DNA of 61,731 nt, filler included, from Dirinaria sp. TL-2023a (Eukaryota), in NCBI GenBank assembly GCA_051941275.1. It is 9 parts of 9 records of this genome, joined end to end, with 100 filler letters (N's around TTAATTAATTAA, not from the genome) between each part and the next. Parts side by side here need not be neighbours in the genome. Positions count along the whole stretch, not along the records: positions 54,989 to 61,731 come from JAVEBF010001425.1; 8 more parts are not named here. The stretch is one strand, 5' to 3'. Positions 1-61,731 of this stretch are shown piece after piece. Within the stretch, counting starts at the first letter, position 1; each line of letters starts with the position of its first letter. A model generated the notes under the pieces. The model did not search any database, had not been told where the DNA came from, and worked only from the letters and a program-made list of their open reading frames with translations. Both the position numbers and the translations under genes were made by a program.

Positions 1-1123
1 GTTGCTGGTCATTGTTGTTGTTGTTGTTGTTGTTTTGAGGAGCTTGGGCAGCGGGGTTGTCACGTTGCTGTGGGGGCCGGACGACGTCCTCCTCTTCAAT
101 CACCTCGACTTGGACGCCGAGCTCGAAATCCACCATGTCGCCTTCCCCGTCGTCGTGGTCGGCTTCTGCCCCATCTTCCTGCTGCGCCTCGGCATCGGCT
201 TCTTCGGCGTCTTCTGAAGCGCGGGGCTGGATTCCCTTTAACCAGGCTTTCTCATAGGGGGCCAAGACTTGCTTGTGGAAGGCGTTGTAGAGACTCCGTA
301 TGTATGGTAACGAGTACAGTGTCATCATGAAACTCGGTGGCCACATCGTCGGAACGCTTCTCGCCGGCTTGGAGCGGAATAGGAAAAGGACCGGCAGCAC
401 AGGGAGTAACCCGTCTGCAAGAGTGGTGCGGGACAGCACCAAGACGATGGGTATGAGCGATATGCTTGTCTCCAACGAAGGCAGTGAGGACGACCGACGA
501 TGGGACATGACAAGCCGGGTATAATCCGATCGGCCCATCATGATGTACAGACTGGAGCACCCATGCATATAGCAGACACCTATGAAAGCCGACAGGAAGG
601 AAGCTCCCGCCACGCCCTTCCACAGTCTCGAACTAATCCGATCAAAAGCGCGCGCCAGCTCCAAAGACAGGCTGCGCGGCTGGGCGACTTTGATATCCGC
701 CTTGCACTGCGGACACTGCACCTTCTTGGCGGCCTTGCGGTTCGGGGCCTGCAGATCGGCGACCCAGTCCAGCAGGCAGGCTTGATGCGCCGTGAGTGCG
801 CAGGGGCACGGCGACACCCATTCGCTGGTTGTGGGGTTGTCTTCGGTCTCGTCGGAGAAGCAGATCCAGCATTTTCGCGGCTCGGAGTTTGCGGGGGAAG
901 ATAATGGGGGAGGAGTCGTGGCGTCGTCGGTAGCTTTGGGAGAAGCGGGTTTAGGGGAAGTAGATCTAGGCGTGTTGACAAGTAGCGTTTGAGAGTCCTC
1001 GGAGGTGAGAGACTGGGATGAACGGCTGGGGCGGCGGTTGAGGGTGTGAGTGGGAGAAGGGGGGCTTTGCTGCGAGGAAGATGGACGTTGTGATGCAGAA
1101 GGCTGCGAAGGCAGGGACGCCAT
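1..1123 (-). CDS. RING-CH (RINGv, MARCH5-like) membrane E3 ubiquitin ligase, 3' end runs off the window
   Basis: Manual translation from ATG 1123: MASLPSQPS...EPRKCWICFSDETEDNPTTSEWVSPCPCALTAHQACLLDWVADLQAP...VQCPQCK (C4HC3 RING-CH), then hydrophobic segments (GVAGASFLSAFIGVCY; ISLIPIVLVLSRT). Not in the ORF track, consistent with the frame running off the window start. Confidence 0.85.
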   Translation of the reverse strand, partial: MASLPSQPSASQRPSSSQQSPPSPTHTLNRRPSRSSQSLTSEDSQTLLVNTPRSTSPKPASPKATDDATTPPPLSSPANSEPRKCWICFSDETEDNPTTSEWVSPCPCALTAHQACLLDWVADLQAPNRKAAKKVQCPQCKADIKVAQPRSLSLELARAFDRISSRLWKGVAGASFLSAFIGVCYMHGCSSLYIMMGRSDYTRLVMSHRRSSSLPSLETSISLIPIVLVLSRTTLADGLLPVLPVLFLFRSKPARSVPTMWPPSFMMTLYSLPYIRSLYNAFHKQVLAPYEKAWLKGIQPRASEDAEEADAEAQQEDGAEADHDDGEGDMVDFELGVQVEVIEEEDVVRPPQQRDNPAAQAPQNNNNNNNNDQQ

Positions 1124-1609
1124 TTTGATCTGAGGAGGATAAAGTGTGAAAGCGAAAGCAGGAGGGGGAGAGCCTAGAGGAGAAGAAGAAGATGCTGCTT
1201 GCTTCCTGCTTGCTTCCTGCTGTTTGAGAGGCGTATGTGGTGGTACCGGAAGGCAAATACATACCGAGGTGACCAAGGCGAACGTAGCTATCTAGGGCTG
1301 TTCTAGGGCTGATCATGAGAAATGCTGTCCAGGTCTTCGATGATGATGAGCTTCAGTAGTTTCTCTGAACTCACTGGACTCACTTTAGGCTTGATAATTC
1401 CTTGCATATCACTCGAATAGTTGTCTCTATGCCCACTGGTCCGAGTTCGCAAATACACTATGAAATGTTCAACAAATTAATAAAAAAAAAAGCTATTCAC
1501 ATCTCTAACCAATTCTGAGGCTGCTAGTAAGACGATATGATTAGGTTGTACGACATATGCCGGGTATGGTCATTGAAAAGCTAGACCAGAGCTTTCAAAA
1601 ATTGCAAAG

Positions 1610-3850
1610 ATGAATCTCACTCCTACCCGTAGATCGGGTAGGCAGCGGGTGCCGAACAAAAAATACACAAATGATCTGGTTGATGAAATCGATTTCGGGA
1701 GCTCGGAAGAGGATGAACTCCCAGAGCCAGTACCCATCAGAAGACGAAGGGACCAGCCATCTACCATTGATGAAGATTTTGACCTTGAACAAGTCGCTGA
1801 TGGGCCTGAAGTGTCTGATGAACGCCAGTCATCTGCAGAAGAACTTTCTGAAGGCTCTAGAGTAGCAACGCGGGATGACTCGGAAAATGATTCCGTCGTT
1901 GATATACTGGATTCAGGTGATGAAGCAACAAGAAAGAAGTTGGAGGCCAAAGGGCCATCAGGTGCTCACTCCAGAGGTCTGAGAGACAGGGCATTACGCG
2001 TAACTCACAGAAGTGAAGGCGTATTCGTGACCGCACTCGTTGGTGAAAACACAGACGATGTAAAGAACTTTCTCAAATGCAGAGAAAAATGGGCGGACAA
2101 TGTGACCCTGCCGTCTCAATATCCGGATCAGCGCGATTTTGGCGGTATGGCTCGACCATTCAGTCACACGTTGAAGCAGCGTAGAATGGAAGCTACGATA
2201 GGCTGGGACTGGTATTATTCAGAAGGCGGTAAAACCTTGTTTGAGACGAATCAGATAATGCGAACATTGAGCGCCGCAGAGGGCAGTGCCTATCTACCAA
2301 AGCCTATCCACAGTACTCAAAATCTCCTTATGGGCCCTTATGGCAAGCAAAAGTTGTTTTCCATCCCCTTCTTGCAATCGTTAAATATTGATCAAGCTTG
2401 GTCTCAAGCTCTTGGAACTGATACCGCCAGTCCCGACATATCCGCCTCGAAGACTACTGAGAAGCGTCAGGATGGATGGACACTAAATGTGGGTGCCAGC
2501 CTACAGTGTCTCGAATGGGCACCAAACCAATCCGCAAACACTCAGTACTTAGCGATCTCGACCTTACAAGCTAGCGCCAGTATATCAATTAATCCACCAG
2601 AGACTGCGCCGGCATATACTCCTTCCCCAGGGCCGTCTCACATCCAAGTCTGGAGGATCACAACGCAGCGCTCGGGCAGAGATCCTCATCTACCACCCGA
2701 GCTTCGTCTGATCATTTGCCATGAGTGGGGCCACGCGAAGGAGTTTAAGTGGTGTCCAACGCCGCGAGATGCACGAGAGCAAGATGCTACCCATCAATTA
2801 AATCTTGGTCTCCTGGCTGGTGTGTTCGCAGATGGCTACGTAAGGGTGCTAGATGTTTCATTGGACGAGCAATGGCAGTCGAAAACTTCCTATGTCGAAT
2901 ACAAATCCGCAGCGTTTGTCGCCAAACCTACGGATGCGATGTGCACGTGTGTGACGTGGCTGTCGGCGTCTGATATCGCGGTGGGATGCTCGAATGGCTA
3001 CGTTGCCATATGGAACATCTATCCGTTTGCACAGGCAGATAGAACGAATTCCACGGATCCGATACCCATCTCAGGAGCAATGCCAGCCCCGTACTTCTAC
3101 GAAACTATCCACAGTACTTACATTCGCACCATCGTCTCTGCTTACCCCTCTCACCCAAACCTCGTCTGCACATCGTCGTCATCAGGCTATCTTCGGCTTA
3201 CCGATATCCGCTCACCTGCCTCAGATTATGTCCTCAGCGCGCGCGTACACTGGGCTCCATCCACTATCATATACTCTGCCGCCTTGACCTGCTTCATCAC
3301 TTCTGACGAAGGAGGCATGATTAAGGGTTTGCCACTTCGCCGGTTTTGGTCCCAATTTGGCTTCGTGAAGGGCGATTCGGAAGTCACCAGCCTTGCCCTT
3401 GGCCACGTGCATACAAGTGTCCTTGTTGGCTTCGCTGACGGAACGCTCTTGGCCGCCAATCTGATGCAAAGGTTCGTCATGGGCAGAAGTAAAGCGATGT
3501 TGCAGCAAAAAGTGTGGAGGCATGAGTGGGCTCCATCAACAGTCGATGCTCCCCGCGAAGAAGCACAGGATGAAACACACAAGCATCGCCAGTCAAAGGG
3601 CACTAGCAGGATTACTGAAGGCTACAAAGTCGAGAAAGCGATCCTGGCACCCATGCACACCGATCTGAATAAAATGGAAATAGCAAGGACGGGCATTCTG
3701 CCCTACATGTACACGACAACTTACGACAAGCAGACGGCCGTGAGGCAGATAAATTGGAATCCGAATGAAGCTTGGGGCGGTTGGGCCGCTTCGGGAATGG
3801 GTAGTGGGCTGGTTAGAATCGAGAATCTAGCGGTTGGAGCGTACGGCTAG
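1610..3850 (+). CDS. TFC6: TFIIIC subunit Tfc6/GTF3C2-like WD40 protein
   Basis: 746-aa ORF; acidic N-terminus with RRSGRQRVPNKKY, then WD-like blades (LNVGASLQCLEWAP, KEFKWCP, LGLLAGVFADGYVRVLDV, VRQINWNPN..WGGWAASGMGSGLVRIENLA). Confidence 0.8.
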   Translation: MNLTPTRRSGRQRVPNKKYTNDLVDEIDFGSSEEDELPEPVPIRRRRDQPSTIDEDFDLEQVADGPEVSDERQSSAEELSEGSRVATRDDSENDSVVDILDSGDEATRKKLEAKGPSGAHSRGLRDRALRVTHRSEGVFVTALVGENTDDVKNFLKCREKWADNVTLPSQYPDQRDFGGMARPFSHTLKQRRMEATIGWDWYYSEGGKTLFETNQIMRTLSAAEGSAYLPKPIHSTQNLLMGPYGKQKLFSIPFLQSLNIDQAWSQALGTDTASPDISASKTTEKRQDGWTLNVGASLQCLEWAPNQSANTQYLAISTLQASASISINPPETAPAYTPSPGPSHIQVWRITTQRSGRDPHLPPELRLIICHEWGHAKEFKWCPTPRDAREQDATHQLNLGLLAGVFADGYVRVLDVSLDEQWQSKTSYVEYKSAAFVAKPTDAMCTCVTWLSASDIAVGCSNGYVAIWNIYPFAQADRTNSTDPIPISGAMPAPYFYETIHSTYIRTIVSAYPSHPNLVCTSSSSGYLRLTDIRSPASDYVLSARVHWAPSTIIYSAALTCFITSDEGGMIKGLPLRRFWSQFGFVKGDSEVTSLALGHVHTSVLVGFADGTLLAANLMQRFVMGRSKAMLQQKVWRHEWAPSTVDAPREEAQDETHKHRQSKGTSRITEGYKVEKAILAPMHTDLNKMEIARTGILPYMYTTTYDKQTAVRQINWNPNEAWGGWAASGMGSGLVRIENLAVGAYG

Positions 3851-4069
3851 GAGTCTACAGGATCAGTGGCAAGCCAGCAAATTCGACTGCTCTCCTGAAT
3901 TGGAAGCAGCCGAATAGATAGATCAACAAAACAGAACTTCTAAGTGATTTGAGGCGTGAGTCCTAAGGTAAGATTATCTTAGTACTACTACTGGCGTGTT
4001 TTAGGAACTCAAAGGTCGAAACGCCACTATGTCCAAGCTCTTCAAGGTTCTAACATGCTTGATGCATGA

Positions 4070-4398
4070 CATTCACTTTCTACCAAAGCCAGCCGTGCGA
4101 CAGGTTTTGACCCACTCGATCCTGAATCTTCGTATTTAGATGCAGAATTGAACGCTCACATGGTATTTCCCAGGCGTTTTCCAGTAACCTGCCAGAGCAT
4201 CTTGGCTGAAGTACGAGCTAGCTGAGCCACGTTCTGGAAGAAGGCTGTCGCGTCGCTGTTCGAAATGAGCGTCGGAATATCGAGAACAGCTGTCTGAGCC
4301 GATATGATTAAAGGAATCTGTAGTTCCGTGCATGTTCTGGCAGCTACCGAGGCTGCGGAAAAAGAGCACAATATTCCTGAGAGCACGGAGAGAAGCAT
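4070..4398 (-). pseudogene. Frameshifted remnant of a secreted alpha/beta-hydrolase-like gene (N-terminal part)
   Basis: Signal peptide + ARTCTELQIPLIISAQTAVLDIP in one frame, FSQDALAGYWKTPGKYHVSVQFC in another, then QNLSHG/GFGR. Resembles the fungal C..IPV.ISA...Y.I.A.YC...QILTHGIGFD pattern, broken by frameshifts and a stop. Confidence 0.5.
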
Positions 4399-6193
4399 AT
4401 TGGCAATCTTGAGGATGAGAAACACAAGCGTCTGTACACGTCTTATTGGACAAATCCGCTTCTAATTACGCGAGCTAAATCTAATAGAAGGTCTGAATCT
4501 CACACTACACTATCGTTACTACGAGATCCTCCAGCATGAAAATCAAGGAGCTCGGCTGTCCATACTCATCTCCCTCCATGGTGATCACCAGCATCGCCAA
4601 CCAACCACGCGTGTTTTCCTTCGCATGTGCGGCCAGCAAGACTCACTCCCTCAGGCTTTGCCTCTTTGGCCAGCCAGAGCGCGAAACTTTGCACAGGAGA
4701 TTGGTAAGAGCGCGACTATTTCTCCCGGTAGAGTAAGCCACATCACTTCAACTACGCTTTCTTGGCGAGCGTCTCAAAATATTTAGGGCCTAAGGGTCAT
4801 TAGAAGATTGAGAAATCTTTTATTTCTTCAGAAACCTCGAGCTTGCTCTCAAAACACTGAACGAAGTACTGACGTGCAAAGCATAGACATGATGGGATGA
4901 GTATCCCATGGCGAGGTCTCTGACGCATCATTCTATTCTTGCGGCTAACGGTCTTTGGACCGGTCGTGAGCTGATCGAGGAGGCTGATTATCAGAAAACC
5001 GCGAGACTAAGCTATGTGCTAAATATGTCAGCCGTAGAGTTCTACTCTATATACCGTCTAATTCGGGAATGGCGCCTACACAGCTATCGCTTTACCCCTA
5101 ACATGAAAATCTGTAAGCTGTCTGCTACCCTCAGCCGTGAAGGTCTTATGTCATACATGGGCGAATCAACAATTTCGACAGCGTTCCAAAATCAGGCGTC
5201 CAGAAACCAATGAAGTAGATAGTTCAGGATACAACCTTGGGAAAGAACCACCAGGACTTTTATTTTGCATTAGCTACTAATACAACATCCACAATCATAG
5301 AACTATAAATGTTCCTACAGGAAGCTATGAACCCATTGATGACTCTCGATTGACTCAAGGCCAGGGCCACAACTTCCAAAGGCTCTGCAACCATGTAGTG
5401 TAAGTCTTGCAAGTGCTAATGGCTTCTTGAGTCGACACATCAATATTCTTAGGCCTTTGCATGAACTTGAAGCGTATTGACGACGAAACAGCTGCTCAAT
5501 TATTAGGGGATGGACTCTCACAATATTCGATCCCATCATTACGTCCATACTACAATGAAAAAAAGTTGCGCTGATGTCAGGGCTGCATCCCTTTCGCTTA
5601 CAAGTCTTTTGCGCCTAACGCGTCTGAAATGAAGGAAACAATAAGTTGAGTGAGAATAGCTGCATCTGCTCTCACAACATCAGGGCTTTCCAGACCACGG
5701 AGTAAACTCGAAGCAATTGAATACAATAGGACGGCTCGATGCCTATTATCAACCTATTCTCATCCCAGCAGCTAACATTATAGTGAAGATAGGAAAGCTG
5801 ATTGACAATGGAACCACGTGTTGACAATATTGTCGTGGTGGTGAACTCGATATCGCGCTAAGAGACAATAGGGTATTCACGTTTCAGCAACCACACACTG
5901 ATAATAGAAGACGATAATAACAATAGCATGAGTATCAAGCCATCCATGTTCTCAATCCTATTGTCTCCATCTACGAGGTTAGCGCCCCTAAGAATCTACT
6001 ATATATTGAGCAATTTCTTCTCTCTCCCTTTCCTCTTCTTTCTTTCCTTCCGTAAATCCAATCTCTAACTCAACCTCTGCTTTCTCAATCCCAATCTTTC
6101 TCTGCACTGTGTCAGCTGGTCTGACTTTCTTTTCAAAACTCCACATCTCTCCTCGTCAACCTCTCTCTTACCCCTTTTCTCATCCGCTTCGCA

Positions 6194-6792
6194 ATGGCAC
6201 CGACAACATCCACGCCAGCCCGCCGCTCGACCCGCATCGCCAAAGCCAAAGGCGAGCCGAGTCCTCCGGAGTTCAATGCCGGGTCTGCTGCTGCCGCCGC
6301 CTCTGCCACTGCTGGCCCTTCCCAGGCCCCAAGGGGAGGCATTCGCAAGCGCCGCGCTGGCCGTGGTCGCACACTGGCCCCTGCCCGTCCTCAATCGCCG
6401 ACCGCTCGGATGACGAATCTGGATCCGCTTGCTGACCAAGGGCACCAACGGATCACCAAGACCGTCTGTGAGTCGCATTGCTCGCCCACATGGCTCCTCT
6501 CTTTCCCCCCCAAGAGTATACCAATCTAATGAAAAAAAAAGTCGAGTTCGCCGGCACCTACGACCTCGACGCCCACACCGCCGCCATCACCGTCACCGTT
6601 CCGCGCGTCTCGCTCCTGGACCGACGTCTCGCGCGGCTGTCCAGCCTCAGCCGACCCTCGCAGCTCCTGCTGCTGCACCCCCCGGAGCACGACCTCGCGC
6701 AGCGGCAGATCCGCGCCCTGCAGGCCGAAGTCAACCAGCTGAAGGCGTACTGGACGACGGGGGTGTACGGGGCGGACCGGGGCCCCGGCAAC
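6194..6792 (+). CDS. Hypothetical basic/low-complexity protein, 2 exons, truncated at contig end
   Basis: ATG 6194 after a CT-rich leader; intron 6468-6541 (GTGAGT...CTAAT...AAG) joins TKTV/F to EFAGTYDLDAH in frame; open to the linker. Confidence 0.55.
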
Positions 6793-6892
6793 NNNNNNNN
6801 NNNNNNNNNNNNNNNNNNNNNNNNNNNNNNNNNNNNTTAATTAATTAANNNNNNNNNNNNNNNNNNNNNNNNNNNNNNNNNNNNNNNNNNNN
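6793..6892. other. Artificial contig linker (N44-TTAATTAATTAA-N44)
   Basis: Exactly 100 nt, six-frame stop core, identical at 8 sites. Confidence 0.98.
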
Positions 6893-8164
6893 GGAGGAGG
6901 GGGGAGGGTAGTCGTAGAGGACGCGGCAGAAGTCGAGTTTCGAAGGGTCGATGGGCGGCTGCTGCTGCTGCTGCTGCTGGTGGTGGGGCAGGTAGCCTTG
7001 ATCTGGCAAAGGTTGGTCGTCCGGCCCGAGCACGGGGCCGAAAGGATGGTTTTGCTGATGCTGCTGCTGTTGGTGGCGCTCTTCCTCGGCGCTCTTGGCT
7101 AGGGAGCGGATGAGTTTCGTCATTAGATAGGGCAGGCCGAAGACTGCGAGGAGGAAGATTACGAAGGGTTTGCGTGAGGGTGTTGACACGCCGTTTGGAT
7201 TTGAAGGGGAGGGAGTGGAAAGTCCTTGGAAAGAGGCAAAGGCAGATGGAGTGAGTGCTGTTGCATCTGCGGGTGGAGGCCGGCCGGTGATTTTAGCGAT
7301 GAGGGTTCGCATCCAGCGGAGGAGGGTAAAGATACCGAGGATGGAGCCGAGGGTGTTGCGGAGGTTGGAGAACTGTTCGGCCACAGAGACCATTGCTATT
7401 ACATCGATGTTAGCATTTCGCAATAACAACATTGGGATTGTGTGAATAACGAAGTAAGAGGGGAAAAGTGCAGCAGAGCAGTGAGGACTAAATGACGAAA
7501 AGCAACAGCTCACCAAAGAAACTAGAATGAGTGGCCATGTAGGTGCTTTCCAGCATCTGCGCAAACCCTCCAAAGGCACCCACGAGGCTTTCAATCATCT
7601 GAAACGTAGCCTGCGTGCTATGGCTCATACTGTTCGTGAGGCTGTTGGGATCGTTAGGGTCTCCACCCATCATTCCTGGCTGACCCATGCCTCCATACAT
7701 GCCGCCCATACCTCCGTACATTGAGCCGTATCCCCCTCCATAACCACCATACATGGAGTTGCCCATTGCCCCCAAGCGGCTATAAGGCGAGGAATAAGGC
7801 GAGGAGTAATTGCCGTAAGAGCCATATCCGCCGTACGGGGACGCCCCATAGCGATTCGAGGGGTATGGAGAGTAATTTGAGGCCGTCCGGTTCACGACCG
7901 AGTTCAGTGTGGAAGGCTTTGATGGGAGTGGAGGGGGCTCTGATGTCGAAGTGGAATTGGTGGTGGCGGGCGTTGATGTCGACGTGGGATTTGCGGAGGG
8001 TATAGATGAGGTCGCTGGCGAGGGTGATAGAGCTATTTACAACTCAGCACATATTAGCAAAAGGGAAAGGCCTGGTCCGCGCATGAAGCGAGCTCGATAA
8101 ATAAGCGTTACTTACCCGTCGGTGTCCCTCGTTCCCATGGTTTCGGCGGCGATGGCGACGCCAT
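6893..8164 (-). CDS. PEX13: Peroxin-13, truncated within the SH3 domain
   Basis: Exon 1 MASPSPPKPWERG then GTAAGT; Y/G-rich region; STQATFQMIESLVGAFGGFAQMLESTYMATHSSFF|AMVSVAEQFSNLRNTLGSILGIF; KPFVIFLLAVFGLPYLMTKLIR; SH3 start LDFCRVLYDY. Confidence 0.96.
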
Positions 8165-10655
8165 CTTTCAAGCCTTTTACTTACACCCTCCACCACAGCT
8201 TCAGCAGCAATTCCTAGCGCGCAAGACTCTTCTTCATGGAAATTCTCCAGACAGAATTTAGGTCTATCCTGCAAGATGACGGGGAGGCGGATCGATACCT
8301 CCTGATCAGTATCGCGCTGACAAGCTTATCATGGACGTTGAATCTTTAAGATGCGATGCCATGTCAAAATTCCACTTTTATTGTGCTTAATTAATTTCTG
8401 TGAATTGGTGGTCATTGGTGATGCTGTTCTAGTACATGATTGAAGATTAAAGTGGCTGGCCCACAGTTCATGAAAATCCGTCAGAGTAGTATCTAATCGC
8501 CTCGAATCTACAGTGAAGCCTGAACCTCGGCACATGCTGTACTCGTAGTCTCGTACAGTGGGATTATTAGTGGCGGGGTTGTCCTATCAGCCGCAACTTC
8601 AGTAACATATCTACAGACTATCAAGGTACAGTAGGTACCTGTCACAGACATCAATTCTTTTTAATAATTTGATTCCATATAATAAGTCCATCGTTGTGGG
8701 CTCTGCTATCTACTACCGGTTTCGGTACGGACGATTTCACATTCTTTGGGCGAGCATACAAGTCATCTCAAACCACGGATCCAACTATTCATTGAGATAC
8801 CAGATTGAAGTTTGAACCCCCATGATACCGAGCCGTGGCACGAGATGGCCGACTCACAGGTGTCTGCCTGCTGGAATTTTCGACAGTGGAGACGTCAACC
8901 CAACAACAGGAGCCCAAGTCCGTCACTCGATCCAAACCATCTGGGTCTCTGAACCACATCCGGAATCTGAATGTGCAGCGGATTGGGGCATCCTTTTCAC
9001 GACAGAAGCATCTTACAATTCTAGTGCCTCTGTACTGCGAGCGGCAACCGCAGGGAATAAGAGAGGTTATAGTAAAAAGGCACTTACAGTATACGATCTT
9101 TGACTGTACGGTCTTCGACTTTGAAAGCCACGCAGGAGCCAGGCCTGCGTTCCGACCAGTTCATTTTGGACAGGCGATGCTGGTAAAGCAGCATCGGGGC
9201 GCGAACCTCAAAGGCTTTAGGTATCGTCTCTCGACGACAAATGATAATGCGACCTTCTTTGCACTGTCTCCCCCAGCACTGGCATACGTCCAATTCGACA
9301 TGAAGAGCAGGCGTACATCTGCGCTTCCGATGAATATGTGCGGTCGTTGCCTAGGCAGAAGATTGCTTTCCGTGGGCGGTTGTCTGCATTCCACTACTGC
9401 CACGGCTGTCGCATTCTCCAGTGTTGAATCTAGCAAGGGTGATATTTTAGGAATGATAAATTGGTTGCTTGGTCTATCTGCTACTACGTACGCTTATATA
9501 GACCAGTGTTCTTTGTCTTAACACTCCTCTGTTTGCAGACCTCAGTAGGTCACGTGAGCCCTTTCAACATCCAGCTAGCCAGGATTGTCAAGCGCAGAGA
9601 CACGTCGAGTCGTCAAAACCCCCGGATGCGCTGTCACCGGAAAAGGCGACAGCAAATGGCGCGATGAAGAGGTAGCGGCAGTGACATGGTACTCGTACTC
9701 GTACCATGAATGAACGATATCACGCTTGCAGTGACCTTTCATGGGAATTAAAAAATCACTAGCAGTGAAACGCCGATGCTCTGCCCAAGCTCGACCGGCA
9801 GAACACCAAGAGTTCGAGATACCCTATTAACCAGTGTGTACTTTAGTGCACCTAATAATACTAATGTACGAGGTCGTCTGTACGGTACTGTACCTGAAAG
9901 TAAGCGTACCTGACGATCTGCCCTAATGTACGCTGGGAAATTAAGGAGAAACCTCGACTTGGCGTTTGCTTGGCTCACTTGGTCACTGGCACCCCTGACC
10001 CCCCACAATAATAAACCAATCTCACCGTCTTCTCCTTACAATCATTCAACCACCACCTTCTTTTCTCGCTCCGTCAGGCACGTATCAAGTCACTCCTTTC
10101 TTGATCGCTGTGCTTTTCGTTCGTGAGAATCCAGTCTTTACAAGTCCAGTCTTTTCTCTCATCCAATCGACCAGCCCACCGTTTTACGAGGTCCGGAAGC
10201 AGTAATAGCAGTTGTTAGACCCTTCAGCAGGTATGCAGCCCAGGCCCGCCTCTATTGTTACTTCATTCACCTCTGGACCCCCGCCACCACCGTCATCTCA
10301 TTGTTGTGCGACAAAGAAGGCGACCCGACTCTTTATTGAAACTTGAGAAGCTGCTCAAAGGATCATCGTCTCGCAACTAGACTGTTGTGGATGAATTCTG
10401 CCTCGACCCTCGAAACCCCCCTTTTTCTGTCACATTAATTCCTGTCACTTGCACTCACAGTTCATCACTCTCATTCAAACCACGCTCTTTAAACACAACA
10501 CACTCATTTAGCATTTTGTGCAGACATCTCTCAACTTGTATCAGCGTTGATCGCTAACACCGAGCCTTCAGATTTATGATACACCGCTCATTTAGCATCT
10601 AATTGCAGACTTGAATTCTGACCATAGAAGAACACCACTCAGCGTCCGAACGAAG

Positions 10656-11618
10656 ATGCAGCTCTCTTATACCGCTCTGCTCATGGCGGCCTTGAGCCTG
10701 GAATGCGCTTTCGCCCAACCGGCACACCACCGACATGTACACAAGAACAGGCGGGACCTGGCGAACAACGATTGGATTAAAACAAAGGATTGGAGCGATA
10801 AATCTAATTATAATGGTGTCAATTTCAAGACTATTGACTACCATATGGGCGGTGAAAAAGCCGCTGCCACACCTGCTCCAGGTGCTCCGTCTGTACCTCA
10901 GAATGCGCCCCCCCAACCGTCTGCTGCAGCACCACCTGCTGCACCAGCTGCCCCTGACCAGCCTCCGAAGCCGGCGCAGCCCTCGAAACCCGTTTCTCCC
11001 AGTCAGCAACAGAGCGGGTCTTCGGGCGCCACAACTGGCGGTTTTGGGGGCGTATCGTCGCCAAAGGATAATGGCAATAAGGATGAGTACGTTGGCAATG
11101 TCGGCATTCCATACGGTAGCAACATGATCAAGCTGGCCAATCCCGACGATGCGCAGAACTACAAGTACAGCAATACTTTCCACAACCCAACTTCGGATTC
11201 AATCACTGTCATCGTCTGGAACAAGTCGGGCAAGGATGGTCAGCCTCAATCTGGGATGAGCCTTCCGCCAAACCTGAAATTCGACCTCGGCTCCCAGGAA
11301 TCCGTAGCAGTTGCTTTCGACGAGAATAGTCAAGTTTCTTTCGCACAGGACTGTGAGCGGGATCCCACCAAGGGCAATGTTCCCAACTGCACCTGGGGTG
11401 AGGTGGACTTTGGCGATCTACGCAATGGAGGCTGGAGTGGCTATGATCGGTCTTCAATACCAAACAGCGCCGGCAACACGGGCCTCTTGACAATTTCGTG
11501 TCAGGGAGCCGAAACCAGCAGCAAGGAGGCCAACAGCTTCACGTCAGCTGCTCAGACCAACGCCGGTGGCTCGCTTGCGCCAGGACCTGCCCATTTCCAT
11601 ACGACGATGGGAGCATGA
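10656..11618 (+). CDS. Secreted Asp f 4 allergen-like protein
   Basis: Signal peptide MQLSYTALLMAALSLECAFA, His-rich AHHRHVHKNRR, Pro/Ala linker, then YVGNVGIPYGSNMI...VAFDENSQ...TWGEVDFGDLRNGGWSGYDRSSI. Confidence 0.85.
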   Translation: MQLSYTALLMAALSLECAFAQPAHHRHVHKNRRDLANNDWIKTKDWSDKSNYNGVNFKTIDYHMGGEKAAATPAPGAPSVPQNAPPQPSAAAPPAAPAAPDQPPKPAQPSKPVSPSQQQSGSSGATTGGFGGVSSPKDNGNKDEYVGNVGIPYGSNMIKLANPDDAQNYKYSNTFHNPTSDSITVIVWNKSGKDGQPQSGMSLPPNLKFDLGSQESVAVAFDENSQVSFAQDCERDPTKGNVPNCTWGEVDFGDLRNGGWSGYDRSSIPNSAGNTGLLTISCQGAETSSKEANSFTSAAQTNAGGSLAPGPAHFHTTMGA

Positions 11619-12467
11619 TTAATCGATGCATCGAGGGTAAGGAGTGGTCTGATATTTTTGCTTGCAGAGGCTGACTCTGATACAAGCTGTATACCACCAG
11701 TATGAGGCGCATCTGCATGAAGATTTTGACTTTTCTTGGGGAGCCATTTAGGATAGGACCAAAACTCGCCATGTATATCCATTTGGTTTGCCATATTGTG
11801 TCATGGGGGGAGGCTAATGGACATTGGAGATGCAATCTAACCAAGAGCCTGGATCTACTAATCTGGCGTATCTCTGTACATCCTGTAGCTGAGGTTTGGT
11901 GAGCGTGTTCAGAATACATATTATGGTCTCTTAACTTTGTGCCTATGTTTCGTAACTCTGCACTGATTGTAGACACTTTCTGTTTGTAAAATGTTACCTC
12001 AAGGTCGACAGACTGGCTAATGATCTTTGGGCTGCAGTACGATGCAAGCCTTTGATACAGTTATTGCTCCCATACTTAAGTTTTTTTGGCCACGTTTTGT
12101 GGAAGAGGGAGGTGTCGCTGACCTAGTGGTGTGTTATGGTACTTCCTTCTATGATCCAAATACTGCTGCATCACGACATCCAGCAAATGCAAAATGTCTG
12201 CGAGCAAAAGATCAAGATAAATTCACTCTGAGCAGTGACACTGGCACCAGAAATGCTAGCGTCATTCTAGGATCGCGCGATCTTGGTTGTTATGCGAAGT
12301 GAAGATGGGGCATGTAAACAGAGCAAAGAATCACTTCTAGTCCGATCAACACCTCTGTGCTTACCCTCTTTTTTCGATTCAAATCGTGCAGATCCTATAT
12401 TCTTTGGCTCTCAAGATCACATACAGATTGTTCGAAAAACCCGTCCCTGAACCGTTGGTGTGCAATC

Positions 12468-13683
12468 ATGCTGCTTCCTCCTATCATCGTCTACGCCATT
12501 GGCTTCTTGATACTTCAGACTGCAAATGCACAGCAATGCGCGGCCGGAACAGCGGTCGAGATCAAGGGGAATTGGTACTGCTCGGCCGTGGATAAGATTA
12601 CATACACGAACTTCCCCGGGACTGGATCTTACAACAAAGTGACTTCTATGGACGCCACCACTGGAAACTGTGAATCGGTCAAGTACACCTATACCGGGTC
12701 CCTAGCGCCGTTGAATGAAGAAGTATGCAAAGTTTTTTTCTTTCTCACAGTTACTTTCCGTCTCAAAATTTTTACTAAATCTTCAATAATCTAAAAGTTG
12801 TCGATCCATATCCGGGGCCCGCTCTGGCTCAAGGAACTCGCGGTATACACTCCTGAATCTACTACGATCGCGCAACGCGACATCTCCGAATCTGCAAAGA
12901 ATGATCATCACCGGCATGCGGATGCGCATCATCACAATTCCCCTGGCAAGCAAGCACATGCCTGGCTCCATGAGCATAATAAACCTGGAAAACGCGCAGT
13001 AGGCGATTTGGTAACTGCCACCATCGACGGACAAGTGGTTCACTGGGTCAATGAGTATGCTGGGCCTGGGGCTGGGCCTGCGGAACCAATTCATTCGACC
13101 GCTATCGCGAAGCCTTCCTCCTTGAGCAGCAGCAGCAGCAGCACTTCTCCAACAACAAGCACCGCACCGAGTACAAAAAGTCCGACTTCTTCTCATCGAA
13201 GCACTACTATTACTACTGTATCGCCCGCAAAAAGCAGTGCAAGCGCTCAAAAAGGAGGAAGAAATTGGAACCGCCGAGCATACTACAATGCCGGGGAACG
13301 AGTATCCACCGGCTTCACGTTCCTGAACCATTTCGGTGAAGTAGACAACATTCCCCAGTATATCAGCTCCATCACCCTTTCCCCCCTTCTCCTTTCCTGC
13401 AATTCATCCATCCATTACTAAAAAAAAACCCCAAACCCAAAAATCCAGATTCGGCGCATCCCTCTCCTACGCCTCATCCGATGCCAAATCCAGCTCTAAT
13501 TCCTCCCAAACCCTGAACGACGTGATGCTGGATGACGATGTAGAACTCGTGATCCTGTCCGACCGAAGCTGCGACGATGGGAAATGTGGATATACTCGCC
13601 CCGGAGGCTTGGCTTATCGTAAGTCCATATTTTCCCCCCTCCCAAAAAACAAAAAAACAAAACAAAACAAAAGACTAATTCCC
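12468..13683 (+). CDS. TOS1: Tos1/YJL171C/PGA52-family secreted cell-wall putative glycosidase (DUF2403+DUF2401), truncated
   Basis: Signal peptide; GNWYCSAVDKITY...YNKVTSMD...GSLAPLNEE|LSIHIRGPLWLKELAVY; VTATIDGQVVHWVNEY; WNRRAYYNA...TFLNHFG; ELVILSDRSC...CGYTRPGGLAY; GT-AG introns. Confidence 0.88.
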
Positions 13684-13783
13684 NNNNNNNNNNNNNNNNN
13701 NNNNNNNNNNNNNNNNNNNNNNNNNNNTTAATTAATTAANNNNNNNNNNNNNNNNNNNNNNNNNNNNNNNNNNNNNNNNNNNN
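13684..13783. other. Artificial contig linker
   Basis: N44-TTAATTAATTAA-N44. Confidence 0.98.
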
Positions 13784-15910
13784 CAGAGAATCGGGTTTCG
13801 TAATTGGCTGTTTTAAGCATTGGCTTGCACATGAACCCAGTTGTAGAATGTACAGCAGTACTCAGTACTCGTCTGGACTTTGACTTTTTGTTTGAAGCGA
13901 TAATGGAGTCATCAAGGTCGTTTACTGTATAGACTGCACCTGGAAATCAGAGGTTAGGAAGGGCATACTCGTGTGTGTCTTGGGTACCGTGTTTGGGATA
14001 GTGTTCGGATGATTGTGCTCACCAGGAGGGGACTACTAAATCCTCCGCGACGCCAATAAAGCCGTCGACATAGCTATGACCCCGATCATAGGCTTACGCA
14101 AGATCGGCAAGCGCTGAACGTAGCCTATTGCTGAACATTCCCACCTGTCAACCCAGCACACGTGCATGTTTTGTAATGCAGCCACACAGTCCCGTCGCAG
14201 CACCTAGCCGATCAAGGCATGACTCCGTGTGCTTGCCCCGGGGATATGATTGCAAGCAAGGACAATTGAGATGTAAGGTAGGTACGGAGTTAAGTACTGT
14301 ACGGAGAAGGTTCTCCTTCTTGTACTTCTACGAGGCTGGGCGTCGATCTCCCGGCCCTTATGCTGGTCAGTGCGCGGGCGAGACGACACAGGCGGCAACA
14401 GGCGGACCATGCAGTAAGTCCTAGCTAGCGCGGTCAATGCTACTGGTGAGATCAACTGAGTCGCTCAGAGTACCACCTATTACTGTATTTATGTCACCCG
14501 AACGTGCCAAAATGCTACCTTAGGTGCAGCTGTTCTCTGAAAAGCCTACCTATAACAACTACAGTAGGATTGGCGTACTCGTACATGACGCGAGCCAGGA
14601 ATTTTAGCGTCAACCTCTGTCCGCACGGAAGACCGGGGCTGATCCGTTAATCGCGGATAATACATGGCTCTAATTGTACGACGGGTGGCGATTCTATTGC
14701 CAATGATAACGCAGATCTGAACCTGCTGAAACTTAGTTGGACAGCGTCAAATGCGTGCCCCGCATGATAGACGGTTCCCGTCCATTTTGCGCATTTTCAA
14801 GGAAAAGACGTGCCTTGGTCCGCCACACTCATAATGCCTTTTGATTGAATGGCGGATTCAATCAATATTATGCACGACAGACGCTCGAGCGCTATGCCAG
14901 GCTAGTCCCCCACATCCTTCAATTTACAGCCAGTAGTAGCCGTCTTCTCATGCTCAATCCAGACGATCTTTCACCAGAGCAATTTTTTCATCACGATGTT
15001 CAGGACAAGCAAGGTCTCAATCAATACGCCCATGTGATTTTACGATCCACATATGTTCTGCAATGTACAGGTCACCTCACAACAAACGCGCTGAAATCAA
15101 TCTCCATCAACACCACAGCAGCCTCAACGATGAATCACTAGGAGCAGAGCCAGGCATGAGAGCATGCAAGCAACTGTGTCTCAAGCATATGCCTTAAGAG
15201 GGAGATTCGTCGCGAGGGCTAAGCACGAAATTTATCAAATGATCGAATATGAATTTACAAAGGAAATTAAGATTGCCAGGGGAGACGATGGATCGACGAT
15301 CTGCTTTCTGCGGATCTTGCCTTGATTATGGAAAGCTCTATGACTCGACGCCTCCTTATGTCTTGTCACACGTTAGCTCGACTGCATTCACTGCAGCCTG
15401 GTTTCTACCGGGGCCAAAACGTCCCCCATGGTCTGGATTGTAAACAGGGAGTCTATCGACTTTTTCAGCCTGGAATCCCACAGCTCTTATCCTAGTGGCC
15501 ATGCAAGGTACTTTATAAAGTACTGAGATTAGCTATCTGAGCAGCATTACACCGTTAGCGTTGACAGAGGGGCCAAAGGGTGGTCTAGATTGCCATCATC
15601 TTTGGCTCTCGACCCGGACATTTTGCGTCACTGAGCTGTCGAGGACGCTTTATATCCGCTGTGGGCGGGGGAAGACGGGTCTGATTCCGGCTTACTTTAA
15701 TCCAAGCAGTATGGATGGGATGCCAAGCTCTACAAGCCAGGGCGTCGAACCATTAGTGCCAAGACATGCAGGATGATGAGGTACCTTACAAACCACGAGG
15801 CAGCATAAATAATGACACACAGAATCTTCCTCACTTATTCTACCTCACGTTCCATTCTTTGTACTTTGTCTTTTCAAAGAGCTGTGCAATGGCTCCGGCG
15901 TTCTAGCCTG

Positions 15911-17452
15911 ATGTTTTCCACCTTGCGCTACGATCAAAATAGTACGCTCGTTGAGCAGACAGCTCACCAGCCCCCACGCCTGGCGTGTACCAACTGCCGG
16001 TCAAGGAAGGTGCTTCGCCTCTACCTAATCCATATCACGAAGCTGCGGCTAATGCTAGTTACCGGGTATAGCTCAAGTGCAGCGGGCAGCGAGACGGCTG
16101 CGGTCGATGTCAGTCCAGAAACGTCAAATGTGTATATCCAGAGCCATGCCGTGAGAAGACGGCCAAGCGAGCCAAAGTTATCTCGGATAAGGTCAACGCT
16201 GACCCCAAGAAGCCGCCTTCTCCAGCCTCTAAGATTCTCGCATCAAGGCACGGCGGCGTCGATCATCAAGGTTGTCAAAGTGTCAAGGAACAGATTCCGC
16301 CTCCGCTCTTGCTACCATGGACAGCGGAGACTTTCACCGACCAATCGGCCCATAGATCTACGCTGAATGAGCTACAAGGTCCTGGCATGTCCATGAACGG
16401 TCCATTTGATGGCTTTGGTGAAGGATTCGAGCCTGTTTCCACTGGCTTTTTTGACCAGGAGGGCTCTATTCCTGCAGACTTCGCTATTGATTTAAGCCCT
16501 CTAAAGTCGGTCGAAACAAAATTTGAAGGGTTTGATAACTGTATGCCGACTGCAAGCGATAGCCGCAGTAGTTCTTCTGACACTGACAACCCGTCTAACG
16601 GCCGTTAGTTTTTTTCAGTATCTCTGTGGAACTTCAAAACAGCGCGGCTAACACAAAAAAGTATCCAGAATTCCTTCGTCGACGCCTTCCAACACCACTC
16701 CGATCAGTTTCGCAGTCCCCGGGCCAATCCAAGCTGGAGACCTCCAACAATACCCGAATTATTTTCGTCCTGGCAGTTCAGAATCGTTGGGTGATACTGT
16801 AGTACCTTTCGTTAGACCCAGCAATATAAGATCTAAGTCTTCTCAATATCCAGCGCCTGAAATGTCTATATCTAGTGCACCGGCACTGGCTATCCTATCC
16901 GCAAACCCTTCCATGCAAGCATCATGCCAATGTCTCACGTCTGCACTATCGCTTCTCGAAACGCTGACCATTGAGAGTGCACGGCTAAGTGCGCTCAGTA
17001 TCGCACGCATATTGCATTTCAAGAAACGCGCGTTGATGCAATGTAATATTCTGCTGGACTGCGAGCGCTGTAGCAGCGTCTCCAGCTTCATCATGCTTCT
17101 CGTTGTCTTCTGCGAAAAGATGATTACTTCATACGAACGAGTACTCATCGTGTTGAAGGAGCAGTACTTGTTTCGTCAGGGCCAGCAGCTGGATACCTCT
17201 TTCGCTTCTTTTGAGGGAGACGAAGAGAGCCAGATGGTTCTCAAAGACTATGATCTAGACATGGAGGAGCAGCCGTGCGTTTTTGAAGGTCTGGCATCCA
17301 TGCAAATGAGGAAGCTGAAGAAATTTCTTGCGAGAGTCAAGGCGGTATTGGAGCAACGAAATTGTGAGCCGCACGTTATGACGGTAGACTCGGTTGAAGA
17401 ACGACTGCAGCAGAAGTTGAAGCTCTGCGACAAGAGGTCGAACGAGCATTGA
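15911..17452 (+). CDS. Zn(II)2Cys6 transcription factor with AflR-like C-terminal Cys region, 3 exons
   Basis: RLACTNCRSRK|LKCSGQRDGCGRCQSRNVKCVYP across intron 16010-16071; intron 16604-16661 keeps the frame; C-terminal SCQCLTSALSLLETL...CNILLDCERCS. Confidence 0.9.
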
Positions 17453-20400
17453 CAACGGAGAACAGAACGTAGGTTATGTCTAGCTCGCGTTGATATAATA
17501 CGCTAAAACACTCGTATTAGGCAATGCCAAATGATATTGCTTACAAGATGTTGCATAGAATCCGTGTCACTAATGTGCCTTCACTGAATTTACCAACACA
17601 GGCTTATAAGTGGCAAGGGCTCGCTATCCACAATTATGAACCACTCTTTTTCGCCCACTTGTCAATATTGTCTTATTCTAACTACACAGATAAGAATCAA
17701 GCCCCATACCGCACGAAATGATACCTTTCTTTAAGTCCCCTCATCATCTTGCTCTTCCAAGCGACCGCTAGCCCCAACTTTCCAATGGTCCGACAAGCAT
17801 TCTCAATGATTTCTCTGAAACAGGTTGACACTTGAGCTTTTCAATTTGCTTGCGACGTCGTCTGTGCGGCGTGGAAATATAGACGAAAAATCTGGACATA
17901 AAAGCGAAGATCAACTAATGAAGAGGCCATCGATATCAGTCTTGCGAAGAAAAACCACCGAAAAACTGCCATTTACGATGGGGCACCGAATCACGTGCTT
18001 CGATCTAGATCTTCAGAACACTGTTAGGATGTAGTATCCTCAAGCGACATTCGATTGGCTATATTTCAGTCAGTCGAACCTTCCACGGTCGTCGGTTGTC
18101 ACTGTGGGTCTAATGCTTCATCCACCTGCTAAAGAATATCTGCCTTGCTAGCAACTTTATGCACCTTGTCGATCCAATCCTGTCACGGGAAAATCGCGGC
18201 AATGGCGCATGCCACGTGTTCTAGACTCCAGACCTGGCGGAGGGGGTCAAGAATTCGGCGAATATCTGACGTGCAGGTGTCAAATTCTTCGGGCCGGCAA
18301 TTGCTTCCGCCTGCTTGGACTTACTATATCGGAGTACGTATGTACCCTGGGTTGAGAAGCGCGGGTCACCGTAAGAATGGGCAAGAGAGCCCGAGAGAGA
18401 GAGCGGTTCGGGAAAGGAATCCCCGAACACTCGAAACCCCCTCCAATATTTCTAATCCAGCACCAGCTCCATGAATACGGAATACTCCCAAAAATATTGA
18501 CAAGTGAGAGGACATTAGGGTTGTATGAAAGGAGGACTAATTGTCCGCCACGCCAATAGGCAATGCTAGGCTAAATCTGGAAACCGTAGACTCCCCTGTC
18601 CTCTCCTATTCCTATTTCTGTTAAGGAGGCAAGGTTGAAGGTAACTAGCGGTGCTCACTCTCCACCAAACTGTGCCCCCCAAAAAAAGGAAGAAAAAAAA
18701 AAAAAAAATAAGAGGTAAACTCCTATACCGCTATACATACTGAACAGAAATAACCGTCCCGCTGTCCCAGGTGTCACCATGACGCACTTCTCGACGAAAT
18801 TAAATTGCTCAGTACCGACGTCTCTAGTTGGTCTACGATCTAGTCTGCGACTCTCACCGTCAACCATTTTTAATCGGACAGCGATCTGTATGAAGAGGCG
18901 TGCGATAAAGTTTCACGCATTTTGCCATGTACGCCTAGATCTTGCTCGCCGAAGATAGACCTGCATCGATCGGCGAGGCTTCCCCCTATATGTAATTCAC
19001 GCTTCAGGAACGGTCGAATCCTAAACAAAAGTGGTCATCGTTTTTCCATGAATGCGACGTATTGAAAGATAGATCATTCGGTGCCGTGAGCACCAACGAC
19101 CCTGAAAATACCCCATGAGTCTATTGTAGAGTCTGAATCAGGCTTTATGGCTGTGTACAGTATTTCCTGTGCAGTTTTAGTATTTAGTAGGGCTACCGAC
19201 CTCCAAGGAACCAGTGACAATGCTCGGACTGCCCACTTTTAGGCTTTCGGAACGTATTCGTTCTAAAATCTACAGGATCTAAAATCCAAATGCTCCAGGC
19301 CCATTGCTCATAATCGCAGTCCTTGGTTCTGAGAAGTCGGCCAGTGATGAAAGTACGGATTGTGCCCAGTTTTCGCCGTCGCGTATAGAGCGACTGAAAC
19401 ATTTTGAGCCAATGGTGAGTTCCATTGTTTGCCAATGCCTCATTAGGACAGTTGACCATCAAGGAAGCCTCTAGGAGTATTGAGTATGGCCGCTGAGACA
19501 AATGCTTCAAGGCAACGTTGTGTCAGATGGAACATGCCAGCATACGAAAAGAAAGCTCAAGGTTTTGTTGTATCAGATGCTCTAGCTGTTTCTGTTTTGA
19601 AATCACCATTCAGCAAGTGCAATTACTATGAGCGAATCGTAGACACATAATCAGTGGCGCTGATTTTTCTGCATCATGGACATTAGCGGCGCTCATCTCT
19701 GCCGTTGATATTAGCCTGGCATTGACCCTAACTTTGGTGGAAGCCTTTGGTGACTGGCTAACCTTAGGTTTCACCTGTAGGCTAGTTACAGAATACTCTA
19801 TCCTGCGCTTCATTCGACGCACATTATTACATCCAAGGATTTTTGCCAAGTCATTTGAATCCTGCGAATTTGCTATCGCATCTTTTGAGTCAGCTCGGCC
19901 ATCTCCTATTCTGTGGCTTACCGCATTAGGAAATAGCCGAACATGCTAGACGCACAAGGCTGATTGTAATCCACACCTTTAAAGTACTACATTACCAATC
20001 GGCCAGCACTACATCAACACCTCGGGTAGGCACGGAATGATGGCGTGCTGCCATAGGGAGCTGAGAAACAGGAACAGAGACGTAACGGCATGCTGCTATC
20101 AGCAACCACTGGGTCAGCATAATATGTCAATCCGACACCTCTTACAAAAGAATAAGAGCTTCCGGTTGACTGAGACCGAGCTGAAGGCCACACGGTCTAA
20201 TGACAGTGACATGGCGGAGAAAGCTTTCAGGATGGAAAAGCATCCCTTTGTCACAACCTTACGTTACCGGCCTATAACTTACCTTTGTGGATTTCTTCTC
20301 TTCTTCTATATCTCAATCTTCGTTTTCTTTTCTTGGCTAAAGCGCCAAAATTTTTTGCCTAAGGCCTCAAATTCGGCAGCCGTATAAGGGAGAGCTAGAG

Positions 20401-20570
20401 ATTAAGCGCATGAAGCCTTAGTAGGTCCTGCATCTTCCTAGACTGTACATAATCTCGCTCATTGACCATCTCAGTAACACATGAGCGTCTCATTCACAAT
20501 GAGCTAGTCCTCTCCGATGTCCTCGTCATACGGCCTAATTCTCAAACCCGAGTTCCCGCTCACGTCACCG

Positions 20571-20670
20571 NNNNNNNNNNNNNNNNNNNNNNNNNNNNNN
20601 NNNNNNNNNNNNNNTTAATTAATTAANNNNNNNNNNNNNNNNNNNNNNNNNNNNNNNNNNNNNNNNNNNN
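20571..20670. other. Artificial contig linker
   Basis: N44-TTAATTAATTAA-N44. Confidence 0.98.
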
Positions 20671-20675
20671 CGTAC

Positions 20676-20793
20676 ACTCTTGTATCTTCGCCTTCTGCGC
20701 TTCGGCTTGCACCAGTTGCTGGAGTTCGCGCTTGTCGGAGTCGGAGAGGTGGCTCATATCGAGTTGGGAATCACTTATTATATTTGAGTCCAT
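20676..20793 (-). CDS. TIM8: Mitochondrial small Tim chaperone Tim8, first exon only
   Basis: MDSNIISDSQLDMSHLSDSDKRELQQLVQAEAQKAKIQE followed by GTACG donor at the contig end; matches the Tim8 N-terminal helix; divergent from GCN2. Confidence 0.8.
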
Positions 20794-21208
20794 GGTTGAG
20801 GGTGAGTGTGGATAGCTGCAATGGTAGTAAGGTACTGAGTGCAGGTATCTATAGTAGGATAGCTACTAGGTTATGTATGGCAGAATTAAGAGTTGAGCTT
20901 GAACAAAATGTTTACCCGAGGATGACCCGATCACATATAAAATCGCGTCTCGCATTATTTAGGAGTGTTCTTTGAAAAATATTCTCTTCCTTCTAGCTGC
21001 ATACAATATAGTCACTCTTCCATGCAAATTCGGGCTGAACTCACCCCCAATTGAGAGATTTACTCTTAAGACTAACAGAAACTACCATGAGTATATAACT
21101 CAGGATGGTACTAAAACGAATCAATCAGCGCACTCAAATGACTGACATTTCTGTGGTTCGCATCCTGGTGTTTTAGAATATCTAGCAGCCGTGTGATATT
21201 CTATAGTA

Positions 21209-24200
21209 ATGTCTCAACCAGTGACAAAGTATGCGGAAATCCAACAGGATGAGATCGATGCACTACGGTCCATTTATATGGACGATTTTGAAGAGCAGGA
21301 GGCTAAAATGGGTGCATGGAATGTAGGTGGACCCGTCCCTTTTGCCCTTTCTTTCATTCTCCCATGAGATCCTACCACCCCAGTATAGCAGTTGTGCTAG
21401 CTATGCCTCAAACCTTGCCGCCAGTATGAATTACGATTTGCCTCTTTTTTGTCAAAGACAATGATGTAGCTTTCAAAGGTTGAGTATATATCTGAGAGAG
21501 TGGGTTTGCACTTGCGTTAGCAGTCTCTTATGTTTCTTCAACACATTATTGTGCGTTGCACGACAATATTTACGTCTTATTCCGTTTCCTCGTATCATAT
21601 TTAGCTGATACGGTCTTTTATCACAGAGAATTGCAGATCGTAGCTTCAAAATCCAGATCCACCCGAATTCCGGGGACAGTAATATTACCCTGACCCTCTC
21701 GGTCTCTTTTCCTCAAACTTATCCAAAAACATTGCCACGTTTGAGTTTAAGTTTTGGACCAGGTCTCAGCTCCAAGTCAAAGCTCGAAGCACAGGAACTG
21801 TTACGTCAGAAACCCAAGGATTTGCTTGGCTCGGAAATGATATTTGAGATTGCAACAGCGCTTCAAGATGTGTTAGACAACGCCCCGCGCATTGCAGAAG
21901 TCCCAACCTTAGAGGAAGAACGTGCCGCTCAGCTTGCTGCAGCACAACAGGCAGCAGAAACGATCTCAGATAGTGACCTTGCCGATAATACGACAGAACT
22001 CGACGGAAAGCCAGAGGAAAGTACTGCAGAAGAAGAACAAGTGCTCGCAGTCATGATGGAGCAGGCCAAATCCCGCTCCGAAAAACGCAAAGCGGCATCT
22101 ACAAACAAGCCGTCAACTGCGGAGATTGAGGCTAGCGGAGGATTACAGTTCGACAGTATGGTAACCACCAACAACCTTGACGGGGATGTTGTTAGATTCG
22201 ACATTGTACACAATCCAATCTATTTTCGCCAAGGACCAGTCACCAAGGTCTACAAAGTCTATGTTTGGGGATGCCGCAAAGACCTGGAGCCTCACCTGAT
22301 TTTGAAAAGGTGTACATTCTCCACGCGAGGAAAGCAAGATGTATTGAAGGAGCAGATCTTCGAATTGGACCAAAGACTGGATAGAGTCGTGCGGCTTCCG
22401 GCTAATATCAACATCATTAAACCCCTGAGCTTCGCCATCCAGCGCTCCTTTGACGACGGTGTTATGGGTCCTGGGAGTTGGGACATTAGCATTATCATGG
22501 ATTTGGCTCCAAAAGGATCCATGCAAGACCTTTTAGAAACAGTCACCACGATCAACCTTAGCAGCTTTCGTGCATGGGCGCTACAGCTTCTGGAAGGTTT
22601 GATGTTCTACCACCGCCACGGCATTGTGCATGCAAGCGTACACCCACGAAATATCCTGCTCGTCAAGGCTGATACAGGGAATACCGTTGCCAAACTCAGC
22701 GACGCTTCATATCAGCATGCTATACATGCTTTGAACCGCGGGTCAAATCCTGAATACTCCTCAGCAGCCTCTACTAACTGGGTCGCACCAGAAGTTATGA
22801 TTGGTGACCAAGGACAGCCGATCGCCGCAAGTGATATCTGGGACTTGGGTAGCTGTTTTCTGCAAATGATTTTTGGCCTGAAGGTTCAAAGCTTGCACTC
22901 GTCTCCCAAAAGCCTCTTAGAGAGCCTTGAGCTCTCCCAATCTCTGGAGGAGCTTCTAGACAAAATGTTCAAATCCGATTCCAAGCGACGGCCATCAGCA
23001 TTCGAGCTACTACCCTCTGCCTTCCTACGCAACAACGACGATGTCCTTGCACATACTGTTCTGCCGCAACTGGCCCGAGAAACCTCCGCTGCGGTAACAA
23101 ACTCGTCATCAGCGCCTCGACGGCGTCGTGAATCCACCACAGGACCTGCACCCTCAAGATTCAGGGATGACTTCGTCGAGGCCGGCCGTCTCGGCCGAGG
23201 TGGATATGGAGAAGTTATTCGAGCTAGAAACAAATTGGACGGCCGTTTCTATGCAGTCAAGTTGATCAAATCCCGGTCAACATCGGCTCTAAATGATGTG
23301 CTGAGTGAGATTATGCTTCTCTCACAGCTCAATCATCCAAATGTTGTCAGGTACTTCAACGCCTGGCTTGAAGAGGAGAATTCCGACGAAGTGCGCGCTC
23401 GTGCCAACTCAAATGAAACCTCGTCAGCCGAAAGTGACGAAGAGGATGATATTTTTGAGGGAAGTCGATCGGGCTTGGACTTCATGAGCGAAAGCGGCCC
23501 TAATATAGTGTTTGAGGACGACAGCGATGACGAGGCGCCAAAGCCAAGAATAACATCTGACAATGAAGAGGGTGCGAATTGTAGACCTGAACCTGAAGAC
23601 GATGTTGCTATAGAAGACGACTCAAGCGATGATACAGAAGTTGATGAGGAAGATCAAACTGCAGACGATAGTGATAGTCATCAATCGCACAGCAGACGAA
23701 AACGCTCCATTTCATATGTACCACCTACGAAGTCCACCTTGTATATTCAAATGGAATACTGCGAGAAGAAGGTGAGTGCGTATGACCTACCGAGGTGTGC
23801 AGCGGCTAATCAGTACAGACTTTACGTGACCTTATCAGAGGAGACATCAATTCCGATCTACTTGAGTGTTGGAGAGTCTTCCGTCAAATCCTGGAGGGTC
23901 TGGCTCATATACATGCTGCATCCATAGTACACCGAGACCTTAAGCCTGAGAATATCTTCATTGACGCTGCAGGCGATGTGCGCATTGGCGATTTCGGACT
24001 TGCCAGGCCAGGGGACTATCAGGCATCCTTGAAGGCCAGGACCAAGGAAGAAGCGTACACAAGTTTCACGAAGAGCGTCGGTACAGCGTTTTATGTTGCA
24101 CCTGAGGTACGCTCGGCTGGCCAAGGCAAATACAATGAGAAGGCAGATGTACGTTAACGAGTTGGAGATGGGTGTATCTGCTGACTCACAAGGTTTAGAT

Positions 24201-26582
24201 GTACTCGTTAGGTATTATTTTCTTCGAGATGTGTACACCAATAGTCACGGGCATGGAGCGTGTGGAAACCCTAGGTAAATTGCGCCAACAAGAGCCTGTC
24301 CTTCCCGTCGATTTTAAGCGATCGGAGAAGTCATTACAAGGAGAGATTATTGTCTCTCTTGTCAGCCACGACCCATCCAAACGACCAGGCAGCTCGGAAC
24401 TTCTTACCAGCGACAAAATCCCAGAGGAGATAGAAGATGACAAATGGGCAAGGCATTTTTTCCGCCACGCGCATAAGGAGTCCTACCGCAAAAAGTTACT
24501 TGCCAGCATCTTCTCACAACCAGGAGAGGCGCAAGTAGATGCATTCGTCCCAGGGGAGGGCAAGGCAGATGCAACACACCTCCCCAGTCGCTCCAATGCG
24601 TCCAAACGCAATCGGACTGAAGTGGAAGACGACGAGGAGTACTATCCAAAAGTGACGTTTAGCGAAATGTGCTATGACAGCAAGACCAAAGCGAATATAG
24701 AGCAAGATGACCCGCTCTTGCGTGATTATGTCAGAGAGAGGATTACATCTGTATTCCGTCGTCATGGCGCAACCGAAATCGAGATCCCTACCCTGATACC
24801 ATTTTCTTCTCAATACCTGAAGAAATCAGATCAGACAGTCAGAGTTATCGATCCTGATAGCCATATCCTTCAGCTGCCGTTCGATTTCACCTTGCCATAT
24901 GCGAGGCATCTTGCAAAAACTACGCCATCTACGCGCAAGACTTATACCATTGGTAATGTCTTCCGAGCTTCCCGGATAGGTGGGCCCCCTCGACGCATCG
25001 GAGAGGTGCATTTTGACATCATATCGACCGACTACCTGGATTTGGCGCTTCGGGAGGCTGAGGCCATCAAAGTTGTCGATGAAATTGTCAGCGCCTTTCC
25101 AAGCATGTCTTCGTTGCAGATCTGCTACCATATCAACCACTCACGACTGCTGAACGCAATCCTTAGCTTTTGCAACATTCACTGTTCGAAATGGCCTGCT
25201 GTGAAGGACATCCTCGCTTCACTTCACGCAGGTCATACAGACTGGGCAAAGCTGAGGACAACGCTCCGCTCTTCAGCTGTCGCTGTAGCAGCAACTTCAG
25301 TGGAAGAGCTTATCCGTTTCGACTTCAGAGATGTGTATGACAAAGCGATTCCCAAGCTTCGATCCCTTTTGAGAAAGACGGAGTCCTTGGAGGCGTACTT
25401 TGCGCATATGGAGGCAGTCACGATTTACCTGAAACGGTACAATGTTAATCGAAAAGTCTACATTAATCCACTTGGCAGCGTGGACGAGAATTTTTATCGA
25501 GGTAACCTTTTCTTTCAATGCGTCTTCGACACTCCCAAGAGAGAAGTGTTCGCCGCAGGAGGACGCTACGATCGACTGATCGAGTTGTACGACTCAGGAA
25601 CTTCGACGAAGGCAAAGCGGGGCAAAACCCACGCCGTTGGGTTCAACTTCAACTGGGATAGGCTTTGTGCATCCATGGCTCGCTTTCAAAGGGCAGCTGC
25701 AAAGTCGAAGTCGAAGAAGAGAGCCGAGAATGAACATGCCTCGTTAGTCCCGAACCGGTGCGATGTGTTGGTGGCGAGCGCAGACCGCGAACTGCTTCAC
25801 TCAGCCGGACTTGAAATTATGCAGGAACTTTGGGCGAACGATGTCAGTGCGGAGCTGATCATCGATAAGGCGACCGACGGCGAGGACGTTGTCTTCAACC
25901 CAGTCAGCGAAACCCGAGAATCCTATACCTGGATCATCTATCTGAAGCCGGACGGCTATCTCAAAGTGCGCAGCGTAGCGCGCAAAGAAGAAAGCGAAAT
26001 GCGCGCGTCAGAGCTATTCACATGGCTTCGCAGCGAAATCCGAGAGCGCGACCGAGTCGAAGGCCGCTCTCACGGCGGACGAATAAACCGCCTAGGGAGC
26101 CAGCAAGATGCCAGCGGACCGCTGAGTGGAGAGCCCGACGTCCGAATCATAACCAGCGCATCTCGAGGCAAGAAATTCAACCGGAAGACCGTCATCGAAG
26201 AAGGTACAAAACCCCCTTCCTTCACAACCCCCTTTCTCACTACCTAAATACATATTGGAAAAAGCTAACGAATATTTGTCAAACCCCCCCAACAGCAATC
26301 GCAACGACAAAAGACACCGTGACCGGTTTCCTCGACGGGCCCATCATAGCCGTCGAAACCAAAGACGAATACTTCGACGGTCTCCGCCACACCAAACTGT
26401 CGGACCCGGACAGCTGGCGCAAGTTCATCCAGAACACCCCGGCCGACGATCGGGCTTATTTCAGGGATGTGCAGAAAGTCCTGGGCAACGCGGCCAAGGA
26501 ACCGAGGGCGAGGAACGCGTTCCTGTATAATTTCAGGACGAAGGCGTGTATTTACTACGATCTGGCCGTGGGTGGGGTGTAG
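21209..26582 (+). CDS. GCN2: eIF2-alpha kinase Gcn2 (RWD, pseudokinase, kinase, HisRS-like, C-terminal domains)
   Basis: YAEIQQDEIDALRSIY (RWD); SRFRDDFVEAGRLGRGGYGEVIRARNKLDGRFYAVK; LYIQMEYCEK; HRDLKPENIF; IGDFGLA; QLPFDFTLPYAR; FAAGGRYDRLI; introns at 21323-21626 and near 23772, 24148, 26204. The start codon is the least certain part. Confidence 0.97.
21407..21548 (+). ncRNA. Candidate intron-encoded H/ACA-like snoRNA in GCN2 intron 1
   Basis: Stem CTCAAACCTTG/CAAAGGTTGAG, AT hinge, second hairpin, then ACA; no perfect ANANNA H box. Confidence 0.3.
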
Positions 26583-27456
26583 GTTCGGTAGACGATGTTG
26601 CTTCTGTTTTGTTTCCTTGGTGCTTTCTGTTTCCTTAGTGCCTTCTTTTTTTCTTTAAAAAAAAAAAGGGCTTTTTCTTGTCGAATGCCGGCGTCTGGTT
26701 AACTCGAAGAGATACCCCAAACCCCCTTTCCTGCTGGCGACCAACATAGGTTGCAAAAAGGGTTTTTTTTTTTTTTTTTTTTTTTTATCTGCTTTTCTAG
26801 TGCGATGTTTGCCGATCGAAATGAGGTAATTCCATTAGAAATTAAATTAGCTCGATTTACCTCCAACAAACAAAGAATCGACTTATGTTCTTGTTTATCC
26901 TATGGAAAAACAGCTAGTGCAATCCTCTCCCCCCCCCTCTCCTCCTAATTTCAAACCTGCGTGATAATATCTGAAAATCGCCCCATACACACACACTCTC
27001 TCTCCTCCCCTCGATGAAGATCAACAAATTCCCAAAAAAAAACCCCCCTTGGGATAAAAAAAAAAGGGGTTGATGTTTGCCAATAGTTTGAGTATTTGTG
27101 TGTCTCGCTTTATGTACTAAATACTAGTATGAGGTGAGGTGAGGTGGGTTTGATAGAACAAGTAATGTAGGCTCCCCCTCCCCCAAGCCCCAAGCGTTCT
27201 CGAAGGCTACTTTAAATTTCATCGAAGATCTGCCAGGACACCCCGGATACTTCACGCTCACGGTTATAGGTCATATGGGTCAAGCGACCTACCTTAATTT
27301 GCACGATCCAAAAAAAAAAAATTTTTTTTGACAGAAGTGCATCTATCTGTTCACCGCTTCGCCTCGCTGATGTGCTTGCCTATAACAGAGGGAAAGAAAG
27401 TAATGGGATATTCGTTGCATAGATAGATAACCCACTCAATTTGCCCTACTTATTTT

Positions 27457-27556
27457 NNNNNNNNNNNNNNNNNNNNNNNNNNNNNNNNNNNNNNNNNNNN
27501 TTAATTAATTAANNNNNNNNNNNNNNNNNNNNNNNNNNNNNNNNNNNNNNNNNNNN
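27457..27556. other. Artificial contig linker
   Basis: N44-TTAATTAATTAA-N44. Confidence 0.98.
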
Positions 27557-27598
27557 ATTTGCAGGAAGACAGCTATCAGATGGTATTTGTGGACTTAC

Positions 27599-27670
27599 AA
27601 CGGCAGCTCTGCCGGTCGCAGCAACAGCTCCAACCGTCCGGCTGGACTGCCTCAATGCGTTACGAATCAT
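27599..27670 (-). CDS. ATP1: Mitochondrial F1 ATP synthase alpha subunit, exon 1 (presequence)
   Basis: MIRNALRQSSRTVGAVAATGRAAV then GTAAGT donor; matches the ascomycete Atp1 presequence MFRNALRQS.RAVGA.SA.GR. Confidence 0.8.
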
Positions 27671-27881
27671 ATTGAGGCAGAAGGGAGACCGGCCGGGCAG
27701 GACAATTGAAAGCTTGAGAAAGATTCAATGCACGTTGGAAGAGTGAAATTGATATTGAGGGTCGATGTGCTACGAGTCCTACCTTGGGAATCGAGGAGGT
27801 CGAAGAATTGGCCAAACGGCGCTAATCTAGCCTCGACTGTGATTGGCTGCCGTGTCTCGAGCCAAGTCCCTCCATACATAC

Positions 27882-27901
27882 AGAGTAAGGTACCTTACTC
27901 T
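27882..27901. promoter_or_regulatory. Perfect 20-bp palindrome upstream of ATP1
   Basis: AGAGTAAGGTACCTTACTCT is its own reverse complement; regulatory role is inferred only from position. Confidence 0.35.
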
Positions 27902-28272
27902 CGGTACTGTATCTACTGTATTTCGAGAGCACACAACTGGATCTTCCACCATTATCCATCATTGCCATCTCCCTTCCTTCAGCACAGGCTTTGAATCTTC
28001 ATGTATCACTGTCTCATATGTTGCTTAGGTCTCCAAGAGAAAGACTACAGAGTGCTGTATGACAGGTTCTCTACGCAAGGATCTCATCTTCAAGGTTCAT
28101 CTTCAATGCCAGTTCCTCGAACACTGACTCGGCTGTAGATTAGGAACTAGGTGTTCCATTTCATGGTGTGCATTGCCTCAAATGCACGACCCTCAATATA
28201 ATGTGAATGTACATTCTCTTATGGTCCATGGGCTTCATGATTGATGAGGACTTTATCACTTCTTCACTTCGT

Positions 28273-29068
28273 TCAACCCGCCCTCTGCGCAGGTTGTTCG
28301 TTAGCTGAGCCGTTTGGGGCGGCGCCATTCACCTGACTCTTACTCTTCCGATACTTGTCAATCTCTTGCCGGACAGCCTTATCCAAGCGCGCTTTCAGTT
28401 CAGGTCGGTATCCCAGGTAGAAGAGGACCTCCATCCAAACGAAGAATGGGGCTAGAAAGAAAGCTTGTACAAGGTTGTCAAAAAGGGCCGGAGCTCGTCC
28501 TTCGAAAGCTCCATGACCGACAAATTGGGCGGCCCAGCTTACAAAAAACAGGCCCAGAGCCCAATAATTCGCAGTTGAACCATAAGTGCTGGTCAAGTGG
28601 TTCGCATATCCGGTTCCAGCAAGCAACAAAGGTGCGAGTATCCCTCCGGCGACAGGCTCCATAAGGATATAAAGGGTCGCATACAGGACTGTGGCTAAGA
28701 CACCCAGATTTGGTGGTAAGCTCTCGATGGTGAGCCAACGTGGGAGCGGGTACAGGGGAGGAGTGTTGGTGCCCTACACGGCCTGGATCAGCTCGCATAG
28801 GTCTAGAGGAACCACCCAGTACCCACAAGTAGGAACGCGGTCATCAGAATGATCGGCACACAAACAGTGTGTATTCCGATGTTAACCTAAAAGCATAGCC
28901 GTTGAGAAACCAACGATGAAAGTCGGGGCGGGGGAGGACTGCTCAACAATTACCGGGTGATGGTGATATGAGCCATACTGCGGGCTGTTTAAGCGTTGTT
29001 CTTGGCCATGAAATAGTACCTCAGAAAGAGCTTACGAATAAAAGCTGCTTTTCCAAGTTCAATGCCAT
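28273..29068 (-). CDS. MPO1: Mpo1/DUF962 2-hydroxy fatty acid dioxygenase-like membrane protein
   Basis: Spliced MALNLEKQLLF|YGSYHHHP|VNIGIHTVCVPIILMT...; SWAAQFVGHGAFEGRAPALFDNLVQAFFLAPFFVWMEVLFYLGYRPEL. Confidence 0.93.
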
Positions 29069-29753
29069 TCTCTGGTATCAGTGACCTTGCTGTCTCTACG
29101 AGAATAGGCAAGGGTTCCTGAAGCACATGAGCCGTGCCGAGTGATCATCGCCTCAATTCATATCCCAACTGAAAAGATAAGGTAAGCGAACGTAGGACTC
29201 GGGTTTTGGGTTGGGATTTTTATTCATTCGAAAAGCGAGGAGCAGCCGGAAGGGAAGCCGCGGTCAACAGTTTGCAAATGTGTTTTAGCGTGACTCCCTT
29301 CCGCCAAGCACTCGCTTTATAGCTGACCGACCCTCCTTCCACGATTTACCAGCTGCATTCTCTTCTTGCGCTGACCCTCACAGACAACCTTTCTGGTTCG
29401 ATACAGCGCTGCGGTGTTGCCGCTATCTTTGCGCCGTCACTCCTTTTCCTTCATATCTCTGCGACGCCTAGCGCTCGGTTGCGCCTGGCCAGATATTTGG
29501 AAGATTTGACATACTGCTGAGGGTCCTCCTTTCCTAAGGACTAATAATTAGGTTGGCTAGAAGAAAATTAGCCAATGCATACTCGACGGCGATAGATACA
29601 CACCTTCGACGCTCTTCGCGAGCGCGAGCTAGGGTGCCTTAAAACGGAAATCCGTGAATTGGGAACGAAAAGCCAGTCTGTGCCACGAGTGCGCTCAGCA
29701 CATCTCTTGCGCTTGCCCACGCTCCACCGAATCCAAAGGCTACCTTTCCGATT

Positions 29754-30421
29754 ATGTTCTTCCTCCATGAGCTCGAACGCTCGATCTCGTTGCATCCGTC
29801 TTTCTTTGGCCCTCGTATGAAAGAGTACTTGAGGAACAAACTGTATGAGGATGTCGAAGGCACTTGTGATGGATCATACTACATTATCTGTGTAATGGAC
29901 CCTACTGATATCTCCGAGGGTCGGGTTGTGCCAGGTGAGGCTAGAGCTGAGTATACCATCCGTTACCGCGCTGTCGTGTGGAAACCTTTCAAAGGAGAAG
30001 TCGTAAGTCGAAACGTGAGCATTAAGAGCTATCGCATATGCTAAGGAGGTTGTGGCAATGTAGCTCGATGGAACTGTCAGTTCCGTCAATCGAATGGGCT
30101 TCTTTGCTGATGTTGGGCCGCTGTCGGTATTCGTATCAAGCAATGTGGGTTCAAAAGCAGCCACTATTCAAGCCAAGGTTAATTGTTCCTAGATGGTCCC
30201 AGGTGATGTTAGGTGGGATCCAAACGCTACACCCCCGCAGTATACCAATAACACCGATACTGTGATTGAGAAGGGGTCGCAGCTACGGATTAAGATCATG
30301 GGCACGCGGAGCGATGTTGGGAGCATGTTCGCCATTGGTAGCATCAAGGAAGACTACCTTGGGTAAATCCGATCTTCCATTCTCACTGAGACGCCCACTG
30401 ATTGCATACAGAACACTCTGA
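29754..30421 (+). CDS. RPB7: RNA polymerase II subunit Rpb7
   Basis: MFFLHELERSISLHPSFFGP...VEGTCDG...YRAVVWKPFKGEV|LDGTVSSVNRMGFFADVGPLSVFVS...MFAIGSIKEDYLG|TL*; three introns. Confidence 0.97.
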
Positions 30422-31265
30422 GCTGTCTGCCTCCATGATTGGGAAACACCGACAGCTCACCTAATTATTTTACGTTCCGAAAGCCTTGGACGATCCATCG
30501 ATAATACTGCAAGCGAATATCGGCATAGGAACGTCAGAAACCCTACCGCAGCATGGGAGATAGGCCGGGATATGAACCCAATATCAATGAGACGCTTAAA
30601 AGGGTTACTAAGCGGTAAATTGGACATAGTGAATGCTGGATCGAGATGTTCTGAGCCAGATGGCAAGTCATGCAAATAGATTCTGTTTGCAGGATCCGAT
30701 TTCATCCAACAAGAGTGGAATTACAAAAGCTGCAGCACTCCATTAAAATTGCGCTTGCAAGTCATCGAGTTATACGTTCTAGAACATGTAAATAAACTGA
30801 TTATTACTACGGAGGTCCCAAATTTTTCCCATCTCTGCGTGTCACAATGACCCGTTTCCATCTCGAATCTGCGGTTCCGCAAACAGGCTACAATAGACTC
30901 CCGGAAAAATACTGTCAGAACAAAGTTAGCATCCAGATCGCCGCATAATTCATTGAGCTTATGAGCAAAAAAAATACCTTCTGCTGTAGCGTATCAATTC
31001 TAGCGTGAAAATGGGTATGAAAATCAATGCCAAGCAACCCAATTTGGCGGTTGGTCTCAACGGCTGACCAACCTGATACTTCTATGCTAGCAGACAACCC
31101 CATGGTTTCAAATTCAACCAGAGACAATTTATCCAGGAAGAGACCCGAACCAAACCACAGGAGCCACTTCTTTTGATTTCTATAATTCAAGCGAGCTGAA
31201 GAAGTTTGACTGATGTCCTCCGCCCTGCCCTCACTAGATCTGGCGCCTTGGACGCTTCGACGGCC

Positions 31266-34000
31266 ATGGCTTCGGATCATTACACTGACGAGGAACCAGA
31301 GGCCCAGCCACTGACCCAAGGCTCCTCAACGTCAGATCCTTCGCACGACTCTTCCGAATCTGTAACTTCTCTAGGATCCCCCATCGCATTAGATCGACTC
31401 GACCATGACGGAGCAAAAGTCGGCAATGGTAACTTGAATGGAATACAAAACAAGGATGAAGAGTACGATGAGGAAGATGCATTGGTTGAGCCCTCCATTG
31501 TTCGTCCCATGGACAGAAGATTCCGTCGAAGAGTCTGGGGCTTAGGCGGACTGTGTCTTGCCGGCTGGCTGTTAGCATTGGTCTTATTTTTGTCGCGCCA
31601 GACTTATCGGCATTCCTCCGATCCGCCGTACGACGCTGTAGCCACTGTCTCGCCTGGGTCGGGGAAATCCGTCACACTCGATGAGGTACTCCAACAGTCT
31701 TTCCAACCAAAAACCCACGATATATCCTGGATTGGAGGGGATCAAGGCGAAGATGGCCTATTGCTGGAGAGGGAGAGTCGAGCGGGAAAGGACTTCTTGG
31801 TCGTGGAAGACATACGCCAGCGCAAACCGGGCGTTGAGGCAAAGGACAGTACGACTTTGATGAAGGAGGGGCACTTTAAGGTCGAAGGCAAACAGATGTA
31901 CGCGGAGAAGTTGTGGCCGAGTAAAGATTTCAAGAAAGTCTTGGTCGCCTCTCATGTCCAGAAGAATTGGAGACACTCCTTCACAGCTATATATTGGATC
32001 TTCGATGTCGCTTCCCAGACAGCTGAAGCTTTGGACTCGGATAACTCAGAAGGGAGAATCCAATTAGCATCGTGGTCCCCAAAGTCTGATGCGATAGTCT
32101 TCACGCGAGACAACAACATGTTTCTACGAAAGCTTTCCGAAAAGAAAGTCATTCAAATTACCAAAGACGGTGGCACAGAGTTATTCTACGGTGTACCCGA
32201 CTGGGTTTACGAAGAGGAAGTCTTTGCTGGTAATAGCGTGACATGGTGGTCTGAAGATGGGCAGCATATCGCTTTTCTGCGTACTAATGAGACGTCTGTT
32301 CCCGAATACCCCATACAGTACTTCATCTCCAGACCCAGCGGAGATGAACCACCCCCAGGCGAAGAAAACTATCCCGAAGTGCGTGAAATCAAGTACCCGA
32401 AAGCAGGTGCTCCCAATCCTATCGTCGACTTACAATTCTACAATACAGCGAAGGATGAGACTTTTACTGTCAGCAGTGGCGATGTACAGCTTGGGGAGGA
32501 AAAGTTGGTTACTGAAGTAGTGTGGGCTGGGACAAGTGGTAAAGTCCTCGTCAGGATGACCAATCGCGAGAGTGACATCCTGAAGGTGGTGCTCATTGAT
32601 GTTCAAAATCGTACGGAGAAAGTGACCAGGACAGTCAATGTCACAGCTATCGATGGTGGCTGGTTCGAGGTTTCTGAATACACCCGCTTCATCCCCAGTG
32701 ATCCAGCCAACGGCCGACCGCATGATGGATATATCGATACCGTCATCCATGAAAACTACGACCACCTTGCCTACTTCAGCCCGCTCGACAATCCAGAGCC
32801 TCTGCTTCTGACCTCGGGAGCATGGGAGGTTGTAGATGCACCGTCGGCGATCGATCTTAAGAACAATCTCGTCTACTTCATCGCTACCAAGGAATCCCCC
32901 ATCCAACGACACGTGTATAGCGTTAAGCTGGACGGTACGGACCTGAACCCTCTGAGCGATACCTCCAAAGAAGGCTATTACAGCGTCTCATTCTCCACTG
33001 GTGCCGGGTACGCTCTACTGTCATACCGCGGTCCAGAAATCCCCTGGCAGAAAGTCATCAGTACGCCCAGCAACCCGGACCATTTCGAGCATGAAATCGA
33101 AGACAACAAAGAACTCGCCAAGTTCGCCGCCGCGCACGACCTTCCCACAGAGATATATAGCACAGTCACAATCGATGGGTTCGAGCTGCAAGTCGTCGAA
33201 CGCCGTCCCCCGCATTTCGACGAGAGCAAAAAATATCCTGTGCTCTTCCATCTTTACGGCGGCCCTGGCTCGCAGACAGTAGACAAGAAATTCACAGTCG
33301 ACTTCCAAGCCTACGTGGCCTCGAACCTGGGTTACATTGTCGTCACCGTGGACGGGCGCGGGACCGGCTTCATCGGGCGAAAAGCACGATGCATCATCCG
33401 CGGCCACATCGGGTACTACGAAGCGCTGGACCAGATCGCGACGGCGAAGATCTGGGCCGCGAAGGGATACGTCGACGCGCAGCGCATCGCCATCTGGGGC
33501 TGGAGCTACGGCGGCTTCATGACGCTGAAGACGCTCGAGATGGACGCGGGCCAGACGTTCCGCTACGGCATGGCCGTCGCGCCCGTCACGGACTGGCGCT
33601 TCTACGACTCCATCTACACGGAGCGGTATATGCACACGCCGCAGCACAACCCGCGGGGATACGAGAACACGACCGTCACGAACGTCACCGCGCTCGCGCG
33701 CAACGTGCGCTGGCTGATGATGCACGGCGTCGCGGACGACAACGTGCATCTGCAGAACTCCCTCACGCTCCTCGACCGCCTGGACGTGGCGGGCGTCGAG
33801 AACTACGATTTCCACGCCTTCCCGGACTCGGACCACAGTATCTATTTCCATAATGCGAACCGCATGGTTTATGATCGTATGTGTCGTCCTCTCTCCCTGC
33901 GAATGCAAATTACTAACGCGCAGCAGGTTTAAGTAACTGGCTCATTAATGCGTTCAACGGCGAATGGCTACGCACAGAACATGCAGTGCCAGTCGATTGA
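31266..34000 (+). CDS. DAP2: Dipeptidyl aminopeptidase B (S9B, DPP-IV family), type II membrane protein
   Basis: N-terminal TM helix, DPPIV_N propeller ([19 protein letters not shown]), GWSYGG nucleophile, [15 protein letters not shown]; last intron joins [16 protein letters not shown]. Confidence 0.97.
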
Positions 34001-34328
34001 TTCTCAGACGAAGGTAAAAGAGCAGATATGATGAAACATTCGGCGGCGTATCCTTTTTTTTTTTTTTTTTTTTTTGTTTTTTGGGTGGAGGATTTCCAGC
34101 ATTTCGGGAGTTTGCATTTCCGTCTTTAGATAGCTAGCTAGCTAGCTCTCTATATTATACCCCGAAAAATGCATTGGATTGGAGTGGAACAAGAGTAAAA
34201 ACAGATTTGTCGATCAAAAAAGGCTACGTATAGTACTGTATTCAAAACTCTCTTGAAACTTATTTTTGTGAAGAGAAAAGAGTAAATAAAATAACCCATC
34301 TTTTAATGATTTCGCTGGCCAGCTATAC

Positions 34329-34428
34329 NNNNNNNNNNNNNNNNNNNNNNNNNNNNNNNNNNNNNNNNNNNNTTAATTAATTAANNNNNNNNNNNNNNNN
34401 NNNNNNNNNNNNNNNNNNNNNNNNNNNN
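34329..34428. other. Artificial contig linker
   Basis: N44-TTAATTAATTAA-N44. Confidence 0.98.
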
Positions 34429-34908
34429 ACGAGTGTGAGATGGTGCCTCGAGCACGGGGCCCAGGTCTCAGACGGGGCAGAGCACGATGACCCGCTCAAA
34501 TACTCACCGCTCCCTGAAAGTATCGCGGCTGAGCACAGTGTCTTGCTTCAAGCTGCTTCGCGCGAGTGACGCACGCATAGATCGACCAACGCTGCACCGA
34601 GCAGCGAAGAGCGCGGCCACATGTAATGCGATCGAGAAGCCCGAGAGAATAGCGATGATGGAGGTTTGGTCCAGGAAGAGCGGTTGGATGTCAATGCAAT
34701 TGACACAGACACGAAGCTGTCGAGTCATTGAAGCACCTCACTTGCGTATGCGACTAAGGGAAAGAGTGGTGAAGATGTGGTTGGGTATTTGCTTGAGAGG
34801 GGCGCGGACCCGAGCGTGAAGGACAGATGTGAGGATCATGAAGCGCTTAGTCCTGCTGATCTATACGGAGATGAGCATGTGGAGCGGCTGCTGAGGAAGT
34901 CAGTCTAG
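34429..34908 (+). pseudogene. Ankyrin-repeat protein pseudogene (3' part)
   Basis: VRWCLEHGA... /frameshift/ CFKLLRASDARIDRPTLHRAA... /frameshift/ LDVNAIDT...SH*STSLAYA...VVGYLLERGADPSVKD; two frameshifts plus TGA at 34729. Confidence 0.7.
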
Positions 34909-35691
34909 GGAAGATGAGGAGAGCACGGGAGGGAATAGACCTTAGCGAGGAAGTACGGGAAGATGCATTTTGTTTCCATTACAGCTGTAACAATATGAAC
35001 AGGTTAGAGAATTATTAATCGTAATTAGTCACCATGGATATAATCTTACAGACTTATTCCCCTCTAGTTTGTACCTACTTGCGTCGCAATGGTATAGAGC
35101 ATGAAGTCCAAACCAACCCCGATGGTTTGCTTAATTTCTTTGTCATGCTTGTTCAACACAAACCTCATCATGAGCAATCCCTGCTCTCTGTACAATACTT
35201 AAGAAACTGCAAACCTCATTAAAGTTCTGGAAGCGATAAGGCGCCTTGCTGTTCGCCAATACTAGTATCATCTATTGGAACATTATGTCAGCCTTTGATG
35301 TTTTGACCAAGACTGTATGAAACTCAGTGCTTTACAGTGAATTTATATATCACTGGAAGCGACACATTCTGGATACATACTAGATAATAAGGTTTTCTCA
35401 CTGGCACAGTCAGTGTTTCGAGGTTGTGACTCTGAACACTGATGGATTTGCGTATTTATACCGATCTCTCTCCGTGTTTCTTTCCTATCTTCGTTCCACT
35501 TCGATCTCAAAGCTCATATTGAGCCTAACCTTACAAAATTCCCAAGCAAGCCTCGATATCAATCTGCCTCCCAGCCATTCGATTACTCAGCGGCTCAGTC
35601 TCTTATTTGCCCATCTATTTGACATCTCGAGCAATCTGGTACCTGACCGTCGACCCAAAGCAAATCCATACGGTCCATAAAGATAGCTAAT

Positions 35692-36517
35692 ATGCCACCC
35701 CGGTGTATACCTCCTTCCGGCCCCAATGCCCTGATGCGGGCACGAATGGAAAATTGCCATCTCGACGAGGCTCTCCACAATGGAAAGGGCCGACGCAAGC
35801 AACAGTCCGCACGATTTAAGCGGGTCCTTCAGAACGCGGAAGACCGTGTCCGAGCCGAGGGCAAGGCGGAAGGCATCGTGGAAGGCAAAGTAGAAGGGTA
35901 TAACGAAGCTATGGCTCTGCAGCAGATATGGGACGCTGGCGTCAAGCACGGTCAGACTTCCAAGACACTGACCGCTCGCGCGTCCCGTGTCGGTCGCCAA
36001 TTACCCATTGAGGCTCCGCTTGCGTCGCACAAGAGCTCTCAAGGGTTTAAGGCTTCTGCAAAGGCTCCGTCAGCCGCACCATCGGCTGGGGAGAAAAGTG
36101 TTAGATTTCTGGAGCAACAGCCTCGCTCAAGCATGCGCTCAAGTGCACGTACCGATCGGTCTATCACTCGATCATCAGCAAAACATCGGTCCAGATTCCA
36201 CGCGCCATCGAAAGCGCCTGGGCGTTCTATGGGGTAGGTTTTCTCAACCTCCTGTTCCCTATTTGTACCCATCGCTGACAGTGCCTCTAGATACGGCGCG
36301 TTCTCGCAACATCCAGCTCTCCCTTCTCGATATTCACAAGGGTAAGTGTTTCTCACTGAGACTTCTTATATGACCGCGACTGATGGTTTTAATTAGCCGT
36401 CCCTCTGCTGCTGTCTCGCCGGCTGATTCAGGGAACCAATTTTCAAGGGACTTCCTGGCCTGGAAGGAGCAAGAGCGCCACACTAGGTCTGGAAGCCATT
36501 CACGCCATCGTCGCTGA
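35692..36517 (+). CDS. Orphan 3-exon protein (coiled-coil N-terminus, Ser/Arg/Ala-rich tail)
   Basis: Introns 36234-36290 (GTAGGT..CTGAC..TAG) and ~36343-36396 (GTAAGT..CTGAT..TAG), both phase 2, give a continuous frame ending HSRHRR*. Confidence 0.65.
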
Positions 36518-37055
36518 GGGATCTCGGGTTGAGTGAATCCGGTACCTCTTTGACTTTGTGAGGGATTGAAATAGCTTGCTTTAAAGGAGAATATGTATGG
36601 TATTTCCAAGTCTCAAGACCAGTGACCAGAGATAGAAATGATCCATACTGTCATAAGACTCCTTGAGCATCAGCTTCTCCAGGCTGGAGGATGAAGTTGA
36701 AGTGTGTTTATTGACTTCTCACTGACCTAACCCTCCGAATTGACCTCATAGGTATGTCAGATTAGGTTCGCCTGTACACAAGTAAGTCACGATACATAGT
36801 AAGCGTGGTAACGTCTACAGCAGCAAGATCTTGAGAATGGCTGCGCGCCGTCTTACTGTGCAGATTGCAGCTATGCAAGTTGTTCGCAAGGCAAGACACA
36901 AGCATTTGGCGAAAGGCAAACTTCAAGCAAGCGAATCAAGAACCACAAATACTTACTTTGTAGAGGCTGCACTGAGCGAAGATGACTTATGCTTCAGCTT
37001 ATGCCACACCACATAATTAGATGTGCCGAGGCTGCCTTGCCCTTAAGGTTGACGA

Positions 37056-37273
37056 TGACTAAGAACCTGGGACTGTCAAATTCGCACCTTCTTTCGCTAA
37101 AGCAGCCCGACAGAGATCCCAAAGAAAGCTAGAATTGGTTAGTGTGATTGTGACTACTTTTGATGCTGACTAAGAACCTGTGACTGCCAAATTGGCACCT
37201 TCTTTTACAAAAGCAGCCCGACAGAGATCTCTTTAAAAGCTAGATCTGGTTAGTGTAATTGGGACTACTTTGA
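37056..37273. repeat. Diverged direct tandem duplication, 111-bp period
   Basis: TGACTAAGAACCTG..GACTG.CAAATT.GCACCTTCTTT...AAAGCAGCCCGACAGAGATC...GGTTAGTGT.ATTG.GACTACTTT starts at 37056 and 37167. Confidence 0.9.
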
Positions 37274-38917
37274 AATCAGGTGCCTGCCAAGATATCTCAT
37301 GGACATCGCCCTACACATTATGTAAGGTAAGATATCGTAGTAGAGCTGATGCCGGCATATAAAACTCTCGTAGTAGAAGCCAACAAAGGCCCATCTGTAC
37401 CGCCACCCAATAATGTATTACTTTTGCTAGACTGACAAATTCTGACGTGAAAAAGTACTATAAATCTCAATACGTACGCTTGTACATAGCCTTCTATTTC
37501 TGCTTTCAATGTCTTCCGATATCTTGCTGAATGGCCTCAAGTGTTGTATCTTATACGCAGTACCAGGCATTCCCAGTGTCTTATCGCTCGTTCAATCATT
37601 ACTGACCTATTCACCAGTCTCTCGGTCTATCCACGAGAAACGTCCCATAGGGATCAATTCGTTGATGCAAGCACATACCATCAATTTCCAATCCATATCT
37701 TAGATACGCAATTGCTGATTCCTCAGAAGCCCCGCTCACGGTCGAGCATTGTTGGCTTTGATGACCATCATCATTTTCTATGGCTAGACCTTCAAGTCTA
37801 GAACAGGGGCACTGACTCTCAATTTCAGGAAGAGGGCAACTTCCTATACAACGCATTCATAATCCGGAGTGGTACGCCCGGCTATGCCACGGCGGAGAAG
37901 TACTGTTCTTCGCCATCGGATCACCTATTGATTCAATACCTTGGAGTATATTATTGTCTTTCTCAACTGGGGTTTTTGTTCGCTAACAGGCCAGAAGGAG
38001 CTTGACATTCCCTCTTTACTGAGTCCTGGCCACATGGATCCCTATCACGGAAAAGAGTTCTCAGTCAACTACGCTCGGTTGAGTATATGGGCGCAGATAC
38101 TTAAGCGTCGTAACCGGAAGAAGAGGTGAACGTACTTCTCCTGGACTTGCTTGTCATTGTAGGAGACCGATCCACCAGGGAAGATGCCTATTCTTGAGAA
38201 GGTTCACATGGGGAAGACAGGACATTCTCTGTGTTCTCTTCAGTTAAAACAGAAGCTCATACAGTTTCGCTACCTAGAGACTTGAGGGAAGGTTTTATAG
38301 GAGGAGCCCTCGACGCAGGAGGGCCCCTATAGGACTCTGTTACGATTCAAAAGCTTTCCTTTATGCTTTTGGTATACTAATGCCAAGGACTTTTATAAGT
38401 TCCCTCCAATTCGGCTTTGGATCTATCGACTCGAATTTCAGCCCTCTCTCTCATCTGCATTGAGAATTTTGACACGCAGCAAGCCGGATATTTCTGCTGA
38501 AAGACATCCTGATCATTCTGGAGACACCAGTAAGTTATGACCATCTATGGGAGTCGGGAAAAATCTGACCTGACTATCAGTATGCGATTCAAATTATCAG
38601 GAGCTGTGTAGCTCGATATCATTCAGAATCCAAGCTGACCCTAACTCATACGATTACAGCTGATGTCATCGGGAGCTAACTTAAGCGGATGTGCATCGCT
38701 TCACATGTGTTGACATGAGATCGTGATTAGCGTAGTTGCCTAGACACGCGTTGTTGATCGCGACACTCAAAACATCCTCTTATATCAGCAGTGAGTTCAT
38801 TCAACTACTTGCTTGCACAAACATCTCTTTACTGCTCATCTTGAAACCGATCACTGTGAGCTGTGTTCAAACGCTTGTACAGTCCAACTTTTACTGCTTG
38901 TCTTAAAATCTGTCATC

Positions 38918-40047
38918 ATGTCTAGAGATCAGAATATCGATCCTGAAATCTTGAGTCTTGATGATTCTGACAATGCAGACTCAATGCTATACAGGACACT
39001 ATTGAATTATCTGAGCAAGGACTTCCCAAGACATGATAATCCTGACAATGCCGAGTCACTGGAAGATACCACAATGCTCGATGACCTGAACGAGAGTCTT
39101 CCGAGCCAAGGATTCACAACTTCGTAAGTTCTATGGATAACAAACCCTCCAGGGACTATACACTGATTATGTTCATTAGTGCTATGGATCTAGAATCAGC
39201 ATCCAACCACGAAGCTCCCCATAACGAGCATGATTGTTCCTATCCCGAGCCGCCTACTTCATTCTCGTCAGCCTATGCTACAGAGCCATATTTCGGAGCG
39301 CACGGACATCATTCAGCCTACCAAGCTCCGAAGGACCACAGCCCTCGATATGGTTCTCCCTACCAACTGACACCGCCAGTGTCTTCATTCGAATACGACG
39401 CTATCCAGCCAGTGCGTTCAGACCCAGACATCCTGCCACTAGGATCTTCGGGCCTGCAAACCGACAACATGACCACGCATCCGGCTCTTGCACCAGATCA
39501 TTCACTGACGGCACCGTCCCTACCAGACACTGCGGCCGCTGGAGAGACCAGCAAAACACCTACTCATAGGCTCAAAAGATCCCTACGGCAAGCCAAGGCA
39601 AATGTCGCGGCACAATTGTCAGAACGGAGTAGGCAGATCCAGGAAAGAATAGCCGCAACAAGCGGAGTCGTGATCCCCTCCAAGCTGCCCCCAGGTCGAG
39701 AGCCCGAGCCGATCGAGAGCCAAGCGCTGGACCAGACGTATTTGCCGCACCGATGTCCGATCTGCAATGCACGATTCGGGAGGCCCGACCACGTCAAGTC
39801 CCATTTTCCCGCATGCGTGAACAGCTACGGGAACCCGAACGGCGCGAATTGGGATGACGGCGTTTCTCGAACGCGCGAGGTTCGGAGACGAAATGCCGGG
39901 CTTCCCATCGACGAGCGAGAGTACGCCGTCGGGCGTCGTGAGCTGGCAGTGGAGGCCCGCGAGGAGGCGGTGCGAGAGCGCGAAAAGGCGGTGACGGCGC
40001 GTGAGAGGGCCGTTTATGGGCGCCAGGACGACGAAGGTGAAATGTAG
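38918..40047 (+). CDS. Protein with a single atypical C2H2/C2HC zinc finger and a C-terminal coiled coil
   Basis: ATG 38918, intron 39124-39179 (GTAAGT..CTGAT..TAG); HRCPICNARFGRPDHVKSHFPACVNSYGNPNGANWDD; RE(R/E/K)AV repeats. Confidence 0.75.
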
Positions 40048-40182
40048 AGCGACTATTCAAACCATTCGGCTTCGCTCCAGGTTTTTGTTTTTGTTTTTGT
40101 GTTTTTTTTTTTTTTTTTTTACTAGGGAGAAGCGGTGTGACGGAGAGGCAGATTGCCTCAAGGATAGGAGTTTTTTTTTACT

Positions 40183-40645
40183 TTCTCTTAGCACAATTTC
40201 AAGAGCTTGTTTTATCTCGTCTATCAGCCTTGATGAGTATTCCAACCTTGTGATAACGGAGCTTACTCAAGCAGATGATCACACATTGTATGATGGACCA
40301 TCACCGGAAGAGATATAAAGTGCCACATCATTGATCATAATCCCACAATGAAGATCGAAATCCAACCCCAGAGCTAATGTTTCGCGATTCCTTCATTCAG
40401 CAATGAGTATTCAATGATAGATTATGCCCACCACCATCATCTTCTCTTAGCACAATTTCAAGAGCTTTTTTTCTCGTCTATCGGTCTTGATGAGTATTGA
40501 AATCTTGTGATAACGGAGATTACTTAGGTAGATGATCACACGTTACATGACGAATCTACACGAGAGGAGAAACATCAAATCCAAACCCCGAGCTAATCTT
40601 CCGCGGTATCTCAATTCAGCAATGAGTACTCAATGATATATTAAT
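40183..40645. repeat. Diverged direct duplication, ~259-bp period, second copy internally deleted
   Basis: TTCTCTTAGCACAATTTCAAGAGCTT...CTTGATGAGTATT...CTTGTGATAACGGAG...AGATGATCACAC...ATTCAGCAATGAGTA.TCAATGAT starts at 40183 and 40442. Confidence 0.9.
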
Positions 40646-40770
40646 CCATTTTCCTATACTCCAATCGCCTAGAAAGAAGGAAAATATGTAGAGCCACTTC
40701 ACCAAGCACCACACGCGCATGCAAACTTAGCTCTACCTAGTATATCTTCTTGCTACCCTACTCCCCATCA

Positions 40771-41197
40771 TCAACAATCCTCACTGCCTAATTTCGCCCT
40801 CGTATCCACCAATCTACCAATCAGCTTCGAAAGTGGAGATTTAGAGTCTACTCGCCTACCTCCCGCTTGCACAACCATGATACCACGCGCTTCTCCTCTT
40901 ACCGCCGGCATGCGTTGAATCCTCGCATGCACGCCCGCCACATCACGATGATACTGCACCGAGCTACGCAGCATCCGTCTAGACACCGCTCTCGCCTCCT
41001 CGATCTGCAGGCGCGCTTCGGCGTCGCGCTGCTGAGTCGTTGGCCAAGATGCGAAGAGCTGGTATTTACAAATCGGGCACGTGGAGCCGTTCCCACCTTT
41101 CGGTGCTGGTGAGAGCCAGAGCGAGAGACAGTCGTAGCCGACGCGGTGACCGCAGGGAAGTCGGACGGGCGGTTCGATCCTCAACGTGTCTGGGCTG
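40771..41197 (-). CDS. RING finger protein, 5' part lost at contig end
   Basis: EPPVRLPCGHRVGYDCLSLWL...STCPICKYQLF, the C-terminal half of a RING domain. Confidence 0.75.
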
Positions 41198-41297
41198 NNN
41201 NNNNNNNNNNNNNNNNNNNNNNNNNNNNNNNNNNNNNNNNNTTAATTAATTAANNNNNNNNNNNNNNNNNNNNNNNNNNNNNNNNNNNNNNNNNNNN
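41198..41297. other. Artificial contig linker
   Basis: N44-TTAATTAATTAA-N44. Confidence 0.98.
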
Positions 41298-43551
41298 ACC
41301 ACCCCCATCCGTCTCCCCACCACTCATCTGCCACTCCATCAGCCTCGTGAACGCGCCGTGCTTGTTCCTGCTCAGCGTCTCATAACTCCCCTGCTCGGCC
41401 ACCGTGCCGTCCGCGCCGAGGACGATCACGCGGTCGGAGCGCTTGATCGTGCTTAGCCGGTGGGCGATGGAGATGGTGGTGTTGTTGCCGCGGAGCAGGG
41501 CCGCGAGGGCGGAGTTGACGAGGGTCTCGCTCTCGGCGTCGAGGGCCGAGGTGGCCTCGTCCAGGATCAGGATGTCCGGGTTCTTGACGAGGGCGCGCGC
41601 GATGGCGATGCGCTGCTTCTGGCCCCCCGAGAGCTGAGCCCCGCGCGCCCCGACGTGCGTGTCCAGCCCCTCGGGGAAATCGCTTAGGAATTGGCAGTTG
41701 GCTTTGCGCGCCGCGGCGATGATTTCCGAGCGCGTGGCGCGCGGTTTGCCGTATGCGATGTTCTCCGCGATGGTGCCGGAGAAGAGCACGGGTTCTTGCG
41801 CCACGAGGCCGATTTTGCGGCGCAGCTGCTTGATGTTCATCGTTGAGATGTCCGTGCCGTCGATTTTGATGGCGCCTTTGGTTGGCGAGTAGAAGCGGAG
41901 GATGAGTTGCGCGATCGTGGATTTACCCCCGCCTGAAGGCCCGACGACGGCGACGTTGGAGCCTTGCGGGATTTCGAAGTCGAGGTTTTGGAAGATGGAC
42001 ACGGCTGGCCGTGTTGGGTAGCTGAAGGAGACGTTTTCGAAGCGGATAGGCCCTCGCGCGGATTTTACGGGTGTTCCAACAGTTGGGGAGATGGTGGGGT
42101 TGCGGTCTTGGAGCTCGAAGAGCCGCGAGGCTGCTCCAACTCCTTTCATGAGCTCCGAATAGAAGCTTGAAAGGCCGAAGAGACTGGAGCCGGCATATGC
42201 AGTGTACATTAGGAAAGAGGTCAGATCGCCGATGCTGATGGCGCCGGATTGCACCATGCCTCCACCAATGTAAAGCAAAGCTAGAATCGTCATGTTCCCT
42301 GCCCAACCAGTCTGTAGTCTCGTATTAGCAGAGAGAAGTCAGGAAGCTGATGGTGGTGCTTGCCGTGCTAAAGAAGGTAGCGCTAACGAACGCCTCCCTC
42401 TTGCCTAGAGCAAAGATCTTTTTGGTCTGCTTACTATACCTCGCCACCTCCGAGATCTCGCCAGCAAATGCTTGACTGGTCCTGACGTTGCCTAGCCTCT
42501 CTTCCGCGATTTTCGTGAGACTCCCAAGGCTCCGCTGGATCTTGCGACTTAGATTCCGGATCGCTCTGCCATAGAAAAAGGCCCCCAGAGCTACGGGAGG
42601 GAACATCAGCGCTAGAACTCCGGTCAGTTTCAAGCTGACATAGGCCATCAAGCCGAATCCAGCTCCTCCGCTGACGAGTGATCTTAGTCCGTCTGAAAGG
42701 TTCTGTGTGATGCTCTTCCCAACGATTATGGTGTCCGAACTCAACCGCGATATCAGGTCCCCCACTCGGTTCGCATCGAAGAACTCCGCGTTCTGGATAA
42801 AAGTCCGACGATAGAGCTGTGTTCTCAAACGAGCCACGATGCGCTCTCCCACAATCCGCAAGATGATGATGCGTCCATAATTCGCTGAAGCGCCCAAAGT
42901 GAGAACGCCGGCCAATGCAACGTAAAACGTCGATAAATCCACGCCGAAAAGTTGGTCCGTCCCGGACTCCGATTTGGTGGCAATGTCCAATATCTTCCCT
43001 ATCGAGAACGGTATGGACATGGAAATGGACGATGAGATGAGTAGGAAGACGAAAGCAACCCCAAGCATCTTGGCTTCTGGTCTCGCAATCTTAACCAATC
43101 TCCAAACTTCCCCAAAGCCCCCCCACTGTGGTTGTGATTTCCCATCTTTAGCTAACCGCGCACTGAGATTGACTTGCGTGGCCTGATTTGCTTTCTCTGA
43201 CCTGGCAAACCCCTGATCGTCAGGCTCTAGATCAAGCTCTTCTTCGCTGTCTTGTGGTATGGCTTTTTCCTCCTTGACCGCCTGGTTTGCCGGTGCTGGG
43301 GAATTCGCTTCTTGACCCGGAACGGACGAAGCTGAGAACGGCCTTATAAACTTAAGTGAAGGTCGAAAAGGCCTTGGAGGAAGATTCTGAACGATCTTTC
43401 TCGGTTCATGAGAAATCAAAAAGTTCTGCCTATGCCTCGGAAAATTGGATGTGAGCTTCCAGAGCGCTGGCAGACCTGGTTGCTGCCTTAGAGGTGGAAG
43501 ATTGGACGTGAAGGTGCATGTTCGCCGAAGAAGCAGCTCAGAGCTGCGCAT
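41298..43551 (-). CDS. MDL1: Mitochondrial ABCB half-transporter Mdl1/Mdl2 (ABCB10-like), extreme 3' end truncated
   Basis: Arg-rich presequence; ABC TM domain (GERIVARLR, VGDLISRLSSDT); Walker A GPSGGGKST, LSGGQKQRIAIAR, ILILDEATSALD, IAHRLSTI; one GC-AG intron 42312-42363. Confidence 0.93.
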
Positions 43552-44043
43552 GACTTGCTAGCGAGGTGCCCATCAGCGACAGCTAGCCGATCACCTCGAT
43601 CTGAGCCCGTGAGGCGTCCATTATTTGTCGCGGTGGTAGGTATTTCTGAGGAAAAAAGTCTCCAAACGCTTTAGCAGATGAGCTAGCGGAATGACGTGCA
43701 CTAGCCGAGCGGGATTAGCGCCAAGGCCTCCGAGGGCGGAGCGGACCAAAGGAGTAGTCCCATAGCCGTTCTACGACACGACAGTTGATGCCATTTGTAT
43801 TTCAGGCCAAATTCCTTCTTTTAGTGTGACAATGCGGCAGCCGTTCGTATTTTGACATCGAGCGCTTACCATACTAATTTTTTCAACGGCTTCTTGTACC
43901 ATGAGCAACTGTAAATTTGGCTGTAATAATCTCATTATGTTCGTCTATTCTGCCGAATTAATAGCACCACCTGCTTTAGATAGTATCTAGCTCCTAATGC
44001 GCAATCCATGGCGCTGATCGCTAGTCCTCGAGTGCCGATATTC

Positions 44044-45420
44044 TTAAACGAGGAAACTAAGCAAACTCCCAAGGGTGCAGCCGCCAACAAGCATCAGTCC
44101 CATAAACCCACCGGCCGCCTCTCTTTCCCGCTCCTCTATACATTCCGGTGCGCCCATCATGCAGCTAGACCCTACATATCCATTCGTGATGCCAAATAAA
44201 AACTGCACAATGACCAGGTAGAAGAAATCGCTGCTCACAGCTGCACCTTGCCCGTTGATGTTACAGAGTAGGTAAAGGGGTATAAAGACAAGTCGTAACA
44301 CAGAAGACAGAAACAGAGCACGCGGATGTCGCGTGGCCACAAGGCTCGGTGCTAGCGTTATGACACGCCCCAGAAGATCGCCCGCATTCCAGAAGAGAAA
44401 GGCCAAAGGTATGAAGCAGACTGGTTGGAATATTCGAGGGGCGGTATCGGCTGGCCGCACGCTGTATATCTTCGCGGTGAAAACCGGGAAGAGCATCGTG
44501 ATAGTGAAACAGAGGGCGACGGCGGCTGAGAACCAGTGCAGCTTGCGAAACAAAGTCCACATTCCGACCACTTTTTTCTCAATCCTTTCCTCCTCTTCTC
44601 CGCCACCCACCGTATCCAGAGCCGCTTTTGCGACGACAGCCTGGTCGCGGTGTCTGCGAACCAACAGCGGAAAAGCAGCAAGTACAAGCGCCGAAATCCC
44701 GGTAGCAGTAAGGAAATACGCAAATGCTGACTTTGGGCTTTCTTGAGCTGCGCCATCTTCTGCCCCTGCCACCGATAAGACAGACACGATCTGGACGATG
44801 GGCGGTAAAACCCCGGCTACCCCCTGTCCGACCATAATTGCCTGAGTGTATTTCTGAACCCCAAAGCCGGACACGTAGGAGAAGGCTCCATTCTGCGACA
44901 TGCCGCAGGCCAGACTGGCCGCGAAGACTATGACCATGAGAAATCCAAAGAAGACTCCCGGAGGCACGTTCGTGAAAAGCACCGTCGAGAGCGCGAGCAG
45001 TGCAAAGGCGCATACGTTCAGAACCAAGGACGCCGTAATGCGGTAAGGGTATGAAGCGCCGGCTTGACGATGGGCAAGAACAGTCATAGTAACAAGGTTC
45101 GTGATTGTGGAGACTGAAATGATGGCGGAGCCGAAGTGAGCTAGGAGCCATGGCGAGGACGAGAAGCGGTATTGGAAGTAAGGAAAGGCAGCCAAAAACA
45201 TATTCCTAAAGGCAGAATTAGCAACAGCTCCTGGGCTTATCTTTAAAGATACCTACCACGCCCATAGGCAAGCGATGCCAAGTAGCAAGAACACCCCATA
45301 GACCAGCCATGAGAATCGCTGGCTATCGCCCCGGGGCAAGTCGCCATCTGTGCCATCATCAAGAGGTTCGTAAGATGCCGACACGCGACGTTGCTTGATA
45401 GCTTCTCGAATACGTTCCAT
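44044..45420 (-). CDS. FUN26: Equilibrative nucleoside transporter (ENT/Fun26 family)
   Basis: Exon 1 MERIRE...FSWLVYGVFLLLGIACLWAW|NMFLAAFPYF; YTQAIMVGQGVAGVLP; FLFWNAGDLLGR; FGITNGYVGSSCMM; EREAAGGFMGL. Confidence 0.92.
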
Positions 45421-46109
45421 ATTGGCGTCGTAGGTGATGGCGAAGTGTCAAGTACTTCAAGAGGTCCAGAGGGTCAAGGTTTAAAAGTGCTCATATTTAC
45501 AATCGAAGTCACCAGATGCATGAAAGCGATCTGCTGATGGTATTCCTGTAAAGCTGCATGTGCTACTGCAAGTAAAGAAATTGGGTATCATGAGCTCCCT
45601 CCACAACCGTGCTGATGATGCTATGCATAAAGATGATGACCAGACTCCAGCGCTAATTCAGACGCTGCAACCGCCGTAATCCCGAAGAAACCCCAGCGCT
45701 ATTCCCAGTACCGCTCAACCATCTTCAAGAGAAACCACCATAGCCACAGAGCGAGTCTCTCTCCGAGATAAGTAAGTTATGAGCGACCGGTTTCGTAGCA
45801 AAAGAATCAGAAAGCCGGACGAGGTATTTCAAGATGCATGTGTTACCGAGAACGGGTCCGTATCGATCCAGCCTCTTCAAGGTAATGAGAAGCAGCGGAC
45901 ATTGAGCTGAATGTGAAAGACGGCACTCGGAGAACGGACTTGGCCATTTGTGATTACGGACGATTGATCGGGATCGGCTTTGCTCACAATCCAGTGCAGG
46001 TGTAGTCCTTGTGGTGCCGCTCTGCCTTTCGAACCGGTAACAGTCCATCGAATTGCTTAATGTGGCGTCTCTCTGCGGCTGGTAGGATGCCTTTTCGAGC
46101 CTATATGAA

Positions 46110-47720
46110 TTACGTCGAGCTTGAAGCATCTTCGGATTTCGCCTCCTGTCGATGAAGTCTCTTGTATCGTTCTGCTTTCGCCTTTTGCATCACCGGGCTA
46201 TCCTCCTCGTCCCCTCCATCTGCTCCAACGGTCAACACCTCGGCCTTGAATTGTGCCTCTCCGATCTTGCCCAGCGCAACAATATCCTTGGCTGATAGGT
46301 AGGTCCATTGGTCGGGCATCTTGTCCGGGTCCGTATCATCTCGTAGGCCCTCGAATCCTGTCCACAGCGCTTTCTCTACTGGGGCTTCCTCGCCCGCCGG
46401 AGCCGTCTTCTCGAGCAATTTGGCGAGCAAGTGGTGAAGCCAGAGAACGTTGGTGAGCGGCACGAAGGCATCCCATTGTGCCTTTCGGCCGACTTTGACC
46501 GCCTTGCGCATGTGCCTATAGGTCTCGAATTGCAGGTCGCCTTGGCCTGTGAAGATCTCTGCATCGCTCATCGGGTTGAACATTGGCTTGTCGTCCGCCT
46601 TGGCTCGGGATAGTGTGTAGTCGATGAGCGTTACCACCAGGTTTGACGACTCCGGAACGAACGCGTAGCTCTCGTCGGCCGCGTGCTCTTTGCTCTTCTT
46701 GAGGCAGATGTTGCTCAGGTGCAGATCGCGATGCTCGAATTGCTTTTCTTGCTCCCCGTGGGCGAGGACATTGGCTGCACCCCAGAAGATGTCGCGGAGT
46801 TGGCGGATGTCGAGGCGTTTCTCTTTGCGCAAAGGTAGCGTCCCGCTCGCGTCCCCTTCTGTCAGCAAGGTGTCCAAGTCTTTGCCGGCGTCGCTCATCT
46901 CGATCAACAGCCAGATCTGGTCGGCTGGATTTGCAAGGCTCCTATTGGTATTGGGGAGATCGGCATTGACCTTCCAGCGTCTGGCGGCGTAGTATGCCGT
47001 GCACACTTTCTTCATTGGCTCTGGCAGGTCTCCGCGCAAAAGTTTGGCCGCTCTATATTCCACGAAGCCGGGGATCTCGGTCATCGCGTCGAGGAGTCGG
47101 ATCTCGCTGAGCGCGTCCTCGATGGTGGTCATGTCCCTCCATTTGAGGCCCCTTGGTCTGATCATCGGCCGGAGCGGGATGAGCTTGGAGATGACAAACG
47201 CGTCCGAAGAACCTTTCACCTTTGGCGCCACTTTGAACACGTCGGCGTACGAGCCGTCGCCGATCTTAGCCACGTCGAAATGAGCGAAGATGGTGTCGGT
47301 CCACTGCGTGAAACCTTCTACCTCCCCCGCCACCTCGGTAAGAGGTCGGAGGTACTCCCGGAGGTCATCCTCCGAGCCTTCTCCGCCTCGTGGCTGCTGC
47401 TGCTGCTGCCGCTGCAATTGGCTCCGGAGCTTGTGGGCAGCGGCATTCGCTTTCGCGGCGACGCGCTCCCTTTTCGCCAAAGCACGGGGAGCACGCGTTC
47501 TCGGGCGGCGCGGAGCGGTGTTGCTGGATGTCTCGCTCAATGCTTGACGACGACGCTGCTGCTGCGCAACGGAAGCAGGAGCAGAAAGAGCAGAAGAGGC
47601 AGAAGAGGCAGAAAGACTCAGACCCGCAAACTCGTCGCTCAGGTCCCCGCCGCCGCCGGCCCCAGCACGCCCGCCCTTCTTCCCATACGTCTTCGCCTTC
47701 GCCTTGACTTTCCCGGCCAT
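46110..47720 (-). CDS. Haspin-family protein kinase (Alk1/2, Hrk1-like)
   Basis: N-terminal KTYGKK; KIGDGSYADVF, FEHRDLHLSNICL, haspin-diagnostic TLIDYTLSRA, IFTGQGDLQFETYRHMR, TNVLWLHHLL. Confidence 0.92.
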   Translation of the reverse strand: MAGKVKAKAKTYGKKGGRAGAGGGGDLSDEFAGLSLSASSASSALSAPASVAQQQRRRQALSETSSNTAPRRPRTRAPRALAKRERVAAKANAAAHKLRSQLQRQQQQQPRGGEGSEDDLREYLRPLTEVAGEVEGFTQWTDTIFAHFDVAKIGDGSYADVFKVAPKVKGSSDAFVISKLIPLRPMIRPRGLKWRDMTTIEDALSEIRLLDAMTEIPGFVEYRAAKLLRGDLPEPMKKVCTAYYAARRWKVNADLPNTNRSLANPADQIWLLIEMSDAGKDLDTLLTEGDASGTLPLRKEKRLDIRQLRDIFWGAANVLAHGEQEKQFEHRDLHLSNICLKKSKEHAADESYAFVPESSNLVVTLIDYTLSRAKADDKPMFNPMSDAEIFTGQGDLQFETYRHMRKAVKVGRKAQWDAFVPLTNVLWLHHLLAKLLEKTAPAGEEAPVEKALWTGFEGLRDDTDPDKMPDQWTYLSAKDIVALGKIGEAQFKAEVLTVGADGGDEEDSPVMQKAKAERYKRLHRQEAKSEDASSST

Positions 47721-48044
47721 CTCCTTCAACCCTGTTTATACACACACCCCCTCAGTCTCTATTCCTCATAAACTAAAACAAAAAGCAAAAAAAGAAGCAA
47801 ATACCCCTCCCTGTCTCTACCCTATATAGTGTAGTATAGTGCCAAAAAAAAACTCAGGATCACAAAACCCACTTGTGAAGTGTGTAATGAAGAAAAGCAA
47901 AAGGAACGGACTTACACCCTCTAAACCCCATTCTTTTCTTTCAATCCGGCTAAATATCGGGCGTTGATATGGTGAAGACGCGGGCGGCAGATACAGTGAC
48001 TAAGACGGATCGCGTTAGATGAAGCACGTGGTATGGGTTTGGGC

Positions 48045-48144
48045 NNNNNNNNNNNNNNNNNNNNNNNNNNNNNNNNNNNNNNNNNNNNTTAATTAATTAA
48101 NNNNNNNNNNNNNNNNNNNNNNNNNNNNNNNNNNNNNNNNNNNN
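48045..48144. other. Artificial contig linker
   Basis: N44-TTAATTAATTAA-N44. Confidence 0.98.
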
Positions 48145-48151
48145 CACCCCA

Positions 48152-50536
48152 TCACTCCGCCTCGACCATTTCCCCCTCCTCGCTGCCGGAGAGAATAGCC
48201 GGCTCTTCCTTCTCGACCTTGACGGGGGTCTTGGTCCTCTCTCTCCTCCGCTCCTCCTTATTATTATCCCTCCTGGCCCTCTTCCGCGCACTGCCTCCAC
48301 TCTCGCCATCACTCTCCCGCCTCCTGCGCACCGTGCTACTCCTCGCATCGGCGCCGTAATCGAGCTCATCTGCCCGGCTACCGCGGGTGCGATAGAGCCG
48401 TTCCCGCTCGTCCTCCCTCTCGCGCCGCTCGCGGTCGTAATGGCTGAGGCGGATGTGGTCACGGCTGGACAGGCGCTCGTGGCGGTCCCGATCCCGGTCC
48501 CGGTCACGCGGTGGTGGTGGTGGCGGCGGCGGGGACAGGCCTGTAGCGCCGGACTTGTGGTACTGGCGTTCACGATCTGCCATCGCTTTGCGACGGTCGG
48601 CTTCGTAGGGATCCAGTTCCGGGGTGCGGCTGCCTCGCCCTGCTGCGTGACGGTGGCCATTGCGCAGGTCCCGGTCCCGGTCCCGATCGCGGTCACGGCG
48701 TTTGCTGCGTTCGTGCTCCAGATCGTCTTCTTTCTCTTTCAGACGCCGGATGACTTTGTCGAAGGCTTGGCGGCGGAGGTCGTCTGAGTCCAGGGCCTTG
48801 AATTCCTCGAGATGCGAGATGCTCGGCCGGATGGAGTCCCATGTTGTGCTTGCCATTACGGGCGGGTTGTTCAGGTGCTTGATCTTGGAGCGGAGAGCGT
48901 CGATCATACGGCGCTGGTGACGTTCCGAAGCATGTTTGTCGTCCTCGGTCCGCCGAACGACTTTGTCGTACAGGCGCTGGAAGATGAGGGATAGGATGTC
49001 AGAGGGCAGGGAGGCCGTACGGCGGTCAGTGGACATGACCGAACTGAATTCTTCTACGCTCGTCTTGGTGGTGATTTCGTATCGCTTGTCCTCGAGGACG
49101 TCGAGTACGTCATTTCGAATTAGGCGGAGAGAACGTTCCTCCTCTTCCACCATGTCCCAAAAAAGGTCGAGGGGAGTGGAGCCGGCTTGACCGAGCATAG
49201 CTACGTACCTTGGATCTTCCTGAATGTTTGAAAGAATCTGCATCCACTTTGTCCCTGCCTTGATCTTCCCATCCGCCTTCAGTTCGTTCAGCAAATCTAG
49301 AAAGCGATCCCTATTTTGACGTTCCCTCCGAGCCTTCGAGTTCTTCTCGCGCTGGCGCTCGTCGTTAAATGTTCGCTCAAGGGACTTGATGTGGTTCTCA
49401 AAAGCGGTCAAAATGTCAGACTTGCTAAGGGTTGCGAACTTCTCATCACCTTTAAATTTTTCGTCTTCATGGATCTTGTCATGTGCCTCTGCCCACCTCG
49501 TGTACGGTTCAAGATCAAGCGATTTTAGTATATTAACAAGCTCGTCCATTGCGGACTTCCGAGTAACTGCCTCACGCTCGATATTGGCCTTCTTAAGCTC
49601 GATGATGTACTCTTCAAAAAGCTGCCGACGTTCAGTATCATCTTTGGTGGACCTGAAGATAGTCTCGCCTTCAATGATAGGCCTTGCCGTCTTCCACCGT
49701 GTGTAGTGCTTGATCTCCGGATGCCTTCTCAGCATAATTCCAAAGTCTGAACGAAGCTTGGCCAGCCTCTCCTTCGCACGATCTTTTTCTTGTATACGGA
49801 CCTCTACTGCATACTTCTCGAAAGCGGCCTTGCGATGGGCTGGGTCTTTGAGCGCTCGGTATTGGGGATCCTTGATAGTCGCTCGCATTGTGGCTTCCCA
49901 TGTCCAATCCGGCTGCACATTCGACCGCCGGAGGAGCTTTATGAAAGCCGCTTCTGCTTCCTCGAAAGTCGAGTAATCGGGATCTGTCTGCTGTGAGCTA
50001 AAGGCTGCGCCGCGAGACCCGCTCATATCATTTTGGCCATGGCCAATCTGCCTGTCAGTGCCAGCCCGTTCGCCATAGTCATCTCGATCTCGCTGTTGGG
50101 GGAAAGAAGATAGCGTGCTTGTACCGCCAGCGACAAATTGTTGGGTCCTGACAGTTGTCAATTGGGGTCGCCATTCGCGGATCAAGCTAACTTACGGTGC
50201 GGCTGGCCTGGGAGTAGGAGGGGCCTGAGCAAGAGCAGACTTGTAGACGTCTGGCATCTCCCAGGAGCTTTGCTTCGTCTCGGTATTGTACCAATACTTG
50301 CGCCCTCCCTCTGCTGTGTACTCTTTCCATGGCTGGTTGGCTAGTGCTCGCTAGGACGTGTTAATGAATTGAACGACTTTTTGGAAGTTCTGGCGAGTAC
50401 TAACTTCAGCCGGGGTCATAAGTTCTGGAGGCTTGGTCCATTGCGTAGCCTTGGTCTGAGTATTGTAGTAATAGACTCTCCCATCAGCATTTCGCGCTTC
50501 GTTCCACAGAGCCGGAGGTGCCGGTGCACCATTCAT
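48152..50536 (-). CDS. PRP40: U1 snRNP protein Prp40 (2 WW domains, FF repeats, RD/RS tail)
   Basis: LWNEARNADGRVYYYNTQTKATQWTKP|RALANQPWKEYTAEGGRKYWYNT; EEAEAAFIKLLRRSNVQPDWTWE; GSTPLDLFWD; ends SEEGEMVEAE*. Confidence 0.95.
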
Positions 50537-50830
50537 ACTGATGTTTTGGACTTGGTTCAGCTCCGGCGTCAGCGCTGAGAAATGGCGAAGGTTTGGTGGT
50601 GCGAAATGAAATGAAGGACCTGCTGGCTGCTGCCAGCCCAATTTTGTTTTCACTCTCAGCACGTGAGACGCGGCGCTGCGGGAGCATTTGCCGAATTTCT
50701 ACCGATGCAGTCTAGAGTGTAGATAAAGCGAGGTAAGGTAGGTCTATTAGGTACCTTATGTAGTAGAGTATCTGAGTACCTGAGGTTGTAGAAGCAGAAC
50801 AACTTCTACGCTGCCGACAACTACTGAATT

Positions 50831-52783
50831 ATGTCTACTAACAACTACGGAGCTCCTGAGGGTTTTCAGCTGCAAGTCCTTGTGCCTGAGGCTTCTACTT
50901 TTGACCCTGTGGAGTACTTCAATAGCAGTGACAATGAAGCGCAAGATTTACAGACCTCGCTGTCTGCTGTTCCGATGCGGAGAGTTCTGCATTTCGGTAT
51001 GTTTCGGCATCCACAGCTGTTGATACAGTCATCTTACTCATTCTTAGGTCTTCTGTAGATGAATTGATATTTGTGTACCTGGTTCTGCAAACGCCCCTTC
51101 TCGAGAAGTCGTCTCTGAAATCAGTACTCGATCGATTGACCATTAGCCTCGAGGTAGTGGCGATTGGTGCCAATCCGCACTCGAACAGCAGCCAAGAGAC
51201 ACGGCAACAGAGCACACATCCAGAGAATCGAGACGTAATATGGTCGAGAGCAGTAGATACGGGCAGTGACCCCGTTGTTCTCGGCGGGTATGGCAATACA
51301 GCAGAGGGCACCTCTCGGACGTACTTTTTATGGAAGACTTCTGTTTTTTTAAGTTAGCCAAATGCCTCTGCCTTTAAAGCTCTGTGCTAATACTGTCTAG
51401 GCCGTCCTCGAATAAGGCTTCAAACTCCACTGCTAACGTTTAGACCCTCTGCCACCTTACGCTCCGATGCCTCTTCAATTATCAGCTTCTACGGCGACCG
51501 TTACCTGCCAAGTGGCATACCACAGTCAATGAATCTTCTAGAATCCCTGAAGGATGAACCTGGCCTGCATGGAGTACAGCCACGGTTGCCAGCGCTCCGG
51601 TTGTCTCGAATGGGCACACCAAGCTCTGATGTGGCTACACGTGATCAGAATATTCATGTCCCCACGCAGCCCACATTCCGTGCCATACCAGCCATCACTG
51701 CACGAGTCCGGTACTCAAAGGCTACTATCGTAGCCGGAAAACCTACAATCATTGCTTCGCTAGACATTGAGACAGGGACATTCCTGGATAATGGTATTTC
51801 CATCAGAGCCATCGATATGCAACTGGGAGAAGGCTCAGCCGAAGATCTTGGAAAGGGCCATGCTCCTTCGCTGCCGATGACTTGTGGCCCAAGAGATAAT
51901 CCCACCTTCCTATTCCGCCTCACGCCGCATGACAGCCCAGCCGAAGGCGCCAGGTACAGTTCCAATTCCAAGTCTTTGGACATCTCTATAGATGCTACTG
52001 TGGATGCATCGGTGGCGTGCCAGCCGCGAATTGAAATGAGATGGAAGACCGGCGTTGATTTCTCGACTGCATTGAATCCTAATTTTGGCGCACCTAACCA
52101 GTCAATGCAGCGAAGGAAGCGTCCAGCCAATATCGCCATGAACCAGGCAGTCTCCAGTGATGTTGCAGCGCCTCGAACAGGTCCAGTGAGCAGTGATGGT
52201 GACACATTCAGGGGAGAATGGGCGGCATCTCTCAACGATCTCGGCATTTCCATTACCTTCACAGCTCCCGATACTATTTACGTTGGCGAACCGTTCAGCT
52301 GGGATGTGTTCGTGGTCAATCGATCGAGCAAGCCTCGAAAGCTTGCTCTTGTGGCTATTCCGAAGCGGCGGCGAGGAGACAACAAGATTCATCTCTCGAG
52401 ACCATCAACGTCTTCCACGGGCAGCCGTAAAGACATCAGAATGGCTGAAGCTGTGACTGATGAGAGTCTGCTCTTCGCAATGCAGAGAAATGCGAGTAAG
52501 GAAGCCGTGCAGCTCATTAGCCTGAGTAACGATATAATCATTGGGTACGGTAAAATTTCCCCAAAGCACGATACACTGCTGACAATCATATAGGCCTTTG
52601 CTTCCTGGGGCTTGCTTCAACGCAGACTTGAGGCTCCTCCCGCTTGCTCCCGGCTGTCTGCAGATGGAAGCTGTGCACGTCGTCGATGTCGCGACCAACG
52701 AAGCCATCGATGTGCATGATCTACCAGACATCATGGCATACGAACGAGCAGCAACGAGTGGGGACAATCTACCAGACCATTGA
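50831..52783 (+). CDS. TRS65: TRAPP II complex subunit Trs65
   Basis: Multi-exon; PMRRVLHF|DELIFVYLVL; LSRPRIRL; VGEPFSWDVFVVNRS; SNDIIIG|PLLPGACFNADLRLLPLAPGCLQMEAVHVVD...DLPDI. Confidence 0.85.
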
Positions 52784-53496
52784 AGATCAGACGTTTAAAA
52801 TGCAAGGCATCAGTGCGCCGAAAGGTCTGTCCGTAGACTTTAGACAGATCAAGCTAGAGTTACTTAGAAGAGATTTTCGTATCCGGCCATTCGCATTTTG
52901 AACTTTGCATTTCCCATTTTGTAAATGCGCATGTAGTGAAGCGCACGTGACCGAGGCGACTGATGACACACAAGCGAGCGGAATGGACCAATAGGTTGCA
53001 GTCCACCTGAACCACAGTAGAGCTCCTACACATAGATGCCTTTGCCTTTGCACTGCTACATTTGTCACATATCTGAGCTACTTGACCTTGTCTGTCTTCG
53101 ACAATCTCGTATCCTGTACCAGGAATAACTACATCATCACGCTGTGTATGACAACGAACATCTGACCGACTGCTGGATGCTGCCAGTTCGCCGCCTCCCA
53201 AGTACCGTACCGAAAGTGCCGCCGAATCTTTGAGCTTGATACTCCAGCGATCCTCGAAATCATTGACGTGCGATGGAGTCAGCAAGGCGAAAAGTGCTGC
53301 ACACGCTGAATAGCCGCTATCTATATGGCCGGGTGGTAAGTGCCCTCTGTTCGTGAAATCTCATCGTCATACTTTCCAACCGAGCGTTTTAGACAGTGCC
53401 TAAACCCATATGAGATAGAGCAGTCTGAGATTGCAACAACTGACATTCTTTTCCTTACTCTAGCCTTTACTACATACCATCATATTCTTTATCGAG

Positions 53497-54459
53497 ATGG
53501 CCATCACCTCGAGGCTGATCGCCAAGTTCAACACCTACTACGCCGACAAACCAGGTACGACAGAATCCACGGTACCGAGCTTGAAACTGTACGCTGACAA
53601 TTTCTATAGTCCTTACTATCATGATAACAAACGCCGTACGTAACCATACCCTCGAGCACAAGCCCTCTGAATAGCGAATCGCGTTGGAGCAATCCGGATC
53701 GTGGCTGACTCCGGAACGACCACAGGTACTAGGAGGCGTTGCAGATACAGTCGCCCAATCCCTAACAGCCATCCGCTCGAAATCAAAACGAAGCTACGCC
53801 GGCTTGGGCAAGGATATATCCGATGGCATTGAAATGCCGGACTACGACGAGAAACACCCCTACTCGACGATCGACTTTATCGGGGCGCGCAAAAACCTGC
53901 CTCCAGCGTTCGACTTCGAGCGTCTCACGCGGTTCATGAGTTACCCATTCCTCGTGTCTCCAATCCAGTATCAATGGTTCAAATTCCTGGCCAAGAGTTT
54001 CCCGATCACGAAGCAGAGCGCGACGATACCGACCCTACAGAGGATGTGCTTCGATCAGCTGATCTTCGCGCCGATGGGTGAGGACCTGCCTCCTTCTACC
54101 AAAACCAAGATCTATGCAGTAGAGAGTCTGGCTAACAATGCAAGTATAGGCCTCGCGGCGTTTTTCACATTCATGACCGTCACAGAGGGAGGTGGCCGGC
54201 GGGCCGTGGCGCGCAAATTCCAAGACGTCTACCTGCCTGCGTTAAAAGCTAATTTCATGCTTTGGCCGGCTGTCCAGTTCCTGAATTTCCGCGTCGTCCC
54301 CATCCCTTTCCAAATCGTAAGTCCTTTTTTCTAAACAATTTACCAAGTCAAGGCAAAGCACTAGCCAACACTCCTTCACAGCCGTTTGTATCAACCGTCG
54401 GCATCGCCTGGACAGCCTACCTCTCCCTGACCAACCAATCCGATGAACCGGTGGTATAA
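53497..54459 (+). CDS. Mpv17/PMP22-family membrane protein (Sym1/YOR292C-like)
   Basis: Spliced KFNTYYADKP|VLTIMITNA|VLGGVADTVAQ; FDFERLTRFM; FDQLIFAP; LKANFMLWPAVQFLNFRVVPIPFQI|PFVSTVGIAWTAYLSLTN. Confidence 0.92.
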
Positions 54460-54888
54460 AGCATGTCGGCGGATTTTGCATGTTGGGGAGCCTCTTTTTT
54501 CCCCCCATCCCATGGAAATGGCGTGTTTTGGGCCTGGGGCATACCATAAGGTACTTTCTTGGTGTCGGGGTGGTGGGGCGCAAATAAGGTCGGAAGGTGT
54601 CGAGTCGGCGGGGAGGTCTTTCCAATATGCAGGCGTTGGTGTGTATCATTAGCAGCTGGTTCCCCATTTTCGAGAGGAGTCCGTAGGTCTTACCTTACCG
54701 TAGGTATGGCGCGTTGTTGTGTGGAGCGGGCTATATAAATCATGAAACGACCGAATGCAAAAAATGGGGTTCCTCAGCGAGTAGGTGTGACGTAAGATAC
54801 CTTACTCTATCAAGGGGACAAGTCTCCTAAGTAAAGTAAGACTTCCATGAGAATGCACTTCCACAGCCAAAATTGGGAACCTAAATAC

Positions 54889-54988
54889 NNNNNNNNNNNN
54901 NNNNNNNNNNNNNNNNNNNNNNNNNNNNNNNNTTAATTAATTAANNNNNNNNNNNNNNNNNNNNNNNNNNNNNNNNNNNNNNNNNNNN
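54889..54988. other. Artificial contig linker
   Basis: N44-TTAATTAATTAA-N44. Confidence 0.98.
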
Positions 54989-55274
54989 GTATTAAATCCG
55001 TGCCTCGAATGATACAGAATCAATTAGGCCATTTACTAGAATTAAACATGATCGATCTGGATAGGAAGACTTTAAAAGGCGTTCAAGCTTTGATGGAAAA
55101 GAGAGAACGGCGCATGTGAGTAGTAGTGACTCTGGTCGTTTTTCTTCTTCTGCATACTCGAGAGGTTGATGCAGGGAGAAATATCTTTTGGAGCCGCTAT
55201 ATAGACACGGTCTGTCCTTCGTTTAAATTTCATGATCAGACATTATTCTAACGATTAAAGCTGAGGTTCTGAAT

Positions 55275-55653
55275 ACACTCGTCGAAGTCAAAAGTTCTCA
55301 TTGATGAGATCATCGTCTCTTGCAACTCGCTACTGTCGCATTTTCACTGCATGATCGGGCGAAAACCACTAGATCTGAACTGGGATGATCAGAAGTCACA
55401 GGACATGGTAAACAAAAACTCGATGATGGTGAAGTTCATGAAGATACTTCAAGCTTACGTATCACGCTTGAGTGAGTGATGAACACACTTATCATCTCCG
55501 GAATCTAACAGATTTATAGAAGAAAGTGACTTCATTGGTCAGAAGGCCTGCAAAGTTTACAAGAACGGAGACTCAAATAGTGTAGACTTTACGATCAGCT
55601 CTTTGATGTTTGGGAGCATAAAAGAAGGTTGCGAGATGAAGGGCTTCTCTTAG
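55275..55653 (+). pseudogene. Degenerate 3' gene fragment, possibly a fungal transcription-factor C-terminus
   Basis: SCNSLLSHFHCMIGRKPLDLNWDD...RL, intron GTGAGT..CTAAC..TAG, final exon to TAG 55653; stops immediately upstream. Confidence 0.35.
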
Positions 55654-55701
55654 AAGTGGATAGGTGAACGGCTTGGAAGGACTGGGATAGAAATCATGAT
55701 G

Positions 55702-57115
55702 TTAAAGCGGATTCATATCTTCTGCATGCTGAATGAACTCTTTTACCGCCTGTGTCACTTCGTCATGAATCTCCTCAACAGATCCGTCTCCGTTGATCTG
55801 CGATACGAAGTCAGCTAATGCTTTGCCCAGGTTTACTACCTGCGTACCTCCTTGAAATAGCCCTCCGCTGCCTTCAAGTGATTCTTCACTTCTGCGTTCC
55901 AAACCTGAAAGACTTGAATTCTCTTTATAATGTCATGCTCGTCACCAGCCTCACCTCCCGGCCTTCCTAGACGCTGAAACATCCCCTCAGCCGAGCAGTT
56001 GAGAAGCAGAGTGTAATTTGTTTTTTGCACCTACCGGATGTAAGCAAGGGTTTTTATTTACGTGGGTAAGACTAACCTTCTCTTCAAACTCGAGAAGTTC
56101 TTGTATGCATTTCGAAAACCCGTGTACGAGGCCCCACTTCTTGCCTTCCTCTATTTCTTCATTGATCTTTCTCTCAAGTAAGCTGATTTTCAAATTTCTT
56201 GGAACATCGACCTTTTCCTCAAGGCAATCTTTCACGAATTCTACGTGGGGATACGTTTGATCGTCAGACTTCTCACGTAAGACATCGTCTAAGGATATGT
56301 GCTGAAACCCAAATTTCTGGCATAGAAGAGCGCATAGTGTCTTCTTGTCAATTCCGGGGGCGCCTGTATCGCAGTTAACACCAGGGATTAGTGAGACCGA
56401 AAGGATATATCAATGAAGAAGATTATAGGAATTCGCCGTTTTCGCTTTGAGAAGTGGGCCTGTCTCTCCTGCTGTAACAATTCTAACCAAGCTTTTCTCT
56501 CAGCAGAGCTGATTTTTGATGATAGTTCCTGAAATTCTTCTAGATTCTTCTCCCCGAATGTCTTTTGCTCGTATTCATACGCTTGTACCATACACTCAAA
56601 TTTGTCCATATCTCGTATAAATCGAGATTCCGCTGTCTTGCCTTCTTCATACTCTAGTCAGGCGGTCCTAATCTTTGTCCCTAGGGTTGGCTTGATTGGG
56701 TTCAACAAGCTCTGAATGTATCGGGTACCAACGTCTTCCAGCTTGAACTTATGCTCTATCATTTATTAGTCTGAGTTGGACGATCCGAAGAAGGTACATT
56801 TACCTTTAGTAACACCAGCATATGTGGGGATGTCTCCGACAACTGATTCTGCCATATCGTGGCATAGTGCTAGAAATATACACTTTCCTATATCCAAACC
56901 ATCCTGCTATACATCAACGAACGCAACTTTGACAGAAATATTGAACAAACCGGAGCGAACATAGTCAGAACTGACAACCGATACATGTGAGCAGCTACAC
57001 TCTCAGGGTTCTTGATCGTTCTCAATCACCCAGTTCGTGGCAAGTGCTTGAGGACCTCTATCAAATGTAGAAAGGGCAATGATGACTCTTCTAATTTGGA
57101 ATGAACTACTTTCAT
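55702..57115 (-). pseudogene. HD-domain 5'-deoxynucleotidase (HDDC2/YBR242W-like) fused to an adenylate/UMP-CMP-type P-loop kinase; six exons, inactivated
   Basis: MKVVHSKLEESSLPFLHLIEVLKHLPRTG*LRTIKNPESVAAHMYRLSVLTMFAP|DGLDIGKCIFLALCHDMAESVVGDIPTYAGVTK|EHKFKLE...IRTA*LEYEEGKTAESRFIRDMDKFECMVQAYEYE...IIFFI|GAPGIDKKTLC...FGFQHISLDDVLR...LVHGFSK...TLLLNCSAE...|INGDGSVEEIHDEV. TGA at 57028 and 56660; intron-3 donor at 56410 reads AT. Confidence 0.88.
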
Positions 57116-57383
57116 ATTGTCTAAGAATGTTGGAAGAAATGTTCGCTAGATATCGCGACTTAAAAGGACGACGGAGGGGATGCGTTGATTTCAGACGAGC
57201 TATTAACGGCTGTAAGTTTATCCGACCCCGCACGTAGCTTCCATCATTAATGGGATGTGGATTCTTGAGTAGTACACAGCTGCTTCTAACCACTCATAAG
57301 TCGGCCCACGTTAAAATGCACCCCCTATTTCTAATTCTAGAAGGGTCGGCTTTTGGGCGATTAGGAGTAGGTCATAAGTCTTA

Positions 57384-58246
57384 CCCCTGTATTCAAGTTC
57401 GTTGCGAAACTAGTGATTTTTGCGCAAAATCGACAGCCCCGACACTGAAATAATTCACCCCCCAATAGCGTAACAATCACAATGTGAAATACGTTCAAAA
57501 TTGAATAAATTAGAGTATCTAATACTAATTTCTATTTGCGAGATTTTTACGAAATTTCTAACGTTATTTAGTAGGTAATATTAGAGAGGGGGAAATTTCG
57601 AGAAACTGATATATTTACAGTGGTAAAAAGAGCTATTTCTGGAATAACTTCTCTATTTTTAATAATTTAGATTTAAAACTTAGAATGATATTAGATCTAT
57701 TTCTAAATAATCTGATCCTTTAATTTTAAAAGATTCTGGCTTAAGAAGAATTAGAGGAATTCAAAAAAGTCTGAAATTCTACCTCGTCTTGGCGAGGTTC
57801 GAATAAGCCGAGGTAGAATTTTAGCGGGGAATTCGAATTCGCGCTTTTAATATTAATTCGGTATTATTATTATTTCTAAAGCCAGAATTTCTTAAGATTT
57901 TAAGAGATTAAAAAGCTTTATAAATACTCTAATCTATTCAGTTTTTTTTAAATATTCGAAGTAGTTAAAGAGATATTAGGAAATTTAGCGGTTTTCGTAC
58001 TGAAAATCTATCGAAACTGAAAAACTTTTTAAAGCTTAGCGTTCAATTACTTTAATTAATGCGATAAAAAGCGAGGAAATAGAAATTAGTATTAGGCGCT
58101 TTAATGTATCTGATTTTGAACGTTTTTCACGTTGTGGTTGTTGCGCTATTTGAGGGTGAATTATTTCAAAAAAAAAAAAAAACAGTGTCGGGGCTGTCGA
58201 TTTTGCGCAAAAATCACTAGTTTCGCAAGCAATCTGAATACAGGGG
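57384..58246. mobile_element. Non-autonomous Tc1/mariner-type MITE/foldback element, 863 bp, TA target duplication
   Basis: TA|CCCCTGTATTCA...TTGCGAAACTAGTGATTTTTGCGCAAAATCGACAGCCCCGACACTG... matched by its inverse ending TGAATACAGGGG|TA; TIR similarity over ~150 bp; AT-rich interior with no transposase ORF. Confidence 0.9.
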
Positions 58247-58644
58247 TATTTTGGCTCGGCACTAACACTGACCGGTTTGGAGTTTTTGTTAACAGTCTTT
58301 CCTTACTCTTGTCAACAATCTTTGTGATCTTCTATTATTTATCTTGCGGCATTGTGGGTCTGAAACTATTGAGGATGTGATGAAGCAATAGCGCTGAGAG
58401 GAGTTGTAACTGATGATGCTCCATGATCTTCTTCGTCAACAATCGAGAGCTGTCTTATAGCTCTTTCGAGCATCCACTTTAGGCTTTTGATTCGGGATCC
58501 ACAAGAGGATGCCCTCAATCATTCAAGAGTGTGCCGCGATGTTAAGTATACGCTGCAACCTCTTTTACAATTGCTTTCCTTTGCTCCCTCTGCTAAGAAA
58601 CAACAGCCGTTCTATATTATCCAGAGTGACCCAAGTGCCCTGTC

Positions 58645-59277
58645 ATGAACGCTTCGTCGGAGACTATAGATATCATGCTTTCACCTGATATATCGAAACT
58701 TCATATCGCCATGAGCGACTCACAAGACAGCGACGCAAGTCCTCCGACCCGTCGTGACCGTGGACGTGAAGGGAGTCCAGAGGCACCCCGAACCGCAAGG
58801 AGCAGGAAAAGTGCTGACGGCCGTGTGGCCTTTCATGGCCCCAAGATTCAACGGCAAGCGATGATTCATTCAATCTTTCGTCAACGTCTTGGATCTGACA
58901 GAGCAGACAATATTGGTGCTCTGGATGATCGGATTGCAAGGCATGAGGGGACAACGTCATCTTATGAGGAGCTGCCTCATCGGCTCAGAATATCTAAGAA
59001 ACATCAATCGATGACATCGTCAGAACGAGTGATGAAGCTCACTAAGACAAATGACTTCTTACTACAGAAGCTAGCATATCACAAAGACACTCGCGCAGCT
59101 GAGATGAGGTTCTTGAAGAAAGTCATCAAGCTTCGTGCAGATATAGAAGGTGCCTTGGCAGACTTCGATCGCGCTCTTGAAGAGAGGTCGAAGGCTCGAG
59201 CAAATGCGGAATCCATTCTGTTGAACTACTGAGGCATTGATCTAAGAGACGGAAACATCGAAGACAGCATTTTTTAG
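58645..59277 (+). pseudogene. Coiled-coil hypothetical protein with a premature TGA at 59230
   Basis: 195-aa ORF ending ILLNY*; the frame continues GIDLRDGNIEDSIF* to 59277, consistent with an original YWGID (TGG->TGA). Confidence 0.55.
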
Positions 59278-59894
59278 TGTCTCTTCTGCTACGAAAGGGA
59301 CATCATATCAAGCTTTGAAGAGTACAATCTTGTAGACTATTTGCTGCATTCACTAAGCGTACATCTCATCAAAGCTGGTTGCCAAAGTCTCTATACCCAA
59401 ACCCAGATCCCCCACTCAGCGATTTAGCGTATTTGACTACTCCTATAGGGACTTGGGAGTGCGGATGACAACGCATATGCTCTGCAGGAAGCCTGCTGTT
59501 GTTGAATCTAGAACTGATACCTCGGAACAGCTGACCATTCGCTGCCCGAACCTATGCCCCTGTCTCACTTTTCTACACATTTCCAAAAACGTCCTTTTTC
59601 AGCAGATTGATAGTCCAGTTCGAGCAGTGTTATTCTGTCTAGACGGGACTGCACAAGATCTCGCACTTCGTCTCACATTTGTTCGTTTGCGGATACTAGG
59701 ATATGTGAGTTCATTGCTCGAGAATATGGGTCCAAACTTATCAGTGACAAGCGTGGTCTCCCCCGCATCAGCTGATCGAGGGACCAACCGATCATTCAGG
59801 AATTTTGATAGATCGATTGTGCCTTTCTTGTAGGTGAGACGGCCGTGTCTGCCCACCGTCAGTCTCCGTATCACTTCTAGAAGAATCATAACTT

Positions 59895-60389
59895 TACTAT
59901 CGACCCAACTAATTGACCTCAAGCGCTGAACAATCTCGACTTTGTAACGCTGACTGCATTGACGACAGCGTGACACAGATCGAGAAGAACGAACAAGGCT
60001 TCGATCGAAGCATGGATCCGCCGATAGTTAATGATGAAAAGACCTAACATATCGCTGGCGAAGCTCAGGTGATAGCCGAAGTACGAAGATATCATGTGAA
60101 TCAGTGACAAAGTCCCCGTCCGAGTATCTAGCTCTCTGATGAAGGATACTTCAAATATGCTACAGAATATATTGACGGCTAGGTAGAGAAGGTGCAACAA
60201 TACTTGCTCTCGAGTGCATGATCCGAAGAAGCGGTGCCGCCGCAGAACGTTGGGGTAGAGAAAATGCTTCACGAGCAATACGCTGTAGGGTTGAAGAAAT
60301 CGGACGAAAAAGGACGCGGCGACTCTAATCACCAGCACTAAACCGAAGATAGCTTCGGCGATAATTGCGTATATCTGATTTACGTCCAT
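59895..60389 (-). pseudogene. Ferric reductase-like transmembrane protein N-terminal fragment (Starship-associated FRE type), hypermutated and truncated
   Basis: MDVNQIYAI...KHFLYPNVLRRHRFFGSCTR...YLAVNIFC...RTGTLSLIHM...HLSFASDMLG...YRRIHASI...LCHAV (paired heme-ligand-like His); stop and intron-like GTAAAGT follow; no FAD/NADPH domains downstream. Confidence 0.7.
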
Positions 60390-61044
60390 AACTTTCAGTA
60401 ATATGAATTAGTTGAACATCATCATTTGAGGTTAAGGCATGACTGCTGATTTGTACTTGACCGAAAGGCATTCAGTTCTGAAGACATCCACTTCTGACGC
60501 CATCGAGGCGAGATTTGCTATCCGAATCCTTTGATATGCACAGCCCGCTTTTGACGTAAAGAAGATGTATCATAGATCAAGTACTATCCGTCGACGAAGG
60601 ATTCAATTTTGGATGCGGCGTTCAATTGTGACTCCATCAAATGCTGACTCAAACTCTTGCGGCACGGGACAGCGCCATTAATCGCGACGTTAAATAGATT
60701 CGAGCAGGTTGCATGCATCTTTGCATCTACTTCATGACGATTCAACGAAGTGATCGACGCGCGGTACGTGAGAAGTTTCGTAAACGAAGTTCAAGCTGAT
60801 TTAGAAAAGGAAATGAGCTGGCGCTGATGACAGAAGCAGACATCTACACAGTCATTCGTCATGACAATAAATACTATACCTACAAGTCGATCGATCGACC
60901 CGAATGGCCTCCATCGGAGCAAGATCTTGTGAGCCGATCCCAAGTCGCAATAATATATACCGCTCATGAGTTGTCTGTCAGATAAATCTCATATCACTCC
61001 TCTTTCGCCGATGTTCTAAAGACTTTGAGACAATGAACGAAGAG

Positions 61045-61731: not shown

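Follow-up and report, generated by a model that had tools for sequence, protein, structure and literature searches.

We propose that the locus at 55702..57115 of the window (the whole stretch of 61,731 nucleotides of Dirinaria sp. TL-2023a DNA that was analysed) is likely a recently inactivated copy of a Pezizomycotina fusion gene for a protein of about 390 residues, belonging to a branch (branch B) whose intact members would combine an HD nucleotidase with a non-catalytic kinase-like partner. Based on this model, the HD half of the intact branch-B proteins would remove the phosphate from (deoxy)nucleoside monophosphates, with those of pyrimidines as the most likely substrates. The kinase-like half would have lost phosphorylation; it may now bind nucleotides, as a sensor or as a module that holds the substrate, and would tune the HD half.

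The pseudogene, with an HD domain followed by a kinase-like domain, lies on the minus strand and runs from 57115 to 55702 in the coordinate-joined reading, with ATG at 57115-57113 and TAA at 55704-55702, exactly where the sequence-only reading had placed a fused reading frame; the assignment draws on this reading, on Pfam and on the relatives. Six exons and five introns of 44-50 nt give a frame of 391-392 codons, with four of the five introns being GT..AG and intron 3 beginning with AT at 56410-56409. Judged by the relatives, the acceptor of intron 1 is the AG of 'CAG' lying 3 bases downstream, so that exon 2 starts at 56903 and not at 56906 as it would if the first AG were taken, and thus the predicted product has 391 aa. 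Exon 1 (56951..57115) encodes the HD N-terminus, LPRTG with the following W changed to a stop, and the histidine of PESVAAHMYR; exon 2 (56804..56903) the HD motif CHDMAESVVGD; exon 3 (56411..56755), inside which the two domains meet, the remaining HD domain, the linker and RRIPIIFFI, the first strand of the kinase part; exon 4 (56077..56363) the P-loop and the NMP-binding part of the kinase-like domain; exon 5 (55848..56030) the core strand LLLNCS and a short LID region; and exon 6 (55702..55797) the strand and helix of the C-terminus (INGDGSVEEI), up to the TAA stop. The motifs that had been quoted for both halves are all present in the joined translation (X = stop), namely LKHLPRTG[X], PESVAAHMYR, HDMAESVVGD, [X]LEYE, DKFECMVQAYEYE, IIFFIGAPGIDKK, FGFQHIS, LLNCS and INGDGSVEEI.

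That this reading is more than chance is evident from the open frame 56657-56391 (89 codons), which alone runs from the last part of the HD domain through the linker and the first kinase strand and which, used as a query, retrieves fused proteins at E 5e-58 with 85-86% identity. Because one open exon spans the HD/kinase junction, the locus is one fused gene, and the possibility of two separate adjacent genes is ruled out. Both domains, for which HD_3 and ADK/AAA_17 had been suggested as the fitting profiles, are also found by Pfam on the raw window fragments. For HD_3, three fragments give E values of 7.2e-4 (19.9 bits), 1.7e-7 and 1.6e-7, of which the latter two pass the gathering cut-off of 22.5 bits at 31.7 and 31.8 bits, the relative P0007 scoring 115.3 bits; for the kinase-like half, ADK is found at 3.9e-10 (40.5 bits, in exon 4, against a gathering cut-off of 26.8 bits) and AAA_17 at 5.1e-7.

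Intact fusions, the existence of which had been left as a question by the sequence-only reading, do occur. PF13023 and PF00406 are both present in 12 of the 14 matches to the 89-codon frame, and in 102 of the 240 proteins retrieved an HD half is followed by a kinase half. The intact fused proteins, of 374-405 aa, come from Lecanoromycetes, Dothideomycetes, Eurotiomycetes, Leotiomycetes and Sordariomycetes, and the distribution looks patchy. Among the related loci, L001-L005 and L021/L022 hold intact six-exon genes, and L019/L020 is open to its stop but has a short internal deletion, with a projected length that is not a multiple of three. The earlier description of the gene as hidden and undescribed has to be changed: in many public fungal genomes the family has been annotated automatically, under names such as 5'-deoxynucleotidase, cytidylate kinase and HD domain-containing protein 2; literature searches for an HD/NMP-kinase fusion, with mostly listings as their basis, found no study of the family.

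The fused proteins fall into two paralogous branches, branch A with a canonical kinase half and branch B, which includes the window gene, with a degenerate one. Five named species carry A and B together, and at locus L009 about 6 kb separate an A copy from a B pseudogene, the frame breaks being at homologous places as compared by eye. In the tree of the HD half, A and B group together with SH-aLRT 99, apart from 8 standalone HDDC2 proteins (B 96, A 87), and in the tree of the kinase half, B has 100 and A plus B are separated from 18 other kinase domains with 100. Judged from these trees, the reference sets of which left out standalone HDDC2 and URA6 of Pezizomycotina, the fusion seems to have a single origin, followed by a duplication. 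The dN/dS values among the intact copies are 0.13-0.42 for the HD half and 0.20-0.40 for the kinase-like half, and the kinase-like half of branch B is kept by purifying selection despite the loss of residues described below. It is also noted that some branch-B proteins (P0054, P0078, P0226 and P0227) have an N-terminal extension, in which Pfam finds no family, SesA included, even at E 10; the ESM Atlas places it near SesA/PigL_N of fungal NLR proteins (feature score 0.92, TM 0.57-0.63), which is a lead only.

For the HD half, the closest solved relatives are yeast YGL101W (5yox, 1.9e-38) and human HDDC2 (4dmb, 9.6e-31). The structure used was the AlphaFold model of the relative P0007 (pLDDT 93.1, pTM 0.87), to which all fold scores refer, and it matches 4dmb with a Foldseek target-normalised TM-score of 0.90 and an rmsd of 1.4 A. 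All six columns of the HD metal ligands H..HD..E..D..D are conserved in 26 of 26 full-length proteins and are present in the read-through translation of the window copy. By sequence, fold and metal ligands, the N-terminal half of the family thus matches HDDC2, yeast Ygk1 (YGL101W) and YBR242W, and E. coli YfbR. By contrast, these known members stand alone with about 200 residues, whereas the fungal family has a kinase-fold domain following in the same exon, and the fused HD halves form a clade of their own, apart from the 8 standalone fungal HDDC2 proteins. In a study in T. brucei, the HDDC2/YfbR homologue of that organism had its highest activity on dCMP, dUMP and dTMP (PMC5098729). By analogy with its family, the HD half is most likely a 5'-(deoxy)nucleotidase with a preference for pyrimidines.

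The kinase-like half resembles UMP-CMP kinase (yeast Ura6, human CMPK1) and the short-LID adenylate kinases in its fold, its P-loop, its NMP-binding region and its short LID. The closest solved relative is yeast uridylate kinase 1uky (~1e-21), and the P0007 model matches UMP-CMP kinase 7e9v and AK5 2bwj with target-normalised TM-scores of 0.85-0.87 in Foldseek, where no entry spans both halves of the model (query-normalised TM-score <=0.43). The two branches differ, however, in how much of the catalytic apparatus is left. The ADK score is 57.7 bits for P0007 vs 103-119 bits for branch A, and the branch-B members P0176 and P0200 have no match to the ADK profile. In a table of 26 full-length proteins (13 of branch A and 13 of branch B), GxxGxGKGT, Asp-GFPR and the LLR arginine are present in 13/13 proteins of branch A, which thus retains every canonical kinase residue, while in branch B the GFPR arginine is present in 0/13, the preceding Asp in 1/13, the P-loop Lys in 5/13 and the LLR Arg in 8/13. 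Branch B has GFPE/K/D in place of GFPR and GKKT in place of GKGT, it has lost the Asp before GFP and apparently the arginine of the LID 'GR', and in some members the kinase half is shortened to about 110 residues, which is half the domain. In an alignment to Ura6, GFPR is replaced by GFPE, the Arg of the LID 'GR' by Asp, and the first LID Arg is kept; between A and B this region is hard to align, the multiple alignment being unreliable there, and the tally of lost arginines (R..R and GRxDD of the LID, and the KR arginine) is therefore uncertain. The window copy itself has the P-loop G-A-P-G-I-D-K-K-T, with Asp at the third Gly and hence departing from Walker A GxxGxGK[ST], and reads H-G-F-S-K at the GFPR place, with neither the Arg nor the preceding Asp. 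In adenylate and UMP-CMP kinases the GFPR Arg and the preceding Asp serve the NMP phosphate and the Mg-water. Since such key catalytic and phosphate-binding residues have been lost, the branch-B half is unlikely to be a working NMP kinase, and the loss of these residues suggests a non-catalytic domain, while branch A is probably a true nucleotidase-kinase, as its retained residues indicate. The earlier idea of opposite chemistries in one protein would consequently apply to branch A and hardly to branch B, to which the window gene belongs.

The window copy itself is dead and makes no protein, in agreement with the sequence-only reading. Four defects are present on the minus strand: an in-frame TGA at the conserved Trp30 codon (57026..57028), where 7/8 related DNA copies have TGG and L009 has GAG; an in-frame TGA at the conserved Trp122 codon, the W of WLEYE (56658..56660), where 8/8 related copies have TGG; a dead intron 3 donor, AT in place of GT (56409..56410; GT in 8/8); and the P-loop codon GAC (Asp) in place of GGC (Gly) (56347..56349; GGC in 8/8). 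The four defects are thus private to the window copy, with the intact letters in 7-8 of the 8 related DNA copies, and all four are G>A changes on the coding strand. The pairwise dN/dS between the window copy and its relatives is 0.18-0.37, no higher than among the intact copies, which fits a recent death.

The window copy has 47 private changes, including 20 G>A and 9 C>T, so that C>T/G>A changes number 29 vs 10 T>C/A>G changes, as compared with 4 vs 9 among the 23 private changes of L019; at columns invariant in 5 relatives, 9 of the 14 window-specific replacements are G>A. The nonsense codon of the neighbour gene, at 55117-55119, is of the same kind (TGG>TGA). This pattern of decay is consistent with a burst of C-to-T-type mutations that struck a redundant copy, and it is like the RIP of duplicated fungal genes in its C>T/G>A excess, in the existence of related pseudogene copies, of which L014 (L014/L015) is in the classical CpA context for 11 of its 13 C>T changes, and in the many, transition-rich copies of run X5. 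In that run, 57 contig pieces lie on the gene, with up to 7 contigs per place, and the changes relative to the window are C>T 105 and G>A 108 against T>C 37 and A>G 26, although Logan contigs from one run give no copy number and lichen metagenomes may mix several fungi. The window copy differs from RIP, however, in that the 20 G>A changes are mainly in the GpG context (14/20), with the classical context (CpA/TpG) seen in only 3/20, as TpG, and in that the RIP indices across the gene are mild and below the usual thresholds (TpA/ApT 0.77, (CpA+TpG)/(ApC+GpT) 1.21). The contigs of four runs differ from the window gene at 401 places, and the four defect sites are not among the 40 of these that were listed; among the sequencing runs compared by sampled words, the best share was <=0.20 and no RNA run was found.

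As to the surroundings, the window joins nine contigs of 6792-6743 nt linked by N44-TTAATTAATTAA-N44, with one such artificial joiner between two contigs at 54889..54988, and therefore only 54989-61731 is genuine context of the gene. On this contig the 3' end of a neighbour gene, truncated by the contig end, occupies 54989..55251 on the plus strand, with its TGA at 55117-55119; 12 frames of this gene at four loci show no Pfam family at E up to 1 and no usable Atlas match. A conserved stretch of 60-70 nt near 55000-55067 was considered as an RNA gene and dropped, as tRNA and Rfam scans of the contig gave nothing, and it is thus taken as coding sequence of the neighbour. The neighbour stands downstream beside the fusion in L010, L012, L019-L022, L024 and L027, and inverted in L001-L005, and the synteny reaches loci where the fusion protein is just 41-42% identical to the P0007 query, which points to a stable chromosomal gene pair. 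About 80-120 nt 5' of the ATG, a conserved block (approximately 57196..57232, minus strand) is present in 7/7 aligned copies, and the homology between copies begins just upstream of it; the block is a candidate promoter or 5'UTR element. Further upstream, at 57382..58248, there is a MITE-like element, in which an AT-rich core lies between inverted ends of about 170 nt, and the stretch of about 57302-58250 that holds it stands in place of about 75 nt of L009/L014; no other copy of the element occurs in the window or the 30 loci, and no clean target-site duplication can be read. A link to viperins was also considered, as fungal viperins associate with CMPK1-type kinases according to a preprint (bioRxiv 10.1101/2023.09.13.557418), and was dropped, radical-SAM being absent from the frames scanned in ten loci.

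Several other explanations may be weighed against our model. If the gene were alive, the four defects would have to be errors of assembly or DNA damage, or the TGA codons would have to be read through or read as Trp, for which it can be said that each of the three stops on the contig is a TGA at a Trp codon and that the source assembly is fragmented. This is most improbable: the other eight contigs of the window have unbroken standard-code frames of 679-910 codons, and therefore assembly errors are rare and Trp is encoded by TGG; besides its two stops, the window copy carries the dead donor, the Gly>Asp change in the P-loop and the G>A excess; and if G>A is the sole common change, only Trp codons can turn into stops. 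We know of no nuclear code in Ascomycota with TGA as Trp. It may also be supposed that branch B is bifunctional, with the kinase-like half an active phosphotransferase that acts on an altered acceptor, such as a nucleoside without a phosphate or some other small molecule. Purifying selection acts on the domain, and in the P0007 model its fold is confidently kinase-like; the lost residues are chiefly those binding the acceptor phosphate, as would be expected if the acceptor had no phosphate; and the closest relatives of the window gene, from Lecanoromycetes, keep the P-loop GxPGxGKKT and the LLR arginine intact, so that the domain may bind ATP there and perhaps even act on an unusual acceptor. 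However, with the P-loop lysine missing in 8/13 full-length B proteins, the Mg-water Asp before GFP missing in 12/13 and half of the domain missing in several members, a single catalytic function is hard to square with the branch as a whole, and we regard this supposition as unlikely.

A further explanation, which goes back to the sequence-only reading, is that the fusion either travels as cargo in a mobile element or serves as an accessory conflict module, which would remodel or deplete nucleotide pools, the window copy being a decayed example. It would account for the multi-copy, RIP-like contigs of X5 and the classical CpA RIP of L014, for the MITE-like insertion upstream in the window and a copia gag that adjoins the gene at L019, and for the three different decayed copies (L008, L013 and L014) found under the metagenome prefix JAABUI; the SesA/PigL_N-like N-terminal extension, as a lead only, would also suit it. 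Moreover, for L013, and for L014 together with L009 vs L019/L021, the common unit is only about 1.5 kb: it starts about 150 nt upstream of the ATG and ends 10-70 nt beyond the stop, and outside it the flanks do not align, yet with introns that are 80-84% identical the flanks of orthologous loci ought to align. Against it, none of the 24 frames outside the gene on the 6.7 kb contig, a length that a Starship can far exceed, matches DUF3435, a transposase or a recombinase, and the frames scanned from ten related loci (85 + 115) match no DUF3435 or other element gene except the one copia gag. The frames scanned thus give no sign of a DUF3435-captained element, and the view of mobile-looking, accessory DNA is weakly supported. 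The same downstream neighbour is kept across distant loci, A and B are tidy clades, both halves are under ordinary purifying selection, Pfam detects no SesA in the extensions, and the copies seen in mixed metagenomes and in X5 may not be copies of one genome. We therefore consider this explanation rather improbable, and the analogy with conflict systems is kept as a low-probability lead. Its most elaborate form is more doubtful still: branch-B proteins would be accessory, copy-variable conflict or nonself effectors and not housekeeping enzymes, in which a nucleotide-draining HD nucleotidase is gated by a signal-sensing pseudokinase, some of them wired through a SesA-like domain, with the 1.5 kb unit being duplicated again and again in lichen-forming fungi and silenced by RIP, and the window copy would be a casualty.

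Returning to our model of an HD nucleotidase with a non-catalytic kinase-like partner, a comparison can be made with the tandem thymidine kinase of T. brucei, the N-terminal domain of which is inactive (PMC5098729). There too, an active domain of nucleotide metabolism and a domain of homologous fold lacking activity are contained in one polypeptide; the domain families are different, however, and the resemblance to the fungal fusion is a functional analogy only. In that study, an HDDC2/YfbR-type nucleotidase and a kinase act on one deoxypyrimidine route (PMC5098729).

Taken alone, the dead copy carries little weight; it does lead, however, to a two-branch family of HD-nucleotidase/NMP-kinase fusions whose members occur across filamentous ascomycetes (lichen fungi, plant pathogens and black yeasts among them) and have only been named automatically. 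Branch A would unite in one protein two reactions that run in opposite directions at the pyrimidine (d)NMP node, while branch B seems to be a natural example in which a kinase has become the non-catalytic partner of a phosphatase. The labels 'cytidylate kinase' and 'adenylate kinase' are thus misleading for proteins that are probably unable to phosphorylate.

The fusion gene lies on the minus strand of the window, with the ATG at 57115 and the TAA at 55704-55702, exactly where the sequence-only reading had placed it, and all of the motifs quoted there are found in the read-through translation. Its six exons are separated by five short introns (44-50 nt), of which four are bounded by GT..AG and intron 3 opens with AT at 56410-56409; with the stops read as X, the frame has 392 codons. 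Comparison with the relatives shifts the end of intron 1 by three bases downstream, so that exon 2 starts from 56903 and the predicted product has 391 residues. Three raw unspliced fragments match the Pfam profile of the HD nucleotidase half, HD_3, with 19.9, 31.7 and 31.8 bits (cut-off 22.5), and a fourth matches that of the kinase half, ADK, with 40.5 bits (cut-off 26.8). Since a single open frame (56657-56391) runs from the end of the HD domain through the linker into the first kinase-fold strand, the halves belong to one gene, and two adjacent separate genes are ruled out. The locus is a real gene, correctly delimited, and dead.

The decay can be seen by aligning the window copy with eight related DNA copies from metagenome contigs. 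The window has TGA at two Trp codons, of which the first (57028-57026) is TGG in seven of the eight copies and GAG in the other, and the second (56660-56658) is TGG in all eight; the donor of intron 3 is GT in 8/8 copies versus AT in the window, and the codon of the third P-loop glycine is GGC in 8/8 versus GAC (Asp, 56349-56347). Among the copies compared, these four defects are confined to the window copy. A change counts as private if a single copy departs from at least four others that agree. The window copy has 47 of these, including, on the coding strand, 20 G>A and 9 C>T versus 7 A>G and 3 T>C, whereas the 23 of L019, an intact copy, include 4 G>A and not one C>T. At protein columns that do not vary among five close relatives, 9 of the 14 window-specific replacements are G>A. 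We call this decay RIP-like, with the reservation that the G>A changes fall in GpG in 14/20 cases and in TpG, the classical RIP context, in only 3/20, and that the RIP indices across the gene are mild. By contrast, C>T accounts for 13 of the 23 private changes of one broken metagenome copy (L014:2841-4168 and L015:221-1548), and 11 of the 13 are CpA>TpA, three of which turn a Gln codon into a stop; this is the classical RIP signature, which the window copy does not have. In the gene adjoining the window fusion (54989-55251, plus strand), a TGA also stands at 55117-55119 where relatives have Trp. Where G>A predominates, no codon but Trp can become a stop, which explains why all three stops are TGA at Trp. 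Widespread sequencing error and a code with TGA as Trp are rejected, because the other eight contigs hold standard-code frames that stay open for up to 910 codons.

Intact HD/kinase fusions, which the sequence-only reading proposed should be sought, do exist. Searching with the junction exon gave 14 proteins at E up to 1e-3, 12 of which carry both HD_3 and ADK; the best matches (83-86% identical) are from four Teloschistaceae and Psora testacea, all lichen fungi. A profile built from seven such proteins gave 99 at E up to 1e-20, ranging over Lecanoromycetes, Dothideomycetes, Eurotiomycetes, Leotiomycetes and Sordariomycetes, with automatic names in the family such as 5'-deoxynucleotidase, P-loop NTPase, adenylate kinase, uridylate kinase and ybr242w-like. 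With purpose-built HMMs, both halves are present in the order HD then kinase in 102 of 240 proteins. An exhaustive search of 1.84 billion representatives gave 164 matches at E up to 1e-30, many of them multi-kinase proteins matching the C-terminal half only. Relatives are encoded at thirty metagenome loci, onto 18 of which the window exon model was projected: L001-L005 and L021/L022 hold intact six-exon genes; L012 and L026 appear largely intact in loose alignments; L019/L020 reads to the stop with a short internal deletion, its projected length not being a multiple of three; the frame breaks of L025 may be genuine or may stem from an alignment of only 72%; and stops, frameshifts or a deletion disrupt L008/L009, L013 and L014/L015. 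The family is widespread and annotated in databases, but we found no paper on the fusion in the literature searched.

It is noted that the public models of the lichen-fungus relatives P0003-P0006, P0008 and P0009 begin at a Met within the HD motif (MAES...), and that some read through introns 3 or 4, so that exon 1 and the catalytic His and Asp are missing; these look like annotation errors. It is also noted that a stretch of about 35 nt, located 80-120 nt before the ATG (about 57196-57232, minus strand, in the window), is near-identical in 7/7 aligned copies (window, L009, L011, L013, L014, L019 and L021), with homology among copies starting just upstream of it; it is a candidate promoter or 5'UTR element.

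The fusions fall into two branches. Branch A, whose kinase half is canonical, is represented by a second gene in L009 (16349-17953, minus strand), about 6 kb from the broken copy of branch B, the branch with the worn kinase-like half, on the same contig. It has GGPGVGKGTQC, GDLLR, DGYPR and SGRIDDN and an ADK match of 93 bits, and its frame breaks, read by eye, fall at sites homologous to all five window introns. Branch-A-type proteins are named in many Pezizomycotina, and both branches co-occur in Blastomyces percursus, Exophiala oligosperma, a Cadophora isolate, Paraphaeosphaeria minitans and Colletotrichum fructicola. In 26 full-length proteins, 13 of each branch, the six HD ligand columns are kept in 13/13 of A and 13/13 of B. 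The kinase residues are kept in all 13 of A, versus the P-loop lysine in 5/13, the Arg of GFPR in 0/13, the Asp before GFP in 1/13 and the Arg of LLR in 8/13 of B. A pairwise alignment with yeast Ura6 has GFPE in place of GFPR and Asp in place of the LID 'GR' arginine, and in some branch-B members the kinase half is reduced to about 110 residues. In the HD tree A and B are grouped (SH-aLRT 99; B 96, A 87) apart from eight standalone HDDC2 proteins; the tree of the kinase halves unites B (100) on a long stem and separates A plus B from 18 kinase domains of other eukaryotes (100). Because both trees are without standalone HDDC2 or URA6 from Pezizomycotina, a single origin of the fusion is likely rather than proven. 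At L016 (5639-6636), L017 (5707-6704) and L023 (234-1124), all minus strand, a stand-alone HD_3-type gene and a fusion gene are arranged head to head, the kinase-like half of the fusion being truncated to about 110 residues. The branch-B proteins P0054, P0078, P0226 and P0227 have an N-terminal helical extension (residues 1 to about 130-190) without a Pfam match, which the ESM Atlas places near SesA/PigL_N of fungal NLR proteins (score 0.92; TM 0.57-0.63), a kinship that we take as a lead only.

The genomic context bears on whether the fusion is mobile-element cargo or a conflict module. Sixteen runs of 44 N, paired around TTAATTAATTAA, split the window into nine pieces ordered by size from 6792 down to 6743 nt; the eight joiners (N44-TTAATTAATTAA-N44) are at 6793-6892, 13684-13783, 20571-20670, 27457-27556, 34329-34428, 41198-41297, 48045-48144 and 54889-54988. 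The window is thus a chain of separate contigs, and adjacency across a joiner is meaningless, so that the real context of the gene is only 54989-61731 and the housekeeping genes elsewhere are uninformative on it. This contig has 37 frames of at least 55 codons, and Pfam on 24 of them, lying outside the gene, gave no transposase and no DUF3435. The sole match is a weak, below-cut-off one to bZIP_2 (E 0.0054, 17.2 bits) in the 200-codon frame 58630-59229 (plus strand), which has no homology to any of the 30 related loci. A MITE-like element (57382-58248), whose inverted ends of about 170 nt show 79-94% complementarity and flank an AT-rich core (GC 0.27), sits within a stretch (about 57302-58250) that takes the place of about 75 nt in L009/L014; neither a second copy in the window or the 30 loci nor a clean target duplication was found. 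The adjoining gene, a conserved fungal gene without a Pfam family (L021:11928-13479, minus strand; L001:7512-9141, plus strand), lies tail to tail with the fusion in most loci, inverted in L001-L005, and may be its functional partner.

The cargo or conflict proposal is favored by one sequencing run, X5, in which 57 contig pieces match the gene, as many as seven of them at the same position, with 105 C>T and 108 G>A versus 37 T>C and 26 A>G changes; by three different broken copies under one metagenome prefix; by the CpA-type RIP of L014; and by the fact that the homology of L013, and of L014 and L009 versus L019/L021, is limited to about 1.5 kb, beginning some 150 nt ahead of the ATG and ending shortly after the stop, with introns still 80-84% identical. 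However, the same neighbour gene stands beside the fusion even at loci 41-42% protein-identical to the query P0007, the only element gene in the related loci scanned is one copia gag, and copies per genome are not derivable from metagenomes or Logan contigs. We therefore consider the proposal unlikely, and its boldest form, with branch B as copy-variable, nucleotide-draining effectors, pseudokinase-gated, sometimes SesA-linked and silenced by RIP, less likely still; the description of the surrounding DNA as mobile-looking is not borne out by the contig scan and the conserved neighbour.

As to function, dN/dS between intact copies ranges over 0.13-0.42 in the HD half and over 0.20-0.40 in the kinase-like half, and thus both are kept by selection. 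The AlphaFold model of P0007 is confident overall (pLDDT 93.1, pTM 0.87), with target-normalised TM-scores of 0.90 for its HD half versus HDDC2 and 0.85-0.87 for its kinase half versus UMP-CMP kinase or AK5; structure comparison of this model gave no solved structure covering both halves. The T. brucei homologue of the HD family has its highest activity on dCMP, dUMP and dTMP (PMC5098729). The HD half of branch B would then be an active 5'-(deoxy)nucleotidase, tuned by a kinase-like half that would act as a non-catalytic nucleotide-binding domain. A rival is that the latter is an active transferase with an unusual acceptor, with which the P-loop retained in the nearest relatives of the window gene is consistent. 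Of the earlier picture of two opposing enzymes, the HD and kinase-fold fusion stands, but opposing activities are unlikely in branch B, where key kinase residues such as the Arg of GFPR have been lost. For branch B, a nucleotidase joined to a pseudokinase partner is the more fitting description.
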